Source: an uncultured Verrucomicrobiae bacterium
GTDB lineage: Bacteria; Verrucomicrobiota; Verrucomicrobiia; Limisphaerales; UBA11358
Reading direction: 5' to 3'
NCBI GenBank assembly: GCA_963802515.1
Contig: CAWDIX010000002.1
Span: 1,232,418-1,296,417 of the forward strand
Length of the DNA: 64,000 nucleotides
Shown: positions 1-64,000 of the stretch, one piece after another
Position numbering within the stretch: position 1 is the first letter of the stretch
How the letters are laid out: every line of letters starts with the position of its first letter
Position numbers and translations under genes: made by a program
Notes under the pieces: generated by a model
Told to the model about the DNA's origin: nothing
The model's database searches: none
The model's input: only the letters and a program-made list of their open reading frames with translations

Positions 1-398
1 GCCAGGGCGATGAGCAACTGGCCGGCGAATTTGGGCAGCGGTTTCAGTTCACGTTTGTCATCGAGCCAGCCGAGCGCGGTAATGGCAATTGCGCCAAAGG
101 CAATGGCAGCCAGCTCAAGGGCGCGGTGACTGAAGCCGTACGCGATGGGCGGGAGCACGCGGGGATTTTCAACGCTGGCCGCGGCGAACAGCGCCCCCGC
201 CACCAGCGGCAACAAAATGCCGGTGAGCACCGCAAAACCGCCGGCCAGCGGCACTGGAAAGTCGTGGATTTTGCGGCGGCCAGGGTCATCCACGAGATTG
301 ACGCGCAGGCACCATTCGCGCCAGAGCGGCAACGTGAGCAGCGTTGTCAGAAACGCGACCACAAAGGCGGCAAGATAAAAATTGAATGGAAAGGTCAC
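1..398 (-). CDS. MraY/WecA-family polyprenyl-phosphate sugar-1-phosphate transferase (5' part, runs off the window)
   Basis: Manual translation from GTG at 398 (GTGA overlap with the GT4 stop): MTFPFNFYLAAFVVAFLTTLLTLPLWREWCLRVNLVDDPGRRKIHDFPVPLAGG. This carries the D.P..RKIH..P.P..GG signature. Confidence 0.85.
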   Translation of the reverse strand, partial: MTFPFNFYLAAFVVAFLTTLLTLPLWREWCLRVNLVDDPGRRKIHDFPVPLAGGFAVLTGILLPLVAGALFAAASVENPRVLPPIAYGFSHRALELAAIAFGAIAITALGWLDDKRELKPLPKFAGQLLIAL

Positions 399-1564
399 AA
401 GCGCAGGCCCCGGTCGGCGGCCAATTTCAGATAGAGATTGTAAATGGCGTCCACCATTTTTTCGACGGCGAAATTTTCCCGGACATAATCCCTGCCGGCC
501 TCGCCAAGCTTTTTACACAGTGCCGGATCCGTTGCGAGTTGCAGCAGGCGGTTTTTCAAGCCGGCCAAATCGCCGGGCTGAACCAAATATCCTGTCCGGC
601 CATCGAGACAAACTTCGCGGGCGCCATCGCAATCGTAAGCGACGACGGGCTTGGCGGCGGCGAGCGCCTGCGGCAGCGCACGCGGCAAACCTTCGCGCAA
701 CGACAGATGCACCAGAGCGTCCATGATGCCGACCAGAGCCGGTATTTCGGCGGGCGGGACGAGGCCGGTGAAAACGAAATGGCGTTCAAGGCCATTAGAT
801 TTCGCGAGATTTTCAAACCGTCCGCGCCATTCGCCATCGCCGACCAGCAGAAATTTGATTTGTGGACAGCGGCGGACCAGCTCCGGGGCAACGGCGAACA
901 AATCGTCATGACCCTTCAGCTTGAACAGCCGCGCGATTTTGCCGATGACGAAATCACCGGCCTGCAAATCAAATCGCGCGCGGAGGGCGGGATCGTTTTT
1001 CGCCGCGACAAAAGGTTCAATCGGAAAACCGCTGACAACTTTCGTGTATTGTTCCGGACGCCCGATGCCGGCGGCGAGGTATCGGGCCTTCATGGCATCG
1101 GCGACCACAACAAAGTGTGTCGTAGCGCGGGCGGCATGTTTTTCAGCGGCGCGGAAGGCCAGGTTGGCGGCGGCGTTTTGAAAATTTCCGAACGACGGGC
1201 CATGGATCGTATGGATAATGAGCGGTACCCCGGCGCGTTTTGCGGCCAGGCGGCCAAGGATGCCGGCCTTGCCACTGTGCGTGTGAACGATGTCCGGCCG
1301 GGTTTGCCGGAGAATTTCCGCGAGCCGGCGCAGGGCCATCCAATCCTTCCACGGATGGACCGGGCGGACCAGTTCCGGGACGCGAGTGAGGATTCCCGGC
1401 GCGCGGGACAATTCGGATTCAAGCGAGCCTTCGAGGCCGGTGGTCGGACCGGAAATCAAAGCAACCGAGGTGCGGGGGTTTTGACACAGACCGAGGACGG
1501 TGGCGACGGTGTTTTCCTGCGCGCCACCGACGATCAGCCGGGTGATGATGTGGGTGACGCGCAT
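395..1564 (-). CDS. Glycosyltransferase family 4 (GT-B)
   Basis: HIITRLIVGGAQ N-terminus, VHTHSGKAG, LKGH and EGLPRALPQA motifs. Confidence 0.92.
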   Translation of the reverse strand: MRVTHIITRLIVGGAQENTVATVLGLCQNPRTSVALISGPTTGLEGSLESELSRAPGILTRVPELVRPVHPWKDWMALRRLAEILRQTRPDIVHTHSGKAGILGRLAAKRAGVPLIIHTIHGPSFGNFQNAAANLAFRAAEKHAARATTHFVVVADAMKARYLAAGIGRPEQYTKVVSGFPIEPFVAAKNDPALRARFDLQAGDFVIGKIARLFKLKGHDDLFAVAPELVRRCPQIKFLLVGDGEWRGRFENLAKSNGLERHFVFTGLVPPAEIPALVGIMDALVHLSLREGLPRALPQALAAAKPVVAYDCDGAREVCLDGRTGYLVQPGDLAGLKNRLLQLATDPALCKKLGEAGRDYVRENFAVEKMVDAIYNLYLKLAADRGLRL

Positions 1565-1573
1565 TGGCGCGTT

Positions 1574-4495
1574 TCAGGGTGAATGGCCTTCGAGTTCGCG
1601 AAGCCGCAGGATGACATTGGTGGCTTCGGCGGTGTTGGTGTTCGCGTTGGCCAGATAAATTTTGTAATTTCTGACGGCCTCATTGGTTTCGTGGTTGCGC
1701 CAGGCGATTTCGGCCAGGCCGTAGGCGACCGGGAACGAATTGGTGTAGGTTTGCTGCAACTGCCGGTAATCGGCGCGCGCGGCGTCAAGCTGGCCGCTGT
1801 CGAGATAAGCCAGCGCGCGGTTGAAGCGCGCGTCGGCGTTGTTCGTTTGAATGGCGAGCACGCTCGTCAATGCGGTGATGGCATCCTGGTAAGCGTGAAG
1901 TTGGAGGCAAACGTAGCCTTTGCCAAAAAGCCCGATCGGATCTTCGGGCGCCATCTTTAATTTGCGGTCAATGACCTCCAGCGCGTTGGTGAACAGACCG
2001 CGCGTCACAAAAGCCTGCACCGTGGCGGTCAGCAAATCGTTGTTGTCCGGGTGGCGGTTGATTTCCAGATCGAGCAACCGGATGCCTTGCGCGAAATTGG
2101 TTTTCTGGAGGTAGGCGCCGGCAGCCAGAATGTTGAGTTCGGTGGAATTGGAATCCGTGAGCGAGAATCTTTGAGGCCGCGTCAGCGGGTCATGGAGCAC
2201 TGTGAGCGCGCGGTCGGGCAGGCGGGAGCGAACATAAATTTGCGCGAGGAGGAGCCGCGCGGGCAGATAATCCGGTTCGAGTTCAACCACCCGGTTGAAA
2301 GCCGCGATGGCCTGGCGAAAATAGCCGTTGTCTCGTGCCGCAAAAAAGCCGTTTACGAAACAGAAACTCGGTTCATCAAACGGCCCGCAGGCGTTGACGA
2401 CCTCATTCCAGTCATGGAACCTGCCGAATTGATCTCTCGTGACTTTGGACGGGTCCACCGGCACGGGGCGGCCAGCACGGAGGTCTTGATTGAAATGAAT
2501 ATTGATTTGCGCGACGACGTTGTCCGGGTAGAGTTTCTGCGCCATTTCAAAACAGTCGGCGGCCTTTTCCAGTTCATTCGCGCGCTGCAACTGGACCCCC
2601 CAGAAATCGAGGTCGCGCGAGTAAAAAGCGCCGGCAACGACCGCGTTCGGATTTTGCCCGCGCGCCACATGAAAGCGCGCCAACAGTCGTTGGCCCAAAG
2701 TCATGGGCACACCGGAATCGGGTGGCGCGATTTCCTGCTCAATGGCAGGAATCGCATGCGCTTCCACGCGCGACCAGAAGACATTATTTTCGGCGATTTG
2801 ATTCCGGTCCGGGGGCGGCGGAAGGAGTGTGTCCTCCGGAAGCGGTTTCAGTTGGTAAACCAAGCCATGCGGCTCCAGGTAAAATTGCTCGAAGTAGTAG
2901 CCAAAGCTGGGATGCAGATAGTAAAGCGCATTGGTTTTGGAAAGCAGGTTCAAAACGCCGATCAATCCCACAGGATTAAGCGTGTCGTTTTGCGCGGCCG
3001 AGACCAGTTCCGGCCATTTTTGCGGGAATTCATGGTGCAAAAAACGGTGATACGCGGGCACGACCAGGGACCTCGTGTCGAGCGGCACAAATTCCTTCCC
3101 CCGGCCATCACGCTCCAGCGCCGCCTGCACGAGAAACAAATGTTGAGGATCGTCGGACAACAAATAGCCTCCGTCCCGCGGCAATTGTTCCTCAATGAAC
3201 GATGCATATTGAGAGAGCGTGTTGTCATTGGCGCCACGAAGTTGCGATGTGTTCCGGTAAACCAGTCCCGTGATGGCCAATGCCGCCAGGACATACACAC
3301 CAGCGGTAATAAAGGGATTCAAAAACTGAAGCGGCGACGGTGGCAGCGGTTGCGCGCGGTTGAAGGGCTTTTTGCCAAACACCACCAGAAAATATCCGCT
3401 GTAGTAACCCACGCACAACGCGATGAGATAGTAGAACGTCAGGCTGAAACCCTTTTCGCGGGGGCTGAATGGCGGATCAAACATCAGCCAGACGCAGATA
3501 AAAAGAATGATCGCATGCACCACGTGAAACATGAAACTCGCCAGCGCCATGCCCATCCGGCTGCTGTCGCCAAAGGACGATTGCCAGCGAATTGCCAGCA
3601 CGAACAACGGCATCAGATAGGCCACCAGCAACAACAGCACCTCGAAATATTGTTGCGGGTGAATACACGAGAGAAAATAAAATTTCAGGACATTATACTG
3701 CGGAGCCAGGCTGGATTTTAACGCCAGCCACCAGAACGCACCCGGCACTTTGCCGGAAACCAGCGCCCACGCCGGCAGCAGCAAATCCAACGACAACCCC
3801 GCCAGACCGCACAACACCATCCACTGGAGAAACCGCAGATTGAAAAAGTTCAGCCCGCGGATCCATACGATCGCGACGATAAACACCGGCAAAAAACCCA
3901 CCATCGCCCAGTTCTCCGCCATCCCCGCGCCATAGACGGCCGCGGCCAGGTACAGGCGCCCCACCCGTTCGTCCAACCGGTATTCCAGCAGCAACCAGAT
4001 CACGAATGCGAACAGCAGCAGGTCAAACATTTCACCCGTGAAATTCGTCGCATGCTCCCAAAACGTCAGTTGCAAGCCACAAACCGCCACCGCCAAAACC
4101 GGAGGCAGCCACGCGCTGCCAATGGTCAGAAATGAAAAATCGCTGCGCTCACGACGGCGTTGCGCATCCGTACGGTCGTGCGGCAGCAACGCGACCGAAC
4201 GCGCGAGCAAGCCGAGCGTCGCCGCCGCACACACGGCGGCAAAAACATTCAACGCGACCGGAATTTGTGTCGCCGGCAGCCAGCGGAAAGGACCGGTGAC
4301 GAGAAACAGAAGCGGATTGACCAATTCCGGTTGCCACGTCCAGCCTGAAATCTTGGCTACCGCCCCGAGGTTGAGCAATGACACCCAGCGGTTCAGGGTA
4401 ATCCAATAAACCGCCAGCACCGCCGCCGCCAGCAGCCACGGCAGAAAGCGCGGAACAAAATTCCTCCGCGGATCAATGCGTGTTTCCATCGTCAT
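1574..4495 (-). CDS. DUF2723/TMEM260-like multi-pass GT-C-fold membrane protein with C-terminal TPRs
   Basis: About 11-12 hydrophobic segments, an LTFWEHAT motif and TPR-like C-terminal helices (ARFNRALAYLDSGQLDAARADY). ATG at 4495 overlaps the upstream stop (ATGA). Confidence 0.7.
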   Translation of the reverse strand: MTMETRIDPRRNFVPRFLPWLLAAAVLAVYWITLNRWVSLLNLGAVAKISGWTWQPELVNPLLFLVTGPFRWLPATQIPVALNVFAAVCAAATLGLLARSVALLPHDRTDAQRRRERSDFSFLTIGSAWLPPVLAVAVCGLQLTFWEHATNFTGEMFDLLLFAFVIWLLLEYRLDERVGRLYLAAAVYGAGMAENWAMVGFLPVFIVAIVWIRGLNFFNLRFLQWMVLCGLAGLSLDLLLPAWALVSGKVPGAFWWLALKSSLAPQYNVLKFYFLSCIHPQQYFEVLLLLVAYLMPLFVLAIRWQSSFGDSSRMGMALASFMFHVVHAIILFICVWLMFDPPFSPREKGFSLTFYYLIALCVGYYSGYFLVVFGKKPFNRAQPLPPSPLQFLNPFITAGVYVLAALAITGLVYRNTSQLRGANDNTLSQYASFIEEQLPRDGGYLLSDDPQHLFLVQAALERDGRGKEFVPLDTRSLVVPAYHRFLHHEFPQKWPELVSAAQNDTLNPVGLIGVLNLLSKTNALYYLHPSFGYYFEQFYLEPHGLVYQLKPLPEDTLLPPPPDRNQIAENNVFWSRVEAHAIPAIEQEIAPPDSGVPMTLGQRLLARFHVARGQNPNAVVAGAFYSRDLDFWGVQLQRANELEKAADCFEMAQKLYPDNVVAQINIHFNQDLRAGRPVPVDPSKVTRDQFGRFHDWNEVVNACGPFDEPSFCFVNGFFAARDNGYFRQAIAAFNRVVELEPDYLPARLLLAQIYVRSRLPDRALTVLHDPLTRPQRFSLTDSNSTELNILAAGAYLQKTNFAQGIRLLDLEINRHPDNNDLLTATVQAFVTRGLFTNALEVIDRKLKMAPEDPIGLFGKGYVCLQLHAYQDAITALTSVLAIQTNNADARFNRALAYLDSGQLDAARADYRQLQQTYTNSFPVAYGLAEIAWRNHETNEAVRNYKIYLANANTNTAEATNVILRLRELEGHSP

Positions 4496-5673
4496 CGGGC
4501 TGCCCCAGTTGAACCCATGTTTTGCCAATTGGCAAGATTAGTTTGCCCGGCGCCTGCGTCTGCCACGCACTCCACGTGCTGTGTTTGCGGGAACATGTCC
4601 AGCGGCGTGACGCGCCTTAATTCAAAGACACCTTGGTCACACAAAATGTTCAAGTCCCGCGCCATCGTCGCTGGATGGCACGAGACATAAATGATTTGCG
4701 CCGGCTTCAGTTCACGCAGGAATTGCAGCGTCCGCGGCTGACAGCCCTTGCGCGGCGGGTCCAGGATGACCGTCGTCGCTTGCGGCGAAAAGCGCTTCAG
4801 CGTCTCCGGCAGAACTTCTTCAACGGCGGCGGCGATGAACTGGCCGTTGCCGATTTGGCGCGCCGCCGCGTTTTGCCGCGCCGATTGGATGGCGCGCTGG
4901 TCGTATTCAACTCCCACAAACGATTCCACCGCCTCCGCCAGTTCGATGCTGAAAAACCCGACGCCGCAGTACAAGTCCACCAAATGCCGCGCGCCGGTCG
5001 CGCGCAAAAATTCGCGGACGGTTTCAACCAGTTTCGGCAGCAGGAAAAAATTGTTCTGGAAAAACGAATCCGGGGGCACGTCCCAGTTTTCCGGCGGAAT
5101 CCGCAGCACCACCTTGATGCCGCCTTTCGGCGGCGGGTGTTGGCGGACGCGCCGGATTTCCTGATTGAGCGCCGGCTCGGCAATTTCGCATTCTTCAATG
5201 TCTTCGACCAGTCCGCAGTCCCAACGCACGAAACCGATGTTCAGTTTCTGCTCCGGCTTGTTCCACTGGCTGCGAATCATGATGCGATTACGGTAGCCAT
5301 ACGGTTGCGGACAGGGGATAACTGGCGCAACGGCATCGCGCGGAAATTTGCCGACCTGCTCGAACAGATCGGCGATTTGCTTTTGTTTGAGCCGCAACTG
5401 CGTCGCGTATTCCACGTGTTGGTACTGACAACCGCCGCAGGCGCCAAAGTAGCGGCAGGCCGGTTCGACGCGTTCCGGCGACGGTTGCACCACGCGCAAC
5501 AGCTTCGCGCGGGCAAAATTCTTTTTCACCTCCCTGATTTCTGCCGCGACAATTTCGCCGATCAATACAAACGGCACAAACACGACGAAATCATCCACGC
5601 GCCCGACACCTTCGCCGCCGAACGCGATGTCGTGAATCGCCAAAGTAAACTGGTCGCCGATTTTGAGAGGCAC
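4492..5673 (-). CDS. RlmD/TrmA-family RNA (uracil-5)-methyltransferase with TRAM domain
   Basis: TRAM N-terminus, CRYFGACGGC Fe-S motif, SFFQNN, DLYCGVG, DPPRKG, YVSCHP and DMFPQTQHVE. Confidence 0.92.
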   Translation of the reverse strand: MPLKIGDQFTLAIHDIAFGGEGVGRVDDFVVFVPFVLIGEIVAAEIREVKKNFARAKLLRVVQPSPERVEPACRYFGACGGCQYQHVEYATQLRLKQKQIADLFEQVGKFPRDAVAPVIPCPQPYGYRNRIMIRSQWNKPEQKLNIGFVRWDCGLVEDIEECEIAEPALNQEIRRVRQHPPPKGGIKVVLRIPPENWDVPPDSFFQNNFFLLPKLVETVREFLRATGARHLVDLYCGVGFFSIELAEAVESFVGVEYDQRAIQSARQNAAARQIGNGQFIAAAVEEVLPETLKRFSPQATTVILDPPRKGCQPRTLQFLRELKPAQIIYVSCHPATMARDLNILCDQGVFELRRVTPLDMFPQTQHVECVADAGAGQTNLANWQNMGSTGAAR

Positions 5674-5744
5674 GCGAAGAGATTAAGTGACAGGCGACCG
5701 GTGACAAGCGGCAAGAACAACAAGCACCCGCCCCTCATCATTTT

Positions 5745-7556
5745 TCAGCCGGCAGGCCTGCTTTTTTCCGCGATGGCTTGAGAGAATATGGCGAGCACTT
5801 CGGCGCGGGACACAGATCCGACGAGCCGCTTTTCCCCGGGGCTGTTGACCACAGGCACGTTGCGCAGTTCGTTTTCCAGCACAATCGGCAGCGCGTCAAG
5901 CAACCGCTGGCCGGGCGTAAGGAATTTGGGCGGCGGCCGCATCACGTCGAAGGCAATGACTCCGTCGAAATTCTGGCTGGTGTTCAAAAATTCCTTCAAA
6001 TCGTGGAGGGCCACGACCCCGACAAACTGCTGTCTGGCATCCACCACGGGCAGGAAGTTGTTGGAACTGACGAGGAACCGGTCGGCGATTTGCCGGAAGG
6101 TGGCGTTCTCGCGCAACGGCGGTACCGGCGCGCGCATCAGGTCCCCCACGGTCTTCTCCATGGCCACACCCGCCTGGTCGCTTTCCGGCTGGAGCGACAA
6201 ACCTTTCAGGCGCATATGTTCGGTATAGATGGATTCCCCGTGCAACTGCCTGGCCACGAGCACGGACACCACGCACGCCAGCATCAATGGGGGCATGAGC
6301 GAATAATCCAGCGAGATTTCAAAGGCCATAATCATCGCCAGCAAGGGTGATTTGGTCGTACCTGCCAGCATAGCGCCCATTCCGACCAGCGCAAACGCGC
6401 CCGTCGGCTCGCCTGGCGCTCCACCGAGCAGGTGCAACGCCGCGCCGAACAACGCCCCCACACTGGCGCCCAAAAACATCGTTGGCGTAAACACGCCGCC
6501 GACGGTCCCCGCGCCAACTGTAGCCACCGTCGCCAGCAGTTTGGCCAGAAACAAGCCGCTTAATTCAGGCATCGGATTGATGGGATCGGCAAAATCACCG
6601 TGCAAAATCCTGTTGGTCACATAATATCCGTTTCCGCAGACGCCGGGGAAAAAAACGGCAATCCCGCCCACGATCAATCCGGCCAGCGTGAGTTTCGCGT
6701 AAATTGGCCAGCGAAGCTGGTTGAACCGCTCCCGGCCGCCTCGCAACAGTTTCAAGAACAGCGCGCTCATGCCGCCGCACACCACGCCCATCAAAACAAA
6801 CCACGGCAACTGCGCCGGTGTCGTGGCCGGGAATGCCGGCACTTGATACCACGGTTCAATCCCGAAAAAATACCGCGACACCGTCGTCGCTATCACCGAC
6901 GCGCAAACGAGGGGGGCGAAGAGGCTCATTGAAAAGTTGCCGAGAACAATCAACGACGCGAACACGGCGCCCGCAATCGGCGCGTTGTAAGCCGCCGAAA
7001 TGCCCGCCGCCGCGCCGCAGCCGACCAGCAATCGCAGCCGGTAGGGCGGCCATTTTGCCAGTTGCCCGAGTTTGGACGCCAGCGTGGCCGAGAGTTGCGT
7101 GATACCGCCTTCGCGCCCGATGGACGCGCCCGTGGCGATGCTCATCAGCGCGGAAGCCGTCTTCACCGATTCCGTGCGGAACGGCAGCCGCCCGTCGCCG
7201 GCCACGACCACTTCGAGCAAATCGCTTGAGCCTTGCCGGCCCACCAGGCGGAAACCCCAGTGCAAAATCAGGCCGGCCGCCAAACCTCCCAGCGCCGGCA
7301 CCAGAAACCGTTCCCAGTCGGGCAGCTTCTCCGCGAACTCCACGGGATCGCCGGGTTGAACGAGATGCACGACATAATAAAAGAAAAGGTTCACCAAACC
7401 GCCGATGACGCCGACAATTCCCGCCAGCACCAGATGGAGAGCTTCCTCGTTGAAGACAACCCTTTCGCGCCAGCGCAGCGCGCCCTGCCAGTGACGCCGG
7501 AAAAAAACACGCGCCCGGGCCACGACCCGGTTTTTAAGCCACCACTCCACGCCCAC
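5745..7556 (-). CDS. ClC-family chloride channel/transporter with two CBS domains
   Basis: SIGREGG, AAYNAPIAG and GGVFTP motifs; C-terminal CBS pair. Confidence 0.92.
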   Translation of the reverse strand: MGVEWWLKNRVVARARVFFRRHWQGALRWRERVVFNEEALHLVLAGIVGVIGGLVNLFFYYVVHLVQPGDPVEFAEKLPDWERFLVPALGGLAAGLILHWGFRLVGRQGSSDLLEVVVAGDGRLPFRTESVKTASALMSIATGASIGREGGITQLSATLASKLGQLAKWPPYRLRLLVGCGAAAGISAAYNAPIAGAVFASLIVLGNFSMSLFAPLVCASVIATTVSRYFFGIEPWYQVPAFPATTPAQLPWFVLMGVVCGGMSALFLKLLRGGRERFNQLRWPIYAKLTLAGLIVGGIAVFFPGVCGNGYYVTNRILHGDFADPINPMPELSGLFLAKLLATVATVGAGTVGGVFTPTMFLGASVGALFGAALHLLGGAPGEPTGAFALVGMGAMLAGTTKSPLLAMIMAFEISLDYSLMPPLMLACVVSVLVARQLHGESIYTEHMRLKGLSLQPESDQAGVAMEKTVGDLMRAPVPPLRENATFRQIADRFLVSSNNFLPVVDARQQFVGVVALHDLKEFLNTSQNFDGVIAFDVMRPPPKFLTPGQRLLDALPIVLENELRNVPVVNSPGEKRLVGSVSRAEVLAIFSQAIAEKSRPAG

Positions 7557-7601
7557 AGTTTACCAGCAGATGACCTTCTTGACGAGCCGGGATTTAGCCG
7601 G

Positions 7602-8135
7602 TCAGGTCTTTTTCAAACCGGCGATGGCCGCTTTCATCTCACGGAAATGAACGTCAGGATTGCCAGCGTCCGTAATGTGGACAATTTTGCCGTCCAACCC
7701 GATGAGAAAGCTGACACGATGCGCTATTTTCATGTGGTCCATCCGCACGCCGTAAAGATCCACAATTTCCCCGTCGGGATCGGCAAGCAACGGAAAGTTC
7801 AGGTTATATTTGGCGATGAATTTCCGGTGGCTTTCGGCGGAATCGAAACTCACGCCGATGATTTCGACGTTGTCTTGCTGCAACTCGCTCATGCGATCCC
7901 GGAAACCGCAGGCTTCCTTCGTGCAACCCCCGGTGAAATCCTTCGGATAAAAATAGAGCAGCACGATTTTTTTGCCGAGCAGATCGGCCAGCTTCACCGT
8001 CTTGCCGTCCTGATCCTGGCCGGTGAACAAGGGCGCGGTGTCACCGACCCTGGGCATCGCGGCCTGCACGGCAGCGGTGGCGGACAAAAGCAATGACCCG
8101 GCAACGAGCAAATATTTGAACCAGTGTGTTTTCAT
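7602..8135 (-). CDS. BCP/PrxQ-type peroxiredoxin with N-terminal signal peptide
   Basis: YFYPKDFTGGCTKEAC motif. ATG at 8135 gives the leader MKTHWFKYLLVAGSLLLSATAAVQA. Confidence 0.88.
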   Translation of the reverse strand: MKTHWFKYLLVAGSLLLSATAAVQAAMPRVGDTAPLFTGQDQDGKTVKLADLLGKKIVLLYFYPKDFTGGCTKEACGFRDRMSELQQDNVEIIGVSFDSAESHRKFIAKYNLNFPLLADPDGEIVDLYGVRMDHMKIAHRVSFLIGLDGKIVHITDAGNPDVHFREMKAAIAGLKKT

Positions 8136-8221
8136 GATCATTTTTGATTTGCAGAATAAAATCCGCAGTTTTGCGGGCAATAGCAAGCCGAAGAAGAAAA
8201 TCCGCCAATCTTGAATGAACT

Positions 8222-8956
8222 TTATTGCTTGCGGGGCGAGCGGCGCAGGCCGTTGCGCAGCCACAGCCGCCAGACCATCCACAAGGCCTCGGCCACGATG
8301 TGACGCGATATTTTCGAGTGGCCTACGGTGCGTTCGGTGAAAATGATGGGCACTTCGACGATTTTCATTCCTTCCATCCAGAGCCGGTGGGTGGTTTCGA
8401 TCTGAAAGCTGTAGCCGTTGGACTGGATCTTGTCGAAGTTCAACGACTCCAACGCGCGGCGGCGGAAACATTTGTAGCCACCCGTCGGATCGCTAAGCGG
8501 CAAGCCGGTGATGAGCCACACATAAATGCCGGCGCAGCGGCTCAACATCAACCGCTTGAGCGGCCAATTGACCACGCGCACGCCACCGGAGTAACGCGAG
8601 CCGAGCACGAGGTCGGCGTTCTGATTCTTTGCCGCGTCGAGAAACATTGGCACGTCGTCCGGGTTGTGCGAAAAATCACCGTCCATCTCGAAAATGAATT
8701 CGTAGTGGTGTTCGAGCGCCCATTTGAATCCGGCAATGTAGGCCCGGCCCAACCCGTTTTTCTCCGCGCGATGCAGGACGTGGATTTGCGGATGTTGCGC
8801 CGCCAGCTCGTCGGCAATTTTACCCGTGCCGTCGGGCGAATTGTCGTCCACCACCAGCAGATCCACCGGCACCGGCAACGCCAACAGCCGCCGGGCCATG
8901 CGAGAGAGATTTTCCCGCTCGTTGTAGGTCGGCACAATGATGAGCGTTTGGTTCAT
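8222..8956 (-). CDS. Polyprenol monophosphomannose synthase (Dpm1-like GT2)
   Basis: IIVPTYNE, VDDNSPDGT, EMDGDFSH, SNGYSFQIE and EVPIIFTER. Confidence 0.9.
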   Translation of the reverse strand: MNQTLIIVPTYNERENLSRMARRLLALPVPVDLLVVDDNSPDGTGKIADELAAQHPQIHVLHRAEKNGLGRAYIAGFKWALEHHYEFIFEMDGDFSHNPDDVPMFLDAAKNQNADLVLGSRYSGGVRVVNWPLKRLMLSRCAGIYVWLITGLPLSDPTGGYKCFRRRALESLNFDKIQSNGYSFQIETTHRLWMEGMKIVEVPIIFTERTVGHSKISRHIVAEALWMVWRLWLRNGLRRSPRKQ

Positions 8957-9011
8957 GGGCGACACCGCAAAAAATAACGGGAAACGCGGTAAAAACAAGC
9001 GGCAGTTTGGC

Positions 9012-9731
9012 TCAGGCGGCGAATTTTGCCTTGCGCGGCAGCAACGACTTTAATGGACATTCGTCGCAACGCGGCGCGCGCGGCCGGCAAAAGTGTTTTC
9101 CCACCATCACCAGTTGCGCATGGTAATCCTGCCAATAGTCCAACTGCGCCGCGCCGGTTTTCCGATTCAACGCCGACTCGCACAGATTCTTCAAACCATC
9201 GTAATTGGCAGGAGACTTTGGACTGTGGACCGCGGATTGCGGACTCCAGTCATGCCTCTGAAATATCCGTTTCGTGTAGGCGTCAATTACGAAACTGCGA
9301 TGTCCGCCCGCGTAAAGCAACAGGCTGTCCGCCGTCTCCGGCCCGACGCCGTGGATGGCCAGCAACCGCTCGCGAACCATGGAGGTTTCCCCGGCGAAAA
9401 GTTTGTCCAAGTCGCCGCGGCATTCCTCTACCAACACGCGCAAAAATGACCTCAGTCGCCGTGCCTTGACGTTGAAATAACCGGCGGGACGGATCAGTGC
9501 CGCCAGTTTCGGTTCCGGCAACGCGAACAATGTTCCCGGTTCGAGCACCCGGGCGGCTTTCAAATTGGCAATGGCGCGTTCGACGTTTGTCCACGCGGTA
9601 TTTTGCGTGAGGATCGCGCCCACGCAGACTTCAAACGGCGTTTCACCCGGCCACCAATGCTGATGGCCAAACCGGGCGCGCATGAGTTGGTAGGCGCGGC
9701 GCAATTCTTTTCGGGTTTTTGGCGAAACCAT
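9012..9731 (-). CDS. Endonuclease III-related HhH-GPD protein
   Basis: WWPGETPFEVCVGAILTQNT, GVGPETAD, FVIDAYT and a C-terminal Cys cluster. Confidence 0.9.
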   Translation of the reverse strand: MVSPKTRKELRRAYQLMRARFGHQHWWPGETPFEVCVGAILTQNTAWTNVERAIANLKAARVLEPGTLFALPEPKLAALIRPAGYFNVKARRLRSFLRVLVEECRGDLDKLFAGETSMVRERLLAIHGVGPETADSLLLYAGGHRSFVIDAYTKRIFQRHDWSPQSAVHSPKSPANYDGLKNLCESALNRKTGAAQLDYWQDYHAQLVMVGKHFCRPRAPRCDECPLKSLLPRKAKFAA

Positions 9732-9784
9732 CGCCGGTGATTTAACGCAAATTACGCAAGAATTGAAAATAAATCGGTCAGACG

Positions 9785-10044
9785 GCGTAGCGGCTTTCGG
9801 TCAGCCAAGCCGGAACGATGCCGTTGGTTCCGGGAGCGCAGGCCGCCGGCCTGCTGTGTTTGGCGGCCCGCCAAACATTTCGTCAATCCATTTGGGTTCG
9901 CACCGCTTAGTGAAAGCGAAGCGGGCGGACGAAGTTTTCGGTCCCGGCGGGTCGGGAAAAACCGCGCGCGGGCCGCTACACTCCCCATGGCAATGGCATC
10001 ATCCCGGTTAAAATTGGCGGCGCTCTACTGAGACGCCGCTACGC
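9785..10044. repeat. Nested palindromic (REP/REPIN-like) elements
   Basis: Outer perfect 10-bp inverted repeat GCGTAGCGGC...GCCGCTACGC. An inner element GGGAG(9832)...CTCCC(9985) has internal hairpins. Confidence 0.65.
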
Positions 10045-10098
10045 AAAATCGGCAGTTTTTTAATTTTTCATTTTGAATTTTTAATTTAACTTCGCGCC

Positions 10099-10866
10099 AT
10101 GTTCGCCTTGCTCCTCACCGATTTCACGGCCTGGAGTTACCTCCTCACCAGTCCCGTTTGGCTGTTGATGACCGCGTTCCAAATCTGGATGTTCGTCCAC
10201 GCCATCCGCAACCGCGAATGGATCTGGGCGCTGTTCATTTTCATCGGCTGGGGGTTGTCGGCGATTTTTTATTATTTCATGGTCTATCGCGCATCACCCT
10301 CCGCGATGAGCGGATTCGAACTGCCCGGGGCGCACAAGCGCAAACGCATCAAGGAACTTCAGGCCCAAATCCATCATCTCGACAAGGCGCATCATCACTC
10401 GCAACTCGGTGACATTTACTTTCAGCAGGGCAAGTTGGAGGAAGCGGAAAAATCCTACCGGGCGGCGATGGAACGCGACCCGAAAGACCTCGACACCCGC
10501 GCCCATCTGGGGCAATGCCTGCTTCGGCAGAAACGTGCCGCCGAAGCCCGTCTGTTGCTCGAAGGTGTCGTCGCTGAAAATCCCAAGCACGAATACGGTT
10601 ACACGATGATGGCGCTGGCCGAAACCCTGACGGCATTGGGTGAAACGGATTCGGCGCTGAGAATCTGGCAGCAGGTCACCGCGGAACACTCTTACGCCCG
10701 CGCCAAGGTGCAACTGGCCGAGCTTTACCTCGCCAAAAACCAACCGGCACTCGCCCGTCCTGAACTTCAGGACGTGATCAGCGACGACGTGCATGCCCCG
10801 ACGTTTCAGCGCAAACGCGACCGCGTGTGGATTTCCCGCGCGAAAAGTTTGATGGGGAAATTGTAG
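10099..10866 (+). CDS. Membrane-anchored TPR protein
   Basis: Two N-terminal TM segments followed by TPRs (QLGDIYFQQGKLEEAEKSYRAAMERDP). Confidence 0.8.
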   Translation: MFALLLTDFTAWSYLLTSPVWLLMTAFQIWMFVHAIRNREWIWALFIFIGWGLSAIFYYFMVYRASPSAMSGFELPGAHKRKRIKELQAQIHHLDKAHHHSQLGDIYFQQGKLEEAEKSYRAAMERDPKDLDTRAHLGQCLLRQKRAAEARLLLEGVVAENPKHEYGYTMMALAETLTALGETDSALRIWQQVTAEHSYARAKVQLAELYLAKNQPALARPELQDVISDDVHAPTFQRKRDRVWISRAKSLMGKL

Positions 10867-10900
10867 CAGTCCCGCAAGGCGGGATGAGTTCGCTCAAACT

Positions 10901-11197
10901 TTATTCAAGCCGTTCGCGCCAATAACTCGGATGCCGCTTGGCGTGCATGACCGCGACAATCCAAACGCGATCCGGTTGGTTCAGATAGATTACCGAGTAA
11001 GGAAATTTGCGCGACAACGCGCGTTGGGCCGGCGGACTGAAACGGAAGAAACGGTCGGGCTGACGGCAAATTTCTTTGATGAGCCGTTCGATTTCATCGT
11101 AAAAGCGGGCGCCAAGTTCAGAGGCAACGTCGGCGTAGCATTCGACGGCGCGAGCATATTCTTCAGCCGCAGCGGGATGAAAAACATGCGGCTTCAC
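10901..11197 (-). CDS. RelE/ParE-family type II toxin
   Basis: FHPAAAEE...LGARF...KFPYSVIY...IVAVMHAKRHPSYW; overlaps the antitoxin stop. Confidence 0.88.
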   Translation of the reverse strand: MKPHVFHPAAAEEYARAVECYADVASELGARFYDEIERLIKEICRQPDRFFRFSPPAQRALSRKFPYSVIYLNQPDRVWIVAVMHAKRHPSYWRERLE

Positions 11198-11424
11198 CGC
11201 TTGAGAATTTTTTGGATGCGGGCCGAGACTTCTTCGCCAAGGATACCTTTGACCTTGCCCGACTCGATTTCGGAAATGCGCCGGTCAATCTCGGTTTTCC
11301 AGGCAGCCTTGATTTCCGGCTCGCTCGTGTGCAGGTCTCCGGCCAAACGGTCGAGCAATTCGCCGACCTGTTCCGGCGGCCAATGCTTCGTCTCTTCAAC
11401 AATTTGATCAAGCGTCATCGGCAT
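11194..11424 (-). CDS. Addiction-module antitoxin component (TIGR02574-like)
   Basis: 76 aa with AWKTEIDRRISEIESGKV; directly upstream of the toxin. Confidence 0.85.
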   Translation of the reverse strand: MPMTLDQIVEETKHWPPEQVGELLDRLAGDLHTSEPEIKAAWKTEIDRRISEIESGKVKGILGEEVSARIQKILKR

Positions 11425-11619
11425 AACGACAATAATTTAACCGCAGCAGCGCGTTAATCCAACTTTTCTTTTGCGCGCTCGAATGCGAAAATCTGACAAA
11501 ATCTCTGACCCAAGTCATCGCAGTTATCAAGGTCACATTGTGCACGCTAAACCTTCACTTTCACCGCGTCCAGATCGATTTTGATTTCCGGCAACGGTGA
11601 ATATCTTCATCCTGCCTTT

Positions 11620-13160
11620 GTGTCAAATCTGATTGCCATCGTCGGACGGCCGAATGTCGGCAAGTCCGCGCTGTTCAACCGCATCGTCGGCAAACGGATT
11701 GCGATTGTGCATGACCAGCCTGGTGTCACGCGCGACCGCGTCACCGCCGAGGCGGAATGGCACGGGCGCCCGTTCACGCTGGTGGACACCGGCGGCATCG
11801 GCTTGTTGCGCCGTGAAAAATCCGACGACGTGATCATCAAAGCCGCCATGGACCAGGTCGAACTGGCCATTGAAGCCGCCAGCGTCAATCATTCTCGTCG
11901 TCAACGTGCAGGAAGGAATCGTTCCGCTCGACCGCGAAGTCGCCGCGCGCCTGCGCCGGAGCGGGAAACCCATTCTGGTGGCGGTCAACAAGGTGGACAC
12001 GCACCGGCTCGAAGGAGCGGTGACGGAATTTTCCCAGCTTGGCTTTGAGAAAATTTTCCCCGTCAGCGCGATTCATGGCGAAGGCATCGAGAATCTGATG
12101 AATGCGGCGGTTGCGGTTTTACCAGCCCACAGTCCTCAGTCCTCAGTCAAGAGTCCGACTGCCGAACCGACTGGAGACGGTGGACTGAAGACTGTGGACC
12201 TGACGTTGAAGCTTGCCATTGTCGGCCGCCCGAACGTCGGCAAGTCCTCAATTATCAACGCCTTGACGCAATCCTCGCGCGTCATCGTCAGCCCGGTTCC
12301 CGGCACGACGCGCGACGCGATTGACGTGCCGTTCGAGGTGAAAACCGAGCGGCGACGGGCGTCGCCGCCACGCAGAAATACATCCTGATTGACACCGCCG
12401 GCATGCGCAAGACGCGGCGGGTGGACGATTCGATCGAATTTTTCAGCGTCCAGCGCGCCGAGGATTCCATCGCCCGCTGCGACATTGCCATTCTGGTTTT
12501 GGATGCGGAAATGGGCATCACCGAGCAGGACAAAAAGATCGCCGACGTCATCGTCGAAAACCGCAAAGCCTGCATCGTGGTCGTCAACAAATGGGATTTG
12601 GTGGCGGAATCCGTCCGCCAGGCGCGCGAGGAGGAAATCGGCCGGCGCAACCGGAAGGACCGGCGCGAAGGGCAGGCCGGGGAACTGTCCACGCTCGGCG
12701 AATTCGGCGCGTGGGTGCAGGAAAAATTGTTTTTCCTCGATTACGCGCCGGTGATTTTCACGTCGGCCAAGTCCGGGTTTCAATCTCGACCGCCTGCTCG
12801 AGGCCGTGCGCTACGTGGCCGCGCAATTGCAGCAGAAAATTCCGACGGCAATTTTGAACCGCACGTTGCGCGACGCCGTCGAGCGCCGCCAGCCGGTCAG
12901 CGCGGTGGGACACCGGCTGAAATTTTTCTACGCGACGCAGGTGCGGCAGGCGCCGCCGACATTTCTGCTGTTCGTCAACCGCGACGAACTGTTTTCCGAC
13001 GCAATACAAAAAATATCTGGCGGACGAATTGCGCCGCGCGTTCGGTTACGAAGGCTGCCCGATCGTGCTGGTGCCGAAGCCGCGGCCCAAGACGGTTGAA
13101 CCGGTGCGGCGACAAAAACCGTTCCAAAAACGAAAACGCGCGCCGGGAAAATTGCGCTGA
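11620..13160 (+). CDS. der: Ribosome biogenesis GTPase Der (EngA); about 4 frameshifts, probably assembly errors
   Basis: Two GRPNVGKS P-loops, DTGG/DTAG, NKVD/NKWD and a KH-like end (FGYEGCPI), split over ORFs 11581, 11870, 12403, 12806 and a final frame ending TGA at 13160. Confidence 0.9.
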
Positions 13161-13272
13161 ATTTTATTCACCGCGGCGAATAAATCATCGTTGCTCAACG
13201 TTGACGCGGAATTTACGCTGATTTCATTTGGGAATATCGTTTTCGTAACTTTTTTGAAAATTTTTCTTGAAA

Positions 13273-13320
13273 CCACAACCGGTGGTAGCAGTATCGTTGT
13301 CGTTCCCCAACTAATTGGGG
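13273..13320 (+). promoter_or_regulatory. Candidate tandem NrdR boxes
   Basis: CCACAACCGGTGGTAG (13273) and CCCCAACTAATTGGGG (13305), 32 bp apart and upstream of the RNR gene. The arms match the acaCwA..TwGtg consensus; the centres are degenerate. Confidence 0.5.
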
Positions 13321-13438
13321 AAGCTGAATTTGTAGAAAGTCGGGCTTTGGTGGGAAATTAACAATTTTGGAAGTTCGGTCGGCATTTTTTCTTTGATGTC
13401 ACCGGGCGTTAAATGTCTAAAAACTTTGTGGAGGCAAC

Positions 13439-16400
13439 ATGATTGATGCACGCGAAGAAGTTTTGGCGCCTGCCCCGCATGTCGGGCGGCGCCGGGCCAC
13501 GAAAGTGGCGGCGGCACGCGACGTGGAAGTCAACAAGGACGCGACGAAGAAATCCCTGCGCATCGAGCGCATTTTCAGCGACGCGAAGGTCAAACCGTTC
13601 GACCAGATCGAATGGGAACGGCGCACCGCCGAAATCACCGACGACGCCGGCAAGGTGATTTTCAAGCAGGAAAACGTCGAGGTGCCGAAGTCGTGGTCGC
13701 TGCTCGCCACGAAGGTGGTCGTCTCGAAATATTTTTACGGCGAGCAAAACACGCCCGAGCGCGAAACCTCCGTGCGCCAGCTCATTCATCGCATCTGCCC
13801 GGACGATTGCGGATTGGGGCATCGCGGACGGTTATTTCAGCAAGGCCGACGGCGAAATTTTCTACGAGGAATTGACCTGGCTGTGCGTGAACCAATACGG
13901 CGCGTTCAATTCGCCGGTCTGGTTCAACGTCGGGCTGTCTCCACCAGTACGGCATCGGCAAAAATTCCAGCAAGGGCAACTGGTTTTACAACCGCAAGAC
14001 CGGCGAGGCCGAGCGCGCCACGACGCAATACGAATATCCGCAGGGCAGCGCCTGCTTCATCCAGTCGGTCGAGGACAACATGGAAAGCATCATGCGGCTG
14101 GCGCACAGCGAGGCGATGCTGTTCAAATTCGGCTCCGGCACCGGCACGGACCTGTCGCCGCTGCGTTCGAGCCGGGAAAAATTGAGCGGCGGCGGACGGC
14201 CCAGCGGCCCGATGAGCTTCCTGAAGGTCTATGACCAGGTTGCCAACGTCGTGAAATCCGGCGGCAAGACCCGGCGCGCGGCCAAGATGAACACGCTGCG
14301 CGACTGGCACGGCGACATCGAGGAATTCATTGACGCCAAGCAAAAGGAGGAAAAGAAGGCGTGGGCGCTCATCGAACAGGGCTATGACGGTTCCTACAAC
14401 GGCGATGCCTACGGCAGCGTGATGTATCAGAACGAAAACCTTTCCGTGCGCGCCAGCGACGAGTTCATGCAGGCCGCGCTCGACGGCAAGGAATGGTGGA
14501 CGCGCGCCATCACCACCGGCAAGCCGCTCGAAAAGAAGGACGCCGCGAAACTGCTTTACAAAATCGCCGAAGGCACCTGGATTTGCGGCGACCCCGGCAT
14601 GCAATACGACGGCGCGATCCAGAAATGGCACACCTGCAAGGGCACCGAGCCGATCCATTCCACCAATCCGTGCAGCGAATACGTCTTCCTCAACAACACC
14701 GCCTGCAATCTCGCGTCGCTGAATTTGATGAAATTCAAGCGCGAGGACGGCAAATTTGACGTGGAACGTTTCAAGGCCGCCGTGCGCATTTTCATCACCG
14801 CGCAGGAAATCCTCGTGGACAACGCCAGCTATCCGACCAAGGACATCGCCGAAAATTCCCACATTTTCCGCACGCTCGGCCTCGGTTACGCCAACCTCGG
14901 TTCGCTCGTGCATGAGCTACGGATTGCCTTATGACAGCGATGAAGGCCGCGCGCTCGCCGGCGCCATCACGGCCATCATGACCGGCCACGCCTACGAGCA
15001 GAGCGCGGAAATTGCCGCGAGCGTCGGCGCTTTTCCCGGCTACCGCGACGCCCGCTGCGCGCATGTGCCCAAACCGCTGGCAAAAGGACAACGTCGAATC
15101 CATGCTCGGCGTCATCCAATTGCACCGCGACGCCGTCGAAACCATCCAGCCGAGCCAGGAATTCAATTATCTGAAGGACGAGGCGCGCCGTTGCTGGGAC
15201 GGCGCGCTGGCAATCGCGGCCGCAAGTCTGGCTACCGCAACGCGCAGGTCACCGTTCTGGCGCCGACCGGCACCATTGCGTTTCTCGATGGACTGCGACA
15301 CGACGGGCATCGAACCCGACATCGCGCTGGTCAAATACAAGCTGCTTGCCGGCGGCGGCATGTTGAAGATTGTCAACCGCGGCGTGCCCGATGCGCTGCG
15401 CCGGCTCGGTTACGGCGAGGCAGAAATCACGGCCATCATCGCGCACATCGAAAAATTCGACACGATTGAAGACGTCGGAGGAAAACGGCCAGACCATCCG
15501 GAGCGGCTTGAAGCCGGAGCATCTGCCCGTTTTCGATTGTGCCTTCAAGCCGCATCGCGGCAAGCGCAGCATTCATTATCTGGCGCATTTGAAAATGATG
15601 GCTGCGGCGCAGCCGTTCATCAGCGGCGCCATTTCCAAGACCGTCAACATGCCAAACGAAAGCACGGTCGAGGACATCCGCGACACGTACATCCAGGCCT
15701 GGAAAATGGGACTCAAGTGCGTGGCGATTTACCGCGACGGCTCGAAGCGTTCGCAGCCGCTAAGCACCAAAAAGACCAGCGGCGGCTCCGGCGGCTCCGC
15801 TGCGGCGGATACTTCCTTGCTCGAAACCCGCATCAAGGAACTCGAAACCGAGGTGGCCAGACTGCGCGCCGAGACCGGCAAGCCGCTGCGCCGCCGTTTG
15901 TCCGACACGCGCACGGCGGTCACGCACAAATTCGACATTGCCGGCCACGAAGGTTACTGACGGTCGGATTGTTCGAAGACGAGCCAGCCGGGCGAATTGT
16001 TCATCACCATGGCCAAGGAAGGTTCGACCATCGGCGGCTTGATGGACGGCATCGGCACGCTCACCAGCATCGCGTTGCAATACGGTGTGCCGCTGGAAGC
16101 CCTCGTGAAAAAATTCGCCCACCAGCGTTTCGAGCCGAGCGGTTTCACGAAGAATCCCGAGATCCGCAACGCTTCCTCGATCACCGACTACGTGTTTCGC
16201 TGGATGGCCGCTGCAGTTTATTCCCGGCTATCGCGACGCCGTCACGGCCAATCGCGCACCAACCGGAACTGGCCATGCCCGGTCTGCTCGAAGAAGAAAA
16301 AAAAAGAGTGAACCGCCCGGTGCCTGAATTGCCGATTGCCGAGGACAACGACGTGCCTCGACGTAAAATCGGGCAACGGCAACGGCCATCACGCCCGCCG

Positions 16401-16541
16401 GCGCCCGTGAAATCGTTGAGCGATTCCGTCGCGCATTTTCAGCAGGACGCGCCCACCTGCCCGAACTGCGGCCACGTGGCCGTGCGCAACGGCGCGTGCT
16501 ACAAGTGCCTGAATTGCGGCGAGAGCCTCGGCTGCTCCTGA
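13439..16541 (+). CDS. nrdJ: Vitamin B12-dependent (class II) ribonucleotide reductase; multiple frameshifts
   Basis: FNSPVWFN, SACFI, TNPCSE, ACNLAS, APTGT, ISKTVN, a TSCPD-like domain and a C-terminal CPNC..CYKCLNCGESLGCS, spread over several ORFs. Confidence 0.9.
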
Positions 16542-16561
16542 AGCACCGTTTGCCCCGTCCC

Positions 16562-16594
16562 GCCGGAGAATTCTTTGAGTTCTCCGGCTTGTTT
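16562..16594 (+). terminator. Intrinsic terminator after nrdJ
   Basis: GCCGGAGAATTC-TTT-GAGTTCTCCGGC hairpin followed by TTGTTT. Confidence 0.65.
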
Positions 16595-16623
16595 CATTCG
16601 GCCGGCATGACTATGTTTCGGCC

Positions 16624-17305
16624 ATGAGCGACACCACTCCATTCGTTCGCGAGGATCCCTGGCGCATTTTCCGCATCATGGCCGAGTTTGTGGATTCTTT
16701 CCAGACGCTTTCGCATATCGGCCCCGCCGTTACGATTTTCGGCTCCGCGCGAACGCACCCGAACGACAAGTATTATCGCGCCGCCGCGGCCATCGCCAAA
16801 GGCCTGGCACAACATAACCTCGCCGTCGTCACCGGCGGCGGTCCCGGCATCATGGAAGCCGCCAACAAGGGCGCGGCGCAGGGCGGCGGCAAATCCGTCG
16901 GCCTCAACATCGAATTGCCGCAGCGAGCAGGCCGGCAACCGTTACGCCAACGTGCCGCTGCACTTCCATTATTTCTTTGCGCGCAAGGTCTGTTTCGCCA
17001 AATACAGCCTCGGCTTTGTGTTCATGCCCGGCGGTTTCGGCACGCTCGACGAATTTTTTGAAATCGTCACGCTCGTGCAAACCGAGCGCATCCCGCAATT
17101 CCCGCTCATCCTGTTCGGGCGCGACCACTGGAACGGCCTGCTGCGCTGGCTGAAAACGGAGGTGAAGGAAAAATGCAAATTTATCAGTCCTGCCGATCTC
17201 GACCTCGTCAATTTGACCGATGACCCGCAGGAGGCCATCAGCCTCATTCTGGACTACGAACGCCGTGTCGGTCCTCCTGGCGTCCTGCCCAAGGCCTTTG
17301 CGTGA
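16624..17305 (+). CDS. LOG-family (TIGR00730) nucleotide phosphoribohydrolase; one frameshift near 16921
   Basis: TIFGSAR and TGGGPGIMEAANKGA, then in the next frame FFARK and PGGFGTLDE. Confidence 0.88.
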
Positions 17306-17311
17306 TCCGGC

Positions 17312-18865
17312 ATGCGCCCGCTGATTTGCGAAATTCCCACCGCCCACTCGCCGGAGTCGCTGGTCGGGCAACTCTACGGCGAAGCCGGAATTGTTTTGCT
17401 TCGCACTGCGTCGTTCGATTCGCCGTCGGCGCGTTACTCATTCGTCACCGCAAATCCCATCCTCACGTTTCGCTCTTCGGGTTCGCGCTGCGCAATCTCC
17501 AGACCCCGGACCCCGGACCCGGGACCTCGGATTCAATTCGGCAACCCGTGGCATCTGCTTGACAGTTTGATGTCGCGCTTCGAACTGCTGGACGAAATTG
17601 ATTTGCCATTCCCGCTCGGCGGCTGTTTCGGTTATTGGGGTTACGACCTGAAAAATTTCACCGAGCCGAAACTCCCGCGCCGCGCCGTCAACGATCTCGA
17701 ACTGCCCGACTGCCACGTCGGCTTTTACGACAGCCTGGTCGTGTTTGATCATCGCCTCGGCAAAACGTTCATCGTTTCGACCGGGCTCGCTGCCGACGGC
17801 TCGCGGAGCGAAAAGCGGGCGCGGGAACAACTCGAATTTTGGCAAACACGTTTGGGAGAAACCCTCACCCCGGCCCTCTCCCTTTCGGAAAGGGCGAGGG
17901 AGAATGAATCGTCAGCCGGAGAAAGTACCTGCGATCCACAAAGTCGCTTCGATTTGCGAAAGTTTCTCCCTCTCCTGGGGGAGAGGGCCGGGATGAGGGC
18001 GAGCGTTGTTTCAAACTTTTCAAACGCTGATTTTCTTTCCGCCGTCGAACGCGCGCAGCGTTACATCCGCGTCGGCGACATTTACCAGGTCAACCTGTCG
18101 CAACGCCTGACCGCCCCGTGGAATTTTTCGGGCTGGGATTTGTTCCAACGGCTGGCCGTCGTCTCTCCCGCCCCGTTCTCGGCGTTCTTCGATTGCGGCG
18201 ATTTTGAAATTGCGTCGTCATCGCCGGAACAATTTCTGCGCTTGAGCGGTTCGCACATTCAAACCCGGCCCATCAAAGGCACGCGCCCGCGTGACGCCGA
18301 CCCGACCCGCGATGCGCAACTCGCCTACGAACTCCAGACCAGCGCGAAGGAACTGGCCGAATTGGTGATGATCACCGACCTGCTGCGCAATGATCTCGGC
18401 AAGGTGTGCGAATTCGGTTCCGTGCAGACGCCGGAACTGGCGCGGCTCGAGCGCTTCGCCCAGGTGCAGCATCTCGTCTCAACGGTCGAAGGCCGGTTAC
18501 GCAAGGACGTGACGCATTTCGCCGCGCTCGCGTCGTGCTTCCCCGGCGGCAGCATCACCGGCGCGCCGAAGTTCCGCGCCATGGAAATCATTGACGAATT
18601 GGAACCGATTGCGCGCGGGCCATACACCGGCGCGCTGGGTTATCTCGGTTTCAACCGCGAAAGCCAGTTGAGCATCATCATCCGCACGGCGATTTGCAAA
18701 GAGGGTTTCGCGCATTTCAACGTCGGCGCGGGCATTGTGGCCGATTCCAATCCCGAGGCGGAATATGAGGAAACGCTCGCCAAGGCGGCGGGGTTTTTGG
18801 CGGCGCTGCCAACCGACCTTTTCTCACCCGCGGATCACGTAAATGAACGCGAATGGAATTCGTGA
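17312..18865 (+). CDS. pabB: Aminodeoxychorismate synthase component I (chorismate-binding), with in-frame repeat insertions
   Basis: YQVNL, SSSPE, PIKGT, MITDLLRNDLGK, FPGGSITGAPK and GAGIVADS; adjacent to pabC. Confidence 0.85.
   Translation: MRPLICEIPTAHSPESLVGQLYGEAGIVLLRTASFDSPSARYSFVTANPILTFRSSGSRCAISRPRTPDPGPRIQFGNPWHLLDSLMSRFELLDEIDLPFPLGGCFGYWGYDLKNFTEPKLPRRAVNDLELPDCHVGFYDSLVVFDHRLGKTFIVSTGLAADGSRSEKRAREQLEFWQTRLGETLTPALSLSERARENESSAGESTCDPQSRFDLRKFLPLLGERAGMRASVVSNFSNADFLSAVERAQRYIRVGDIYQVNLSQRLTAPWNFSGWDLFQRLAVVSPAPFSAFFDCGDFEIASSSPEQFLRLSGSHIQTRPIKGTRPRDADPTRDAQLAYELQTSAKELAELVMITDLLRNDLGKVCEFGSVQTPELARLERFAQVQHLVSTVEGRLRKDVTHFAALASCFPGGSITGAPKFRAMEIIDELEPIARGPYTGALGYLGFNRESQLSIIIRTAICKEGFAHFNVGAGIVADSNPEAEYEETLAKAAGFLAALPTDLFSPADHVNEREWNS
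17862..17999. mobile_element. 138-bp MITE/REPIN-like element inserted in frame in pabB
   Basis: Terminal inverted repeats CCCTCACCCCGGCCCTCTCCC / GGGAGAGGGCCGGGATGAGGG (20 of 21 match); length is a multiple of 3. Confidence 0.75.
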
Positions 18866-18931
18866 AAATCGGCGGAATTCGCGGATTCATTTTTTCCTCT
18901 GCGTCCCGGCCCCTTTGCGTTAAAAATCGTC

Positions 18932-19765
18932 ATGCTCGTTTTCCTCAATGGCCAGTTTGTGCCCGAGGCGCGAGCGGTCGTTCCGGTCAACGACCGCGGT
19001 CTTATGTATGGCGACGGGCTGTTCGAGACGATGCGCGTCGTCCACGGCCGGCCATTCCGCCCGGCGCAACATCTGGAACGCATGGCGCGCGGCGCGGATT
19101 TTTTGAAAATCAAATCACCATTCACGGCGGAGGAATTGCAGGATTTCATCGGGCAGCTCATTGGGAAAAACAAAATGCCGGACGCCATTTTGCGCGTGAC
19201 GCTGACCCGCGGACCGGGCGAACGCGGTTACACGCCCAGATCAAATGGCAAACCAACGGTTGTGATGACGCTGCACGCCGCGCCGCCGTTGGGGAATGCG
19301 ATTCAGTGGAGTTTGGTCACGTCTTCGTTTCGAGTTCCCACCGCCGATCCGCTCGCGGCATTCAAAACGCTGAACAAGCTTACGCATGTCATGGCGCGGA
19401 TGGAGGCCGTGGAAAAAGGCGCGGACGAGGCTTTGCTCCTCAACTCGAATAGCGAAGTGGCCGAAACTGCGAGCGGCAATTTGTTTTGGGTTTCCCGCAG
19501 CCGGATTTGCACCGCGCCCACCGGTCGTGGCGCGTTGCCGGGCATCACGCGCGCTGTCGTGCTGGAAATCTGCCAGACGCTGGGTCTCCGGACGGACCAG
19601 CGCGTCATCAAACCCGGGGCGCTGTGGAATGCCAAGGGCATTTTCATCACCCAAAGCGTGTCCGGCATCGTGCCGGCGACCGCGCTTGACGGCAAACCGG
19701 TCGCGTCCTCGCCGCTGGTGGACCAAATCCGACACGCCTACCGCGAAAGGCTCAGGCGGCCGTGA
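18932..19765 (+). CDS. pabC: Aminotransferase class IV, probable 4-amino-4-deoxychorismate lyase
   Basis: DRGLMYGDGLFETMR, FKTLN, ETASGNLF and LPGITR; follows pabB. Confidence 0.8.
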   Translation: MLVFLNGQFVPEARAVVPVNDRGLMYGDGLFETMRVVHGRPFRPAQHLERMARGADFLKIKSPFTAEELQDFIGQLIGKNKMPDAILRVTLTRGPGERGYTPRSNGKPTVVMTLHAAPPLGNAIQWSLVTSSFRVPTADPLAAFKTLNKLTHVMARMEAVEKGADEALLLNSNSEVAETASGNLFWVSRSRICTAPTGRGALPGITRAVVLEICQTLGLRTDQRVIKPGALWNAKGIFITQSVSGIVPATALDGKPVASSPLVDQIRHAYRERLRRP

Positions 19766-20038
19766 GTCGCGGCAGAATCACCGGTTGCTGATGATTAATT
19801 TTTCGCATTAGCCGTCATCAAATCGTCTGGCCTCCCTTGAAATCGGCGGTGGCGGAGGCGTATGGTGCATCAAGAACCGGCGGGATTGAGCACGAGGGGC
19901 AGGGCCGGTGTCGAAACCCGAAAGCAGTTATGGATGAGATGCAGACTCGACGGGTTTTAATCGGGATGGCCTTTACCGGACACGAAGGCACGGGCCGTTC
20001 ACGCTCTGCACAACAAACTCGCGCATCAAGAGGTCGCT

Positions 20039-20740
20039 ATGATTGACCACGGTCTTGAACATTGTCCGTCCTTTATCAGCAGCCAGGTGCAATTCATGGC
20101 AGGGCTGGAATCGCCGATGCCAAAGAACGTGCGACGCACGGTGACGATTTCGCGGCAGGCGGGTTGCGGGGCATTAGTGGTCGCTGAAAGTCTGGCTCAT
20201 TATTTGCAGGGGCATTCCGCGGGGAACACCTGCCCGTGGGTGGTGTTTGATCGCAACCTCATGGACAAGGTCCTTGCGGATCACAACCTCCCGGCGTGCC
20301 TGGCGAAATTCCTGCCGGAAGACCGCATTTCGGAACTGGAAGACATCATGGCTGATGTGCTGGGAGTGCATCCGCCTGCAACGACGGTACTTCATCAGAC
20401 CGCCGAGACCATGCTCAAACTGGCTGAAGCGGGCAACGTGATCCTTATCGGCCGCGGCGCCAACATCGTCACCGCCCGATTGCCGCATGTGCTCCATGTC
20501 CGGCTGGTGGCTCCGCTCAATGACCGGGTGGAACACGCCCATGAAGCCTATAACATGACCAAAACCGAGGCGCGCAAATTTTGCCTGCGCGAAGACCGTG
20601 CCCGCCAGCGTTATCTCAAAAAATATTTTGGCGCCGACATCGAGGATCCCCTGCTCTACCACATGATTATCAATACCGGTCTGGTCGGCTACGAAGCCGC
20701 CGCTCGAATCATCGGCGATGCCGCGCTGAAACTGGCCTGA
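20039..20740 (+). CDS. Cytidylate kinase-like family protein
   Basis: VTISRQAGCGA, VILIGRGA, EDRARQRY and YHMIINT. Confidence 0.85.
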   Translation: MIDHGLEHCPSFISSQVQFMAGLESPMPKNVRRTVTISRQAGCGALVVAESLAHYLQGHSAGNTCPWVVFDRNLMDKVLADHNLPACLAKFLPEDRISELEDIMADVLGVHPPATTVLHQTAETMLKLAEAGNVILIGRGANIVTARLPHVLHVRLVAPLNDRVEHAHEAYNMTKTEARKFCLREDRARQRYLKKYFGADIEDPLLYHMIINTGLVGYEAAARIIGDAALKLA

Positions 20741-20810
20741 GCAAATCGTTCGCCGCCCCGGCTTTGACTTCGCTCTTGGGTCGCCGATTGGCCTGTGGCT
20801 TAATCCCGGC

Positions 20811-21887
20811 ATGGCACGCCGCTCAAGGCCAAAATACCAATTACCGGGCAAACGCCGCAAAAAGGGCGGAGTGATGCGTTGGCTGTTTGTCCTCGCCCTT
20901 GTTGCGGTCGCGGCCTGGCTCTGGTCGCGGCATGAGCCTCACGCCAAACCGGCCCGGATCGTTGCGCCGGCCCCTCCCAAATCCACGGCACGCCCGGGGA
21001 GCATGGCAATTGAAGCCGGAAGCGGTTTTCCGCGCGCGGCGCGCAATGTATTTGAAGCCCAAATCGCGTTGGCGCGCCGCGGTATTTCCCCGGGTTCAAT
21101 TGACGCTGTGTTCGGTTCGCAAACGCGAAGGGCGATTTCCGTCTTCCAGGAAATGGAAAATTTGCCGCCGACCGGCACGCTGGACGCGGAGACAGGCGCA
21201 CGGCTGACTCTCAATTCACCCCTATTGACGACCTATATGGTCACGACAAACGACCTGGCGCGGTTGCAGCCGCTCGGCCAAACGTGGCTGGCCAAATCTC
21301 AACAGTCTGCGCTATATTACGAAACGGAACTCGAGTTGGTCGCCGAAAAAGGCCATGCGCATCCTGATTTGATCCGGCAACTCAATCCGAATGTGAATTG
21401 GACCAACCTCGCTGCCGGCACGGTCGTGAAAATTCCCGACGTGGATTATCCCGCGCCGACGAACAAGGCGGCGTTTGTCGTCATCCATCTCGGCGACAAA
21501 TTTTTGGAGGCATTCGACGAGGACACCAACCTGGTCGCGCATTTTCCTTGCAGCATCGCGGCGCGTGTCGAGAAACGGCCGGTCGGCGAATTGCACGTCA
21601 TCGTCATCGCGCCGAATCCGAATTACACCTTTGATCCGGAATTATTTCCCGAGTCGCCGGAGGCGCGGCAGTCGAACCAGAAACTGATTTTGCCGCCCGG
21701 CCCGAACAATCCGGTGGGCATAGCATGGATCGGCCTGGACCGACCGGGTTACGGCATCCATGGCACACCGAACCCGGAGCAGGTCGGGCGCACCGAATCA
21801 CACGGCTGTTTCCGGCTGGCGAACTGGGACGCGGAATATCTGAGCCACCTCGCCTGGGTCGGGATGCCGGTGTTCGTTGAGCCGTGA
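20811..21887 (+). CDS. L,D-transpeptidase (YkuD) with peptidoglycan-binding and LysM-like domains
   Basis: PGSIDAVFGSQT PG-binding motif, PGPNNPVG, YGIHGT and SHGCFRL. Confidence 0.9.
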   Translation: MARRSRPKYQLPGKRRKKGGVMRWLFVLALVAVAAWLWSRHEPHAKPARIVAPAPPKSTARPGSMAIEAGSGFPRAARNVFEAQIALARRGISPGSIDAVFGSQTRRAISVFQEMENLPPTGTLDAETGARLTLNSPLLTTYMVTTNDLARLQPLGQTWLAKSQQSALYYETELELVAEKGHAHPDLIRQLNPNVNWTNLAAGTVVKIPDVDYPAPTNKAAFVVIHLGDKFLEAFDEDTNLVAHFPCSIAARVEKRPVGELHVIVIAPNPNYTFDPELFPESPEARQSNQKLILPPGPNNPVGIAWIGLDRPGYGIHGTPNPEQVGRTESHGCFRLANWDAEYLSHLAWVGMPVFVEP

Positions 21888-22045
21888 AAGAGTAGCCTGG
21901 GCGCCTCGCCCGTTCGACAAACAGATCGCCACTGCCGGGCGGAACGCCCGCGCCACCAATGCCAATTCCAAAAAGCGGGCCAAATTATCATTGCCGGGGG
22001 GCGGGCTTTGGCTTAGTAGAAAGGCAAACTTAACAAAGGAAAATT

Positions 22046-22654
22046 ATGGCTATGGGAATTGGATTGATCATTACCGTCGTTGTGCTGGTCGTGCTGGTGG
22101 GCCTCGTGGCCTTCGTCATCGGCGGTTACAACAAACTCGTCACGTTGCGCAACCGGTTCAAAAACGCCTATGCGCAGATTGACGTGCAACTCAAGCGCCG
22201 CTACGACCTGATTCCGAACCTGGTCGAGATCGCCAAGGGCTACATCAAGCACGAACGCGAAACGCTGGAGAATGTCACCAAGGCGCGCAACATCGCCTAC
22301 GCCGCCTCACAGGCCGCCGCCGCCAATCCCGGGGACGCCAGCACCATGAAAAACCTGGTTTCCGCCGAAACCGGCCTCGCCGGCACGCTGAGCCGCCTGA
22401 TGATGGTCTCCGAATCGTATCCCGATTTGAAGGCGAACCAGAACATGATGCAACTCACCGAGGAGTTGACCTCAACGGAAAACAAGATTTCCTTCGCCCG
22501 GCAGGCGTATAACGATTCCGTCATGGTTTACAACACCGACCGGGAGGTTTTCCCGATCAACATCATCGCGGGCATCTTCAACTTCGGCCCGGCGGAACTG
22601 TTCGTCATTGACAAGCCGGAGCAGAAGGACGCGCCGAAGGTTTCATTCTCGTAA
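22046..22654 (+). CDS. lemA: LemA family protein
   Basis: QIDVQLKRRYDLIPNLV, YPDLKAN and ENKISFARQAYN. Confidence 0.93.
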   Translation: MAMGIGLIITVVVLVVLVGLVAFVIGGYNKLVTLRNRFKNAYAQIDVQLKRRYDLIPNLVEIAKGYIKHERETLENVTKARNIAYAASQAAAANPGDASTMKNLVSAETGLAGTLSRLMMVSESYPDLKANQNMMQLTEELTSTENKISFARQAYNDSVMVYNTDREVFPINIIAGIFNFGPAELFVIDKPEQKDAPKVSFS

Positions 22655-22659
22655 ATTGT

Positions 22660-22721
22660 GGGAGGGACGGCGTGCCGCCGTCCCTGATTAATTTTTGGGA
22701 CGGCAGAATACCGTCCCTCCC
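22660..22721. repeat. REP-like inverted pair (GGAGGGAC family)
   Basis: GGGAGGGACGG...CCGTCCCTCCC; a related hairpin lies at 24698-24726. Confidence 0.65.
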
Positions 22722-22724
22722 GAA

Positions 22725-24692
22725 ATGGATTTCTTTGCCCAGCAGGACAAGACCCGCCGCAAAACAAAGCTGCTCGTTTTTTATTTCGCGGTCGCCGTCG
22801 CCGCGCTCATCGCCGCTGTTTATTTCGCTTCGCTGGTCATTTTTGCCGGCGCGCAATCGCACATTCACCGTTATGGCGAACAACCGCAGTTTACGCTTTG
22901 GAATCCACAACTGTTCCTCGGCGTCACCGTCGGCGTGCTGGCGGTCATCCTCATCGGCAGCAGTTACAAAACCATGGCGCTGGCCTCTGGCGGCAGCGCG
23001 GTTTCGGAAATGATGGGCGGACGCCCCGTCAGCCCGAACTCGAACGATCCGGACGAACGCAAGCTGCTCAATGTCGTCGAGGAAATGGCCATCGCCTCCG
23101 GTGTGCCCGTGCCGCAGGTTTATGTCATGGACACGGAGGACGGCATCAACGCCTTCGCCGCCGGCCACAAACCCGGCGACGCGACCATCACGGTCACGCG
23201 CGGCTGCATGAAAATTTTGTCACGCGACGAATTGCAGGGCGTCATCGGCCACGAATTCAGCCACATTCTCAACGGCGACATGCGGCTGAACCTCCGGCTG
23301 ATGGGAATTATTTTTGGCATTCTTTGCCTCGCCATCGTTGGCCGCGTTCTCCTGCAAACCGCACGCGGCGGCGGGCGCGGACGCGGCCAGAATCCGCTGC
23401 CGATTCTCGGACTCGTTTTGTTGCTCATCGGCTACATCGGTGTTTTTTTCGGGCGCTTGATCCAGGCCGCCGTCAGCCGCCAACGGGAATTTCTCGCCGA
23501 CGCTTCGTCCGTCCAGTTCACGCGCAATCCGGGAGGCATCACCGGCGCGCTGAAAAAAATCGGCGGCCTGGGCGAAACCGGTTCGCGCCTCAGCCACGCG
23601 CACGCCGAGGAACTGTCTCACATGTTTTTTGGCAATGGCGTCAGCGAACCGTTCATCGGATTGCTCGAAACCCATCCGCCGCTCGCGGAGCGAATTCGCA
23701 TTTTTGACCCGAACTTCGACGGAAAATTCGCGTATGTCCGTTACGACGGGCGCGACCGGCCGCCTGAAGGCACTTCAACACCGAAAGGCCCGCCGATGAC
23801 CAACATTTTTGGCACGGTGCTGGGCGGCGCAATCCTCGCCTCCGGCGACGCGGAAAAACCACCGGTCATCAGAACGCGCTCTGTCCTGCCCAATCTTGGC
23901 AATCCGACGCCGTTGCACCTCAAATACGCCGAGCAGTTGCGCGACTCGTTACCTGACAGCGTCAAAGCTGCCGCCCGCGAACCGCTCGACGCCGTCGCAT
24001 TGGTTTATGCGCTGCTGCTCAGTCCGGACGATGCGACGCGCGCGACGCAGCTTGCCGAACTCGCCAAGCGCGTTGCGCCGGCGATTCAGCAAAAGACGGC
24101 TGCGTTATTTCCCGACGTTTCCAAAGCTGCCGTCCATGCGCATCTGCCGATGATCAACCTCGCCCTCGGCACACTCCGGCATTTGACTGCGGACCAGTTC
24201 AATCAATTTTCACAAACGCTCCAATGGCTCATCGAAAGCGACGGCAAAATCGAATTGTTTGAATTCGTCCTCCAGAAAATCATTCTGCACCACTTGGGTC
24301 CGCAATTCGCCGGGACGCGGCCGCCGACCGTCCAATATTACACGCTCAAGCCGCTCGTGCCGGATTGTGCCGTGGTGCTGTCCGCGCTGGCAAACGTCGG
24401 CAACAGCAACGCGGCCGAAGTTCAAAAAGCTTTCGAGCAAGGCGCGCCGTATTTGCGGGCGCCCGACGGCGATTGGGGATTGCTGCCGTGTGAACAATGC
24501 GGCGTGGACCAGATTGACGCTGCGCTTAACCGCCTCGCGCAGGCCGTGCCGATCATCAAAAAGAACCTGCTGGAGGCCTGCATTCACACCGTCGGGGCCG
24601 ACGGCGTGATTCAGGAAGCGGAGGCCGAACTGCTCCGCGCCATCGCCGACACGCTCGATTGCCCGATGCCGCCGTTTGTAGCAACGGAATAA
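22725..24692 (+). CDS. M48 (HtpX-like) zinc metalloprotease with long C-terminal extension
   Basis: INAFAAG, GHEFSH, SRQREFLAD and THPPLAERI; coupled to lemA. Confidence 0.9.
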   Translation: MDFFAQQDKTRRKTKLLVFYFAVAVAALIAAVYFASLVIFAGAQSHIHRYGEQPQFTLWNPQLFLGVTVGVLAVILIGSSYKTMALASGGSAVSEMMGGRPVSPNSNDPDERKLLNVVEEMAIASGVPVPQVYVMDTEDGINAFAAGHKPGDATITVTRGCMKILSRDELQGVIGHEFSHILNGDMRLNLRLMGIIFGILCLAIVGRVLLQTARGGGRGRGQNPLPILGLVLLLIGYIGVFFGRLIQAAVSRQREFLADASSVQFTRNPGGITGALKKIGGLGETGSRLSHAHAEELSHMFFGNGVSEPFIGLLETHPPLAERIRIFDPNFDGKFAYVRYDGRDRPPEGTSTPKGPPMTNIFGTVLGGAILASGDAEKPPVIRTRSVLPNLGNPTPLHLKYAEQLRDSLPDSVKAAAREPLDAVALVYALLLSPDDATRATQLAELAKRVAPAIQQKTAALFPDVSKAAVHAHLPMINLALGTLRHLTADQFNQFSQTLQWLIESDGKIELFEFVLQKIILHHLGPQFAGTRPPTVQYYTLKPLVPDCAVVLSALANVGNSNAAEVQKAFEQGAPYLRAPDGDWGLLPCEQCGVDQIDAALNRLAQAVPIIKKNLLEACIHTVGADGVIQEAEAELLRAIADTLDCPMPPFVATE

Positions 24693-24745
24693 ATTTTCGG
24701 AGGGACGAGCTCTGCGAGTCCCTCCGACTTACAAGATGATTTGCG

Positions 24746-27264
24746 CTATTCCCGCACCGTCGCTTTCAACTGCGATTTGAATGCTTCCACGATTTTCGTG
24801 TGCGCGGCGTTCACTTCGGCGTCAGTCAGCGTTTTGTCCGACGCGCGATAGGTGAAAGCGTAAGCCAGACTCTTCTGTCCTTCCGGCACATTCTTTGCCA
24901 CGAAACACGTCGAACAACTCGACACGTTTCCAGGTTCGCCGGCTTGGCCTGTTTCACCACCTGCAAAACCGCTTCATGCGTCGTGGCTTCGGGCACCATC
25001 ATGGCCACGTCGCGGCGGATCGCCGGGAATTGCGGCAACGGCTTGAACGACTTGGCCGGATTGCGCCGGGCCAGCAGCAAATCCAGATTCAATTCCGCCA
25101 GCAACACCGCGTCGCGCAAATCGTATTTCTTTGCCAGCACCGGCGATAGCTGGCCGAATTCACCGATGGGATTCTTGCCCTGCAAAATCACGGCAGATTC
25201 AAGGAACAATGCCGTGCTTTCAGCCCGGCGGTTGAACGTCATCCCGCGCAAACCGAATTGCTCAAAAAATTCTTCGAGCAACCCTTTCAAATCGTAGGCG
25301 TCAAACTTCGCGTCGCGATCTTCACCGCTCCAGAACAGAGGATGACGCTGACCGGTGATCGCGATGGCCACGCGGCGTTCTTCCTGGTAGGGAGAGCGCC
25401 CTGCACTGTCCCCCGATTTTTGTCGGGACAGCGCGGCGTCCCTACCTTGTGCAAACACCCGTCCGATTTCAAACAAAGCCACGTCGTAATTCTTGTGGCT
25501 GACGTTGTGCCGCAACGAATGAATCAAGCCCGGCAGCAAGCTCGGCCGCAGCACGTCCATGTCTGAACTCAGCGGATTCGCCAAAGCCACCAATTCGGCA
25601 TTCGGCATTCGGCATTCGGCATTCGCGATCAGCGTTTGTCCTTGCGCCTCGTTCAAACCCAAGCCGCTCAAAATTCTTCGCGCTTCGGCAATCTGATCGT
25701 GGACCGCATCAAATGCATTCGTGCCAATCGCGCCGCGCGGCGACGTGGCCGGGATTTTGTCCACGCCGTGCAGGCGTGCGATTTCCTCAATCAAATCCAC
25801 CTCACGCTTCAAATCCACGCGGAAGGTGGGAATTTGAAACGTCACCGGTTCCGGCGGGCCGCCCTCACCCACCGGCCGCGCCTTGCGATTCACAGCCTTC
25901 AAACCGAGTTGGCCGAGATAATATTCGCACTCCTCCGGTTTCAAGGTGATGCCGAGCAATTCGTTGACCTTGTGATGACGCAGCGTCACTTGCTTTGGCT
26001 CAACCGGTTTCGGATAGGCATCCACGACACCTTCGGCCAATTGACCGCCGGCGGTTTCCAGAATCAATTGCGCGCAACGCTGGCTGGCCCAATCGCAAAT
26101 GCCGATGTCCGCGCCGCGCTCGAAGCGGTAGCTCGATTCGCTGCGCAGACCGAGCGCCTTGCTCGTGCGGCGGATGTTCGTCGGCGAGAAATAGGCGCTC
26201 TCGATGAGCACGTCCATCGGTCGTGTCGTTGATTTCCGTGTTCTGGCCGCCCATGACGCCGGCGAGCGCGATGCCTTTTTGTTCGTCGGCAATCAAAAGC
26301 ATTTCGTTCGTGAGCGTGCGTTCGACGTTGTCGAGCGTCTTGAATTTTTCGCCGGCGTTGGCGCGGCGAACGACGATAGTGGCGCGGGCATCTTGCCCGC
26401 CCGACGGGCTGGAAGCCCGTGCCACTAGATGATAATCAAACGCGTGCAGCGGCTGGCCGGTTTCGAGCATCACGTAATTCGTCACGTCCACGACGTTGTT
26501 GATGCTGCGAATGCCGACTTTCTCCAGCATGGTTCGCAGCCAATCCGGGCTTGGCCCGATTTTCACGCCTTTCACGACTCGCGCAGTGTAACGCGGGCAA
26601 AGCTCCGGCGTCTTCGATTCTCACCGAAACCAAATCTTCCGTTCTGACTTCCGACTTCTGACTTCCGACTTCTGGAAGCTTCAGCTTATTCCCGGTCACT
26701 GCCGCGATTTCGCGGGCGATGCCGATGACGCTGTTCCAATCCGGCCGGTTCGGCGTGATTTCCAGATCGTAAACCACGTCGCCGCCGCTGCGACCGAGAT
26801 ATTCGGCGAACGATTTCCCGACCGGCGCATCCGCGGGCAGGATGAGCAGGCCGTCCACCTTGATCCGGCAGGCCGAGTTCCTGCGGCGAACACATCATGC
26901 CGTGGCTGGTGATGCCGAAAACCTTCCGTTCCTTGATGATGAACGGTTCCTTGTCGCCGGGCTTCAGCGGCAGGGCGAAGGTCGGCAGGATGAGCGGCAC
27001 CTTGTCGCCGACCTTGTGATTCTGCGCACCGCAAATGATGACGCGCTCGCCCTTGCCGTCGTTGACCTTGCAGACGGAGAGCTTGTCCGAGCCGGGCACG
27101 GGGTCGCGCGTGAGGATTTGGGCGACGACGATGCCTTCGAACTCGCCGCCGATTTTGTGGACGCTCTCGACTTCGAGGCCGAGCATGGTGAGCCGCTCGG
27201 TCAGTTCTTCCGGCGACCAGTCGAAATCAACGTATTGTTTGAGCCAGTTGAGGGTGACTTTCAT
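24746..27264 (-). CDS. pheT: Phenylalanine-tRNA ligase beta subunit; several frameshifts and in-frame repeat insertions
   Basis: [52 protein letters not shown] and FPAIRRD across ORFs; stop TAG at 24746. Confidence 0.92.
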
Positions 27265-27271
27265 TCTAAAC

Positions 27272-28027
27272 CTAAATTGAATCTATATTCCCACATTTTG
27301 GACACGTTACGGTTCGTCGAGAGCCGGTAATAGAACTATAATATTCTGAATATGGATTACTCGCCATTTTAAAACCAAATCCACATTTGGAGCACTGATG
27401 AGACCTTTCTGATATTGGCAACAAACCACTAATTCCCGGGACAAAACTCCCCGAGGGCACGAGGAATTCGGCCCGAACCGAAGGGCGTTGAATTTGCTCG
27501 GTTACACCTTTTTTGACACGTTCCAAATTTTGTATAGCAGATTCAATTTGTTCTTTTTGCTCTGTTTTAGCCGTCTGTAGTTGCTTTTGCTGTTCTTTAA
27601 TTGACGCATCAATTGTTGTCATAAACGCCTCAAGTTGCGCTGTTTTTTCCTGGATTACTTTATCGAGAATTACACGATATGTGTTTTCAAATTCGCTAAG
27701 AGATTTTTTATAATCCGATCCTTGCCGGTAAATAATAATCCCAGCGACAATAGCTCCCAAGGCGAAGAGCACGCCTAAAGCTCCGACGAAAACACCCAAA
27801 GGGTTCCACCATAAACTTAATTGCGCGTTAGTCTTTTCCAAAATCTCAGCATAATGACGATATAACTCTTCGGTGCTAGCTTGGGAGTTGGTTTGCGTAG
27901 CCCCATTATTCGATGATACCACTATTTTTATTCCGGGCACATTTGTTGTTGTCGAATCAGTTTCAGCATATGCAAGCCACGTGCAACAAACCATAACGAC
28001 TAAAAGAAGTTTATGGGAATAGTTCAT
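27272..28027 (-). CDS. AT-rich hypothetical protein: signal peptide, TM helix, coiled coil, C-terminal zinc ribbon
   Basis: 251-aa ORF with CSKC...CPKC, visibly lower GC than its flanks. Confidence 0.75.
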   Translation of the reverse strand: MNYSHKLLLVVMVCCTWLAYAETDSTTTNVPGIKIVVSSNNGATQTNSQASTEELYRHYAEILEKTNAQLSLWWNPLGVFVGALGVLFALGAIVAGIIIYRQGSDYKKSLSEFENTYRVILDKVIQEKTAQLEAFMTTIDASIKEQQKQLQTAKTEQKEQIESAIQNLERVKKGVTEQIQRPSVRAEFLVPSGSFVPGISGLLPISERSHQCSKCGFGFKMASNPYSEYYSSITGSRRTVTCPKCGNIDSI

Positions 28028-28042
28028 AGCTAACGGTGCCCT

Positions 28043-28987
28043 TCATTTGGAAACTCTTTTCCTTTTACTCGGTTTCGCAACGCGATAGGCAACTGGTCTT
28101 TCATGGAGAACCAAATCCCCATTTTCAGCGGCCGGTGCATGGACACATTCAAAACCAGCAGTGGAAAACAAATTCTGGTTCTCGTCCAGGATCCGACGCG
28201 CGGCCATGAGGCAATAATCAGGATCAATCTCGATTCCAAGGCTGTTACGGCCCCACTTCATCGCGGCGAGCATCGTGGTACCACTGCCGCAGAAGGGATC
28301 GAGTACCGTGTCGCCGTGGAAGGAAAACATCCTTACCAGCCGCATGGCGAGTTCGAGGGGGAAAGGTGCGGGATGCTCCCTGGTCGAAGCGCCGGTGAGT
28401 GTCCAGATTTGGCGGAACCACTCGTTGAACTCGCTTTTGGGAATCATGCTCAAACGCCGCTGCTCCTCTGTCGGTTGGCGATAGCCACCTGGTTTGCGCT
28501 GCATGAGAATAAACTCGATGTCATTTTTGACGATGGCATTTGGCTCGTAAGGTTTGCCGAGAAATTTGCTGCTCGTATTCGCCTCAAAGACGGCATTGGA
28601 AATTTTGTGCCAAATTATTGGATTTAGATTGTCGAAGCCTAGTTTCCGGCAGATGACACAAATATCGGAATGCAACGGCACAACAACGTGCCGGCCATGC
28701 TCGCGGCGCGATAGGCAGACATCGCCCACGACGCAGACCAAGCGTCCACCCGGCACGAGTACGCGGTAGCTCTCCGTCCAAACCTGCTTAAGATCGTCAA
28801 GAAACTCTTCGTAGTCCTGAACATGTCCCAGCTGGCCCGGACTGTCGTTATAGCGTTTTAGCTTCCAGTAGGGTGGCGACGTGGCAACCAGATGCACCGA
28901 TTCGTCTGCGATGTAGGGAAAGCTCCGCGCGTCGCCCTGGTAGAGACGGTGCGTCGTTGGCGTTCCGTTGGTCGCAAAATGTTTCAT
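28043..28987 (-). CDS. Site-specific DNA methyltransferase (N4-C/N6-A, beta motif order)
   Basis: TSPPY precedes HPAPFP and DPFCGSGTT. Confidence 0.92.
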   Translation of the reverse strand: MKHFATNGTPTTHRLYQGDARSFPYIADESVHLVATSPPYWKLKRYNDSPGQLGHVQDYEEFLDDLKQVWTESYRVLVPGGRLVCVVGDVCLSRREHGRHVVVPLHSDICVICRKLGFDNLNPIIWHKISNAVFEANTSSKFLGKPYEPNAIVKNDIEFILMQRKPGGYRQPTEEQRRLSMIPKSEFNEWFRQIWTLTGASTREHPAPFPLELAMRLVRMFSFHGDTVLDPFCGSGTTMLAAMKWGRNSLGIEIDPDYCLMAARRILDENQNLFSTAGFECVHAPAAENGDLVLHERPVAYRVAKPSKRKRVSK

Positions 28988-28990
28988 CGA

Positions 28991-29719
28991 TCAATCGCGA
29001 TAGGCTGCAGCGTGGGCAGCCAGTGATCTGGCGAACTGGAGAAAGGTTAAATCTTCGGCAGGCTCCGCGAAAGCTCCCTTCAAGCCGCCCTTCGGCTCGG
29101 ACAGCAGAAACACCGAGGCGTTGTAATGCCGCTCGCGAACCAGTTTTCGGCAGAACAACTCGTAACGCTTGGCGTAGCTGGCATTGACAAACTCGGGAAA
29201 AACCTTGAAATGCGGCTCTTTTACCTTCACGGGCCGCCGTGATGCCTCGCAATCTTCCAACAGGAACACATAGCCGAGCCACGGGCGAATCGTTTTGTTG
29301 AAAGCACCCTCACGATACGCCGTCCACAAATCCAGCGCGCTGCCCATCGCCTCCTCGGTGCGGTTGTTGAAATTGTTGCCGAACGACGGCCCAACCTGCG
29401 ACTTGGCTTCGAGCACGAGAATAAGCTGACCGTCACGGACGACCAGTAAATCCCATTCCTTAGTCGGGCGGAAGAAGCCAGGCAGTTCAAGCGCTGTGTT
29501 GTGGAAGATGTGCTGACTCTTGATTCCAGATTCCCCAATCAGCCCCGTTATCAGACCGATGAACCCATCCATCTGCGCGCCACCGGTTACCGCGCTGCGT
29601 GCGCCCTGGTCATGCTGGCCGGACGACACCTGTTTGGCAGACTGACTTTGCCGCGTTGACCAGTAGCTGGCAACTGCTTTCGCCACACGACGATTCAGAG
29701 CTGTTTGTTCAAGGTTCAT
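28991..29719 (-). CDS. PaeR7I/XhoI-family type II restriction endonuclease
   Basis: LPGFFRPTKEWDL, EAKSQVGPSFGNNFNNRTEEAMGSALDLWTAYREG. Confidence 0.88.
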   Translation of the reverse strand: MNLEQTALNRRVAKAVASYWSTRQSQSAKQVSSGQHDQGARSAVTGGAQMDGFIGLITGLIGESGIKSQHIFHNTALELPGFFRPTKEWDLLVVRDGQLILVLEAKSQVGPSFGNNFNNRTEEAMGSALDLWTAYREGAFNKTIRPWLGYVFLLEDCEASRRPVKVKEPHFKVFPEFVNASYAKRYELFCRKLVRERHYNASVFLLSEPKGGLKGAFAEPAEDLTFLQFARSLAAHAAAYRD

Positions 29720-29720
29720 T

Positions 29721-30320
29721 CTAGCGTTTGCCGTGATACTCAACTTTGCTTTTATCAATACCAACGTCTTCCCGGATCGTATTGATCAACACGTATGCGC
29801 GCCGCCGCATTTCTTTCCAATCTTCTTGAGGGTTAGTTATTACAGGCTTCTCCAAAATCGAAAAGAGATTATCAATCAGCGAATCGTATGCATCCATTAC
29901 TTGCTGCGGGGCGAGCATTGCTAAATATCCATGGGCTTTGAGGCGACCCCGATTAAAACGATCCACGGCGTCTCCTGCGGGTTTTTGGCCCATACGGATC
30001 ATGCTAATGTCAGCCAAGAAATCTGTGATGACATCGGTGGCAAGTCGGTAAATCGCAAGCTTGTCACTATGTTCCTTCAAGTAAGTTTCACGATAGATTT
30101 CCAAGTTGGTTTGCAGCTCCTTAAGTTTTTCCTGATTGGTTCGTTCAAGCCGTGCTTGAAGTTCGGTTAGTTCCTGATTGTGTTTTGCCCGTTCTTTAAC
30201 CATCAGCCTTTCTGCCCAAACTTTTCCAAGAAAATTTGAAAGCCCCAAAATAATTGCACCACTGCCACCCAACGAAATTATTACAGAGGCGGCGATTTTG
30301 ATTGTTTCAGCAATGTTCAT
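29721..30320 (-). CDS. AT-rich hypothetical protein, N-terminal TM plus helical domain
   Basis: 199-aa ORF with the anchor SVIISLGGSGAIILGLS followed by a coiled coil. Confidence 0.75.
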   Translation of the reverse strand: MNIAETIKIAASVIISLGGSGAIILGLSNFLGKVWAERLMVKERAKHNQELTELQARLERTNQEKLKELQTNLEIYRETYLKEHSDKLAIYRLATDVITDFLADISMIRMGQKPAGDAVDRFNRGRLKAHGYLAMLAPQQVMDAYDSLIDNLFSILEKPVITNPQEDWKEMRRRAYVLINTIREDVGIDKSKVEYHGKR

Positions 30321-30332
30321 TGAAACCTTTCG

Positions 30333-30392
30333 TCAAAACTGTTCAAAAACCGCACGTCGTTTTCGTAAAAAAGGCGGATGTCGTTGATGCCG
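30333..30392 (-). repeat. Direct repeat of the pheS 3' end
   Basis: 60-bp copy of 30742-30802 with three synonymous substitutions and one 1-bp gap. Confidence 0.92.
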
Positions 30393-30395
30393 CCA

Positions 30396-30527
30396 AGCTC
30401 CGCTAGGAGCGGCATCTTTGTAGCCAGCACACCGCCGATCAACCAAGCCCCGTCGGGGCGGCACATTCCGCCAACTAAAATGTTCCTTCCGTCATTGTTC
30501 ATTTTCTATGTCGCTCCTGACGGAGCT
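30396..30527. mobile_element. 132-bp palindromic miniature element
   Basis: AGCTCCGCTAGGAGCGGCAT ... ATGTCGCTCCTGACGGAGCT inverted ends; internal related unit GCCCCGTCGGGGCGGCAC. Confidence 0.7.
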
Positions 30528-30528
30528 T

Positions 30529-30714
30529 TCATCGGCCTTGCGTTTGATGAATCACTTCCCATTTGTCATCCTCGCGCATTTTTTTCAAATCTTCCTGCGT
30601 CATGAAATTCTTGAATTTACCGCGAAGGCGTTCGTTCAATGCCTTTAACCGTTGCAGTCGCTCCGGGCTTTTATCAGCCACCGGACGCTTGATTTGTTTG
30701 GATTTGCTTTTCAT
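30529..30714 (-). CDS. Small basic hypothetical protein (orphan antitoxin-like)
   Basis: 61-aa ORF directly after pheS; the MTQEDLKKMRE end resembles small antitoxin tails. Confidence 0.55.
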   Translation of the reverse strand: MKSKSKQIKRPVADKSPERLQRLKALNERLRGKFKNFMTQEDLKKMREDDKWEVIHQTQGR

Positions 30715-30741
30715 AGCTCACAATATTTTCGCCGTGACGAA

Positions 30742-31830
30742 TTAAAACTGTTTCAAAAACCGCACGTCATTTTCGTAAAAGAGGCGGATGTCGTTGATGC
30801 CGTAGCGAATCATGGCGATGCGTTCGATGCCGAAGCCGAACGCCCAGCCGGTCCAGATTTCCGGGTCGTAACCGACGTTCTCGAACACCTGCGGATGCAC
30901 CATGCCGCAGCCGGCGATTTCCAGCCAGTCCTTGCCCATCTTCTTCACGAGCGCGTTGCTGAAATCAATCTCGAAGCTCGGCTCGGTGTAGCTGAAATAA
31001 TGCGGACGGAACCGGATCTTACGTCGCTCGCCGAGCAGTTCCTTGAAGACAAATTCCACCGTGCCTTTGAGGTCGCCGACGGTGACGTTTTTGTCCACGT
31101 AAAGCCCTTCGATCTGCTGGAAGGTCGGATTGTGCGTGGCGTCGGCGTTGTCGCGGCGATAGACGCGGCCCGGCACGATGATGCGCACGGGCGGCGGCTG
31201 CGATTTCATCACGCGGATTTGGACGGAACTGGTGTGAGTTCGGAGCAAGAAGTGATTTGCCCGCACGGCCCTCACGCGCTGGCGCCTCTCCCGCTCCCGC
31301 GGGCGAGGGAGACGAGCGTCTCCCGGAGCCGGCAAGCATGGCGCGATGCCAAGATAGAACGTGTCCTGGGTATCGCGGGCGGGATGGTCGGCGGGGGTGT
31401 TGAGCGCGTCGAAACAATGGTATTCGTCCTCGATCTCCGGGCCGTCGGCGACGACGAAACCGATTTTGCGAAAGCTGCGGACGATGTCCTCGGTCACCTG
31501 CGTGAGCGGATGGAGCTTGCCGAGGGCACGGCGGCGTCCGGGCAGGGTGAAATCGGTCGGCTCCTTGGGCAGCGCGGCCGCCAGTTCGAGTTCGGCGCGG
31601 CGTTCGGCGAGTGCGGCTTCGAGTTCGATCTTGGCGGCGTTGATGAGCTTGCCGGCGGCGGGTTTTTCCTCCTTCGACAGCGTGCCGAGCTGTTTCATCA
31701 GCGCGGTGAACTTGCCGTGCGGCGCCAGTCCAGCGCCCTTGGTCTGTTCAAGCGCGGCGAGGTCGGGAGCGGCTTTCAAGTCCGCGAGCGCGGCTTGCTT
31801 GAACGGTTCAATGTCGTTCAGCAAAGACAT
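30742..31830 (-). CDS. pheS: Phenylalanine-tRNA ligase alpha subunit with in-frame palindromic insertion
   Basis: HPARDTQDTFY, LRTHTS, DATHNPTFQQIEG, YTEPSFE and GFGIER. Confidence 0.95.
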   Translation of the reverse strand: MSLLNDIEPFKQAALADLKAAPDLAALEQTKGAGLAPHGKFTALMKQLGTLSKEEKPAAGKLINAAKIELEAALAERRAELELAAALPKEPTDFTLPGRRRALGKLHPLTQVTEDIVRSFRKIGFVVADGPEIEDEYHCFDALNTPADHPARDTQDTFYLGIAPCLPAPGDARLPRPRERERRQRVRAVRANHFLLRTHTSSVQIRVMKSQPPPVRIIVPGRVYRRDNADATHNPTFQQIEGLYVDKNVTVGDLKGTVEFVFKELLGERRKIRFRPHYFSYTEPSFEIDFSNALVKKMGKDWLEIAGCGMVHPQVFENVGYDPEIWTGWAFGFGIERIAMIRYGINDIRLFYENDVRFLKQF

Positions 31831-31841
31831 AACTGGATTTT

Positions 31842-31917
31842 AGCCGCAAAAAGGCGCAAAAGTCACAAAAGAAATATTCGGAACATTTTTGCCCGCTTTG
31901 TGCGTTTTTGCGGCCAT
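31842..31917. repeat. Imperfect inverted repeat of about 9-nt units upstream of pheS
   Basis: GCCGCAAAAAGGCGCAAAAGTCACAAAA ... TTTTGCCCGCTTTGTGCGTTTTTGCGGC. Confidence 0.6.
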
Positions 31918-31949
31918 AAAAAAAGGGCGGCCATTGCTGGCCGCCCGTT
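31918..31949 (-). terminator. Intrinsic terminator after rplT
   Basis: Minus strand GGGCGGCCA-GCAA-TGGCCGCCC followed by a T run. Confidence 0.85.
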
Positions 31950-31969
31950 GAGAAATGAGATTGGAATTT

Positions 31970-32353
31970 TCAGGCCTTCGCCAAAGTGGCAGCGGGCTTG
32001 GCCTTGAGCGCGTTCTTGGCGACGTTGACCAGTTCAGTAAACGCGGCGGCGTCGGTCGCGGCGAGGTCGGCCAGCACCTTGCGGTCGAGCGCGCATTTGG
32101 CGGCCTTGAGGCCTTCCATGAAGCGGCTGTAGGTCAGGCCGGCGGCGCGGGCGGCGGCGTTGATGCGGATCTGCCAGAGATAACGGAACGTGCGCTTTTT
32201 GCGTCGGCGATCGCGGTAGGCGTACTGGCGTCCATGGTCAACGGCGTCGGAGGCGTAGCGGTAAAGTTTCGAGCGGCGCATCCGGAAGCCTTTGGCGGCG
32301 GTGACCATCCGTTTGCGGCGTTTGCGGGAAGCTGGGGCGTTGGTAACACGCAT
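31970..32353 (-). CDS. rplT: 50S ribosomal protein L20
   Basis: YAYRDRRRKKRTFRYLWQIRINAA and LDRKVLADLA. Confidence 0.96.
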   Translation of the reverse strand: MRVTNAPASRKRRKRMVTAAKGFRMRRSKLYRYASDAVDHGRQYAYRDRRRKKRTFRYLWQIRINAAARAAGLTYSRFMEGLKAAKCALDRKVLADLAATDAAAFTELVNVAKNALKAKPAATLAKA

Positions 32354-32389
32354 GAGTAGTTGAGAGTTGAGGGTTGAAAGTTGAGGGCC

Positions 32390-32599
32390 TCAGTGGCTGA
32401 ACGGGAGGCTTTGGGTGATGCGATACATGTCGGTGGCATCCACCGTGGTGGTGCCGCGCAAGTCGCGGCGGCGCTTGGGGTTTTTGGTCTGGGCCAGGTG
32501 CCGGCGGCCGGCGCTGGAGCGCAGAACTTTGCCACCGGCCGTGATCTTGAAACGCTTGGCCACGGACTTTTTAGTTTTGATGCCTTTGGGACGTCGCAT
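32390..32599 (-). CDS. rpmI: 50S ribosomal protein L35
   Basis: KTKKSVAKRFKITAGGKV..GRRHL; ATG at 32599. Confidence 0.93.
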   Translation of the reverse strand: MRRPKGIKTKKSVAKRFKITAGGKVLRSSAGRRHLAQTKNPKRRRDLRGTTTVDATDMYRITQSLPFSH

Positions 32600-32737
32600 A
32601 AAATCTATATTGCAAAAGAGCGTGGAATATAGGTGGCCCCGCGCGCGGAAGCAAGCGATTTCTGAATCCAAATTGGTGCAGGTTTGAGAACCGGAGTTTT
32701 GGCCGCGCGGACGACGTTCCAGCGTTGGACGATGTCG

Positions 32738-35700
32738 CTAAGCAGCCGCCGATGCAAGCTGCGCCGCCATTTCGCGCACTTTGCGCAAATCCAGTTTGCC
32801 GGTGCCGAGCAGCGGGAAACTCTCCACGCTGAAAAACTGGTCGGCGCGCGGCTTCCAGAGATTCGGCAGGTCGCACTGCGCCAATTTCTCCAAACAAGGC
32901 GCCAGCGCGGCATCGGGCAATTTGTGCAGCACGACGAGCCGTTCGCCCTTTTTTTCGTCCGGCACACCGGCGACGAAGAAGGTCTGTTCGGTGGCATTGG
33001 CGAGTTCGTGCAATTTTTCCTCGACCTTGATGTGCGGCACCATTTCGCCGCCAATCTTGCTGAAGCGGCTCAGGCGGTCGGTGATTTGCAGAAACCCGTC
33101 CTCGTCAATCGCCGCGATATCGCCGGTGACGTACCAGCCGTCGCGCAACACCGCGGCGGTTTTTTCCGGTTGGCCGAGGTAACCCTGCATCACGTTCGGC
33201 CCGCGTACCAGCATCAGGCCGGGCTGGCCGAGCGGCAGATTTTCTCCGCTCCACGGATTTTCCGGGCTGACAATGCGCACGCTCACGCCCGGCAGCGGAT
33301 GGCCGATTTTCCCGCGTTTGGCGCCGATTTGCCGGAACCCGGCCGAGCGGAAATCGTGTGTGTTCACCGCCACCGCCGGCGCGCATTCGGTGCAGCCGTA
33401 GCCTTCGAGCGGGCGGATGCCGAAATGTTCCTCGAACGCCGACGCGAGCCGGTCGGGCAATTTTTCCGCCGCGGTCATCACGACGCGCAGGCTGCCAAAA
33501 TCCGCCGGCGCGCAACTGCGGAGGTACAGTTGCAGGAACGTCGGCGTGGCGAGCAGGAAGGTGAGCCGGCGATCGCGGACCAGCGGGCCGATGGCCTTCG
33601 CCTCGAGTGGATTCGGATGATAAACCATGCCCACGCCCAGCGTCGCCGACAGGCAGAGTGTGCCGGTAAACCCAAACGAATGAAAAAACGGCAGGATGCC
33701 CAGGAAACCATCCTGGTGGTTCAATCCGAACACCTGTTCGAGCTGCTCGATGTTCGAGCCGATGTTATAGTGGCTCAACCTCACACCTTTCGGGTCGCCG
33801 GTGCTGCCGCTCGAGAAAATCACGGTGGCCAGATCGTCCAGGCGGGTTTTTCTTTCCGCGCCCAGACATCGCTGCAACCAACGATCCGGCACGAGCCACG
33901 CGATGAGCGACGCGACGAGCTTCTCGCCCAGGCCGGGCCGGGCCGCCACTTCCTCCAGCAAGACGGTTTCGCAAGGCAATTTGAGCTTGAGCTTCTCCAG
34001 AAACACTTTCGCGGTGACGACGGTTTTGATGTCGCATTGCCGGATGCACGAGGCGAGGGTTTCTTCCGACACAGTGTAATTCAAATTTACCGGCACCTTG
34101 CCGAGCAGCATGGCGGCGTGATTGACGAGGGCGCCCGGCACCGACGGTGGCAGCAGCAGGCCGACCATCGTCTGGCCCGACCAGATCTTCCGCAATCGTC
34201 GCGCGAGGAAAATGGAGCGCACCAGCGCCGCGCCGAAGCTGACCCCGGCATTTTGTGCATCGGCCATCGCAAAGCGGAGCGGATGATTGCGCGCCGTGTT
34301 GATGAAGGCGATGGGCAGCGGACGCATCCGCGCTTTGCGAGCCTGCCAGGCTTCAACGAGCAGTTCCTGCACCGCCGAGCGCACCTGGAAGGGCGTCGCC
34401 GTCGGCGGAAGCGGTTTGCCATAGTTGACCGTGATGGGATACGGAAAACGCCGCGGCAATTTCCAGAGGAATCGGCCCTTATGAAAGCTGAAGATGCTGC
34501 CCCACACGCCGTCAAGGCCCACCGGAATGATCGGCGCCTCCAGGTCATTCATGATGCGCTCGAAGCCGCGCCGGAAAGGCAGCAGATGGCCAATGCGCGT
34601 GATTTGGCCCTCGGCGAAAATGCAGACGACTTCGCCGGCCCGGATCGCGTCGCTGGCGGTTTGCAATGACTGGAGCATTTCGCGCGGACGTTGTTCGGAG
34701 GAAATGGGAATCACGCCGAGGATGCGCGCGAACGGCTTCATCCAGGCCTGTTCGTAAATGTCCTTGAACATCAGAAACCGCACCGGCCGGTCGGTGGAGG
34801 CTATGAGCAGCAAAGCGTCCACCCAGGAAACGTGGTTGCAGACGAACAGCGCGCCGCCTTTGGCCGGGATGTGGTCGCGCCCGACGACGCGAATCCGGTA
34901 AAACGAATGGGTTGCGCACCAGAGCAAAAACCGCAGCAGCGCGTCCGGCAGCAGAAACAAAACGTAGATGGCGCCCGCCAGCGTCAGCAAGCCGCCGAAC
35001 AAAAATATTCCGACCGGCGACAGGCCCGCAACGTCCGCCAGCAAGTAATACGCGCCGGACGCGAGAAAGATGCCGACGAACGACATCAGGTTTGCCGCGG
35101 CCAGGACCTCCCCTTTCTTCGCCGGGTCCGGCCGGTGCTGCAGCAACGCCGCGATGGGCACGATGAAAAAGCCGCCGGTGAATCCGAGCAACGACAGCCG
35201 GACGAGCGCAGCGCTCACCGGCAAACCGGGCACGGACAGCCAGATGGAAACCAGCGACATGCCGAAGGCGCCGAGCGGAACAAGGCCGTATTCGATTTTC
35301 CCGCCGGAAAGGTAGCCCGCCGCAACGCTGCCGAGACCGATGCCGAGCGCGAGGGCAATGCTCAACTGGCCGATGCCGATCTGGTCCAGATGCAGGATTT
35401 CCGCGCCATAAAAAAACACATTCAATTGCAGCAACTGGCCCAGGAAGAAGAAGTACGTGTTGCCGAGAAAGGCCAGGGTGAGCGGCCGGTCGCGGCGAAC
35501 CAGCCGGAGTTGCGCGAACAAATCGTGGAGAAAATTCGCGCGGAATTTCCGGCCGGGATCAGCGGCCGGCACGCGGGTGATGCCGAGGCACGTGAAGAAG
35601 CCGATGACGGCGAGCGCCATCAAAATGATTCCCGACCAGGCTTGATGTCCGTGAAAGTGTTTCGACATCCGGGCCGCCGCGACGGTGCCGAGGATGATGG

Positions 35701-36208
35701 CCATGAACGTGCCGAGTTCAATCAGGCCGTTGCCCCAGGATAATTTCCGTTCCGGCAACAGCTCCGGCAGGAGGCCATATTTGGAGGGACCGAAGAACGA
35801 ACTGTGGACCCCCATCAAAAACACGCAGCCGAGCAGCACCGGAATCTGGTTCCACCAGAAGCCCGCGAGCGCAGCGAGCATCACGCCCATTTCAAAAATC
35901 TTCACGCCCACGCTGATGGTCCGCTTGCTGAAGCGGTCGGCAAAAAAACCACCCGCCATGGAAAACAGGATGAAGGGCAATGAAAACAGGGCGGTGACGA
36001 GTTCGCCGACGCGATGCAATTCGGCGGTGGACACGTTCATGCCGAGGATCATGAAAACCACGAGCCATTTCAGGACGTTGTCGCTGAGCGCGCCCTGGAA
36101 TTGCGTGACCAGGAGCGCCCAGAAGCCGCGCAAGCGGTCGGGGGCGTCCGGGGTCCGGGGGGCGGGATCTGAGGTCGCGGATGCGGTCACAGCCTCCAAG
36201 CTAACCAT
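32738..36208 (-). CDS. MFS + acyltransferase + acyl-ACP synthetase fusion (LplT-Aas type)
   Basis: TQFQGALSDN MFS start, NHVSWVD, FAEG, FSSGSTGDPKGV, EGYGCTE and TGD. Confidence 0.92.
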   Translation of the reverse strand: MVSLEAVTASATSDPAPRTPDAPDRLRGFWALLVTQFQGALSDNVLKWLVVFMILGMNVSTAELHRVGELVTALFSLPFILFSMAGGFFADRFSKRTISVGVKIFEMGVMLAALAGFWWNQIPVLLGCVFLMGVHSSFFGPSKYGLLPELLPERKLSWGNGLIELGTFMAIILGTVAAARMSKHFHGHQAWSGIILMALAVIGFFTCLGITRVPAADPGRKFRANFLHDLFAQLRLVRRDRPLTLAFLGNTYFFFLGQLLQLNVFFYGAEILHLDQIGIGQLSIALALGIGLGSVAAGYLSGGKIEYGLVPLGAFGMSLVSIWLSVPGLPVSAALVRLSLLGFTGGFFIVPIAALLQHRPDPAKKGEVLAAANLMSFVGIFLASGAYYLLADVAGLSPVGIFLFGGLLTLAGAIYVLFLLPDALLRFLLWCATHSFYRIRVVGRDHIPAKGGALFVCNHVSWVDALLLIASTDRPVRFLMFKDIYEQAWMKPFARILGVIPISSEQRPREMLQSLQTASDAIRAGEVVCIFAEGQITRIGHLLPFRRGFERIMNDLEAPIIPVGLDGVWGSIFSFHKGRFLWKLPRRFPYPITVNYGKPLPPTATPFQVRSAVQELLVEAWQARKARMRPLPIAFINTARNHPLRFAMADAQNAGVSFGAALVRSIFLARRLRKIWSGQTMVGLLLPPSVPGALVNHAAMLLGKVPVNLNYTVSEETLASCIRQCDIKTVVTAKVFLEKLKLKLPCETVLLEEVAARPGLGEKLVASLIAWLVPDRWLQRCLGAERKTRLDDLATVIFSSGSTGDPKGVRLSHYNIGSNIEQLEQVFGLNHQDGFLGILPFFHSFGFTGTLCLSATLGVGMVYHPNPLEAKAIGPLVRDRRLTFLLATPTFLQLYLRSCAPADFGSLRVVMTAAEKLPDRLASAFEEHFGIRPLEGYGCTECAPAVAVNTHDFRSAGFRQIGAKRGKIGHPLPGVSVRIVSPENPWSGENLPLGQPGLMLVRGPNVMQGYLGQPEKTAAVLRDGWYVTGDIAAIDEDGFLQITDRLSRFSKIGGEMVPHIKVEEKLHELANATEQTFFVAGVPDEKKGERLVVLHKLPDAALAPCLEKLAQCDLPNLWKPRADQFFSVESFPLLGTGKLDLRKVREMAAQLASAAA

Positions 36209-36301
36209 TCGGGCGGCAAATTGTGAATTGAAAAACTTTTAGCCGGCATTGCCTGACGCGATGGCGGAAGGCCGGAAATCACCTCCGTTTTTCATAATTT
36301 G

Positions 36302-36317
36302 TGGCATAAGCGGTGCT
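36302..36317 (+). promoter_or_regulatory. Candidate sigma-54 promoter of the response regulator
   Basis: TGGCATAAGCGGTGCT (GG-N10-GC), about 90 bp upstream of the ATG. Confidence 0.5.
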
Positions 36318-36408
36318 GCTAAAATGCACGCAAAGGCTGAGGGACAGCGCAAAAACAGGCGTTTTTGCGGGCGAATGCGTAAATGTGCTGACAACGAAGA
36401 ACCTGGAC

Positions 36409-36864
36409 ATGATTAAAGCTAAATCCATTCTATATATCGAAGACGACCCGGTCGTGCTGACAGCGTATCGCCAGCGTCTGGAGCGCGAGGGGTTTTCCGT
36501 CGAGTCGGCAAAAGACGGTTTGGAGGCGATGAGGATTCTGCTTCGGCTGGTCCCGGATTTGGTGCTGCTGGACCTGATGCTGCCCAGATTCGACGGCGGT
36601 GAGGTGCTCAAATTCATGCAGGCGAATCCCCGGCTCAAAGCCGTTCCCGTCATCATCCTTTCAACCAACTCGATTATTGATGCAGATGAGGAGTACGTTC
36701 TGGAAGTTGCCAGCCGACGCTTCATCAAAGGCCAGTGCACCTTTCCGATAGTGCTGGAAGCCGTTCGGCAATTGCTGGCGGAAATGCCGGCCAAGGACAA
36801 TGCCCTCACGGACGGTCAGACCGACGACAAGCCTCCAAAGAAACTGGTAAAAACAGCAGCCTGA
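36409..36864 (+). CDS. Single-domain response regulator
   Basis: ILYIEDD, PDLVLLDLMLP and PVIILS. Confidence 0.9.
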   Translation: MIKAKSILYIEDDPVVLTAYRQRLEREGFSVESAKDGLEAMRILLRLVPDLVLLDLMLPRFDGGEVLKFMQANPRLKAVPVIILSTNSIIDADEEYVLEVASRRFIKGQCTFPIVLEAVRQLLAEMPAKDNALTDGQTDDKPPKKLVKTAA

Positions 36865-37053
36865 GTGGCCCATCGGTTTTCCGTCCGGGCGACCTCCCAT
36901 CGCAGTTTCATCAGCCCTCGGCGGGATGAGCCATTCACGCACCCCGTTTTTCACTACGCCCGCGCAAGGTTTGCCGTCCACCAGCACTCCCTTGATTTGC
37001 GCGTGCTCGGAGGACGGCGCGACAACCTGCGTGGTGAATTCGCAGGCGAATTA

Positions 37054-37671
37054 CTATTGTGAGCCCGGGTAAGGCACGGTGGGAACCGAGTTGGTCTGGC
37101 GGATCAAAATGCCCGGCTTCTCGAAGAGTTCACCTTCGCCGAGATGCCTGAGCACGAACTTCTGCAGGTCGCGCGTGCCGGCGGTCAATACGATGCGGTC
37201 GTCTTCCTGATGATGGGCGAGGGTCTTCGGGTTCTTCTCCAGATATTTTTGCAGCCAATCGAAGTCAAAGAAGGCGAGTTTCAAATCCGGGTCGAACTGC
37301 GAGACGCGGACGAGCAGATGGCCGGGAAACATGGCAAATCCCACCAGGTCGGCCTGGTTCGTCGCGTAATCGCAATCGCGGGGAATGAGATCGAGGAAAT
37401 AATTCTGTTTCAGCACGAAGAGATGGGCATCGAATTGGCCTTGTTTGCCTTCGTTGTCAGTGACAGTAAGCTTGTAGGCATTGGTGCCCGACGGCTCAAA
37501 GTTCCAGACTGCCGGCTGGTCCTTACTGCTTACGCCTACACCTCGCCAGACTCCCGGCAGGCGCGTATCAAAAACAACGTCCTTGTTGGTGTAGAACGGA
37601 TTGACCGATGGAATGCAGGAGCACAGCAGCACAGCGGCGCCCGCGACGACAATGATGTTTCGGTTCTTCAT
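37054..37671 (-). CDS. Hypothetical lipoprotein (paralogue of 47606-48205)
   Basis: Lipobox LLCSC; shared motifs PFYTNKDVVFD, DWLQKYLEKNP and RIVLTA. Confidence 0.8.
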   Translation of the reverse strand: MKNRNIIVVAGAAVLLCSCIPSVNPFYTNKDVVFDTRLPGVWRGVGVSSKDQPAVWNFEPSGTNAYKLTVTDNEGKQGQFDAHLFVLKQNYFLDLIPRDCDYATNQADLVGFAMFPGHLLVRVSQFDPDLKLAFFDFDWLQKYLEKNPKTLAHHQEDDRIVLTAGTRDLQKFVLRHLGEGELFEKPGILIRQTNSVPTVPYPGSQ

Positions 37672-37723
37672 AATGGAATCCTTTTGTTGGTTAATGTGAT
37701 TTTGTTCCAGCAAAGTTGACATT

Positions 37724-38401
37724 TCAATTGCCGGCCCCGACTTCATTACGCGGCGTCGGATGCAGCCGTTTCCAGCGTTCCACAAAGAGATAGAACACCG
37801 CCGGCCCGAACGCGAACAGCATCACCGACACGCCCATCGTGAGGCCGATGAACGTCATGAAACCGGCGCAGCAGTAATTGCGGTATCGGGCCACAATGTG
37901 GGTTGGCACGGCAATCAACAATTCGAGAACACTTCCTTTGAGGAGCAGCCGGCATTGGCGCGAAACGATGTCCGTCGGCTCCATGCTGCGGCTCATGCGG
38001 AAGAAGACCAGCGCCCAGATGCACCAGGCCAGCACCCCCAGGGTGAGCGCAGTCCATCCGCTCCAGTTTCCCGAGCCCTGGTCGCGAAACAGAAATTCAT
38101 ACAACGAGAGGAATGCGCCAACAGCCAGGCCGCCGGCCATCAGGCCGCCCGCCAGAACCGTACGCCACACGGGACCGTGTGTGACAGGCCGCTGGTGGGC
38201 CACGCGCACCGGTACGGAAAGCAAAGCTACTTGGCTGAAAAACATCACCACCAGCCACAGCCAGTATGGCCAGCAAAAATAGGCGGCAAACGCCTGGCCC
38301 ACACCGATCTCCGGGACAAAAGCCAGCATTGCGACCGGCACCGTCAAGACGGCAAGAACCGCGATATACAAAGCTGCGACAGTTACTGCCCAGTTTTTCA
38401 T
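37724..38401 (-). CDS. Hypothetical 6-TM membrane protein
   Basis: Hydrophobic ORF with GSVLELLIAVPTHIVARYRNYCCA. Confidence 0.8.
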   Translation of the reverse strand: MKNWAVTVAALYIAVLAVLTVPVAMLAFVPEIGVGQAFAAYFCWPYWLWLVVMFFSQVALLSVPVRVAHQRPVTHGPVWRTVLAGGLMAGGLAVGAFLSLYEFLFRDQGSGNWSGWTALTLGVLAWCIWALVFFRMSRSMEPTDIVSRQCRLLLKGSVLELLIAVPTHIVARYRNYCCAGFMTFIGLTMGVSVMLFAFGPAVFYLFVERWKRLHPTPRNEVGAGN

Positions 38402-38565
38402 TCAAAGTCCTTTGGTTTGCTCTCATCAATCATTTTTGCACGGTTCCCGTTCCATCACCGGCCCGTCACATATCCAAAGCGGAATGGGCGGACAAAAGGG
38501 ATCAAATTTTTTGCGCTGGCCGAAGCCGGTTCGGATGTTAGAGTCATGGCCGGTTTCCGCGCCCG

Positions 38566-41073
38566 ATGAACCAACCCGCCAACAGCGCTGAAAATGTGTT
38601 CGCCCGGGCAATCGAACTGTGCCCCGGCACTGCCCGCGACAAATTCGTGGCGGCGGAGTGCGCCAGCGACCCCGCGCTCCGGCGCGAAGTGGAAAGTCTC
38701 CTCCACGCGCATGACGAAGCCGGGGACTTTTTGCTCGAACGCACCGGGCGAACGATGCATTTGTCTTCGCCGGCAGCCGTCCCTTCACTTCAGCGCACGA
38801 CGGTCATTCATGCGGCGGCTCAGGCGGAAGCCTTCTTGCGTGACGCCGGCGATGGCGCGAGCAGACGGGTTGAAGCTTATATCGCAACGCTGCCGAAAGC
38901 AGTCCAACAGGAAGGCCGCGAACGCATCGAAGCCGGCCTGCGCGTGCGACGACTGCGCACCCGGACGGAACCTCCCTCCGCCGGGCGTGAAGAACCGCCG
39001 CCGAACCTGCCTGGCTTTCGCATCGAACGCAAACTCGGCGAAGGCAGTCTCGGGGTGGTTTATGCCGCGCACGACGAGAAACTCAACCGGCGCGTCGCCA
39101 TCAAAGTCCTGCGCCGACGCGCAGAGGAGCCGGTCCGCCGCCGCGTGCTCGACGAGGCTCGCAAAGCCGCCGCGCTTGGCGACCCGGCCATCGTGACGAT
39201 TTTTTCGGTGCTGGATGAAACCGATCCGCCGGCGATAGTGATGGAGCTGGTCGAAGGGTTCCCTCTGGACCGCTTTGCGGAACGGCTTAACTTTCTGCAA
39301 AAGGCGCAACTGCTGCGCGAAGTGGCGCGCGGCCTGGCCGTCGCCCACGAACGCGGTCTGGTCCATCGTGACCTCAAGCCGGACAACGTCATCGTCGGTC
39401 CTGACATGCGCCCGCGGATTCTGGACTTTGGTCTGGCGTTGTCGTTGGAGGAAGCCGGCCGGCAGGGAGGCGGGTTTGAAGGTACGCCGCTTTACGCCTC
39501 GCCGGAACAGGTGCGGGGCCGGTCGCTCACCGCGGCGTCGGACGTGTTCTCGTTCGGCAGTTTGATGTTCAAGGTGCTGACTGGCCGGCCGCCGTTTGCG
39601 GGTGAAACGGCCGGCCAGGTGCTCGAAGGGATTGCAACCACCGCGCCGCCATTTTTGCGCGAGGTGGCGGTGGGCGCGCCGGAAGATTTGCAGGCCGTCT
39701 GTCTGGCGTGCCTGGCCTGGGATCCGGCGGACCGCCCCACGGCGTCGGAAATCGCGCTGGAACTGGGCCGCTTCCTCGTGGGCGAACCGGTGCGGCTCAG
39801 ACCGAAGCTCTACGACGACCTGCTCCGGCGAAGCATCAGCGAATACTCCGGGCAGGCCCGCGCCTGGGCAAGCCAGAGCATCATTTCGCGCGAGGAACGC
39901 GATGCGCTGGAGATCGTCCACCGCCGGCTGCTCGCGGATGAAGACCATTGGATCATTGACGCGCGGCGAATCACGCCCTTGCAAACGATTCTTTCCGGCG
40001 CCACCTGGCTGGCGGTCGTGGCGACGGTGCTGACGGTCTGGATGTTGCGGACCGAACTGGAACCGCCCTGGCGCTGGCTGTTGCCGGTGTATTTTACGGC
40101 AATTCTTTTGCTGGCCGGTCAGGCCGCGCGCCGGGAACGCGAGCCGCTTGCAGCGGCCACATTTCTGGCCGGCGCAGCCCTGGCCATCGCGCCCTGCACA
40201 CTTTCGATGCTGGCGGAACTGCACGCCTTCGCCACGCCGCCGCCAGGGGTTAAGCAACTTTTTACCGGGACCTTCACAAATCAACAGGTGCTGGCGGCAT
40301 CCTGTACCGCGCTGGCGGTTTCGGCATTTGGTTTGTGGCGGCTGAAAATGACCGGTTTCGCATGGACCACCGCCACCCTGGCTACCACCAGTTATGTGAG
40401 CTTGCTGTTGTGTTTCAACTGGCTGGACAAAAAATCGGAAATTCAGGCGTTGTGGTGCCTGCCGCTGACGGCGCTGGAACCGGTGGCGCTCATGCTGGAA
40501 CGAAACGGCCGCGTTCGCTGGACACTGCCATTTCATCTGGTGGCCCTCCTGGCACTTGTGGTCGGCCTGGATGTCGTCGCACTGAACGGTCCCACGCTGA
40601 AGATGCTGGGCGTGGACAGCACGCACTGGCCATATTTTGATCAACAGCGATTGGAGGCGTTTTCAATTGTGTTGAACGGCCTGTTTTTTCTGCTGCTCAT
40701 GCTGCTCACGGAGCGTTCGGCGAGCCTGGATTTGCGGCGCGCGGGCAAGCTGCTGGAGGTGCTGGCGATCGTCCACACATTGAGCGCGCTCTTCATCAAC
40801 GCGATGGGCCACCGCAATGATGCCCACGTTCGCGTGGATGTGTGGCTTTATCTCGTCGCGGCGGCAGTGTTCATGGTGCTCGCGCCGTTCCGTTCGCGCT
40901 GGCGGCTGCTGGTGGGCGGGTTGGCGGGCTGCGGATTGGGAAGCTACCTGCTCGTGGAACTGGAAATCGTGGATCGCAAACCGTTCATCATCGGCCTGGG
41001 TTTTACCGGGCTGCTGGTGGCGCTGGGAACGTTCGCTTATGTGCGGCGGCGGGCGCAGGCAAAACGGAGATAG
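38566..41073 (+). CDS. Ser/Thr protein kinase with C-terminal multi-pass membrane domain
   Basis: LGEGSLG, VAIK, HRDLKPDN, DFG and GTPLYASPE, then about 11 TM segments. Confidence 0.92.
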   Translation: MNQPANSAENVFARAIELCPGTARDKFVAAECASDPALRREVESLLHAHDEAGDFLLERTGRTMHLSSPAAVPSLQRTTVIHAAAQAEAFLRDAGDGASRRVEAYIATLPKAVQQEGRERIEAGLRVRRLRTRTEPPSAGREEPPPNLPGFRIERKLGEGSLGVVYAAHDEKLNRRVAIKVLRRRAEEPVRRRVLDEARKAAALGDPAIVTIFSVLDETDPPAIVMELVEGFPLDRFAERLNFLQKAQLLREVARGLAVAHERGLVHRDLKPDNVIVGPDMRPRILDFGLALSLEEAGRQGGGFEGTPLYASPEQVRGRSLTAASDVFSFGSLMFKVLTGRPPFAGETAGQVLEGIATTAPPFLREVAVGAPEDLQAVCLACLAWDPADRPTASEIALELGRFLVGEPVRLRPKLYDDLLRRSISEYSGQARAWASQSIISREERDALEIVHRRLLADEDHWIIDARRITPLQTILSGATWLAVVATVLTVWMLRTELEPPWRWLLPVYFTAILLLAGQAARREREPLAAATFLAGAALAIAPCTLSMLAELHAFATPPPGVKQLFTGTFTNQQVLAASCTALAVSAFGLWRLKMTGFAWTTATLATTSYVSLLLCFNWLDKKSEIQALWCLPLTALEPVALMLERNGRVRWTLPFHLVALLALVVGLDVVALNGPTLKMLGVDSTHWPYFDQQRLEAFSIVLNGLFFLLLMLLTERSASLDLRRAGKLLEVLAIVHTLSALFINAMGHRNDAHVRVDVWLYLVAAAVFMVLAPFRSRWRLLVGGLAGCGLGSYLLVELEIVDRKPFIIGLGFTGLLVALGTFAYVRRRAQAKRR

Positions 41074-41145
41074 CTGACCGGGGCAAAAATGTCGAACTCT
41101 GAACATCGAATTTGTTACTGATTCGCCATCAAAACGGCGCGAATC

Positions 41146-41334
41146 CCCCTCACCCGGACTTCGTCCACCCTCTCCCCCAGTGGGGGGAGGGATGGGGTGA
41201 GTGGGAATTCGTAGCACATTGAACGCACTTCGGTATGAGACAGCGGCGTAGCGGCGACCCGGCAGAACGCCGCAAACCTGCCTTCCTACGGCAACGTGAG
41301 ATTGATGGCGGCGTTCTGCCGAAAGCCGCTATGC
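41146..41334. repeat. Two adjacent palindromic elements between the kinase and the ECF gene
   Basis: CCCCTCACCC...GGGGTGAGTGG (41146-41204) and GCGTAGCGGC..CGGCAGAACGCCGC / GCGGCGTTCTGCCG..GCCGCTATGC (41246-41334). Confidence 0.7.
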
Positions 41335-41889
41335 GTTATTGATTTCGCGGTAAAGCCACGCCCGCGCGTAGGCCCAATGACGTTTTGCCGTGGGTTCCGA
41401 AAGTTTGAGCACGTGGGCGGCTTCTTCGATCGTCAGGCCGGCGAAAAATCTCAGCTTCACCAGTTCCGCCTTGACCGCGTCATGCGCCGCCAGATGATCC
41501 AATGCCTCGTGAACAGCCAGCAACTGGTCGTCGTCCATGCCGCCTGCAAGTCCCAGGCTGTCGAGATCGAGATTCACGCGTTCGGCCTGGCCGCCGTGGC
41601 GCAGAGCCGATTTACGCCGCGCATTGTCAATCAGGATGCGGCGCATGGCTTCGGCGGCAGCGGCGAAGAAATGGGCGCGGTTTTGCCACGTCGGCTGCTG
41701 GTCGCCACCGAGGCGGAGCCAGGCCTCATGGACGAGGGCCGTTGCCTGAAGCGTCTGGCCGGGATTCTCATGTGACATCTTTTGCGCGGCGAGTTTGCGC
41801 AGTTCGTCGTAAACCAGAGGAAGGAGCCGGGTGGCAGCCTCGGAATCGCCCCGCTCGATTTGCTGCAGCATGACTGTGAAATCACTCAC
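41329..41889 (-). CDS. ECF sigma factor (TIGR02999-like)
   Basis: LLPLVYDELRKLAA, TLQATALVHEAWLRL, AMRRILID and WAYARAWL; GTG at 41889. Confidence 0.92.
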   Translation of the reverse strand: MSDFTVMLQQIERGDSEAATRLLPLVYDELRKLAAQKMSHENPGQTLQATALVHEAWLRLGGDQQPTWQNRAHFFAAAAEAMRRILIDNARRKSALRHGGQAERVNLDLDSLGLAGGMDDDQLLAVHEALDHLAAHDAVKAELVKLRFFAGLTIEEAAHVLKLSEPTAKRHWAYARAWLYREINNA

Positions 41890-41993
41890 GGGAAGATGAA
41901 TACCGGATATCGCAGCGTTAATGAAGACCGGAATCCAAACTGGTGAACCAGGATGGCTTTCTGCGAAGCCAGCATCAAGGTCCTGACTTTCGA

Positions 41994-42911
41994 TCATTGA
42001 TCGTCTATCGGCGGCAAATCCGCCAGGGTGCCGGCCAACGTATCCATCAGGATATCCGCGTCGCGCAGATCCTTGCGTTTGAAATCCTCCCGATTGAGCC
42101 AGAGCACTTCGCGCGTGTGGACATCCACCAGCGCGATGCTGTGCTGAAGGGAATTGCTCGAATGCCAGAAGGGATCCACCCAGATGGGGACCGGGGCGGA
42201 ACCCGCGCCGGACAACACGGCCACCGCCACCACCGCCAGGTTGACTCCCACTTCGGTGGTGGCGATCAATCCGCCGCCCGTCCAATTCCATACCGTGCGC
42301 CTGGTATGTTTGTGCTGCGATTCGAAAAACGCCTTGGTGTCCACCAGCAAAACCGCCTCCGCGTTGGTCGCGCCACAGCGGGCCAGCACATTGGTGAGGG
42401 AAGGAGTCATCCGGTAATGAAACGGATTATGCTCAAATCTGGCGTCGTCCCAGGTCGCCAAGCAGCGAAAAAAACCGGGCGTGGTGTTGGTCCGGAACGT
42501 CAGCGGCTCGCCACTGGCAGTGAGGGAATATTGCCCCGGCAAATTCTGACAGAAATCAATCCGGACGGCTTCGAGGAGCGGCCCGATTTCCGCCGCCGGC
42601 CGGGCCAGTATTTCACCGGTGTGTAAAATCTGAACCCGCCCGACCACTTCATAACCCTTCGACCGGAGTTCCTGTTGGACCGCGCTGGCCAGGACTTCGC
42701 CAGCCTGCCGGCAAAGCGTTTCCAAATCGTTGGTGGTGAGTGAATGGTCAATACTGCCCGCCCCCTCAAACCACACCGGCAGGATTTGCACCTGCCGATA
42801 GTCTGCGGGATGCGCCATGAACCGTTCGTCCACCGTTCGAAACGTCGTCCTGCAACCGGAAACCAACCCGGCCAGAACCAGCAAAACAACTGGATAGATG
42901 CACCTTTTCAC
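41994..42911 (-). CDS. Hypothetical lipoprotein
   Basis: Lipobox LVSGC; ALVDVHTREVLW motif. Confidence 0.75.
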   Translation of the reverse strand: MKRCIYPVVLLVLAGLVSGCRTTFRTVDERFMAHPADYRQVQILPVWFEGAGSIDHSLTTNDLETLCRQAGEVLASAVQQELRSKGYEVVGRVQILHTGEILARPAAEIGPLLEAVRIDFCQNLPGQYSLTASGEPLTFRTNTTPGFFRCLATWDDARFEHNPFHYRMTPSLTNVLARCGATNAEAVLLVDTKAFFESQHKHTRRTVWNWTGGGLIATTEVGVNLAVVAVAVLSGAGSAPVPIWVDPFWHSSNSLQHSIALVDVHTREVLWLNREDFKRKDLRDADILMDTLAGTLADLPPIDDQ

Positions 42912-43609
42912 GGTTTTTGTTTTGGATACGTGTTGAATAGATTTTGAACGGTATCAGCGGGCTTGATCTTTTCAAAATCGTCAAAAGAGTCGGCAGTTGC
43001 CCACAATACGTCTCCGGTTTCTCCATCAACCAGCGTTATTTGCACGACAGCGTCTTGCCAAGCAATCCCCAGGCCTCCTCCTCCGGTCACTCGCCCTCCG
43101 GCTACGGCTGCGGCCAAGAGCGCCATATCTCCCAAAACAGCAAATAAATTTTGTGCCGTGGTCACTTTTTGCCGGTGCCGAGTGCTTTTATAGACTGTGG
43201 CATCCAGAAAAATCAGGCCGTCCACGTTCATATTATTTGCGAGCGTCTTCGCGTCCGGTCGCGTTGCTTTGGAGGGCACCGTTGAACAGGCTTGTTGAAT
43301 CATGAGGCCATTCCAGATCTGGTTTGTGCCATCGGGAAACGCGCCTTCTTTGACCACAAAACTGTGGCGCTGCAACTGATCAATCGTCGAAGCGATCAAC
43401 TCTGACCGGATTTGCTGTTCTTCCGGAAGCGGCGCAGGAAAAGGATCCTTCCCGAAATAAGTGCTTAGCATTGCCGTATGGACCTGCGGCAAAAGCCCGA
43501 CGCTGTGGATTCGGGCGACCCGTTCGGGAAATTGTTTATGCGTGAACGTGTTTGTCTGGCAGCCGGTCAATAGAACCGCCAGTAACAAAAGTGGGACGAT
43601 TTGTTTCAT
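42908..43609 (-). CDS. Hypothetical lipoprotein
   Basis: Lipobox LLTGC; TLVDGETGDVLW motif. Confidence 0.78.
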   Translation of the reverse strand: MKQIVPLLLLAVLLTGCQTNTFTHKQFPERVARIHSVGLLPQVHTAMLSTYFGKDPFPAPLPEEQQIRSELIASTIDQLQRHSFVVKEGAFPDGTNQIWNGLMIQQACSTVPSKATRPDAKTLANNMNVDGLIFLDATVYKSTRHRQKVTTAQNLFAVLGDMALLAAAVAGGRVTGGGGLGIAWQDAVVQITLVDGETGDVLWATADSFDDFEKIKPADTVQNLFNTYPKQKP

Positions 43610-43633
43610 GTCATCTGCTCTGCTTGACGCCCT

Positions 43634-44506
43634 TTATTCTCCAACCTTCGGCAACGGCCCCAGCAAGGCGCGCACGGCGCGGCGAGGGTTCTCAGAACTG
43701 TGCGGGCGATACCTGTGGTAAATGATTTCATGAGTGCGTGAATCAAAAACGTAGAGGCTGTAACCAATTGAAGCGACCGGTTGCGTGTATGGACCAAACA
43801 ACACTTCGTCACGCTTGCCGGCCTCGAGCACTCTCCCCAATAATTCAGGGTCGCCACCGGCAACCGCGAGTATTCCCAACATCGTCAAGGCTCCATTCTT
43901 GGCGGCGCGCGGCATGGGTTTGACCGGCGGGGCAGAGTCCAGCCAGCGTTCCACCAGCACCACGGCATCCACTTCCGGCGGTCCCGGTTTTTCCTGCAAC
44001 AACCGCAGACTGGAAACGAATCCGCAAGCGTGTAAAGCGTTCGTTTCCCCGCAGTCGGCGCGAATCCGTTCGAGGTCAAACTGCTGCCGCAGAACCCCGC
44101 TGACGGCCAGGTCCAGTTCGCACCAGTCATTCTCGTCGCACAAGACACGCACGGGGCCGACCACCTGGTAACCCTTGCGGGCAAGTTGGTTGGTCAGCGC
44201 AAACGCCAACTGTGTTCCGATCTGGTGGCGGCTGGCTTCTGAAGCCACGGGCGTGGCCCTGTAATCGGCAGAGAAAGAACCATCAATGCAAATTGGCAGA
44301 ATCGCCAGGTGGCAATAAGGTTCCGGAAGCGATGCCGAATGCGAGTTGGGATCATGCGTCCTGCATCCCGCAGGGACCAGAATCAACAACGACAGAAGGG
44401 AACCGCAGAGCAGGTTCCGGCTGGCGCCGCCCCCGGTCCGTCTGCTAAAAGTCAGTTGCCGCTGAATCCCGGCGGCGCGAAAGTTATCGATGCCGGCGTG
44501 TTTCAT
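43634..44506 (-). CDS. Hypothetical lipoprotein
   Basis: GGAG RBS before ATG at 44506; lipobox-like VPAGC; LARKGYQVVG resembles LRSKGYEVVG of the 41994 ORF. Confidence 0.7.
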   Translation of the reverse strand: MKHAGIDNFRAAGIQRQLTFSRRTGGGASRNLLCGSLLSLLILVPAGCRTHDPNSHSASLPEPYCHLAILPICIDGSFSADYRATPVASEASRHQIGTQLAFALTNQLARKGYQVVGPVRVLCDENDWCELDLAVSGVLRQQFDLERIRADCGETNALHACGFVSSLRLLQEKPGPPEVDAVVLVERWLDSAPPVKPMPRAAKNGALTMLGILAVAGGDPELLGRVLEAGKRDEVLFGPYTQPVASIGYSLYVFDSRTHEIIYHRYRPHSSENPRRAVRALLGPLPKVGE

Positions 44507-44605
44507 TTTTTCTCCGGGTTGGGTTGTCGTTTTGAACCGAACCATTTTGACAATCACTCAAATTCCGCGCGGCCGGCACGGGCTCCGGCCGCGCGACCCG
44601 TCGGT

Positions 44606-45787
44606 TTACCGGAGCGTGAATTCGGCAGTCACGGCCGCGTGATCCGACGCCCACAGTGGCGGTTCCTCCCGGCCCAGCCACAAATCCAAAACGTCCGAAT
44701 GGATCGGCATGAAATCGCTACCGCGATAAAAAACGAGGTCAATTCGCCGGTTGAACGGCGCGCTGGGATCGGCGAGCAGTTCGTCGTGTCCCCAGGTCAA
44801 ACCGCCGGCGGGATTGCGCCGGTGCGTGTCGGCCCACGCATCGCGAAAACCGGCGCGTACAAATTTGTCATAGGCTGTCGAGCCGTCGCGATGGAGCGGA
44901 TCGGCGTTGAAGTCCCCGCAAATCATCACTGGCGCGCACACTTTGGCCGGGCCGGACAGGAGTTCTTTTGCCTGGAGCAATTGAATTTGTGGCGCGGTTT
45001 CCTCTTCGAGGTGCGCGCAGATGTAACGGAAAACTTGTCCGCGAGCGCACACGTCCACCGAACACCAGCCACGCGTCAGTGACAATCCGATGGACGGAAA
45101 CTCGATCACGTTCGCGAAGTTGCCGTCCTGCGGATTCGAGACGCGAAGTTGGCCACGGGGCAAATCGGTTCGCACCAGGATGGCTTCCCGGTCCGTCTGG
45201 CGGACGTCATCAATGGCGCCAGTTTGCAGATTGAACATCGGCATTTCCACGTCCCACTCGTCCGAGGTGGAGGCGACGGCATAATGCGCGCCGCGCGCTG
45301 CGAGCGCATCCACCAGGATTTGCACGTAATCAAACACGACATTCGTGGCCGGGCTGGTGCCGCCGACGATCAAATCGCCCGGCGATTGATTGCGGAGCAA
45401 AGTCGCCTCCTCGACGGCCACGATGTCTGGCATTCTTGCCGTGATGGCGTCAGCGACACCTCCCAAACGAACGTCCGGCTGCGAAGCTGTAATTTCGTAA
45501 TACACGCCCGTCACCGTGCTGACCAGCTTTGTGAGGTAATCGGGATCTGTGGGATCCAGTGCCACGACCCGATTAATCCCGCCGCCGATGTAAAGGTTGA
45601 CGGTCATGGTTTCGATGCCACGCTTGCCGCCCGCGCAAACCGGCCCGGCCACGGCCGGTATGGCCGACGCCAGCAATGCCACTGCCAGCAGCGCGCCGAC
45701 CATGCGGCACCACGTTTCGTTGACTGCGCGCTGGAACAGGCATCCGGTTGGATTCTTTAAGCCTCTGCACTTTTCAATCGTTTTCAT
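44606..45787 (-). CDS. Secreted endonuclease/exonuclease/phosphatase (EEP) family protein
   Basis: MTVNL, AHLE, GDFN, RIDLVF and ASDHAAV; hydrophobic leader. Confidence 0.88.
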   Translation of the reverse strand: MKTIEKCRGLKNPTGCLFQRAVNETWCRMVGALLAVALLASAIPAVAGPVCAGGKRGIETMTVNLYIGGGINRVVALDPTDPDYLTKLVSTVTGVYYEITASQPDVRLGGVADAITARMPDIVAVEEATLLRNQSPGDLIVGGTSPATNVVFDYVQILVDALAARGAHYAVASTSDEWDVEMPMFNLQTGAIDDVRQTDREAILVRTDLPRGQLRVSNPQDGNFANVIEFPSIGLSLTRGWCSVDVCARGQVFRYICAHLEEETAPQIQLLQAKELLSGPAKVCAPVMICGDFNADPLHRDGSTAYDKFVRAGFRDAWADTHRRNPAGGLTWGHDELLADPSAPFNRRIDLVFYRGSDFMPIHSDVLDLWLGREEPPLWASDHAAVTAEFTLR

Positions 45788-45899
45788 TATGAGTTGTCAT
45801 TTTTGCGGCAGACTTTTGTTGTCACCGGCGCCGCCACTGTCGCCTGCCGCCACCGATGATTACAACGAGTCTGTTTTTACCACCCGGGGTCGAAGGAGA

Positions 45900-45940
45900 G
45901 TTAATCGAAAAAACTAAAACGAACATCGAATAGATCATTG
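45900..45940. promoter_or_regulatory. LysR-associated 41-bp motif, copy A
   Basis: GTTAATCGAAAAAACTAAAACGAACATCGAATAGATCATTG aligns without gaps to copies B and C. Confidence 0.6.
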
Positions 45941-46034
45941 GCGGCTTATGGATGTGGCGGCAGGGCCGGAACTCGGCTGGTTATTCATCGGGCATGGGTT
46001 CTGGTTCCGCCTTTACCGGGAGACCACGGCCATT

Positions 46035-46301
46035 TCATTTTGTCCGCCGGGCATAGAATGACCGTTTCATCGCCAGCCAGATGGCATAGGCCAACACAGC
46101 AATCAGTGCATACGTTAAAGCGACGGTGATGACGCCCACGGCCTTCGCGCCGTTCTCGCCCATTCCCAGGTTTACCGCCCGGTTGCCTGCGGCAAAGCCG
46201 GTGAAGAAGATGGCGGAAGCCCAGCGCGGGATATTGAAGATATATTCCCCACCCAAGAAGAGATATGCGGAACTGCCGAAAGCACCGGCGCCCATACTCA
46301 T
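46035..46301 (-). CDS. Small membrane protein (start uncertain)
   Basis: Hydrophobic 3' part of ORF 46035-46532, downstream of the WD40 gene. Confidence 0.45.
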   Translation of the reverse strand: MSMGAGAFGSSAYLFLGGEYIFNIPRWASAIFFTGFAAGNRAVNLGMGENGAKAVGVITVALTYALIAVLAYAIWLAMKRSFYARRTK

Positions 46302-46362
46302 CACAGCGATGAGCCAAAGTTTTCCGGGCTTCCGGATTGAGTGAAGCTCGTCAGCTCGTTGA

Positions 46363-47577
46363 TTATTGGTTTTTATAGGGTTCCTTCGGCAATTCGAGCA
46401 CGACGAATTCGCCGCTGCGTCCGGCGGCGAGCCAGCGGTTGTCGTCAGAAATGGAAACGCTATACACGTAGGCAGGGCCGTCACCGAAACGCAACCGCCC
46501 GACTTCCCGGCCGGTGGCAGTTTCCCAGACACTGGCAGTGGTGTCGCCCGAACTGGACGCGAGCAGGGAACCGTCGGGCGAGAACGCCAGCGCGACCACC
46601 CAGTTCTTATGCGCGCGGAGGAGGCGCAAGCATTTCCCGGAGTCCGTGTCCCAAATGCCGATGTTACAAGGCGCGTAGCCTACAGCGCACACCTTTCCAT
46701 CACGGCTCACGGCGGTGGAAAGGGGGCCCGAGCGAAATTTCTCGTGCGTGAGTTCACGCAACATGCGCCCCGTCCCGGTGTCAAGCAGAGCGACGAGGCC
46801 CTCGCGGACCACCGCCAGGGTTTTTCCATCCCCCGCAAATGAGACGGCCTGGTAATCGCCCCGGCCGACTTTGCCGGCCCAGAGTTTTTTCCCGCTCAGG
46901 GCGTCAATCATCAGGAGTGATTCGTCTGGTTTAATCCATGCCCGGTTGCTGTCGTATTTTCCGTTGCAGGCGCAGGCCAACCGCGAACCGTCTGGACTGA
47001 CCGCCAGCGCCGTCACGGGCCAGCCTTGCCAATCAAACACTTTTCGGGCGCCCGTTGAAGCGTCTTGCCAGACAAAGAGCGAACCCCGTTGTGTCCCGGC
47101 GAAAATTTTTGCTCCGTCCTCCGATGCAGCGAGACACCGGGCCTCACCATCCAGCCCACTGAGTATGGTTTCAACTTCGCCTTTGGGCAATCGCAGCAGT
47201 TTCACCTCGCCGTTGTCTTGAGCAACGGCCACGCGGCCCGCGCCAGGCACGAACAGCAATTTGGAATTGAATGCCTCGTCCCGGGATCGGAATACTTCGC
47301 ACATGGCAAGCAGGGCGTCTTCGGTACGTTCTTTCTTCAACTCCGCGCTGCGTGTTTCCATTTCCGCCAACTCCGGGCCAAGCGCGTCGTAAAGCCGGTC
47401 AATGCGCCTCGTCTGTCCGGCCAGCTGCTCGCGGAGTTGGCGAATTTCGTCGGCTGCGTTTGTTGCCGTGGAATTCTCTGCCCCGGCAAAAACCGGCGGC
47501 GTGCCGAGTGCACCGATGACGATGCCAAGCAAACCGGCAAGCCGGCATAAATTTCTACTGGCGATCCTGATTTTCAT
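46363..47577 (-). CDS. Secreted WD40 beta-propeller protein with N-terminal coiled coil
   Basis: Signal peptide; AHKNWVVALAFSPDGSLLASSSGDTTASVWE. Confidence 0.85.
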   Translation of the reverse strand: MKIRIASRNLCRLAGLLGIVIGALGTPPVFAGAENSTATNAADEIRQLREQLAGQTRRIDRLYDALGPELAEMETRSAELKKERTEDALLAMCEVFRSRDEAFNSKLLFVPGAGRVAVAQDNGEVKLLRLPKGEVETILSGLDGEARCLAASEDGAKIFAGTQRGSLFVWQDASTGARKVFDWQGWPVTALAVSPDGSRLACACNGKYDSNRAWIKPDESLLMIDALSGKKLWAGKVGRGDYQAVSFAGDGKTLAVVREGLVALLDTGTGRMLRELTHEKFRSGPLSTAVSRDGKVCAVGYAPCNIGIWDTDSGKCLRLLRAHKNWVVALAFSPDGSLLASSSGDTTASVWETATGREVGRLRFGDGPAYVYSVSISDDNRWLAAGRSGEFVVLELPKEPYKNQ

Positions 47578-47605
47578 ATTTTTCTCCGTGCCACGTTGCG
47601 TGCGT

Positions 47606-48205
47606 TCAGTTCAGGTGCTTCAACTTCGAGGGCTCGCTCCAAGTATTCGTGTCATTGACATATTTGAGGATGAACCGCTGCAATGCCTTCGTGTCGGCGG
47701 TCAAAACGATCCGACCATGTTCGTCGCCGGGATTATCGCGCAATGTCATGTGCCGGATGGCCCGAGGATTTTTCTCCAGTAATTTGGCGAGCCAGTCGTA
47801 ATTCAGGTTGGCCGTTTCCAATCCCGGCCCGGTTTGTGCGACTTTGGACACCTGATGAACCGGCACAAAGTCCAGCGAACGGTTGGTCGGGCACGTATCG
47901 AGAAACAACTGTTGTTTCAGACGGAACAGATGCACGTCGCTGCTGTTGGTTTCACCGGTTCCCAATAACGTTACCTGATAATCCTTCTCCCCGGTCTGTT
48001 CGATCCTCGCGAATTCAGAGGGTTCATTAGTCTGGCCCGCCGCCACCCAATCGCCGAGCAGCGCCGGGTCGAAGACCAAATCTTTGTCCGTGTAATACGG
48101 GTAAATGGAGGTGACGACACAGCCGGCGAAAAACAGCATAACCGCGAACAAGGAGGCAGCAGTAAGGATGCGGGTTGCGGATTGGTTCATGGTTTGTATT
48201 TTCAT
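47606..48205 (-). CDS. Hypothetical lipoprotein (paralogue of 37054-37671)
   Basis: Lipobox FFAGC; PYYTDKDLVFD, DWLAKLLEKNP and RIVLTA. Confidence 0.8.
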   Translation of the reverse strand: MKIQTMNQSATRILTAASLFAVMLFFAGCVVTSIYPYYTDKDLVFDPALLGDWVAAGQTNEPSEFARIEQTGEKDYQVTLLGTGETNSSDVHLFRLKQQLFLDTCPTNRSLDFVPVHQVSKVAQTGPGLETANLNYDWLAKLLEKNPRAIRHMTLRDNPGDEHGRIVLTADTKALQRFILKYVNDTNTWSEPSKLKHLN

Positions 48206-48277
48206 AACTTACCTTTCTTCTATTTGCTTTCGGGACGCGAAACAATGTCACCCGCTCCCGAAATTCGCTGCGCGGTC

Positions 48278-49630
48278 TCAGGCCGCGAGCATTTGTTCCC
48301 GCCTTGCCGCGTGCCGACCGAAATGCGGCAACGTCTTCAGCCGGCGTTTGAATTGGCCCCGGCGTTTATGGGTTTCCTCGGCGGAATAAAGTTGTTTCAC
48401 CAGTTTCAGAAAACCGCTTTGCAATTCGGCGACGCTCATGTTTTTCGGGCGGAAATTGATGTCGAACAGCGTGCACAGGTCCCAGGCCCGGTCGCGCAAG
48501 ATGCGGCCCTCGCGTTTCAGCCGCGCATAAAGCGGCGTGCCGGGGAAGGCGGTTTGAAACGTCACCTGCACTTCGTAAAGCCCGGAGTCGCGCACGAAAT
48601 GCAGCACGTCGTCAAACACGTCGCGCGTGTCACCGTCCAGGCCGAGGATGAAACAGCCGTTGACGGTGACGCCGTAAGATTGAATTTTCGCAATGGCGTC
48701 CCGGTAAAAATCCTGCTGGCGCAGTTTCCAGTTTGATTTCAGTTCCATACCGTAAAGGCTTGTACGGCAGGGACTTTCGAGCCCGATGAGGACCTGCTGG
48801 CAGCCGGAGTCGCGCATGAGGCCGAGCAATTCATCGTCGTCGGCCACGCGCACGTCAGCCTCGGTGAACCAGCGGAGCTTTTCCTCCGCCAGTTTGCGCA
48901 AAAGTTTTTTGTAGTGTTCGCGGTCGACAAAACTGTTGTCGTCGGCGAATTCGATGAACGGGCGCGGCCAGATTTTTTTGATCTCGCGGATTTCGGCGAT
49001 GACTTTGTCAACCGGCTTCACCTTGTAACGCGGCGTCAGCAGAATGGAACTGGCGCAAAATTCACAGCGATGCGGGCACCCGCGGCTGGTTTGCACGGTC
49101 AGGCGGTTATATTTGCCCGGGTCAAGCAGGTCGAAGCGCGGCATCGGCGCGCCGGCCAGATCGAATTCCTTCGACGGCGTGTAGATTGGCTTGAGCGCGC
49201 CGCAGTCGAAATCGGCGAGGATTTCCGGCCAGAGCGGCTCGCCTTCGCCGATGACGACGCTGGTACAATGTCCCTTCGCCTCCTCGGGCAGCGAGCCGAC
49301 GGTGATACCGCCCATGACGACCGGGATGCTTCTGGCGCGGTAAAAATCGGCGACATCGTATGCCTCGTTGAGCTGCGCGGTGAACGTGCTGATAGCGACG
49401 AGATCAAAATCGGTTGGGAGTTCCGGCAATTTCTTCAGATCCGCGATTTCATGATAGTCCACGTCATATTTTTTTGGCGTGAGGCCGGCGAGGGTGAGCA
49501 GGCCCAGGCTGGGCAGCGACGCGATAATTTTGTTGCGGTCCACGAAGCCGGGCAGGGTGAGACCGAGCCGGGTGAGTTCAGCGTTGTGCGCGCGCACACC
49601 GCTCATGGCGATGAAGCCGATGCGTTTCAT
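48278..49630 (-). CDS. B12-binding domain radical SAM protein
   Basis: PSLGLLTLA / VVMGG B12-binding region, TSRGCPHRCEFC, FADDN and FPGTPLY. Confidence 0.92.
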   Translation of the reverse strand: MKRIGFIAMSGVRAHNAELTRLGLTLPGFVDRNKIIASLPSLGLLTLAGLTPKKYDVDYHEIADLKKLPELPTDFDLVAISTFTAQLNEAYDVADFYRARSIPVVMGGITVGSLPEEAKGHCTSVVIGEGEPLWPEILADFDCGALKPIYTPSKEFDLAGAPMPRFDLLDPGKYNRLTVQTSRGCPHRCEFCASSILLTPRYKVKPVDKVIAEIREIKKIWPRPFIEFADDNSFVDREHYKKLLRKLAEEKLRWFTEADVRVADDDELLGLMRDSGCQQVLIGLESPCRTSLYGMELKSNWKLRQQDFYRDAIAKIQSYGVTVNGCFILGLDGDTRDVFDDVLHFVRDSGLYEVQVTFQTAFPGTPLYARLKREGRILRDRAWDLCTLFDINFRPKNMSVAELQSGFLKLVKQLYSAEETHKRRGQFKRRLKTLPHFGRHAARREQMLAA

Positions 49631-50085
49631 TGGGAGTTGAGAGTTGATGGTTGAGAGTTGAGAGGAAAACTTGCGGCATTTGCCGCTCCGACATTTTTGG
49701 TTTCATGAAATAAAAGCGCCACCACCAGCGCACCGCCCAAAATCAAACTGATGACCGGCACGGCGAAAATCAGGCGCGTCTTCGGAAAATGCGCCATGAC
49801 CCCGCAGCAAGCCGGCATGGTGATGGCGCCGGCGATGAACGCCCACGAGGCGATGCCGACGGCGGGGCCGGCCAGCCCCAAATTTTGAGTTGTCAGGTAA
49901 AACAGCAGGTTGACCACGCCCAGACCGAAGAACGAAATGTGGCCGAGCCGGTACATCCGGCGTTTGAAGCTGCCGTAACCGCCGAGCCAGTCCTCCCGGT
50001 GGAAGAACAAGCCGAGCAACATGCCGGACACGAAACCGAGAAGCATCCAAAACCACGCCAGAAATAAATTTGGATTAAAATTCAT
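49627..50085 (-). CDS. Hypothetical 4-TM protein coupled to the radical SAM gene
   Basis: WLGGYGSFKRRMYRLGHISFFGLG; 4-nt overlap with the next gene. Confidence 0.8.
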   Translation of the reverse strand: MNFNPNLFLAWFWMLLGFVSGMLLGLFFHREDWLGGYGSFKRRMYRLGHISFFGLGVVNLLFYLTTQNLGLAGPAVGIASWAFIAGAITMPACCGVMAHFPKTRLIFAVPVISLILGGALVVALLFHETKNVGAANAASFPLNSQPSTLNSQ

Positions 50086-50121
50086 TTGATTATCTTAAGT
50101 TCGTTGCGGCACACTTATGTC

Positions 50122-50532
50122 ATGAACCCCGTCAAAGAAAAGTACTATCGGAGTCTGTTCACCATCGCCGCCTTTTACGACCTGCTGCTCGGCCTCACGT
50201 TCACCTTTTTCCCGGCGCGAGCCTTTGCCGCGCTGGGCATCAGCGAAAAGCTTCCAGCGTTCGGCGGTTATATCACGTTGCTCGGCGCGTTTGTGCTGGT
50301 CACCGGTATCGCCTACGGATTGATTTCGCGCGGCGACCTGCGGTACAACGCGGATTTGATCCTCGTCGGCACGTTGTACAAACTGGCCTACGCGGCGACG
50401 GCATTTTATTATTGGGCGGCGGGCAGCCTTCCGCACGTCATCTTCGTCGCCCTGTTTGGCTTGGCCGACGCGGTCTTTTTCATATTGATGGCGGAATGCT
50501 ATTGGTTCTTGATGAAGGAGAGCCGGCATTGA
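50122..50532 (+). CDS. Hypothetical 4-TM protein
   Basis: Hydrophobic ORF, divergent from the radical SAM operon. Confidence 0.7.
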   Translation: MNPVKEKYYRSLFTIAAFYDLLLGLTFTFFPARAFAALGISEKLPAFGGYITLLGAFVLVTGIAYGLISRGDLRYNADLILVGTLYKLAYAATAFYYWAAGSLPHVIFVALFGLADAVFFILMAECYWFLMKESRH

Positions 50533-50661
50533 AGCCGCCCACCGGTGTGCTTCCGCCGGGGGAGTGAGGGTGGGAGATTTTTGTGCGGCGAACTTTTTTA
50601 TTTCGGGCTGGGCCGTCATGGGAGCTGCAGGATCGCGGGTCATCGCTAGAGATTGGGCGAT

Positions 50662-51027
50662 TCACATGTTCGTTTGGAGCTTCCTTCGGGAGAGCCAACT
50701 CAGGAAAAACAGAATGCCCCCGAGAAACAAGGGCCCGGATATGCACAGGTATGCCGACCAATGGAACCGGCCATGGAACGCGAACAGGTAAAACGCCCCC
50801 AGACCGATGAGCAGGATTCCTCCCACCCGTTCCCAACGCCAGGCGATGGCCAGTACAATCAGCATGAGCCACGTTGGAATCAGATGTATCAGCAGCGCCA
50901 GCATCGTCTTCCAGAAGCCGTAGTCTGCCCCGAACACGTCGGCGGCAAAGATGCCCAAAAAGCCTGCAAACAAAAGGCACAAGATTCTGGGTGCCCAAAA
51001 CAGCAGTCGGTTCAGTGATGTATTCAT
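50662..51027 (-). CDS. Hypothetical 4-TM protein
   Basis: WAPRILCLLFAGFLGIFAADVF...HLIP...AWRWERVGG. Confidence 0.78.
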   Translation of the reverse strand: MNTSLNRLLFWAPRILCLLFAGFLGIFAADVFGADYGFWKTMLALLIHLIPTWLMLIVLAIAWRWERVGGILLIGLGAFYLFAFHGRFHWSAYLCISGPLFLGGILFFLSWLSRRKLQTNM

Positions 51028-51101
51028 AGGTAATCCGGATTGAACTCATGCGTTGTGGTTGATTGCATCGCGCAAAGAATATCGAATTTTGCCGTTGGCG
51101 C

Positions 51102-51142
51102 GTTAATTGATAAAACTTCGTCCAACATCGGCTGGTTCAATG
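51102..51142. promoter_or_regulatory. LysR-associated 41-bp motif, copy B
   Basis: GTTAATTGATAAAACTTCGTCCAACATCGGCTGGTTCAATG. Confidence 0.75.
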
Positions 51143-51273
51143 GACGTCTGCCAGGCAGGGCCCGCACCATCCGCACCGGACGACCTGCCACGGCTGCGCG
51201 ATTCCAGAGAGCACCAGGGTGGCGTGAACTGTGGTGACGGCTTCCGGGCCGAATTTTACGGCCGGCGTATAAA

Positions 51274-51864
51274 TCAATAAATGATTTGAAACAGTTTGAA
51301 CACGAACCAGCCGAGCACTGCGCCGGCCGGCAAATCCACGATGTAATGTTGTTTCGTGAAGAGACAGCTCAGCGCGATGAGCGCCGGGAAGGCGAACACC
51401 AACGGCCCGACGCTCGCGTACAAATGCAGCGCCGTGAGCGTAGCCACGGAGGTATGCATGCTGGGGAAACTGTTCGAACGCGCGTCGAAACTTTGAACAA
51501 AGGCGAGGAACCGTTCCGAACGGCCCTTTCCCGTCAAGCAGGTGCGCCACTCTGCCGGCGTCGCGACGGGAAGCAACAGAAAGAACACCATTTGAAATCC
51601 GAGGAGAAGCATGTAGCTGATGGCGACGTAAAGAAAATGACGCGGCGAGGTGACGGTCCAGTTGATGGCCACGATGACGGGGTAGTAGAGGAAACTGTAA
51701 ATCCACACCCAGCGCGGGCGATACGGAATGCGGTCGTCAATCGGCAGGCGGAATTCGCGCGGCTGTGCCACGTGATTTCGCTGGCACCAGAAATAGAACT
51801 GGTACACCCCCACGATGAGAAAGACGCTGATGACGAGTTGAATGACGCGATCGATGGTTTGCAT
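51274..51864 (-). CDS. PAP2-superfamily membrane phosphatase/phosphotransferase (AUR1/IPC-synthase-like)
   Basis: NSFPSMH and KQHYIVD motifs; multiple TM segments. Confidence 0.85.
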   Translation of the reverse strand: MQTIDRVIQLVISVFLIVGVYQFYFWCQRNHVAQPREFRLPIDDRIPYRPRWVWIYSFLYYPVIVAINWTVTSPRHFLYVAISYMLLLGFQMVFFLLLPVATPAEWRTCLTGKGRSERFLAFVQSFDARSNSFPSMHTSVATLTALHLYASVGPLVFAFPALIALSCLFTKQHYIVDLPAGAVLGWFVFKLFQIIY

Positions 51865-51967
51865 GGATGATGGCGTTTAACAATTATGACCCGGCAGATT
51901 ATTCATTGAGGTTCCGTCTGGCAATAGATGTTCACCCGAAATTATTATCCGGACTTGCTTGTTAAGC

Positions 51968-52008
51968 GTTAATTGATAAAACTCTACTGAACATCGGCTG
52001 GCTCAATG
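51968..52008. promoter_or_regulatory. LysR-associated 41-bp motif, copy C (overlaps the lysR ATG)
   Basis: GTTAATTGATAAAACTCTACTGAACATCGGCTGGCTCAATG; contains the T-N11-A dyad CATCG-N7-CAATG. Confidence 0.75.
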
Positions 52009-52878
52009 AACATTCATCATCTCGAGCTGTTTTATTACGTCGCCAAACACGGTGGCATCATGCCGGCGGTGCGGAACATTCCCTACGGCATCCAACAACC
52101 GGCGGTGAGCGCGCAAGTGGCACAGCTCGAAGAATTTCTCGGCGTGACGCTGTTTCAGCGGCGGCCTTTCGCCCTGACGCCGGCGGGCGAAAAACTATAC
52201 GGATTCATCCAGCCGTTTTTTTCGAACCTCGACAAAATCGCCGGCGAATTTCAGGGCGGTCAGGCGCGGCACGCCCGCATCGGGGCCTCGACCATTATTC
52301 TGCGTGATCACGTGCCGGGCCTGCTTCAGGGAGTGCAGAAGAAATACCCCGGAATGAAGGTGACGCTGCGCGAAGGTTATCCGGCGCATCTGGAGGAGTT
52401 GTTGCAGAAGGAGGAGATTGATCTGGCCGTCACGCTCATCGAGAAGACGTCCGCGCCGGGCATGCATTCGCTGGCGTTGCTGGAATTGCCGCTGGTGTTG
52501 CTGGTGGAAGCGGGCAGCGCGGTCACTTCGGCGGAGCAGTTGTGGAAGCGCGACAAGATTGACGAGCGGTTGATCTGCCTGCCGCCGGGCGCTCCGATCA
52601 GCAAGCATTTCCAGCAAAAACTCGGCGAACTCGGCGTGGACTGGTTTCCGGGCATTGAGGCGAGTTCGGTGGACCTGGTGGAAGTGTATGTCGCGCGCGG
52701 GCTGGGAATCGGCGTATCGGTGGCGATTCCAAAGAAAGCGCTGCCGGCCAACGTACGCGCTCTGCCGTTGCGCGGGTTTCCGCCGGTGGTGATTGGCGCG
52801 ATGTGGCGCGGGCGCACGACGCCATTGCTGCAGACATTTCTGGAGGAGATGAAATTGCGCGCGAAGCAACTGGCGTGA
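52006..52878 (+). CDS. LysR-family transcriptional regulator
   Basis: QQPAVSAQVAQLEEFLGVTLFQR..LTPAG HTH; substrate-binding domain. Confidence 0.93.
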   Translation: MNIHHLELFYYVAKHGGIMPAVRNIPYGIQQPAVSAQVAQLEEFLGVTLFQRRPFALTPAGEKLYGFIQPFFSNLDKIAGEFQGGQARHARIGASTIILRDHVPGLLQGVQKKYPGMKVTLREGYPAHLEELLQKEEIDLAVTLIEKTSAPGMHSLALLELPLVLLVEAGSAVTSAEQLWKRDKIDERLICLPPGAPISKHFQQKLGELGVDWFPGIEASSVDLVEVYVARGLGIGVSVAIPKKALPANVRALPLRGFPPVVIGAMWRGRTTPLLQTFLEEMKLRAKQLA

Positions 52879-52962
52879 GCGGCCACCGGTTGTTTTCAAG
52901 ACACGCGCGACTTGAGTTGGGACAAAAAGTGTTGGCGACGCGGGATTTTCAAGATAAAAGGC

Positions 52963-52979
52963 TTGGCGTGAGGGTTGCT
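52963..52979 (+). promoter_or_regulatory. Sigma-54 promoter of the pilM operon
   Basis: TTGGCGTGAGGGTTGCT (GG-N10-GC). Confidence 0.65.
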
Positions 52980-53042
52980 AAAATGCTGCGGGCAGTATGA
53001 ATTGCTGCTTGCAATAAAAAATCATCCGTATAACAAATTCGC

Positions 53043-54122
53043 ATGGCGTGGTCATTCCTAAAGGGTCTTTCGGGGAAAAAGCGGAGCCATATGATGGCCG
53101 CCGATTTGGGGAGTCGCACGACCAAGGCTGTTCTACTGGAACGGCGCGGCGAGGTTTTGGCCCTGACCCGCTACGCGCTCCTGGACGCGCCCATCTACGA
53201 CAAAAAAATGTCGCTGGAATTGCTGGCCGACCATTTGCGGCAGGTGTCCGAAGCGCTGGGCAATACGACCAAGTCCCTGACGCTAACTATGGGACTGGAC
53301 GATGTGATTGTGCGCCAGGTGGAATTGCCGCAGATTCCGATGGAAGAGATGCGACTGGTGTTGAAAAACAACGCGAAGGGTTATTTGCAGCAGGATTTGC
53401 CGAATCACGTCTTCGATTGCTACGTTTTTCCCCCAAAAGCGCCGGCCGGCAACAAGCCTGGGGAAGCGCCCAAGTCCGCCGGCATTCCCAAATTGAAAGT
53501 TCTGGTGGCGGCGGCAAAACAACAACTGGTTAGGGACCTTCAAGCTGCGGCAAAAAACGCCGGACTGTCACTGGACTACCTGGCACCCGGATTGATCAGT
53601 CCGGTGAACGCGTTTGAACAGGCGATGACGAAGGAGTTTGCCGATGAAGTTGTGGCGTTGGTGGATATCGGCTTCAAGCACAGTTCGATTTGCGTTTTGG
53701 ACCACGGGGAACTGGCCTTGACCCGCATGGTGAATATCGGCGGGGACAAGCTGACGGCGGGGCTGGCTGAGACAATGAACATCAGTTATGCCGAGGCTGA
53801 GGGCATCAAAGTAGGCATGGCGCCGGAAGTTCAGGCTGCGCTCGAAACGCAGGTTTCGCCCCTCGGTCGCGAATTGCGCGCGTCGCTCGACTTCTTTGAA
53901 CATCAGCAGGACCGTCCGGTGGCGCAGATTTTTGTCAGCGGCGGTTCAGCGCGATCGGAAATGATTTTGCAGATGTTGCATACGGAAATGCTGGCGGAGT
54001 GTAAAACTTGGAATCCGGCCGGCTTTCTGCAACTGGCGCTGCCAGGACAGCAGGCAGTGGACATTGAACATGTAGGATCGCAATTGGCGGTGGCAGTAGG
54101 TGCCGCGCTGACGGCCCTGTAA
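53043..54122 (+). CDS. pilM: PilM-like actin-fold assembly protein
   Basis: DLGSRTTK, VDIG, GGDKLT, ELRASLDFF and VSGGSA. Confidence 0.85.
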   Translation: MAWSFLKGLSGKKRSHMMAADLGSRTTKAVLLERRGEVLALTRYALLDAPIYDKKMSLELLADHLRQVSEALGNTTKSLTLTMGLDDVIVRQVELPQIPMEEMRLVLKNNAKGYLQQDLPNHVFDCYVFPPKAPAGNKPGEAPKSAGIPKLKVLVAAAKQQLVRDLQAAAKNAGLSLDYLAPGLISPVNAFEQAMTKEFADEVVALVDIGFKHSSICVLDHGELALTRMVNIGGDKLTAGLAETMNISYAEAEGIKVGMAPEVQAALETQVSPLGRELRASLDFFEHQQDRPVAQIFVSGGSARSEMILQMLHTEMLAECKTWNPAGFLQLALPGQQAVDIEHVGSQLAVAVGAALTAL

Positions 54123-54141
54123 TTGAAACAGGATAGGGATT

Positions 54142-54813
54142 ATGCCGATACGCATCAATTTGCTGGCGGAAGCACAGGTTGCCGAAGACCTGCGCCGACG
54201 CGACCCGGCCAAACGCGTCGTTTTTGCCGGCGCGCTTTTGGTAGCGGTGACTTTAGTCTGGAGCAGTTCACTCATGCTCAAGGAAATGCTGGCCAAAAAG
54301 GATCTGGCCATGGTGCAAAGTGAAATCCAGACCCGCACCAACGAATATGACCGGGTCCTGGTGGGTACGAAAAAAATTGCGGACGCCCAAAATAAAGTGG
54401 ACAGCTTGAAAAAATTAAGCACCGCGCGTTTTCTCCAAGGCAGTCTGTTGAATGCGTTGCAGCAGGTCACGGTGGCCGGTGTGCAGTTGACCCGATTGCG
54501 GGTGGATCAGTCATATTTCTCCACGGAAGGCACGAAATCGCTAACCAATCGTTTCGGTGTCGTCGCCGGACGCCCGGCGATAGTCACGGAAAAGGTTGTC
54601 GTCACGCTGGACGCCAGGGATTCCAGCGCCAACCCCGGAGATCAAGTGAACAAATTCAACGATGCCCTCGTTCAACAATCTTATTTTCAAGCCATGCTGG
54701 ACAAAACAAACGGTGTGCGGCTTGCCAGTCTTTCGGCGCCGCAGACAGGTCCGGATGGCAAGCCGTATGTGTTGTTCACTTTGGAATGTCGTTACCCCCC
54801 TCAAAGCCGATGA
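54142..54813 (+). CDS. pilN: PilN-like protein
   Basis: RINLL PilM-binding motif, TM helix and coiled coil. Confidence 0.75.
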   Translation: MPIRINLLAEAQVAEDLRRRDPAKRVVFAGALLVAVTLVWSSSLMLKEMLAKKDLAMVQSEIQTRTNEYDRVLVGTKKIADAQNKVDSLKKLSTARFLQGSLLNALQQVTVAGVQLTRLRVDQSYFSTEGTKSLTNRFGVVAGRPAIVTEKVVVTLDARDSSANPGDQVNKFNDALVQQSYFQAMLDKTNGVRLASLSAPQTGPDGKPYVLFTLECRYPPQSR

Positions 54814-55388
54814 ATATCTTTCCCAAAGACAAAGAAAAGCGGACCCAGTTCATCCTCGTGATTTTGGGCACGCTGGTGGTGCTGGGTTTGATCGGTTTTG
54901 CCTTGATTCGGCCGCAGTATCGAACCCTTGCGAGTATTGCTAAAACCGAGGGCGACGAGCAGGCCAAATTGCAGCAAATCAAGGACACCATCAAAAAGGC
55001 GGGGGACACAACCGCCCAGTTATCGAATGTCACTGCCAATCTTTCACTCGCGGAGGAGGACATGGCCTTCGGTGACAATTACGCCTGGACTTATGACACG
55101 ATCCGCAGATTCAAGGCGTCGTACCGGGTGGACATTCCCACCATCAGCCAGCCAACCCTGGGTGATATGGACTTGTTGCCACAGTTTCCTTTCAGGCAAA
55201 TCAGAGCGACCATCAACGGCACGGCTTATTACCACGACTTGGGAAAGTTCGTATCTGACTTTGAAAATACTTTCCCCCATATTCGCATCGTCAACCTCGC
55301 AATTGAACCCGTCAATACTGCAGAGCCGGGGAATGAAAAACTTTCTTTCAGGATGGACATCGTCGCCCTGGTGAAGCCGAACTCATGA
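54810..55388 (+). CDS. pilO: PilO-like protein
   Basis: TM helix, coiled coil and YHDLGKFVSDFEN motif. Confidence 0.75.
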   Translation: MNIFPKDKEKRTQFILVILGTLVVLGLIGFALIRPQYRTLASIAKTEGDEQAKLQQIKDTIKKAGDTTAQLSNVTANLSLAEEDMAFGDNYAWTYDTIRRFKASYRVDIPTISQPTLGDMDLLPQFPFRQIRATINGTAYYHDLGKFVSDFENTFPHIRIVNLAIEPVNTAEPGNEKLSFRMDIVALVKPNS

Positions 55389-55400
55389 TCGCTTTAACCC

Positions 55401-55862
55401 ATGAAACCGCTTAAACCATTTGAATCCAGGTTTTGGTTCCAAAAATTGACAGTCGTGTTGTTGTCGGCGACAGTTTTGCGGGTTTCGTTGCTGGTTGCGG
55501 CGCCCGCCAATCAATCACAGTCTGCAAAGACCAACTCGATCCGGTCGGTTTTCATTCTTCCGACAAACCCCCGGGAAGGCCGCGACCCATTTTTCCCCAA
55601 ATCCAATCGCCCCTTCGAAATGGCCCCGGCGGCCACCAACAACGTTCCTGAAGTAACCGCGTTGGTTGTGAAAGGCATTTCCGGCTCGTCCGATCACCGG
55701 TTGGTCATCATCAACAACCATACCTTTGCCGCCGGGGACACAGCGGATGTCATTACCGACCAGGGCCGGATTCGCGTTCATTGTATTGAAATCAAACCTC
55801 GCTCCGTGATAATTGAGGTCGGCGGCCAGTACCACGAACTGACTCTTACTGACAACCTATGA
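55401..55862 (+). CDS. PilP/GspC-like periplasmic protein
   Basis: GRDPFFP and VKGISG..RLVIINN; lies between pilO and the secretin. Confidence 0.65.
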   Translation: MKPLKPFESRFWFQKLTVVLLSATVLRVSLLVAAPANQSQSAKTNSIRSVFILPTNPREGRDPFFPKSNRPFEMAPAATNNVPEVTALVVKGISGSSDHRLVIINNHTFAAGDTADVITDQGRIRVHCIEIKPRSVIIEVGGQYHELTLTDNL

Positions 55863-55912
55863 CGTCCTGCGCCACATCTGCTCAAAAAGAAGACACGTCC
55901 AAGACATTAAAA

Positions 55913-55929
55913 TTGGCTTGGCAGTTGCT
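55913..55929 (+). promoter_or_regulatory. Sigma-54 promoter of the secretin gene
   Basis: TTGGCTTGGCAGTTGCT (GG-N10-GC). Confidence 0.6.
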
Positions 55930-55997
55930 AATCCTTTCACTCAAGTTCTAACGCAAAGAAAAAATTGGAGCTAACAAAGCCAAAACAAACAAACATT

Positions 55998-57713
55998 ATG
56001 AAAAAGTTAATAATCGCCGTTCTATTCGGTGGACTCGTTCTGAGGCAGACGGCCTTGTCCCAGACTAATGCTGATGGGACCAGCCAGGCGCCTCCGACTG
56101 AATCCGCCACCACCACGCCAACGGCTGCGGATGCCGGTATGGCCAACCCATCGCCGGCCCTGGCGGAAAGCAATGCGCCCGCCGGCAACGAAACCGCGGC
56201 TCCAACCGCGACCAATGCCCCGGCCGATATGACCGGCGAGCCATCAACCGGTTCTGCCACCAATGCGCCGGCAGTGCCGGTGGCGAGCATACCGCTCATC
56301 CAATTCCAAGACGTTCCCCTGACGACCGCCATCGAGAATCTGGCGCGGCAGGCTGGAATTAATTATTTGCTGGATCCCAAAATCGGTTATGGCCAGCCCG
56401 ACCAGAACGGGCAGATCAAAGCCGAGCCCACCCTCTCCATCCGCTGGGAGAACGTCACTGCCGAACAGGCCCTCCGGGCGTTGCTGGACAATTACGGCCT
56501 CCAATTGATTGAGGACAAGAACACCCATATTGCCCGCATCACCGTCAAGGATCCCTCGGCGCCGCCGCCGCTCATCACCCGTGTCGTTCAGCTCAAATAC
56601 TCGAGCGTCTCCAATATGACCGCAGCGGTGCAATCCGTATTCACCGACAAGCGCAGCAAAGTGTTGCCGGACTCGCGTACCAGCCAATTGGTCGTGGTTG
56701 CCACCGACCCGGAACAATCAGCGGTGGACACCCTGGTCACTCAATTGGACACCCCAACCCGCCAGGTCTTGATTGAAACCAAATTGGTTGAAATTTCGAG
56801 CAATCCCAACACCAAGAAAGGCATTGACTGGTCGGGCACGTTGTCGGCGCAACATGCCTCATTCGGCAACGCTTCACAATACATAGTGCCACCAACTCTT
56901 AACACGAGCAATAATACCATTATTCCGGGCTTGGTGGATGGTGTGCTTGGCAACCCGGCGGTCATTGCCGATACCAAAAGTGGTTTTGGCGATATCGGTT
57001 TCTTGAACGCTGACGGTGCGAACGCCGTGCTTTCGTTCCTGAATGCATCTTCAGAAGCGCAGGTCGTTTCCACGCCGCGGATCGTGACGCTGGACAACGA
57101 AGAAGCGACGATTTCTGTCACACGGGCCTTCCCGGTTATCAATGTCACCGCCAGCACCGCGAATACAACAGGCGGTTCCTCGGTGGGCTACACCAACGTT
57201 GGCACCGTTCTGAAAGTGACTCCCCGCATTTCGGCCAACGATTATATTTGGCTCAAAGTCATTCCCGACGTGTCCAGCTTTTTTGGGAAGGACACCGAAA
57301 CTGTCGGCGGTCAGATCTTTCAAGCCGACATATTTGACTTTCGCCATATTGAGACCCAGGTGCTTATTCCCAATGCCAATACGCTGGTCATGGGTGGCAT
57401 GGTCTCAGACAGCCCCAATTCTTCCTTTACCAAAGTGCCGTTCCTAGGTGACATCCCGGTTCTGGGATACGCCTTCCGGAGCGAAAACAAGTCGCTGAAC
57501 AAAGACAATCTATTGATCTTTATCACTCCGACGATCGTCAAGGACACCGATTTTCAGCCGTCGACGACCGGGTTCCTCAAGTCGCGTCCCACGACCATGA
57601 AACCCCCGCTGAATCCGAACAAGCCGTGGGACAGTGCTTCACCTTATGATTGGAGCAATCCCCAAAGCACGTCCCCCACTGAGAAAATCCTTGACCAACA
57701 ATCGATGCAATAG
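55998..57713 (+). CDS. Secretin (PilQ/GspD family)
   Basis: RQVLIETKLVE, GIDWS, STPRIVTLDNEEA, LKVTPRI, KVPFLGDIPVLG and LLIFITPTI. Confidence 0.92.
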   Translation: MKKLIIAVLFGGLVLRQTALSQTNADGTSQAPPTESATTTPTAADAGMANPSPALAESNAPAGNETAAPTATNAPADMTGEPSTGSATNAPAVPVASIPLIQFQDVPLTTAIENLARQAGINYLLDPKIGYGQPDQNGQIKAEPTLSIRWENVTAEQALRALLDNYGLQLIEDKNTHIARITVKDPSAPPPLITRVVQLKYSSVSNMTAAVQSVFTDKRSKVLPDSRTSQLVVVATDPEQSAVDTLVTQLDTPTRQVLIETKLVEISSNPNTKKGIDWSGTLSAQHASFGNASQYIVPPTLNTSNNTIIPGLVDGVLGNPAVIADTKSGFGDIGFLNADGANAVLSFLNASSEAQVVSTPRIVTLDNEEATISVTRAFPVINVTASTANTTGGSSVGYTNVGTVLKVTPRISANDYIWLKVIPDVSSFFGKDTETVGGQIFQADIFDFRHIETQVLIPNANTLVMGGMVSDSPNSSFTKVPFLGDIPVLGYAFRSENKSLNKDNLLIFITPTIVKDTDFQPSTTGFLKSRPTTMKPPLNPNKPWDSASPYDWSNPQSTSPTEKILDQQSMQ

Positions 57714-57736
57714 CATCGGTCGCGAGACTTGACATG

Positions 57737-57766
57737 ACGGCGCGTTCCCTCGAACGCGCCGTTTTT
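57737..57766 (+). terminator. Intrinsic terminator after the secretin
   Basis: ACGGCGCGTTC-CCTC-GAACGCGCCGT followed by TTTT. Confidence 0.8.
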
Positions 57767-57770
57767 CCTT

Positions 57771-58082
57771 TCAGCTGCCGGCATCCTCCTGCGTGATGCG
57801 CTTCAAATAATCAAAGGAATAAATTCCCGTCGCGTGGCCATCCGCCCAGACCGGCTGGAACGCGTAACCGCCCACGCCGGCGATGCGAACCAATGCAAAC
57901 GCCCCGGCCGGCAGCGGTTGCTCCGGGTTTTTATAAACGTTCCCCAAAACGTCCGTCTCGCCCTGGCAACCCGCGCAGGGACAGCAGCGCCGCAGTTTCT
58001 CCAGCGGAATGAAGCTTTCGCCGCCGTCGTCCCACTTGATGGCCAGTTCCCCGCCGATAATTTGAAGGTCCACCGGTCGCAT
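57771..58082 (-). CDS. DUF971 (GBBH-like N-terminal) protein
   Basis: LRRCCPCAGC, VGGYA and WADGHATGIYSFDYL. Confidence 0.88.
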   Translation of the reverse strand: MRPVDLQIIGGELAIKWDDGGESFIPLEKLRRCCPCAGCQGETDVLGNVYKNPEQPLPAGAFALVRIAGVGGYAFQPVWADGHATGIYSFDYLKRITQEDAGS

Positions 58083-58521
58083 CAGCTTTTTTCAGCAACC
58101 GTTCAAATGCGGCCAGGGTCTCCGGGCTGACGTGGTGTTCAATGCCTTCGGCGTCCATCTCGGCCGTTTTTTCGGAAATGCCGAGGGAACGCAGAAAGGC
58201 CACCACCGTTTCATGCCGCTGCTTGCACTCTTTAGCGAGCGTGCGTCCGGCCTCGGTCAAAAAAATTGCGCGGTAGGGCCTGGTGTTCACGAACCCGTTT
58301 TTTTTCAGCCGCGCCAGCGTGCGGTTGACCGTCACGTGGGTCACACCCAACCGCCGCGCCAAATCCACCACGCGGGCTTCGCCCTGGGATGCGGTCAGGT
58401 CAGCGATGGCTTCGACGTAATCCTGGGCGGTTTCCGCCGCGCGGTCGCGGCGCGATCGGCGGAAGTTCTCCGCCGGCAGCCCCGGAACGGACGCGGGCGT
58501 CTTTGGACTGGAACGCGGCAT
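58082..58521 (-). CDS. mntR: Manganese-responsive regulator MntR (DtxR family); probable homopolymer indel at the 3' end
   Basis: QDYVEAI, RHETV and DAEGIEHHVS. One extra A in the run at 58087-58092 would give a TGATG overlap with the DUF971 gene. Confidence 0.88.
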
Positions 58522-58569
58522 AACTTTTCTATTAAAACAACCCGGGATGTTTTAGTCGAGGTTTTAATT

Positions 58570-58628
58570 TGTAACCAAAGCTACATTTTTGTTGACGCCC
58601 GGCGGTTTAGATTGTAACCAATGCTACG
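58570..58628. promoter_or_regulatory. Two candidate MntR operators
   Basis: TGTAACCAAAGCTACA (58570) and TGTAACCAATGCTACG (58613) between divergent mntR and mntH. Confidence 0.7.
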
Positions 58629-58633
58629 TATTA

Positions 58634-60036
58634 ATGGATGAACCCAAGCAATCCTCCGGTTCCGCTCTTGAAAAGGGCTGGCGCAAGCCGGCGGGGCGGG
58701 TCTCGTTGCCGGAAGTCCACCGCAGCATTGTCGTCCCGGCAACGGCCCCGTTTTGGAGGAAACTGCTCGCGTTTTCCGGTCCCGGCTTCCTTATCGCCGT
58801 TGGTTACATGGATCCGGGCAACTGGGCGACGGACTTGTCCGGCGGCGCGCAATTCGGTTACACGCTGCTCTCCATCGTCATGGTTTCCAATCTCATGGCG
58901 ATTCTGCTCCAGCACCTGTCCATCAAACTCGGCGTCGCCACCGGACGCGATCTCGCCCAGGCCTGCCGTGATCATTACTCGACGCCGACGGTTTGGTTCC
59001 TCTGGATTCTTTGCGAAATCGCCATTGCCGCCTGTGATCTGGCCGAAGTCGTCGGCTCGGCCATCGCGTTGCAACTGCTTTTCGGCATTCCACTGGTCTG
59101 GGGTTGCGTTATCACGGCGGCGGATGTGATCGCGGTCCTTTTTTTGCAAACCAAGGGGTTTCGCTATATTGAAGCGCTGGTCATCACGCTCATTGCGACC
59201 ATCGCCGGGTGTTTTGCGGCGGAACTGTTCTTTTCCAAACCGCACGTTGCGCCCTTGCTGCTGGGTTTCATCCCCAGTCCGGAGATCCTCAAAAATCAGA
59301 ACATGCTCTATGTCGCCATCGGCATCATTGGCGCGACCGTCATGCCGCACAATCTTTACCTGCACTCCTCCATCGTCCAGACACGCAAGTTTGAGCAGAA
59401 CCCCGCAGGCAAACGCGAGGCCATCAAGTTCGCCACGATAGACTCGACCGTGGCGCTCATGTTCGCCCTGCTCGTCAATGGGGCTATTCTAGCTCTCGCG
59501 GCGGCGGCGTTTCACTGGTCGGGGCATCAGGACGTGGCACAAATCCAGGACGCCTACAAACTGCTGAGTCCGCTGCTTGGCGTGGGCGGGGCCGGCATTT
59601 TATTTGCCGTCGCGCTGCTGGCTTCGGGACAGAATTCCACGCTGACCGGTACGCTGGCCGGCCAGGTCGTGATGGAAGGTTTCGTGAACATCCGGCTGCG
59701 CCCGTGGTTGCGGCGGCTGATCACCCGGCTCATAGCCATTGTTCCGGCGGTTTGTGTCATCGGCATTTTCGGAGAAGGCAAGACGACGCAATTGCTCGTC
59801 GCCAGCCAGGTCGTGTTGTCCATGCAATTGGGTTTTGCCGTCTGGCCGTTGATGCGGTTTACCGGCGAAAAGGCCAAATGGGCGAATTCGCAAACCGGCT
59901 GTGGCTCAAAATTCTCGGCTGGACGACGACCGCCATCATCATCATCCTGAACGTGAAGTTGCTTTTTGACACCTTCATGCCGGCCGCCGTGCTCAAGGCG
60001 TTTTACGGGCATCTCGGTCTGCCCGTCCCACAATAA
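58634..60036 (+). CDS. mntH: Nramp-family Mn2+ transporter; frameshift near 59880
   Basis: [21 protein letters not shown] and SQVVLS; the C-terminus [11 protein letters not shown] lies in ORF 59704-60036. Confidence 0.92.
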
Positions 60037-60042
60037 CGAGCC

Positions 60043-60471
60043 ATGTACCAACACATTCTCATCCCGCTTGAAAACAGCGCGACGGACCGGGTTATTCTCG
60101 ACCACATCAAACCGCTGGTGAAATTGACCGGGGCGAAATTGCTGCTGCTGCACGTCGCCGACGGCTGGGTCGCCCGCAATTTCAACCAGCTTAAGCTGGC
60201 CGAATCCGAGGAAATGAAAAACGACCGCGAGTATCTGGAAAAAGTGGCGGGCGAACTTCGCAGCGACGGATTTTCAATTGAAACCGTGCTGGCACTCGGT
60301 GACCCGCCAACCGAAATCCTCAAAGTGGCCGAAAGCGGGCATTGCGATTTGATTGCGATGGCCGGCCACGGCCACCGGTTGTTCGGCGATTTGTTCCATG
60401 GCAGCACCATCACCGAAGTCCGTCACCAGACCTCGATCCCCATCCTCGTTGTCCGCGTGAAGAAAAGGTGA
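60043..60471 (+). CDS. Universal stress protein
   Basis: MYQHILIPL, GDP, DLIAMAGHG and GS..PILVV. Confidence 0.9.
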   Translation: MYQHILIPLENSATDRVILDHIKPLVKLTGAKLLLLHVADGWVARNFNQLKLAESEEMKNDREYLEKVAGELRSDGFSIETVLALGDPPTEILKVAESGHCDLIAMAGHGHRLFGDLFHGSTITEVRHQTSIPILVVRVKKR

Positions 60472-60472
60472 G

Positions 60473-60871
60473 TCACTTCCCGATCACGGAATCCTTCGGA
60501 CGTTCGACCAGATGAAGCAAATTGCCTTCGCCGTCCTCAAAGAACAAAATTTTTCCGCCACCCGCCGCCGGGCGGATTTCTCCGGTGAATTTCACGCCGC
60601 GCTTTTCGAGCTCAGCCTTCGCTGCGTCCAGCGACGGCACGCGTAGCGCGAGGTGGCGGAATCCGGCGAGTTTGTTGTTACCGCGCTCCGGCGATGGTTT
60701 CTCCGCCGTGTAAATTTCAAGCCAGCCGCCGCCGGGCAGGGCGATGAGCAGCGTCGGCGGAGACTGGCCATTGTCATAGACCACCCGGGCGCCAAACACG
60801 CGAAGGTACCAGTCTTTCAACGCGACGGCATCGGCGGCGGGAATGGCAATGTGTTCGATGCATATGTTCAT
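60473..60871 (-). CDS. VOC/glyoxalase family protein
   Basis: IEHIAI, GFRHLAL and FFEDGEGNLLHL. Confidence 0.88.
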   Translation of the reverse strand: MNICIEHIAIPAADAVALKDWYLRVFGARVVYDNGQSPPTLLIALPGGGWLEIYTAEKPSPERGNNKLAGFRHLALRVPSLDAAKAELEKRGVKFTGEIRPAAGGGKILFFEDGEGNLLHLVERPKDSVIGK

Positions 60872-61047
60872 TTGAGCTCACACTACGCGGATGGCGCGGA
60901 TTTTCAAAATGAAAATCCACCTCGCAATCGCAATCGAATAATCGAGAACAGCAAGAAGACGACGACCGGAACAATGTATTGGCCTGGCCGCGGTCCAATT
61001 TCCAGTTCACTCGCTGCCTCAATCGTGTATCATCCGCCCACAACTTT

Positions 61048-61692
61048 ATGAACACCGAACCTTTCCTCCAACAACGCCTGATTTGCGTCGCGGTTATTGA
61101 CCAGGCGGATGACGCCGTGCCGCTGGCCGAGGCATTGCTCGCGGGCGGGTTGAAAGTCATGGAAGTCACCTTCCGCACGGCGGGCGCGGCGGACTCGATT
61201 GCGCGGATCCGCGGAAGCGTTTCGCAAATCGCCATCGGCGCAGGAACGCTGCTCTCCGCCGAACAAGTGAAGCAAGCCGCGGACGCCGGCGCGCAATTTG
61301 GGGTGTCGCCCGGCTTGAATGAAGCGGTCCTGGCTGAAGCAGATAAACGTCAAATGCCCTTTTTCCCCGGTGTTATGACACCGACTGAAGTGGACCATGC
61401 CTTGAATCTCGGCTGCAAGCGGTTGAAATTCTTCCCGGCGGAAACCGCCGGTGGCGTAAAAATGCTCAAAGCCCTGGCCGGTACATTCGCGCATACCGGA
61501 GTGAAATTCATTCCCACTGGCGGCATCAACGCGGCGTCGTTGGCGGATTATCTCGCGGTGCCGCAAGTCGCCGCCGTGGGCGGTTCGTGGATGGCCGAAC
61601 GCAAACTTGTCGCCGCAGGGGCGTGGTTGAAAGTTACCGCGCTTGCCGCCGAGGCCTTGAAGGTCGCTTCGGCGGCGCAAGGAATACATTGA
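61048..61692 (+). CDS. eda: KDPG/KHG aldolase
   Basis: EVTFRT, GAGT, VSPG, KFFPA, PTGGI and GGSW. Confidence 0.93.
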   Translation: MNTEPFLQQRLICVAVIDQADDAVPLAEALLAGGLKVMEVTFRTAGAADSIARIRGSVSQIAIGAGTLLSAEQVKQAADAGAQFGVSPGLNEAVLAEADKRQMPFFPGVMTPTEVDHALNLGCKRLKFFPAETAGGVKMLKALAGTFAHTGVKFIPTGGINAASLADYLAVPQVAAVGGSWMAERKLVAAGAWLKVTALAAEALKVASAAQGIH

Positions 61693-61729
61693 GCTGCGGG
61701 CAACGACCTCCGACAGCGGTCGGCGGATT

Positions 61730-63439
61730 TCAATAGGTGCCCAGCGAGACGCGCAGAACTTGCGGCGCGGAGGTGAAGTCGAGACCCCAGTCGGTCTCAT
61801 CGCCGTTCCAGATGCGGATGGGGTGCCAGGTTCCTCTTTCGTAACCACCTTCTTCAACGCGGAGGAAATCACGCTGGCCTCCGGCAACCGACTTGAAATC
61901 CACGCGGCAGAAGGCGCCCGTCACCAGAAATTCGTTCTCGCCGGTTTTCGCGACCAGCGCGCGACCAATCGGCCCGGAATTCCCGCGCGCAACGCCGCCA
62001 TAACCGCGGGGAGACACCCCGTAGCTGACGATGGCCTGCCAGTTGCCGAAATCCAGTGTTTGTGTGACTTCACCTTGTTCCTCGGCAACCGCCTGGAGTC
62101 TGCCCTCGAAATTGAGCCGGGCGACTTCGCGCGCGATCGGCCCCAGAATCTTGTAGTTCAACGCAATCGGGGCGAGCGACTCCTCGGTCAACCGTGACGC
62201 TCCCATCGGCTGATTGGCATAGGAGGTGTAGTCGAGGCCGAAGGGCGACCAGCCGATAGCTCCATGTCCCAGGGCCGCAAAACACATCCGGGCCTGCTCC
62301 GGACTGCCGCGCGTCTCGGGCACGAACAGCGCGTTGTCCGGCCGGTGGTAAAGTTCCAGCACCTTGAGGTAGCGGGCGCTGTCGCCCTGATAAATGTCCG
62401 GCGCGAGCAGATCGATGGCCGGAGCGGCAGCCTTCCAGATCCAGAGCACATTATCGGTCGCTCCGCCGCTTTCGTACGTGTTCGCGGGACCCGGCATGAG
62501 GGGATCGCGCAGCGCAACGTTGACGTACATCGGCAGCGGATACTCCTGCTTGCCGGCCGCGGCGACCTGTCCGATGAAATGCGCGACCGACCAGGCGTGA
62601 AAATATTCATCGGCGTTGGTGCCAAAGACTTCGGACCAATTGCCGCCCCTGGCGGGCGCGCCAGCACCCGGCGCGGTCAACAGTTCCGGCGGCACGGACT
62701 CATGGAAGAGCCTTTGCGCCTCGGGCGAATAATCGCGAACGCTGCCCCAGGAACCCGGCTCGTTTTCGACCTGTACCATGATGACCGTGTGTTGGGTGTC
62801 CGCCTTCTTCAGATGGCGCATGAGCGCGCGGAAGGCGTGGATGTCCGCCGCAAGCATGGCGGGCGCGTGCGGCGACGGCGAATCCACGCGGCGGCCGTCC
62901 TGGCCGATGATGCGCGGGTATTTGTCCGGCTGGCTTTTCATCCACAGCGGGACGTAATGTGAACTGCCGTTTTTCCAGGTGCCGAACCAGAGCAACACCA
63001 GCCGTACGTGATGTTCACGCGCTTGCCGGATGATCGTGTCAACGACCGACGTGTCGAATTTGCCCGGTTCCGGCTCGAATTGTTCCCAGTAAATCGGGAT
63101 TTCGAGCGTGTTGGCGTGAAGCTGTTCGATGGCCGGCCAGACTTTGGGCAGCATCGCGGGCCAGCCGCTGGAGTTGTGGCACTGGGCGCCGAGCATAAGG
63201 AACGGCGCGCCGTCCACGACCAATGCGTGGTGACCGTTCCGGGTCAACAGATGCGGCAGTGGATTGTCATCGGCCTGGGCCCGCGCGTGGCCGGCGCACA
63301 GAACCGACGAGAGCATGGCCAGCGCAGCCATAAGGAGTGAACTGAATGAAAGGCAAAGTTTTTCGGGGGTTTTGATTTCCGGAATCATGCGAGGCATCGT
63401 AAAGGACGACGCAACCGCGTCAAGTACGGGGAGAACCAT
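61730..63439 (-). CDS. GH35-like beta-galactosidase with DUF5597 domain, probably secreted (start uncertain)
   Basis: NSSGW, WEQFEP, WFGTWKNG, VQVENE, APDIY and WNGDE. Confidence 0.85.
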   Translation of the reverse strand: MVLPVLDAVASSFTMPRMIPEIKTPEKLCLSFSSLLMAALAMLSSVLCAGHARAQADDNPLPHLLTRNGHHALVVDGAPFLMLGAQCHNSSGWPAMLPKVWPAIEQLHANTLEIPIYWEQFEPEPGKFDTSVVDTIIRQAREHHVRLVLLWFGTWKNGSSHYVPLWMKSQPDKYPRIIGQDGRRVDSPSPHAPAMLAADIHAFRALMRHLKKADTQHTVIMVQVENEPGSWGSVRDYSPEAQRLFHESVPPELLTAPGAGAPARGGNWSEVFGTNADEYFHAWSVAHFIGQVAAAGKQEYPLPMYVNVALRDPLMPGPANTYESGGATDNVLWIWKAAAPAIDLLAPDIYQGDSARYLKVLELYHRPDNALFVPETRGSPEQARMCFAALGHGAIGWSPFGLDYTSYANQPMGASRLTEESLAPIALNYKILGPIAREVARLNFEGRLQAVAEEQGEVTQTLDFGNWQAIVSYGVSPRGYGGVARGNSGPIGRALVAKTGENEFLVTGAFCRVDFKSVAGGQRDFLRVEEGGYERGTWHPIRIWNGDETDWGLDFTSAPQVLRVSLGTY

Positions 63440-63509
63440 TTGCCACGGATGAGCGAGAACTCAGCGCAGAAATAGCTCGTATTTGAGAGAACTGGTGGCA
63501 GAATGGCGC

Positions 63510-63701
63510 ATGGCCAAGCCTAAAAAACTTTCCCGCGCCGATGTTCACAAACAAATTGACGCCTTTCGGGGCATCTTCAAACGCGCCCCCGACGGCAAAC
63601 TGTCGGCGGAACAATGGGTGGAATCCAAACGCGTGGAGACGGAATCAGAAAAGCGAAAACCTTTGCGTCTTGTGGCTTTGGGCAGGCAGCCCGCTGTTTA
63701 G
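63510..63701 (+). CDS. Small hypothetical protein (orphan antitoxin-like)
   Basis: Short charged ORF, IDAFRGIFK...EQWVESKRVE. Confidence 0.4.
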   Translation: MAKPKKLSRADVHKQIDAFRGIFKRAPDGKLSAEQWVESKRVETESEKRKPLRLVALGRQPAV

Positions 63702-64000
63702 AGAAAAGGCAAAGGCTTGCCTCGGCTTTCCCTGGTAAAGTGCGGATTCACTTGCCAGGTTCAACCGCGGAGCACACACCGGACGCGCTTATTCTCTCCT
63801 GGATTCAGGTTCCTGAACTCGAACTCCGATGGCCGGGACGCCAGCCGCCTCGCCGGCCGTCACCAGTTCTGTGGATGGCAGGCAGTCAGGACATGGTGTA
63901 ACTTGTTCCATAAATTTCATGATGTTTTGCCGGTTGCCATTCCTGCCGCGATTTCACCTTGATCCTGACGGCAACGGGTGCTGCGTGGGCAGAAACGGGA

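Follow-up and report, generated by a model that had tools for sequence, protein, structure and literature searches.

Why does the end of a housekeeping gene stand twice, a few hundred nucleotides apart, in a genome that keeps the gene itself intact? The question arises in a 64,000-nt stretch of DNA from an uncultured Verrucomicrobiae bacterium (GCA_963802515.1, contig CAWDIX010000002.1, positions 1,232,418 to 1,296,417), which we refer to as the window. Here pheS, encoding phenylalanyl-tRNA synthetase alpha, occupies positions 30742-31830 of the minus strand and is intact (362 aa; Pfam tRNA-synt_2d, E = 7.5e-96, and Phe_tRNA-synt_N). A repeat search of the window returned a direct repeat of 51 nt with 96% identity and a spacing of 410 nt, and a 29-mer from this repeat matched the window twice at ≤3 mismatches, compared with 0/100 shuffles. 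The complete homology joins the functional last 61 nt of pheS (copy 1; 30742-30802, minus strand, stop codon TAA) to a 60-nt pheS 3'-end relic (copy 2; 30333-30392, minus strand, "stop" TGA). The copies differ by CTC/CTT, AAT/AAC, and TAA/TGA, all of which are silent, and by a 1-nt gap in copy 2, where one A is absent in GAAAC. A first-pass annotation of this DNA had described the recurrence about 410 bp downstream, with silent changes and one gap, as we find it. Given that pheT of this assembly carries at least four frameshifts against a relative's PheT (tblastn), the assembly contains indel errors, and the homopolymer gap in copy 2 is therefore uninterpretable.

Two features lie between the copies. 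A spacer of 27 nt separates copy 1 from ORF61 (30529-30714, minus strand), which has no toxin partner and whose conserved 61-aa product resembles VapB/MazE-type antitoxins in their C-terminal half. The protein has no Pfam match of its own, shares 22 of 36 residues with a 74-aa VapB_antitoxin protein (E = 4e-14), and has homologues in 37 clusters, mostly of 61 aa, two distant ones of which carry PF04014 or PF09957. ORF61 is followed by an inverted-repeat (IR) element of 133 nt (~30395-30527) that ends 2 nt before copy 2; the first-pass annotation had rightly placed such an element between the copies, although its values of 132 bp and 3 bp have to be replaced by these. The 21-nt arms of the IR (AAGCTCCGYYAGGAGCGRCAT) are conserved and its center is variable; each arm is in itself a small hairpin, the arms read AAGCTCCG...CGGAGCTT, and the predicted DNA fold has an energy of -27.9 kcal/mol (z, -2.27). 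A comparison of the IR with Rfam returned no family, and an identification as DicF was rejected, its match of 17.6 bits falling below the cut-off of 48. Another 61-aa ORF (30317-30502, minus strand) starts within the IR and continues across the relic, in frame with pheS. Similarly laid-out ORFs of 56 to 70 aa occur in six relatives (L029, L032, L037, L044, L045, and L021), and this ORF is possibly not a real gene.

Beyond the relic, still on the minus strand, comes a low-GC island. Its first gene is a 199-aa ORF (29721-30320) that starts 12 nt past the relic stop, has no Pfam family, and matches nothing among the relatives fetched. Next are an XhoI-type type II restriction endonuclease (28991-29764; Pfam XhoI, E = 4.8e-90; PADLOC REase_II, E = 1.4e-91), the N6/N4 DNA methyltransferase that partners it (28043-28987; Pfam N6_N4_Mtase, E = 3.5e-41; PADLOC MTase_II), and a 251-aa ORF of 42% GC with weak, sub-cut-off matches only (27272-28027), which ends 8 nt before the start of pheT. 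The pheT gene itself (24749-27264, minus strand), located by tblastn with a relative's PheT and by Pfam pieces, is split into five frame segments in the assembly. A search of the restriction-modification (R-M) island for more relics yielded no pheS end and no pheT start. The island with the XhoI-type R-M pair, which no repeat flanks, entered the same pheS-pheT hot spot as an insertion of its own.

The arrangement behind pheS recurs across the genus, a group of uncultured, Limisphaerales-like soil and peat Verrucomicrobiota in which 111 of the 121 genomes searched had a pheS-end match. Two to four copies of the pheS end were present in 28 of these 111 genomes (the second match in two of them is something other than a terminal relic), and at least two copies in 19 of 80 named loci from metagenome-assembled genomes (MAGs); most relatives have a single pheS end. 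The first-pass annotation would have counted the lack of any other such junction in related genomes against its reading; many such junctions were found. The distance between pheS and pheT ranges from 3 to >3000 nt across relatives, with empty sites of 3 to 60 nt in five loci (L125, L079, L072, L114, and L130), and the cargo in the interval includes carbonic anhydrase, R-M, Mrr, Abi_alpha, toxin-antitoxin (TA) pairs, and PAP2, among others. The multicopy loci are tandem arrays of up to three small cassettes, mostly TA pairs: VapB plus PIN, MazE plus PIN, a DUF6036/AbiEii-like nucleotidyltransferase pair, a PIN-like pair, and ORF6N stand between pheS-end copies, and one further cassette, named by eye, is HicAB-like. 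Among the first 24 loci, five have a duplicated pheT start as well.

Cassettes are linked both to the stop codon upstream of them and to the relic boundary downstream. Each pheS cassette begins 1 to 50 nt past a stop codon and has a pheS-end relic behind it, and the type of stop codon goes with the downstream cassette. All eight VapB/PIN cassettes, at any rank in an array, are preceded by ...TTTTAG followed directly by GATTC, and the MazE/PIN relic boundary falls at about position 47 in two arrays with different order. Among 38 partial pheS-end copies, 19 have their left end at query positions 45 to 49, across at least six unrelated cassette types, putting this cluster of left boundaries at about -76 to -80 nt relative to the stop; an A-rich, GAAAC-like motif often stands just before the left ends. 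Other boundaries lie at 30, 53 to 61, 72, 83, and 91. At least one boundary arose through a deletion between two CGGCATC repeats (L073 versus L033), which implies that relic boundaries drift. Relics decay with distance from pheS clearly in two arrays (L030 and L031) and show no such gradient in about five others.

The same scar is found at other genes of this genome. The repeated gene end measures 219 nt behind ilvD, 104 nt behind pyrG, 65 nt behind a beta-CASP RNase gene, and 120 nt behind an aldo-keto reductase gene, and lengths across loci range from 38 to 219 nt. At pheS, ilvD, pyrG, and the beta-CASP gene, the stop codon forms the exact end of the repeat. At a rhodanese gene it is the 5' start that is duplicated. 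Arrays at ilvD occur in about 15 of 47 matching genus genomes and the pyrG end is duplicated solely in this genome; pheS and ilvD are the hot spots. The GAAAC-like motif of pheS junctions had no shared equivalent among at least six target genes of this genome. A stringent search of the whole genome for repeats terminating at aligned stop codons served only as a source of candidates and recovered few loci, since frameshift errors break ORFs; one candidate pair, 4093991/4095201, was rejected because it represents the N termini of paralogous prepilins. One cassette family occurs behind two different genes: a nucleotidyltransferase cassette follows ilvD here and pheS in another genome, with 77% nucleotide identity over 719 nt and homology confined to its two ORFs. 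Of nine further cassette homologues in this genome, three are flanked by local repeats of their own.

At seven loci of this genome, the gene end and its relic differ at 13, 13, and 35 sites in codon positions 1, 2, and 3, respectively (n = 61; P ~ 1e-4), and the differing codons comprise 31 synonymous and 21 nonsynonymous changes. The concentration at third positions points to divergence between functional alleles. Given this excess and the three silent substitutions at pheS, both copies look like pheS ends that were once functional in separate lineages, as the first-pass annotation had suggested. Synonymous identity at the pheS end was raised only mildly (0.80 versus ~0.70), and we do not take homogenization as support. 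Copy 1 agrees at all three variable sites with L027, the nearest relative that likewise has ORF61 behind pheS; three sites do not suffice to decide phylogenetically which copy is native. Copy 1 is best read as a substitute end that probably arrived with the cassette unit, and copy 2 as the displaced former pheS terminus, now apparently a noncoding relic.

We consider it on balance probable that a unit made up of a substitute gene end and its cargo recombined into the end of pheS and displaced the resident end, and that the locus is one case of recombinase-free cassette accretion. Under this explanation, units consisting of the last 40 to 220 nt of a housekeeping gene and tightly adjoining cargo ORFs would spread from lineage to lineage following DNA uptake and would integrate through homologous pairing within the gene end. 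The 410-nt unit at pheS would comprise the substitute 61-nt end, the 27-nt spacer, the orphan antitoxin-like 61-aa gene, and the IR; it would recombine in the conserved pheS end so that its own end completes pheS and the resident end is shifted downstream. This could happen by a single crossover of a circularized unit or by a homologous anchor combined with an illegitimate joint, as in homology-facilitated illegitimate recombination (HFIR), and further rounds would pile up cassettes behind the stop codon. The first-pass annotation had likewise proposed that a small unit of gene end, 61-aa ORF, and IR replaced the terminus with no integrase nearby, and neither the unit nor the window contains a match to PF00589 or PF01797, the two families tested. 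It had imagined att-style integration; recombination anchored in homology fits better, because the target genes have no common motif and the repeats range from 38 to 219 nt, and since pheT starts are duplicated as well as pheS ends, anchoring in either flank would fit. Homologues of ComEC and DprA are present in the genome, which lends uptake little support given that most control genomes also have both. Because homology to one gene's end offers no way of transferring a cassette to another gene, another mechanism would be needed at least for the founding events, in which a cassette was first fused to the end of a new gene. Also counting against the explanation are the confinement of a clear decay gradient to two arrays, the only mild rise in synonymous identity at the pheS end, and the mostly nonsynonymous change in some relic pairs (the g425450 locus and the aldo-keto reductase gene).

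Could the duplication be an assembly artefact or a strain chimera formed at the short repeat? The assembly does contain indel errors, and no public run contained this strain (best share of words, 0.20), but the whole series of pheS, ORF61, IR, and relic recurs in the same order in a MAG of independent origin (L029/L067), with 83.9% identity over 1606 nt. The junction of IR and relic behind pheS is moreover kept in eight genomes, some on long contigs, and bridged by relatives' contigs from two other metagenomes, which makes this alternative hardly credible. That junction is accompanied by varying cargo upstream of the IR, as would be expected if the IR drove the process; it would then be a MITE- or REP-like element that an HUH enzyme or another transposase mobilizes and that picks up neighboring gene ends and ORFs. 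Its hairpin may also favor illegitimate joints. The first-pass annotation had proposed such palindrome-driven capture. Like MITE or REP elements, the IR has terminal inverted repeats and several dispersed copies (a low-copy family of about eight in this genome, with variable centers), but it shows no evident target-site duplication at its ends and no RAYT/Y1 transposase nearby. Duplicated gene termini do occur elsewhere in the genome, and four of the approximately eight IR copies lie in or beside gene-end repeat arrays (pheS, e3156, e3230, and e1523). Against this, among 80 loci of relatives the IR abuts just 6 of 25 relics, 8 of 17 IR-bearing loci have no relic at all, and most cassettes, being TA pairs, have no IR. 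Nor did the HUH enzyme that had been suggested turn up near any IR copy: 10 of the 12 Y1_Tnp matches in the genome were checked, and the hairpin motif was absent within 1.5 kb of them. The IR is neither necessary nor sufficient for cassette capture, and we regard an active role for it as very improbable.

The clustered boundaries instead invite comparison with site-specific recombination. The prophages e14 and phage 21 carry a substitute icd end on integration, and the cassettes could be integrase-less satellites, similar to CIMEs or integron cassettes, recombined in trans at a core within the 3' end of pheS or ilvD. As in such elements, a substitute gene end would be carried here and the repeat reaches the end of the gene. 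The clustering at about -76 to -80 nt in at least six unrelated cassette types is explained better by a defined cutting or crossover site than by random joints, which counts against the explanation we prefer. Arrays also extend beside the gene as integron arrays do at attI, pheS and ilvD are hot spots, in contrast to pyrG, whose end occurs twice in this genome only, and 17 tyrosine-recombinase matches lie elsewhere in the genome. However, no recombinase gene was found beside any array examined or, for PF00589 and PF01797, in the window, the nearest PF00589 match lying ~31 kb before its start, and none of 80 ORFs from relatives' pheS-pheT intervals (80 of 203, from loci L067 to L129) matched an integrase or transposase family. 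Boundaries at 45 to 49 in 19/38 copies are joined by others at 30 to 91, including 30, 53 to 61, and 83, and drift through events such as the CGGCATC deletion; the range of repeat lengths, the motif-free targets, and the duplicated pheT and rhodanese starts likewise fit poorly, and we consider this reading unlikely. Rather unlikely, too, is fresh illegitimate insertion with long target duplication, by template switching or end joining at staggered breaks, in which the repeat would be a by-product and homology irrelevant. It would account for variable repeat lengths, for one cassette family behind different genes with homology limited to the ORFs, and for the local repeats at three of nine further homologues, and the same phenomenon is reported for R-M genes without mobility genes in the part of PMC2853133 available to us. 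Random staggered breaks would not end a repeat exactly at the stop codon of pheS, ilvD, pyrG, and the beta-CASP gene, though, and copies duplicated in situ would be the same at first and then decay at random, whereas the copies differ mainly at third positions and the stop codon type moves with the downstream cassette. A bolder possibility, which we regard as quite unlikely, is an integrase-free, integron-like system in which ORF-only cassettes (TA pairs, nucleotidyltransferase pairs, and ORF6N) are set a few nucleotides past the stop codons of conserved genes such as pheS and ilvD, duplicate the gene end (mostly ~76 to 80 nt at pheS), and can move between genes; this would imply dedicated trans-acting machinery rather than sporadic homologous or illegitimate recombination alone.

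Recombinase-free accretion of cassettes, the reading we favor, shares features with several known systems. Insertion with long target duplication was reportedly described by Nobusato et al. in 2000. In the available portion of a later study, it concerns single insertions of R-M gene units without a mobility gene, bounded by repeats of >30 bp that occur once in the empty site, vary in length, and in some cases overlap the 3' end of a gene (Furuta, Abe & Kobayashi 2010, PMC2853133). Here, similarly, the insert is missing from related genomes, as the five empty pheS-pheT sites attest; it is flanked by 61/60-nt repeats of a pheS end that is single in most relatives; and it lacks an integrase or transposase, ORF61 having no Pfam family and the relatives' interval ORFs giving 0/80 matches. 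Unlike the R and M genes of the criterion given in that portion of PMC2853133, those of the window lie outside the repeat, and the flanked insert is ORF61 plus the IR. The cargo here is also mostly TA pairs and small ORFs in tandem arrays of up to three cassettes, and the stop codon marks the exact end of the repeats, whose differences are mostly silent.

Minimal mobile elements are said to have been introduced by Saunders & Snyder in 2002 and by Snyder et al. in 2007. Those of Neisseria, as far as the available text of PMC3082526 goes, include a pheS/pheT locus with a type II R-M system, have no mobility genes, and are proposed to enter by homologous recombination in the flanking genes. The gene pair is the same and whole-gene cassettes, R-M among them, vary by genome in both cases, whereas the definition in that text (PMC3082526) includes neither duplicated gene ends nor tandem accretion, and the phylum differs. 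C-terminal displacement without an integrase has been described for type VI secretion system (T6SS) effector-immunity arrays of Vibrio cholerae, with HFIR proposed, in the accessible part of Kirchberger et al. 2017 (PMC5361080). As set out there, an incoming module anchors upstream by homology and shifts the old 3' end downstream, and repetition builds orphan arrays, much as we envisage here; in those Rhs/T6SS arrays, however, variable toxin domains are kept with their immunity genes, whereas what is left behind here is the conserved end of a housekeeping gene, functionless by itself, and the cargo bears no relation to the gene targeted. Integron arrays and CALINs resemble the present arrays in their tandem, small, mostly promoterless, TA-rich cassettes, each bounded by a repeat, with new cassettes apparently entering at the proximal end. 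The core sites of attC, R''/R', read RYYYAAC...GTTRRRY. The IR arms (AAGCTCCG...CGGAGCTT) are unlike this core, and the boundary repeat is instead a gene end; no IntI was found in the window or among the 80 interval ORFs of relatives, and several separate loci are found per genome.

A literature search of titles and abstract openings returned no TA cassette arrays bounded by housekeeping-gene ends, which may nonetheless have been described elsewhere. To our knowledge, gene gain without a mobile-element enzyme is poorly documented beyond a few competent pathogens. In this uncultured soil lineage, essential genes of many species have tandem arrays of addiction and defense cassettes anchored at their ends, with several such loci in a genome. 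The repeated gene ends would be a natural record of successive acquisitions, in which silent-site differences mark transfer between lineages, and the relics may serve as a simple marker for recombinase-free integration hot spots and for defense and TA cargo in metagenome-assembled genomes. If a defined crossover site or length rule holds, the arrays would represent a means of capturing cassettes that is both new and comparable to that of integrons.

The final 61 nt of pheS (gene at 30742-31830, minus strand; Pfam tRNA-synt_2d E 7.5e-96; rplT upstream), at 30742-30802, are repeated 410 nt downstream on the same strand, at 30333-30392. This bears out the duplication described in the first-pass annotation: the copies differ by CTC/CTT, AAT/AAC, TAA/TGA and one missing A, and a 29-mer from the repeat matched twice in the window, compared to no matches in 100 shuffles. 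The 1-nt gap is uninformative, because the assembly (three contigs, estimated completeness of 78%) carries indel errors: when compared to the 820-aa PheT of a relative, pheT (24749-27264), an essential gene, is split into five frame segments, and these breaks are probably such errors. Between the functional gene end and the downstream copy, hereafter the relic, lie a 27-nt spacer, a 61-aa ORF (ORF61; 30529-30714, minus strand), and, stopping 2 nt short of the relic, an inverted-repeat (IR) element (about 30395-30527). An independent MAG shows the same arrangement in collinear order (83.9% identity across 1606 nt), and the IR|relic junction is spanned by relatives' contigs from two other metagenomes. 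A possibly untranslated ORF at 30317-30502 starts within the IR element and, in the relic's frame, closes with the C-terminal residues of PheS; ORFs of this layout (56-70 aa) occur in six relatives, one of which (L021) has a version that ends early. Separately, comparison among 36 relatives revealed a hypervariable PheS stretch (residues about 151-200; window about 31230-31380) with an amino acid identity of about 0.26, compared to >0.9 on both sides, and in the source genome this stretch contains a GC-rich in-frame insertion.

GC content is low across about 27,270-30,740 (0.42-0.57, compared to about 0.60 in the flanks). After the relic, all on the minus strand, come a 199-aa ORF of no known family, an XhoI-type endonuclease gene (E 4.8e-90), an N6/N4 methyltransferase gene (E 3.5e-41), and a 251-aa ORF (27272-28027; 42% GC), with pheT 8 nt on. 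The 251-aa ORF has weak matches only (PADLOC LeoBC model, E 2.5e-6; zinc-ribbon models below cut-offs) and may be part of a defence island. None of the genes between the relic and pheT had a match in any fetched relative, and a search within the R-M island for a further pheS-end or pheT-start relic found none. The R-M island represents an insertion of its own within the same pheS-pheT interval. One wetland-metagenome contig (X1, 44-nt side, minimum likeness 85) joins 29695 to 30740, skipping 1044 nt, so that the endonuclease gene's start region meets the pheS stop. A relative may exist whose R-M genes follow pheS directly.

The closest loci belong to Verrucomicrobiota MAGs from soil, peat, and wetland, labeled mostly Verrucomicrobiia/-ae, Limisphaerales, Pedosphaera, or "subdivision 3," with a few others. 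When the last 120 nt of pheS were searched against 121 genus genomes, 111 had a match and 28 of these had two to four, including two (G054 and G072) in which the second match is something other than a terminal relic; such junctions thus exist in relatives. G070, which is marked as unpublished, is counted only within the totals of the pheS-, ilvD-, and pyrG-end searches. Among 80 named loci, 19 carry at least two pheS ends, giving 25 relics. Five loci are empty sites with a pheS-pheT gap of 3-60 nt. In an order-wide sample (151 genomes, 107 genera), 146 genomes had a match and 8 of these had at least two, and relics occur in at least two genomes of other genera (G232, two relics; G209, one). 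Duplicated pheT 5' starts were also seen in relatives (L025, at 3351-3406; L026; L033; L038; L042); the L025 relic is 98% identical to the window's pheT start, compared to 93% for L025's own.

The segments between successive pheS-end copies in relatives are discrete cassettes. By Pfam, their cargo comprises VapB_antitoxin plus PIN (E 4e-10 and 4.5e-11), MazE plus PIN, a DUF6036/AbiEii-like nucleotidyltransferase or a PIN-like 160-aa protein, each with a small partner, ORF6N, and beta-carbonic anhydrase; a HicA/HicB-like pair and a 361-aa DNA methyltransferase-like ORF were named by eye. Every cassette starts 1-50 nt past a stop codon, and a partial pheS end comes after it. The sequence ...TTTTAG|GATTC precedes all eight VapB/PIN cassettes seen, at first or third array rank, and two differently ordered arrays share one downstream relic boundary for MazE/PIN, at about position 47 of the 120-nt query, implying that both junctions, the one between stop codon and cargo start and the one between cargo end and relic start, belong to the cassette. 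Relic left ends can move by deletion: the relic behind VapB/PIN begins at position 30 in one genome and position 60 in another because of a deletion between two CGGCATC repeats. Cassettes can also directly adjoin one another; in L046 (G115; cassette 1, positions 640-660) a nucleotidyltransferase cassette lies 3 nt past the VapC stop with no pheS relic between. ORF61 is one of a family of conserved 61-aa proteins (37 clusters with identities of 53-100%). Its residues 19-54 align to a 74-aa VapB_antitoxin protein, in the C-terminal half of the latter (22/36 identical, E 4e-14), PF04014 or PF09957 is present in two distant relatives, and no toxin gene lies beside ORF61 at the window's pheS locus; judged from these likenesses, it may be an orphan antitoxin.

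The same scar marks other genes of the source genome: ilvD (219-nt repeat; stops TAA/TGA), pyrG (104 nt; AbiEii-like cargo), a beta-CASP/RMMBL RNase gene (65 nt; ParE pair plus IR; stops TAA/TGA), an aldo-keto reductase gene (120 nt; opposite-strand gene for an 868-aa glycoside hydrolase), and two further genes with this gene-end architecture. Of the 47 genus genomes that match the ilvD end, about 15 have it in duplicate, at least 4 of these with arrays, and pyrG duplication is essentially confined to the source genome. Repeat arrays at the 5' start or upstream precede a rhodanese gene and one other gene. At L057 1459-3595 (G000 C2:3228458-3230594), a roughly 55-nt sequence that ends at the start codon of a 406-aa gene occurs in four copies, which delimit a PIN-like pair, a DUF6883+DUF4926 pair, and an IR element. 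Nucleotidyltransferase cassettes behind ilvD here and behind pheS in another genome are 77% identical over 719 nt, a homology confined to the stretch that opens at the first start codon and closes near the final stop.

When gene ends are compared with their relics at seven loci, 13, 13, and 35 substitutions lie at codon positions 1, 2, and 3, respectively (binomial p about 1e-4), and the codons that differ comprise 31 synonymous and 21 nonsynonymous ones. This third-position excess indicates that the copies diverged largely while both were coding, in agreement with the earlier proposal that both were once functional ends, and is as expected if the relic were the former terminus of the host and its replacement derived from another lineage. 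Decay has followed in some relics, as is seen in several distal ones. The moving unit would be a circular permutation of gene end plus cargo (in the window 410 nt, from pheS position -61 to the IR end), whose integration inside the gene end would give gene, new end, cargo, old end.

As the first-pass annotation had noted, no integrase lies nearby: neither PF00589 nor PF01797 has a match within the window, and no recombinase family matched any of 80 ORFs scanned from relatives' pheS-pheT intervals (out of 203 of at least 70 aa; loci L067-L129). Our preferred reading is therefore recombination with its anchor in the conserved gene end, either by a single crossover of the circular unit or by one homologous anchor plus an illegitimate joint, the latter being the route put forward, in the available part of PMC5361080, for arrays of T6SS effector-immunity genes and for Rhs C-terminal displacement. 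Spread between lineages would then resemble that of minimal mobile elements, as far as the accessible text of PMC3082526 describes them. Two observations resist gene-end-anchored recombination, however: 19 of 38 pheS relics begin within a 5-nt window across unrelated cassettes (lengths near 72-80 nt), and one cassette family sits behind both pheS and ilvD. [quoted passage not shown] Length clustering of ilvD relics is weaker (5 of 17 near 79-82 nt).

The proposed palindrome-driven capture was not supported. About eight IR elements, with conserved 21-nt arms, each a 5-bp hairpin, around a variable center, occur in the source genome, and four lie within or beside repeat arrays. The IR|relic junction at pheS is common to eight genomes, always at the last relic, with varying cargo upstream. 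Across the 80 loci, an IR adjoins only 6 of the 25 relics, and of the 17 loci with an IR, 8 lack a relic; the IR is thus neither necessary nor sufficient for the scar, and is at most a favoured site for illegitimate joints. It matched no Rfam family, and the search for an HUH enzyme found no Y1 transposase within 1.5 kb of an IR hairpin motif in the source genome, for 10 of its 12 Y1 matches.

This type of scar is already known for R-M genes, as the available portion of PMC2853133 describes. What is unusual here is that toxin-antitoxin cassettes form tandem arrays, that one genome has several target genes, and that cassettes are shared between target genes.
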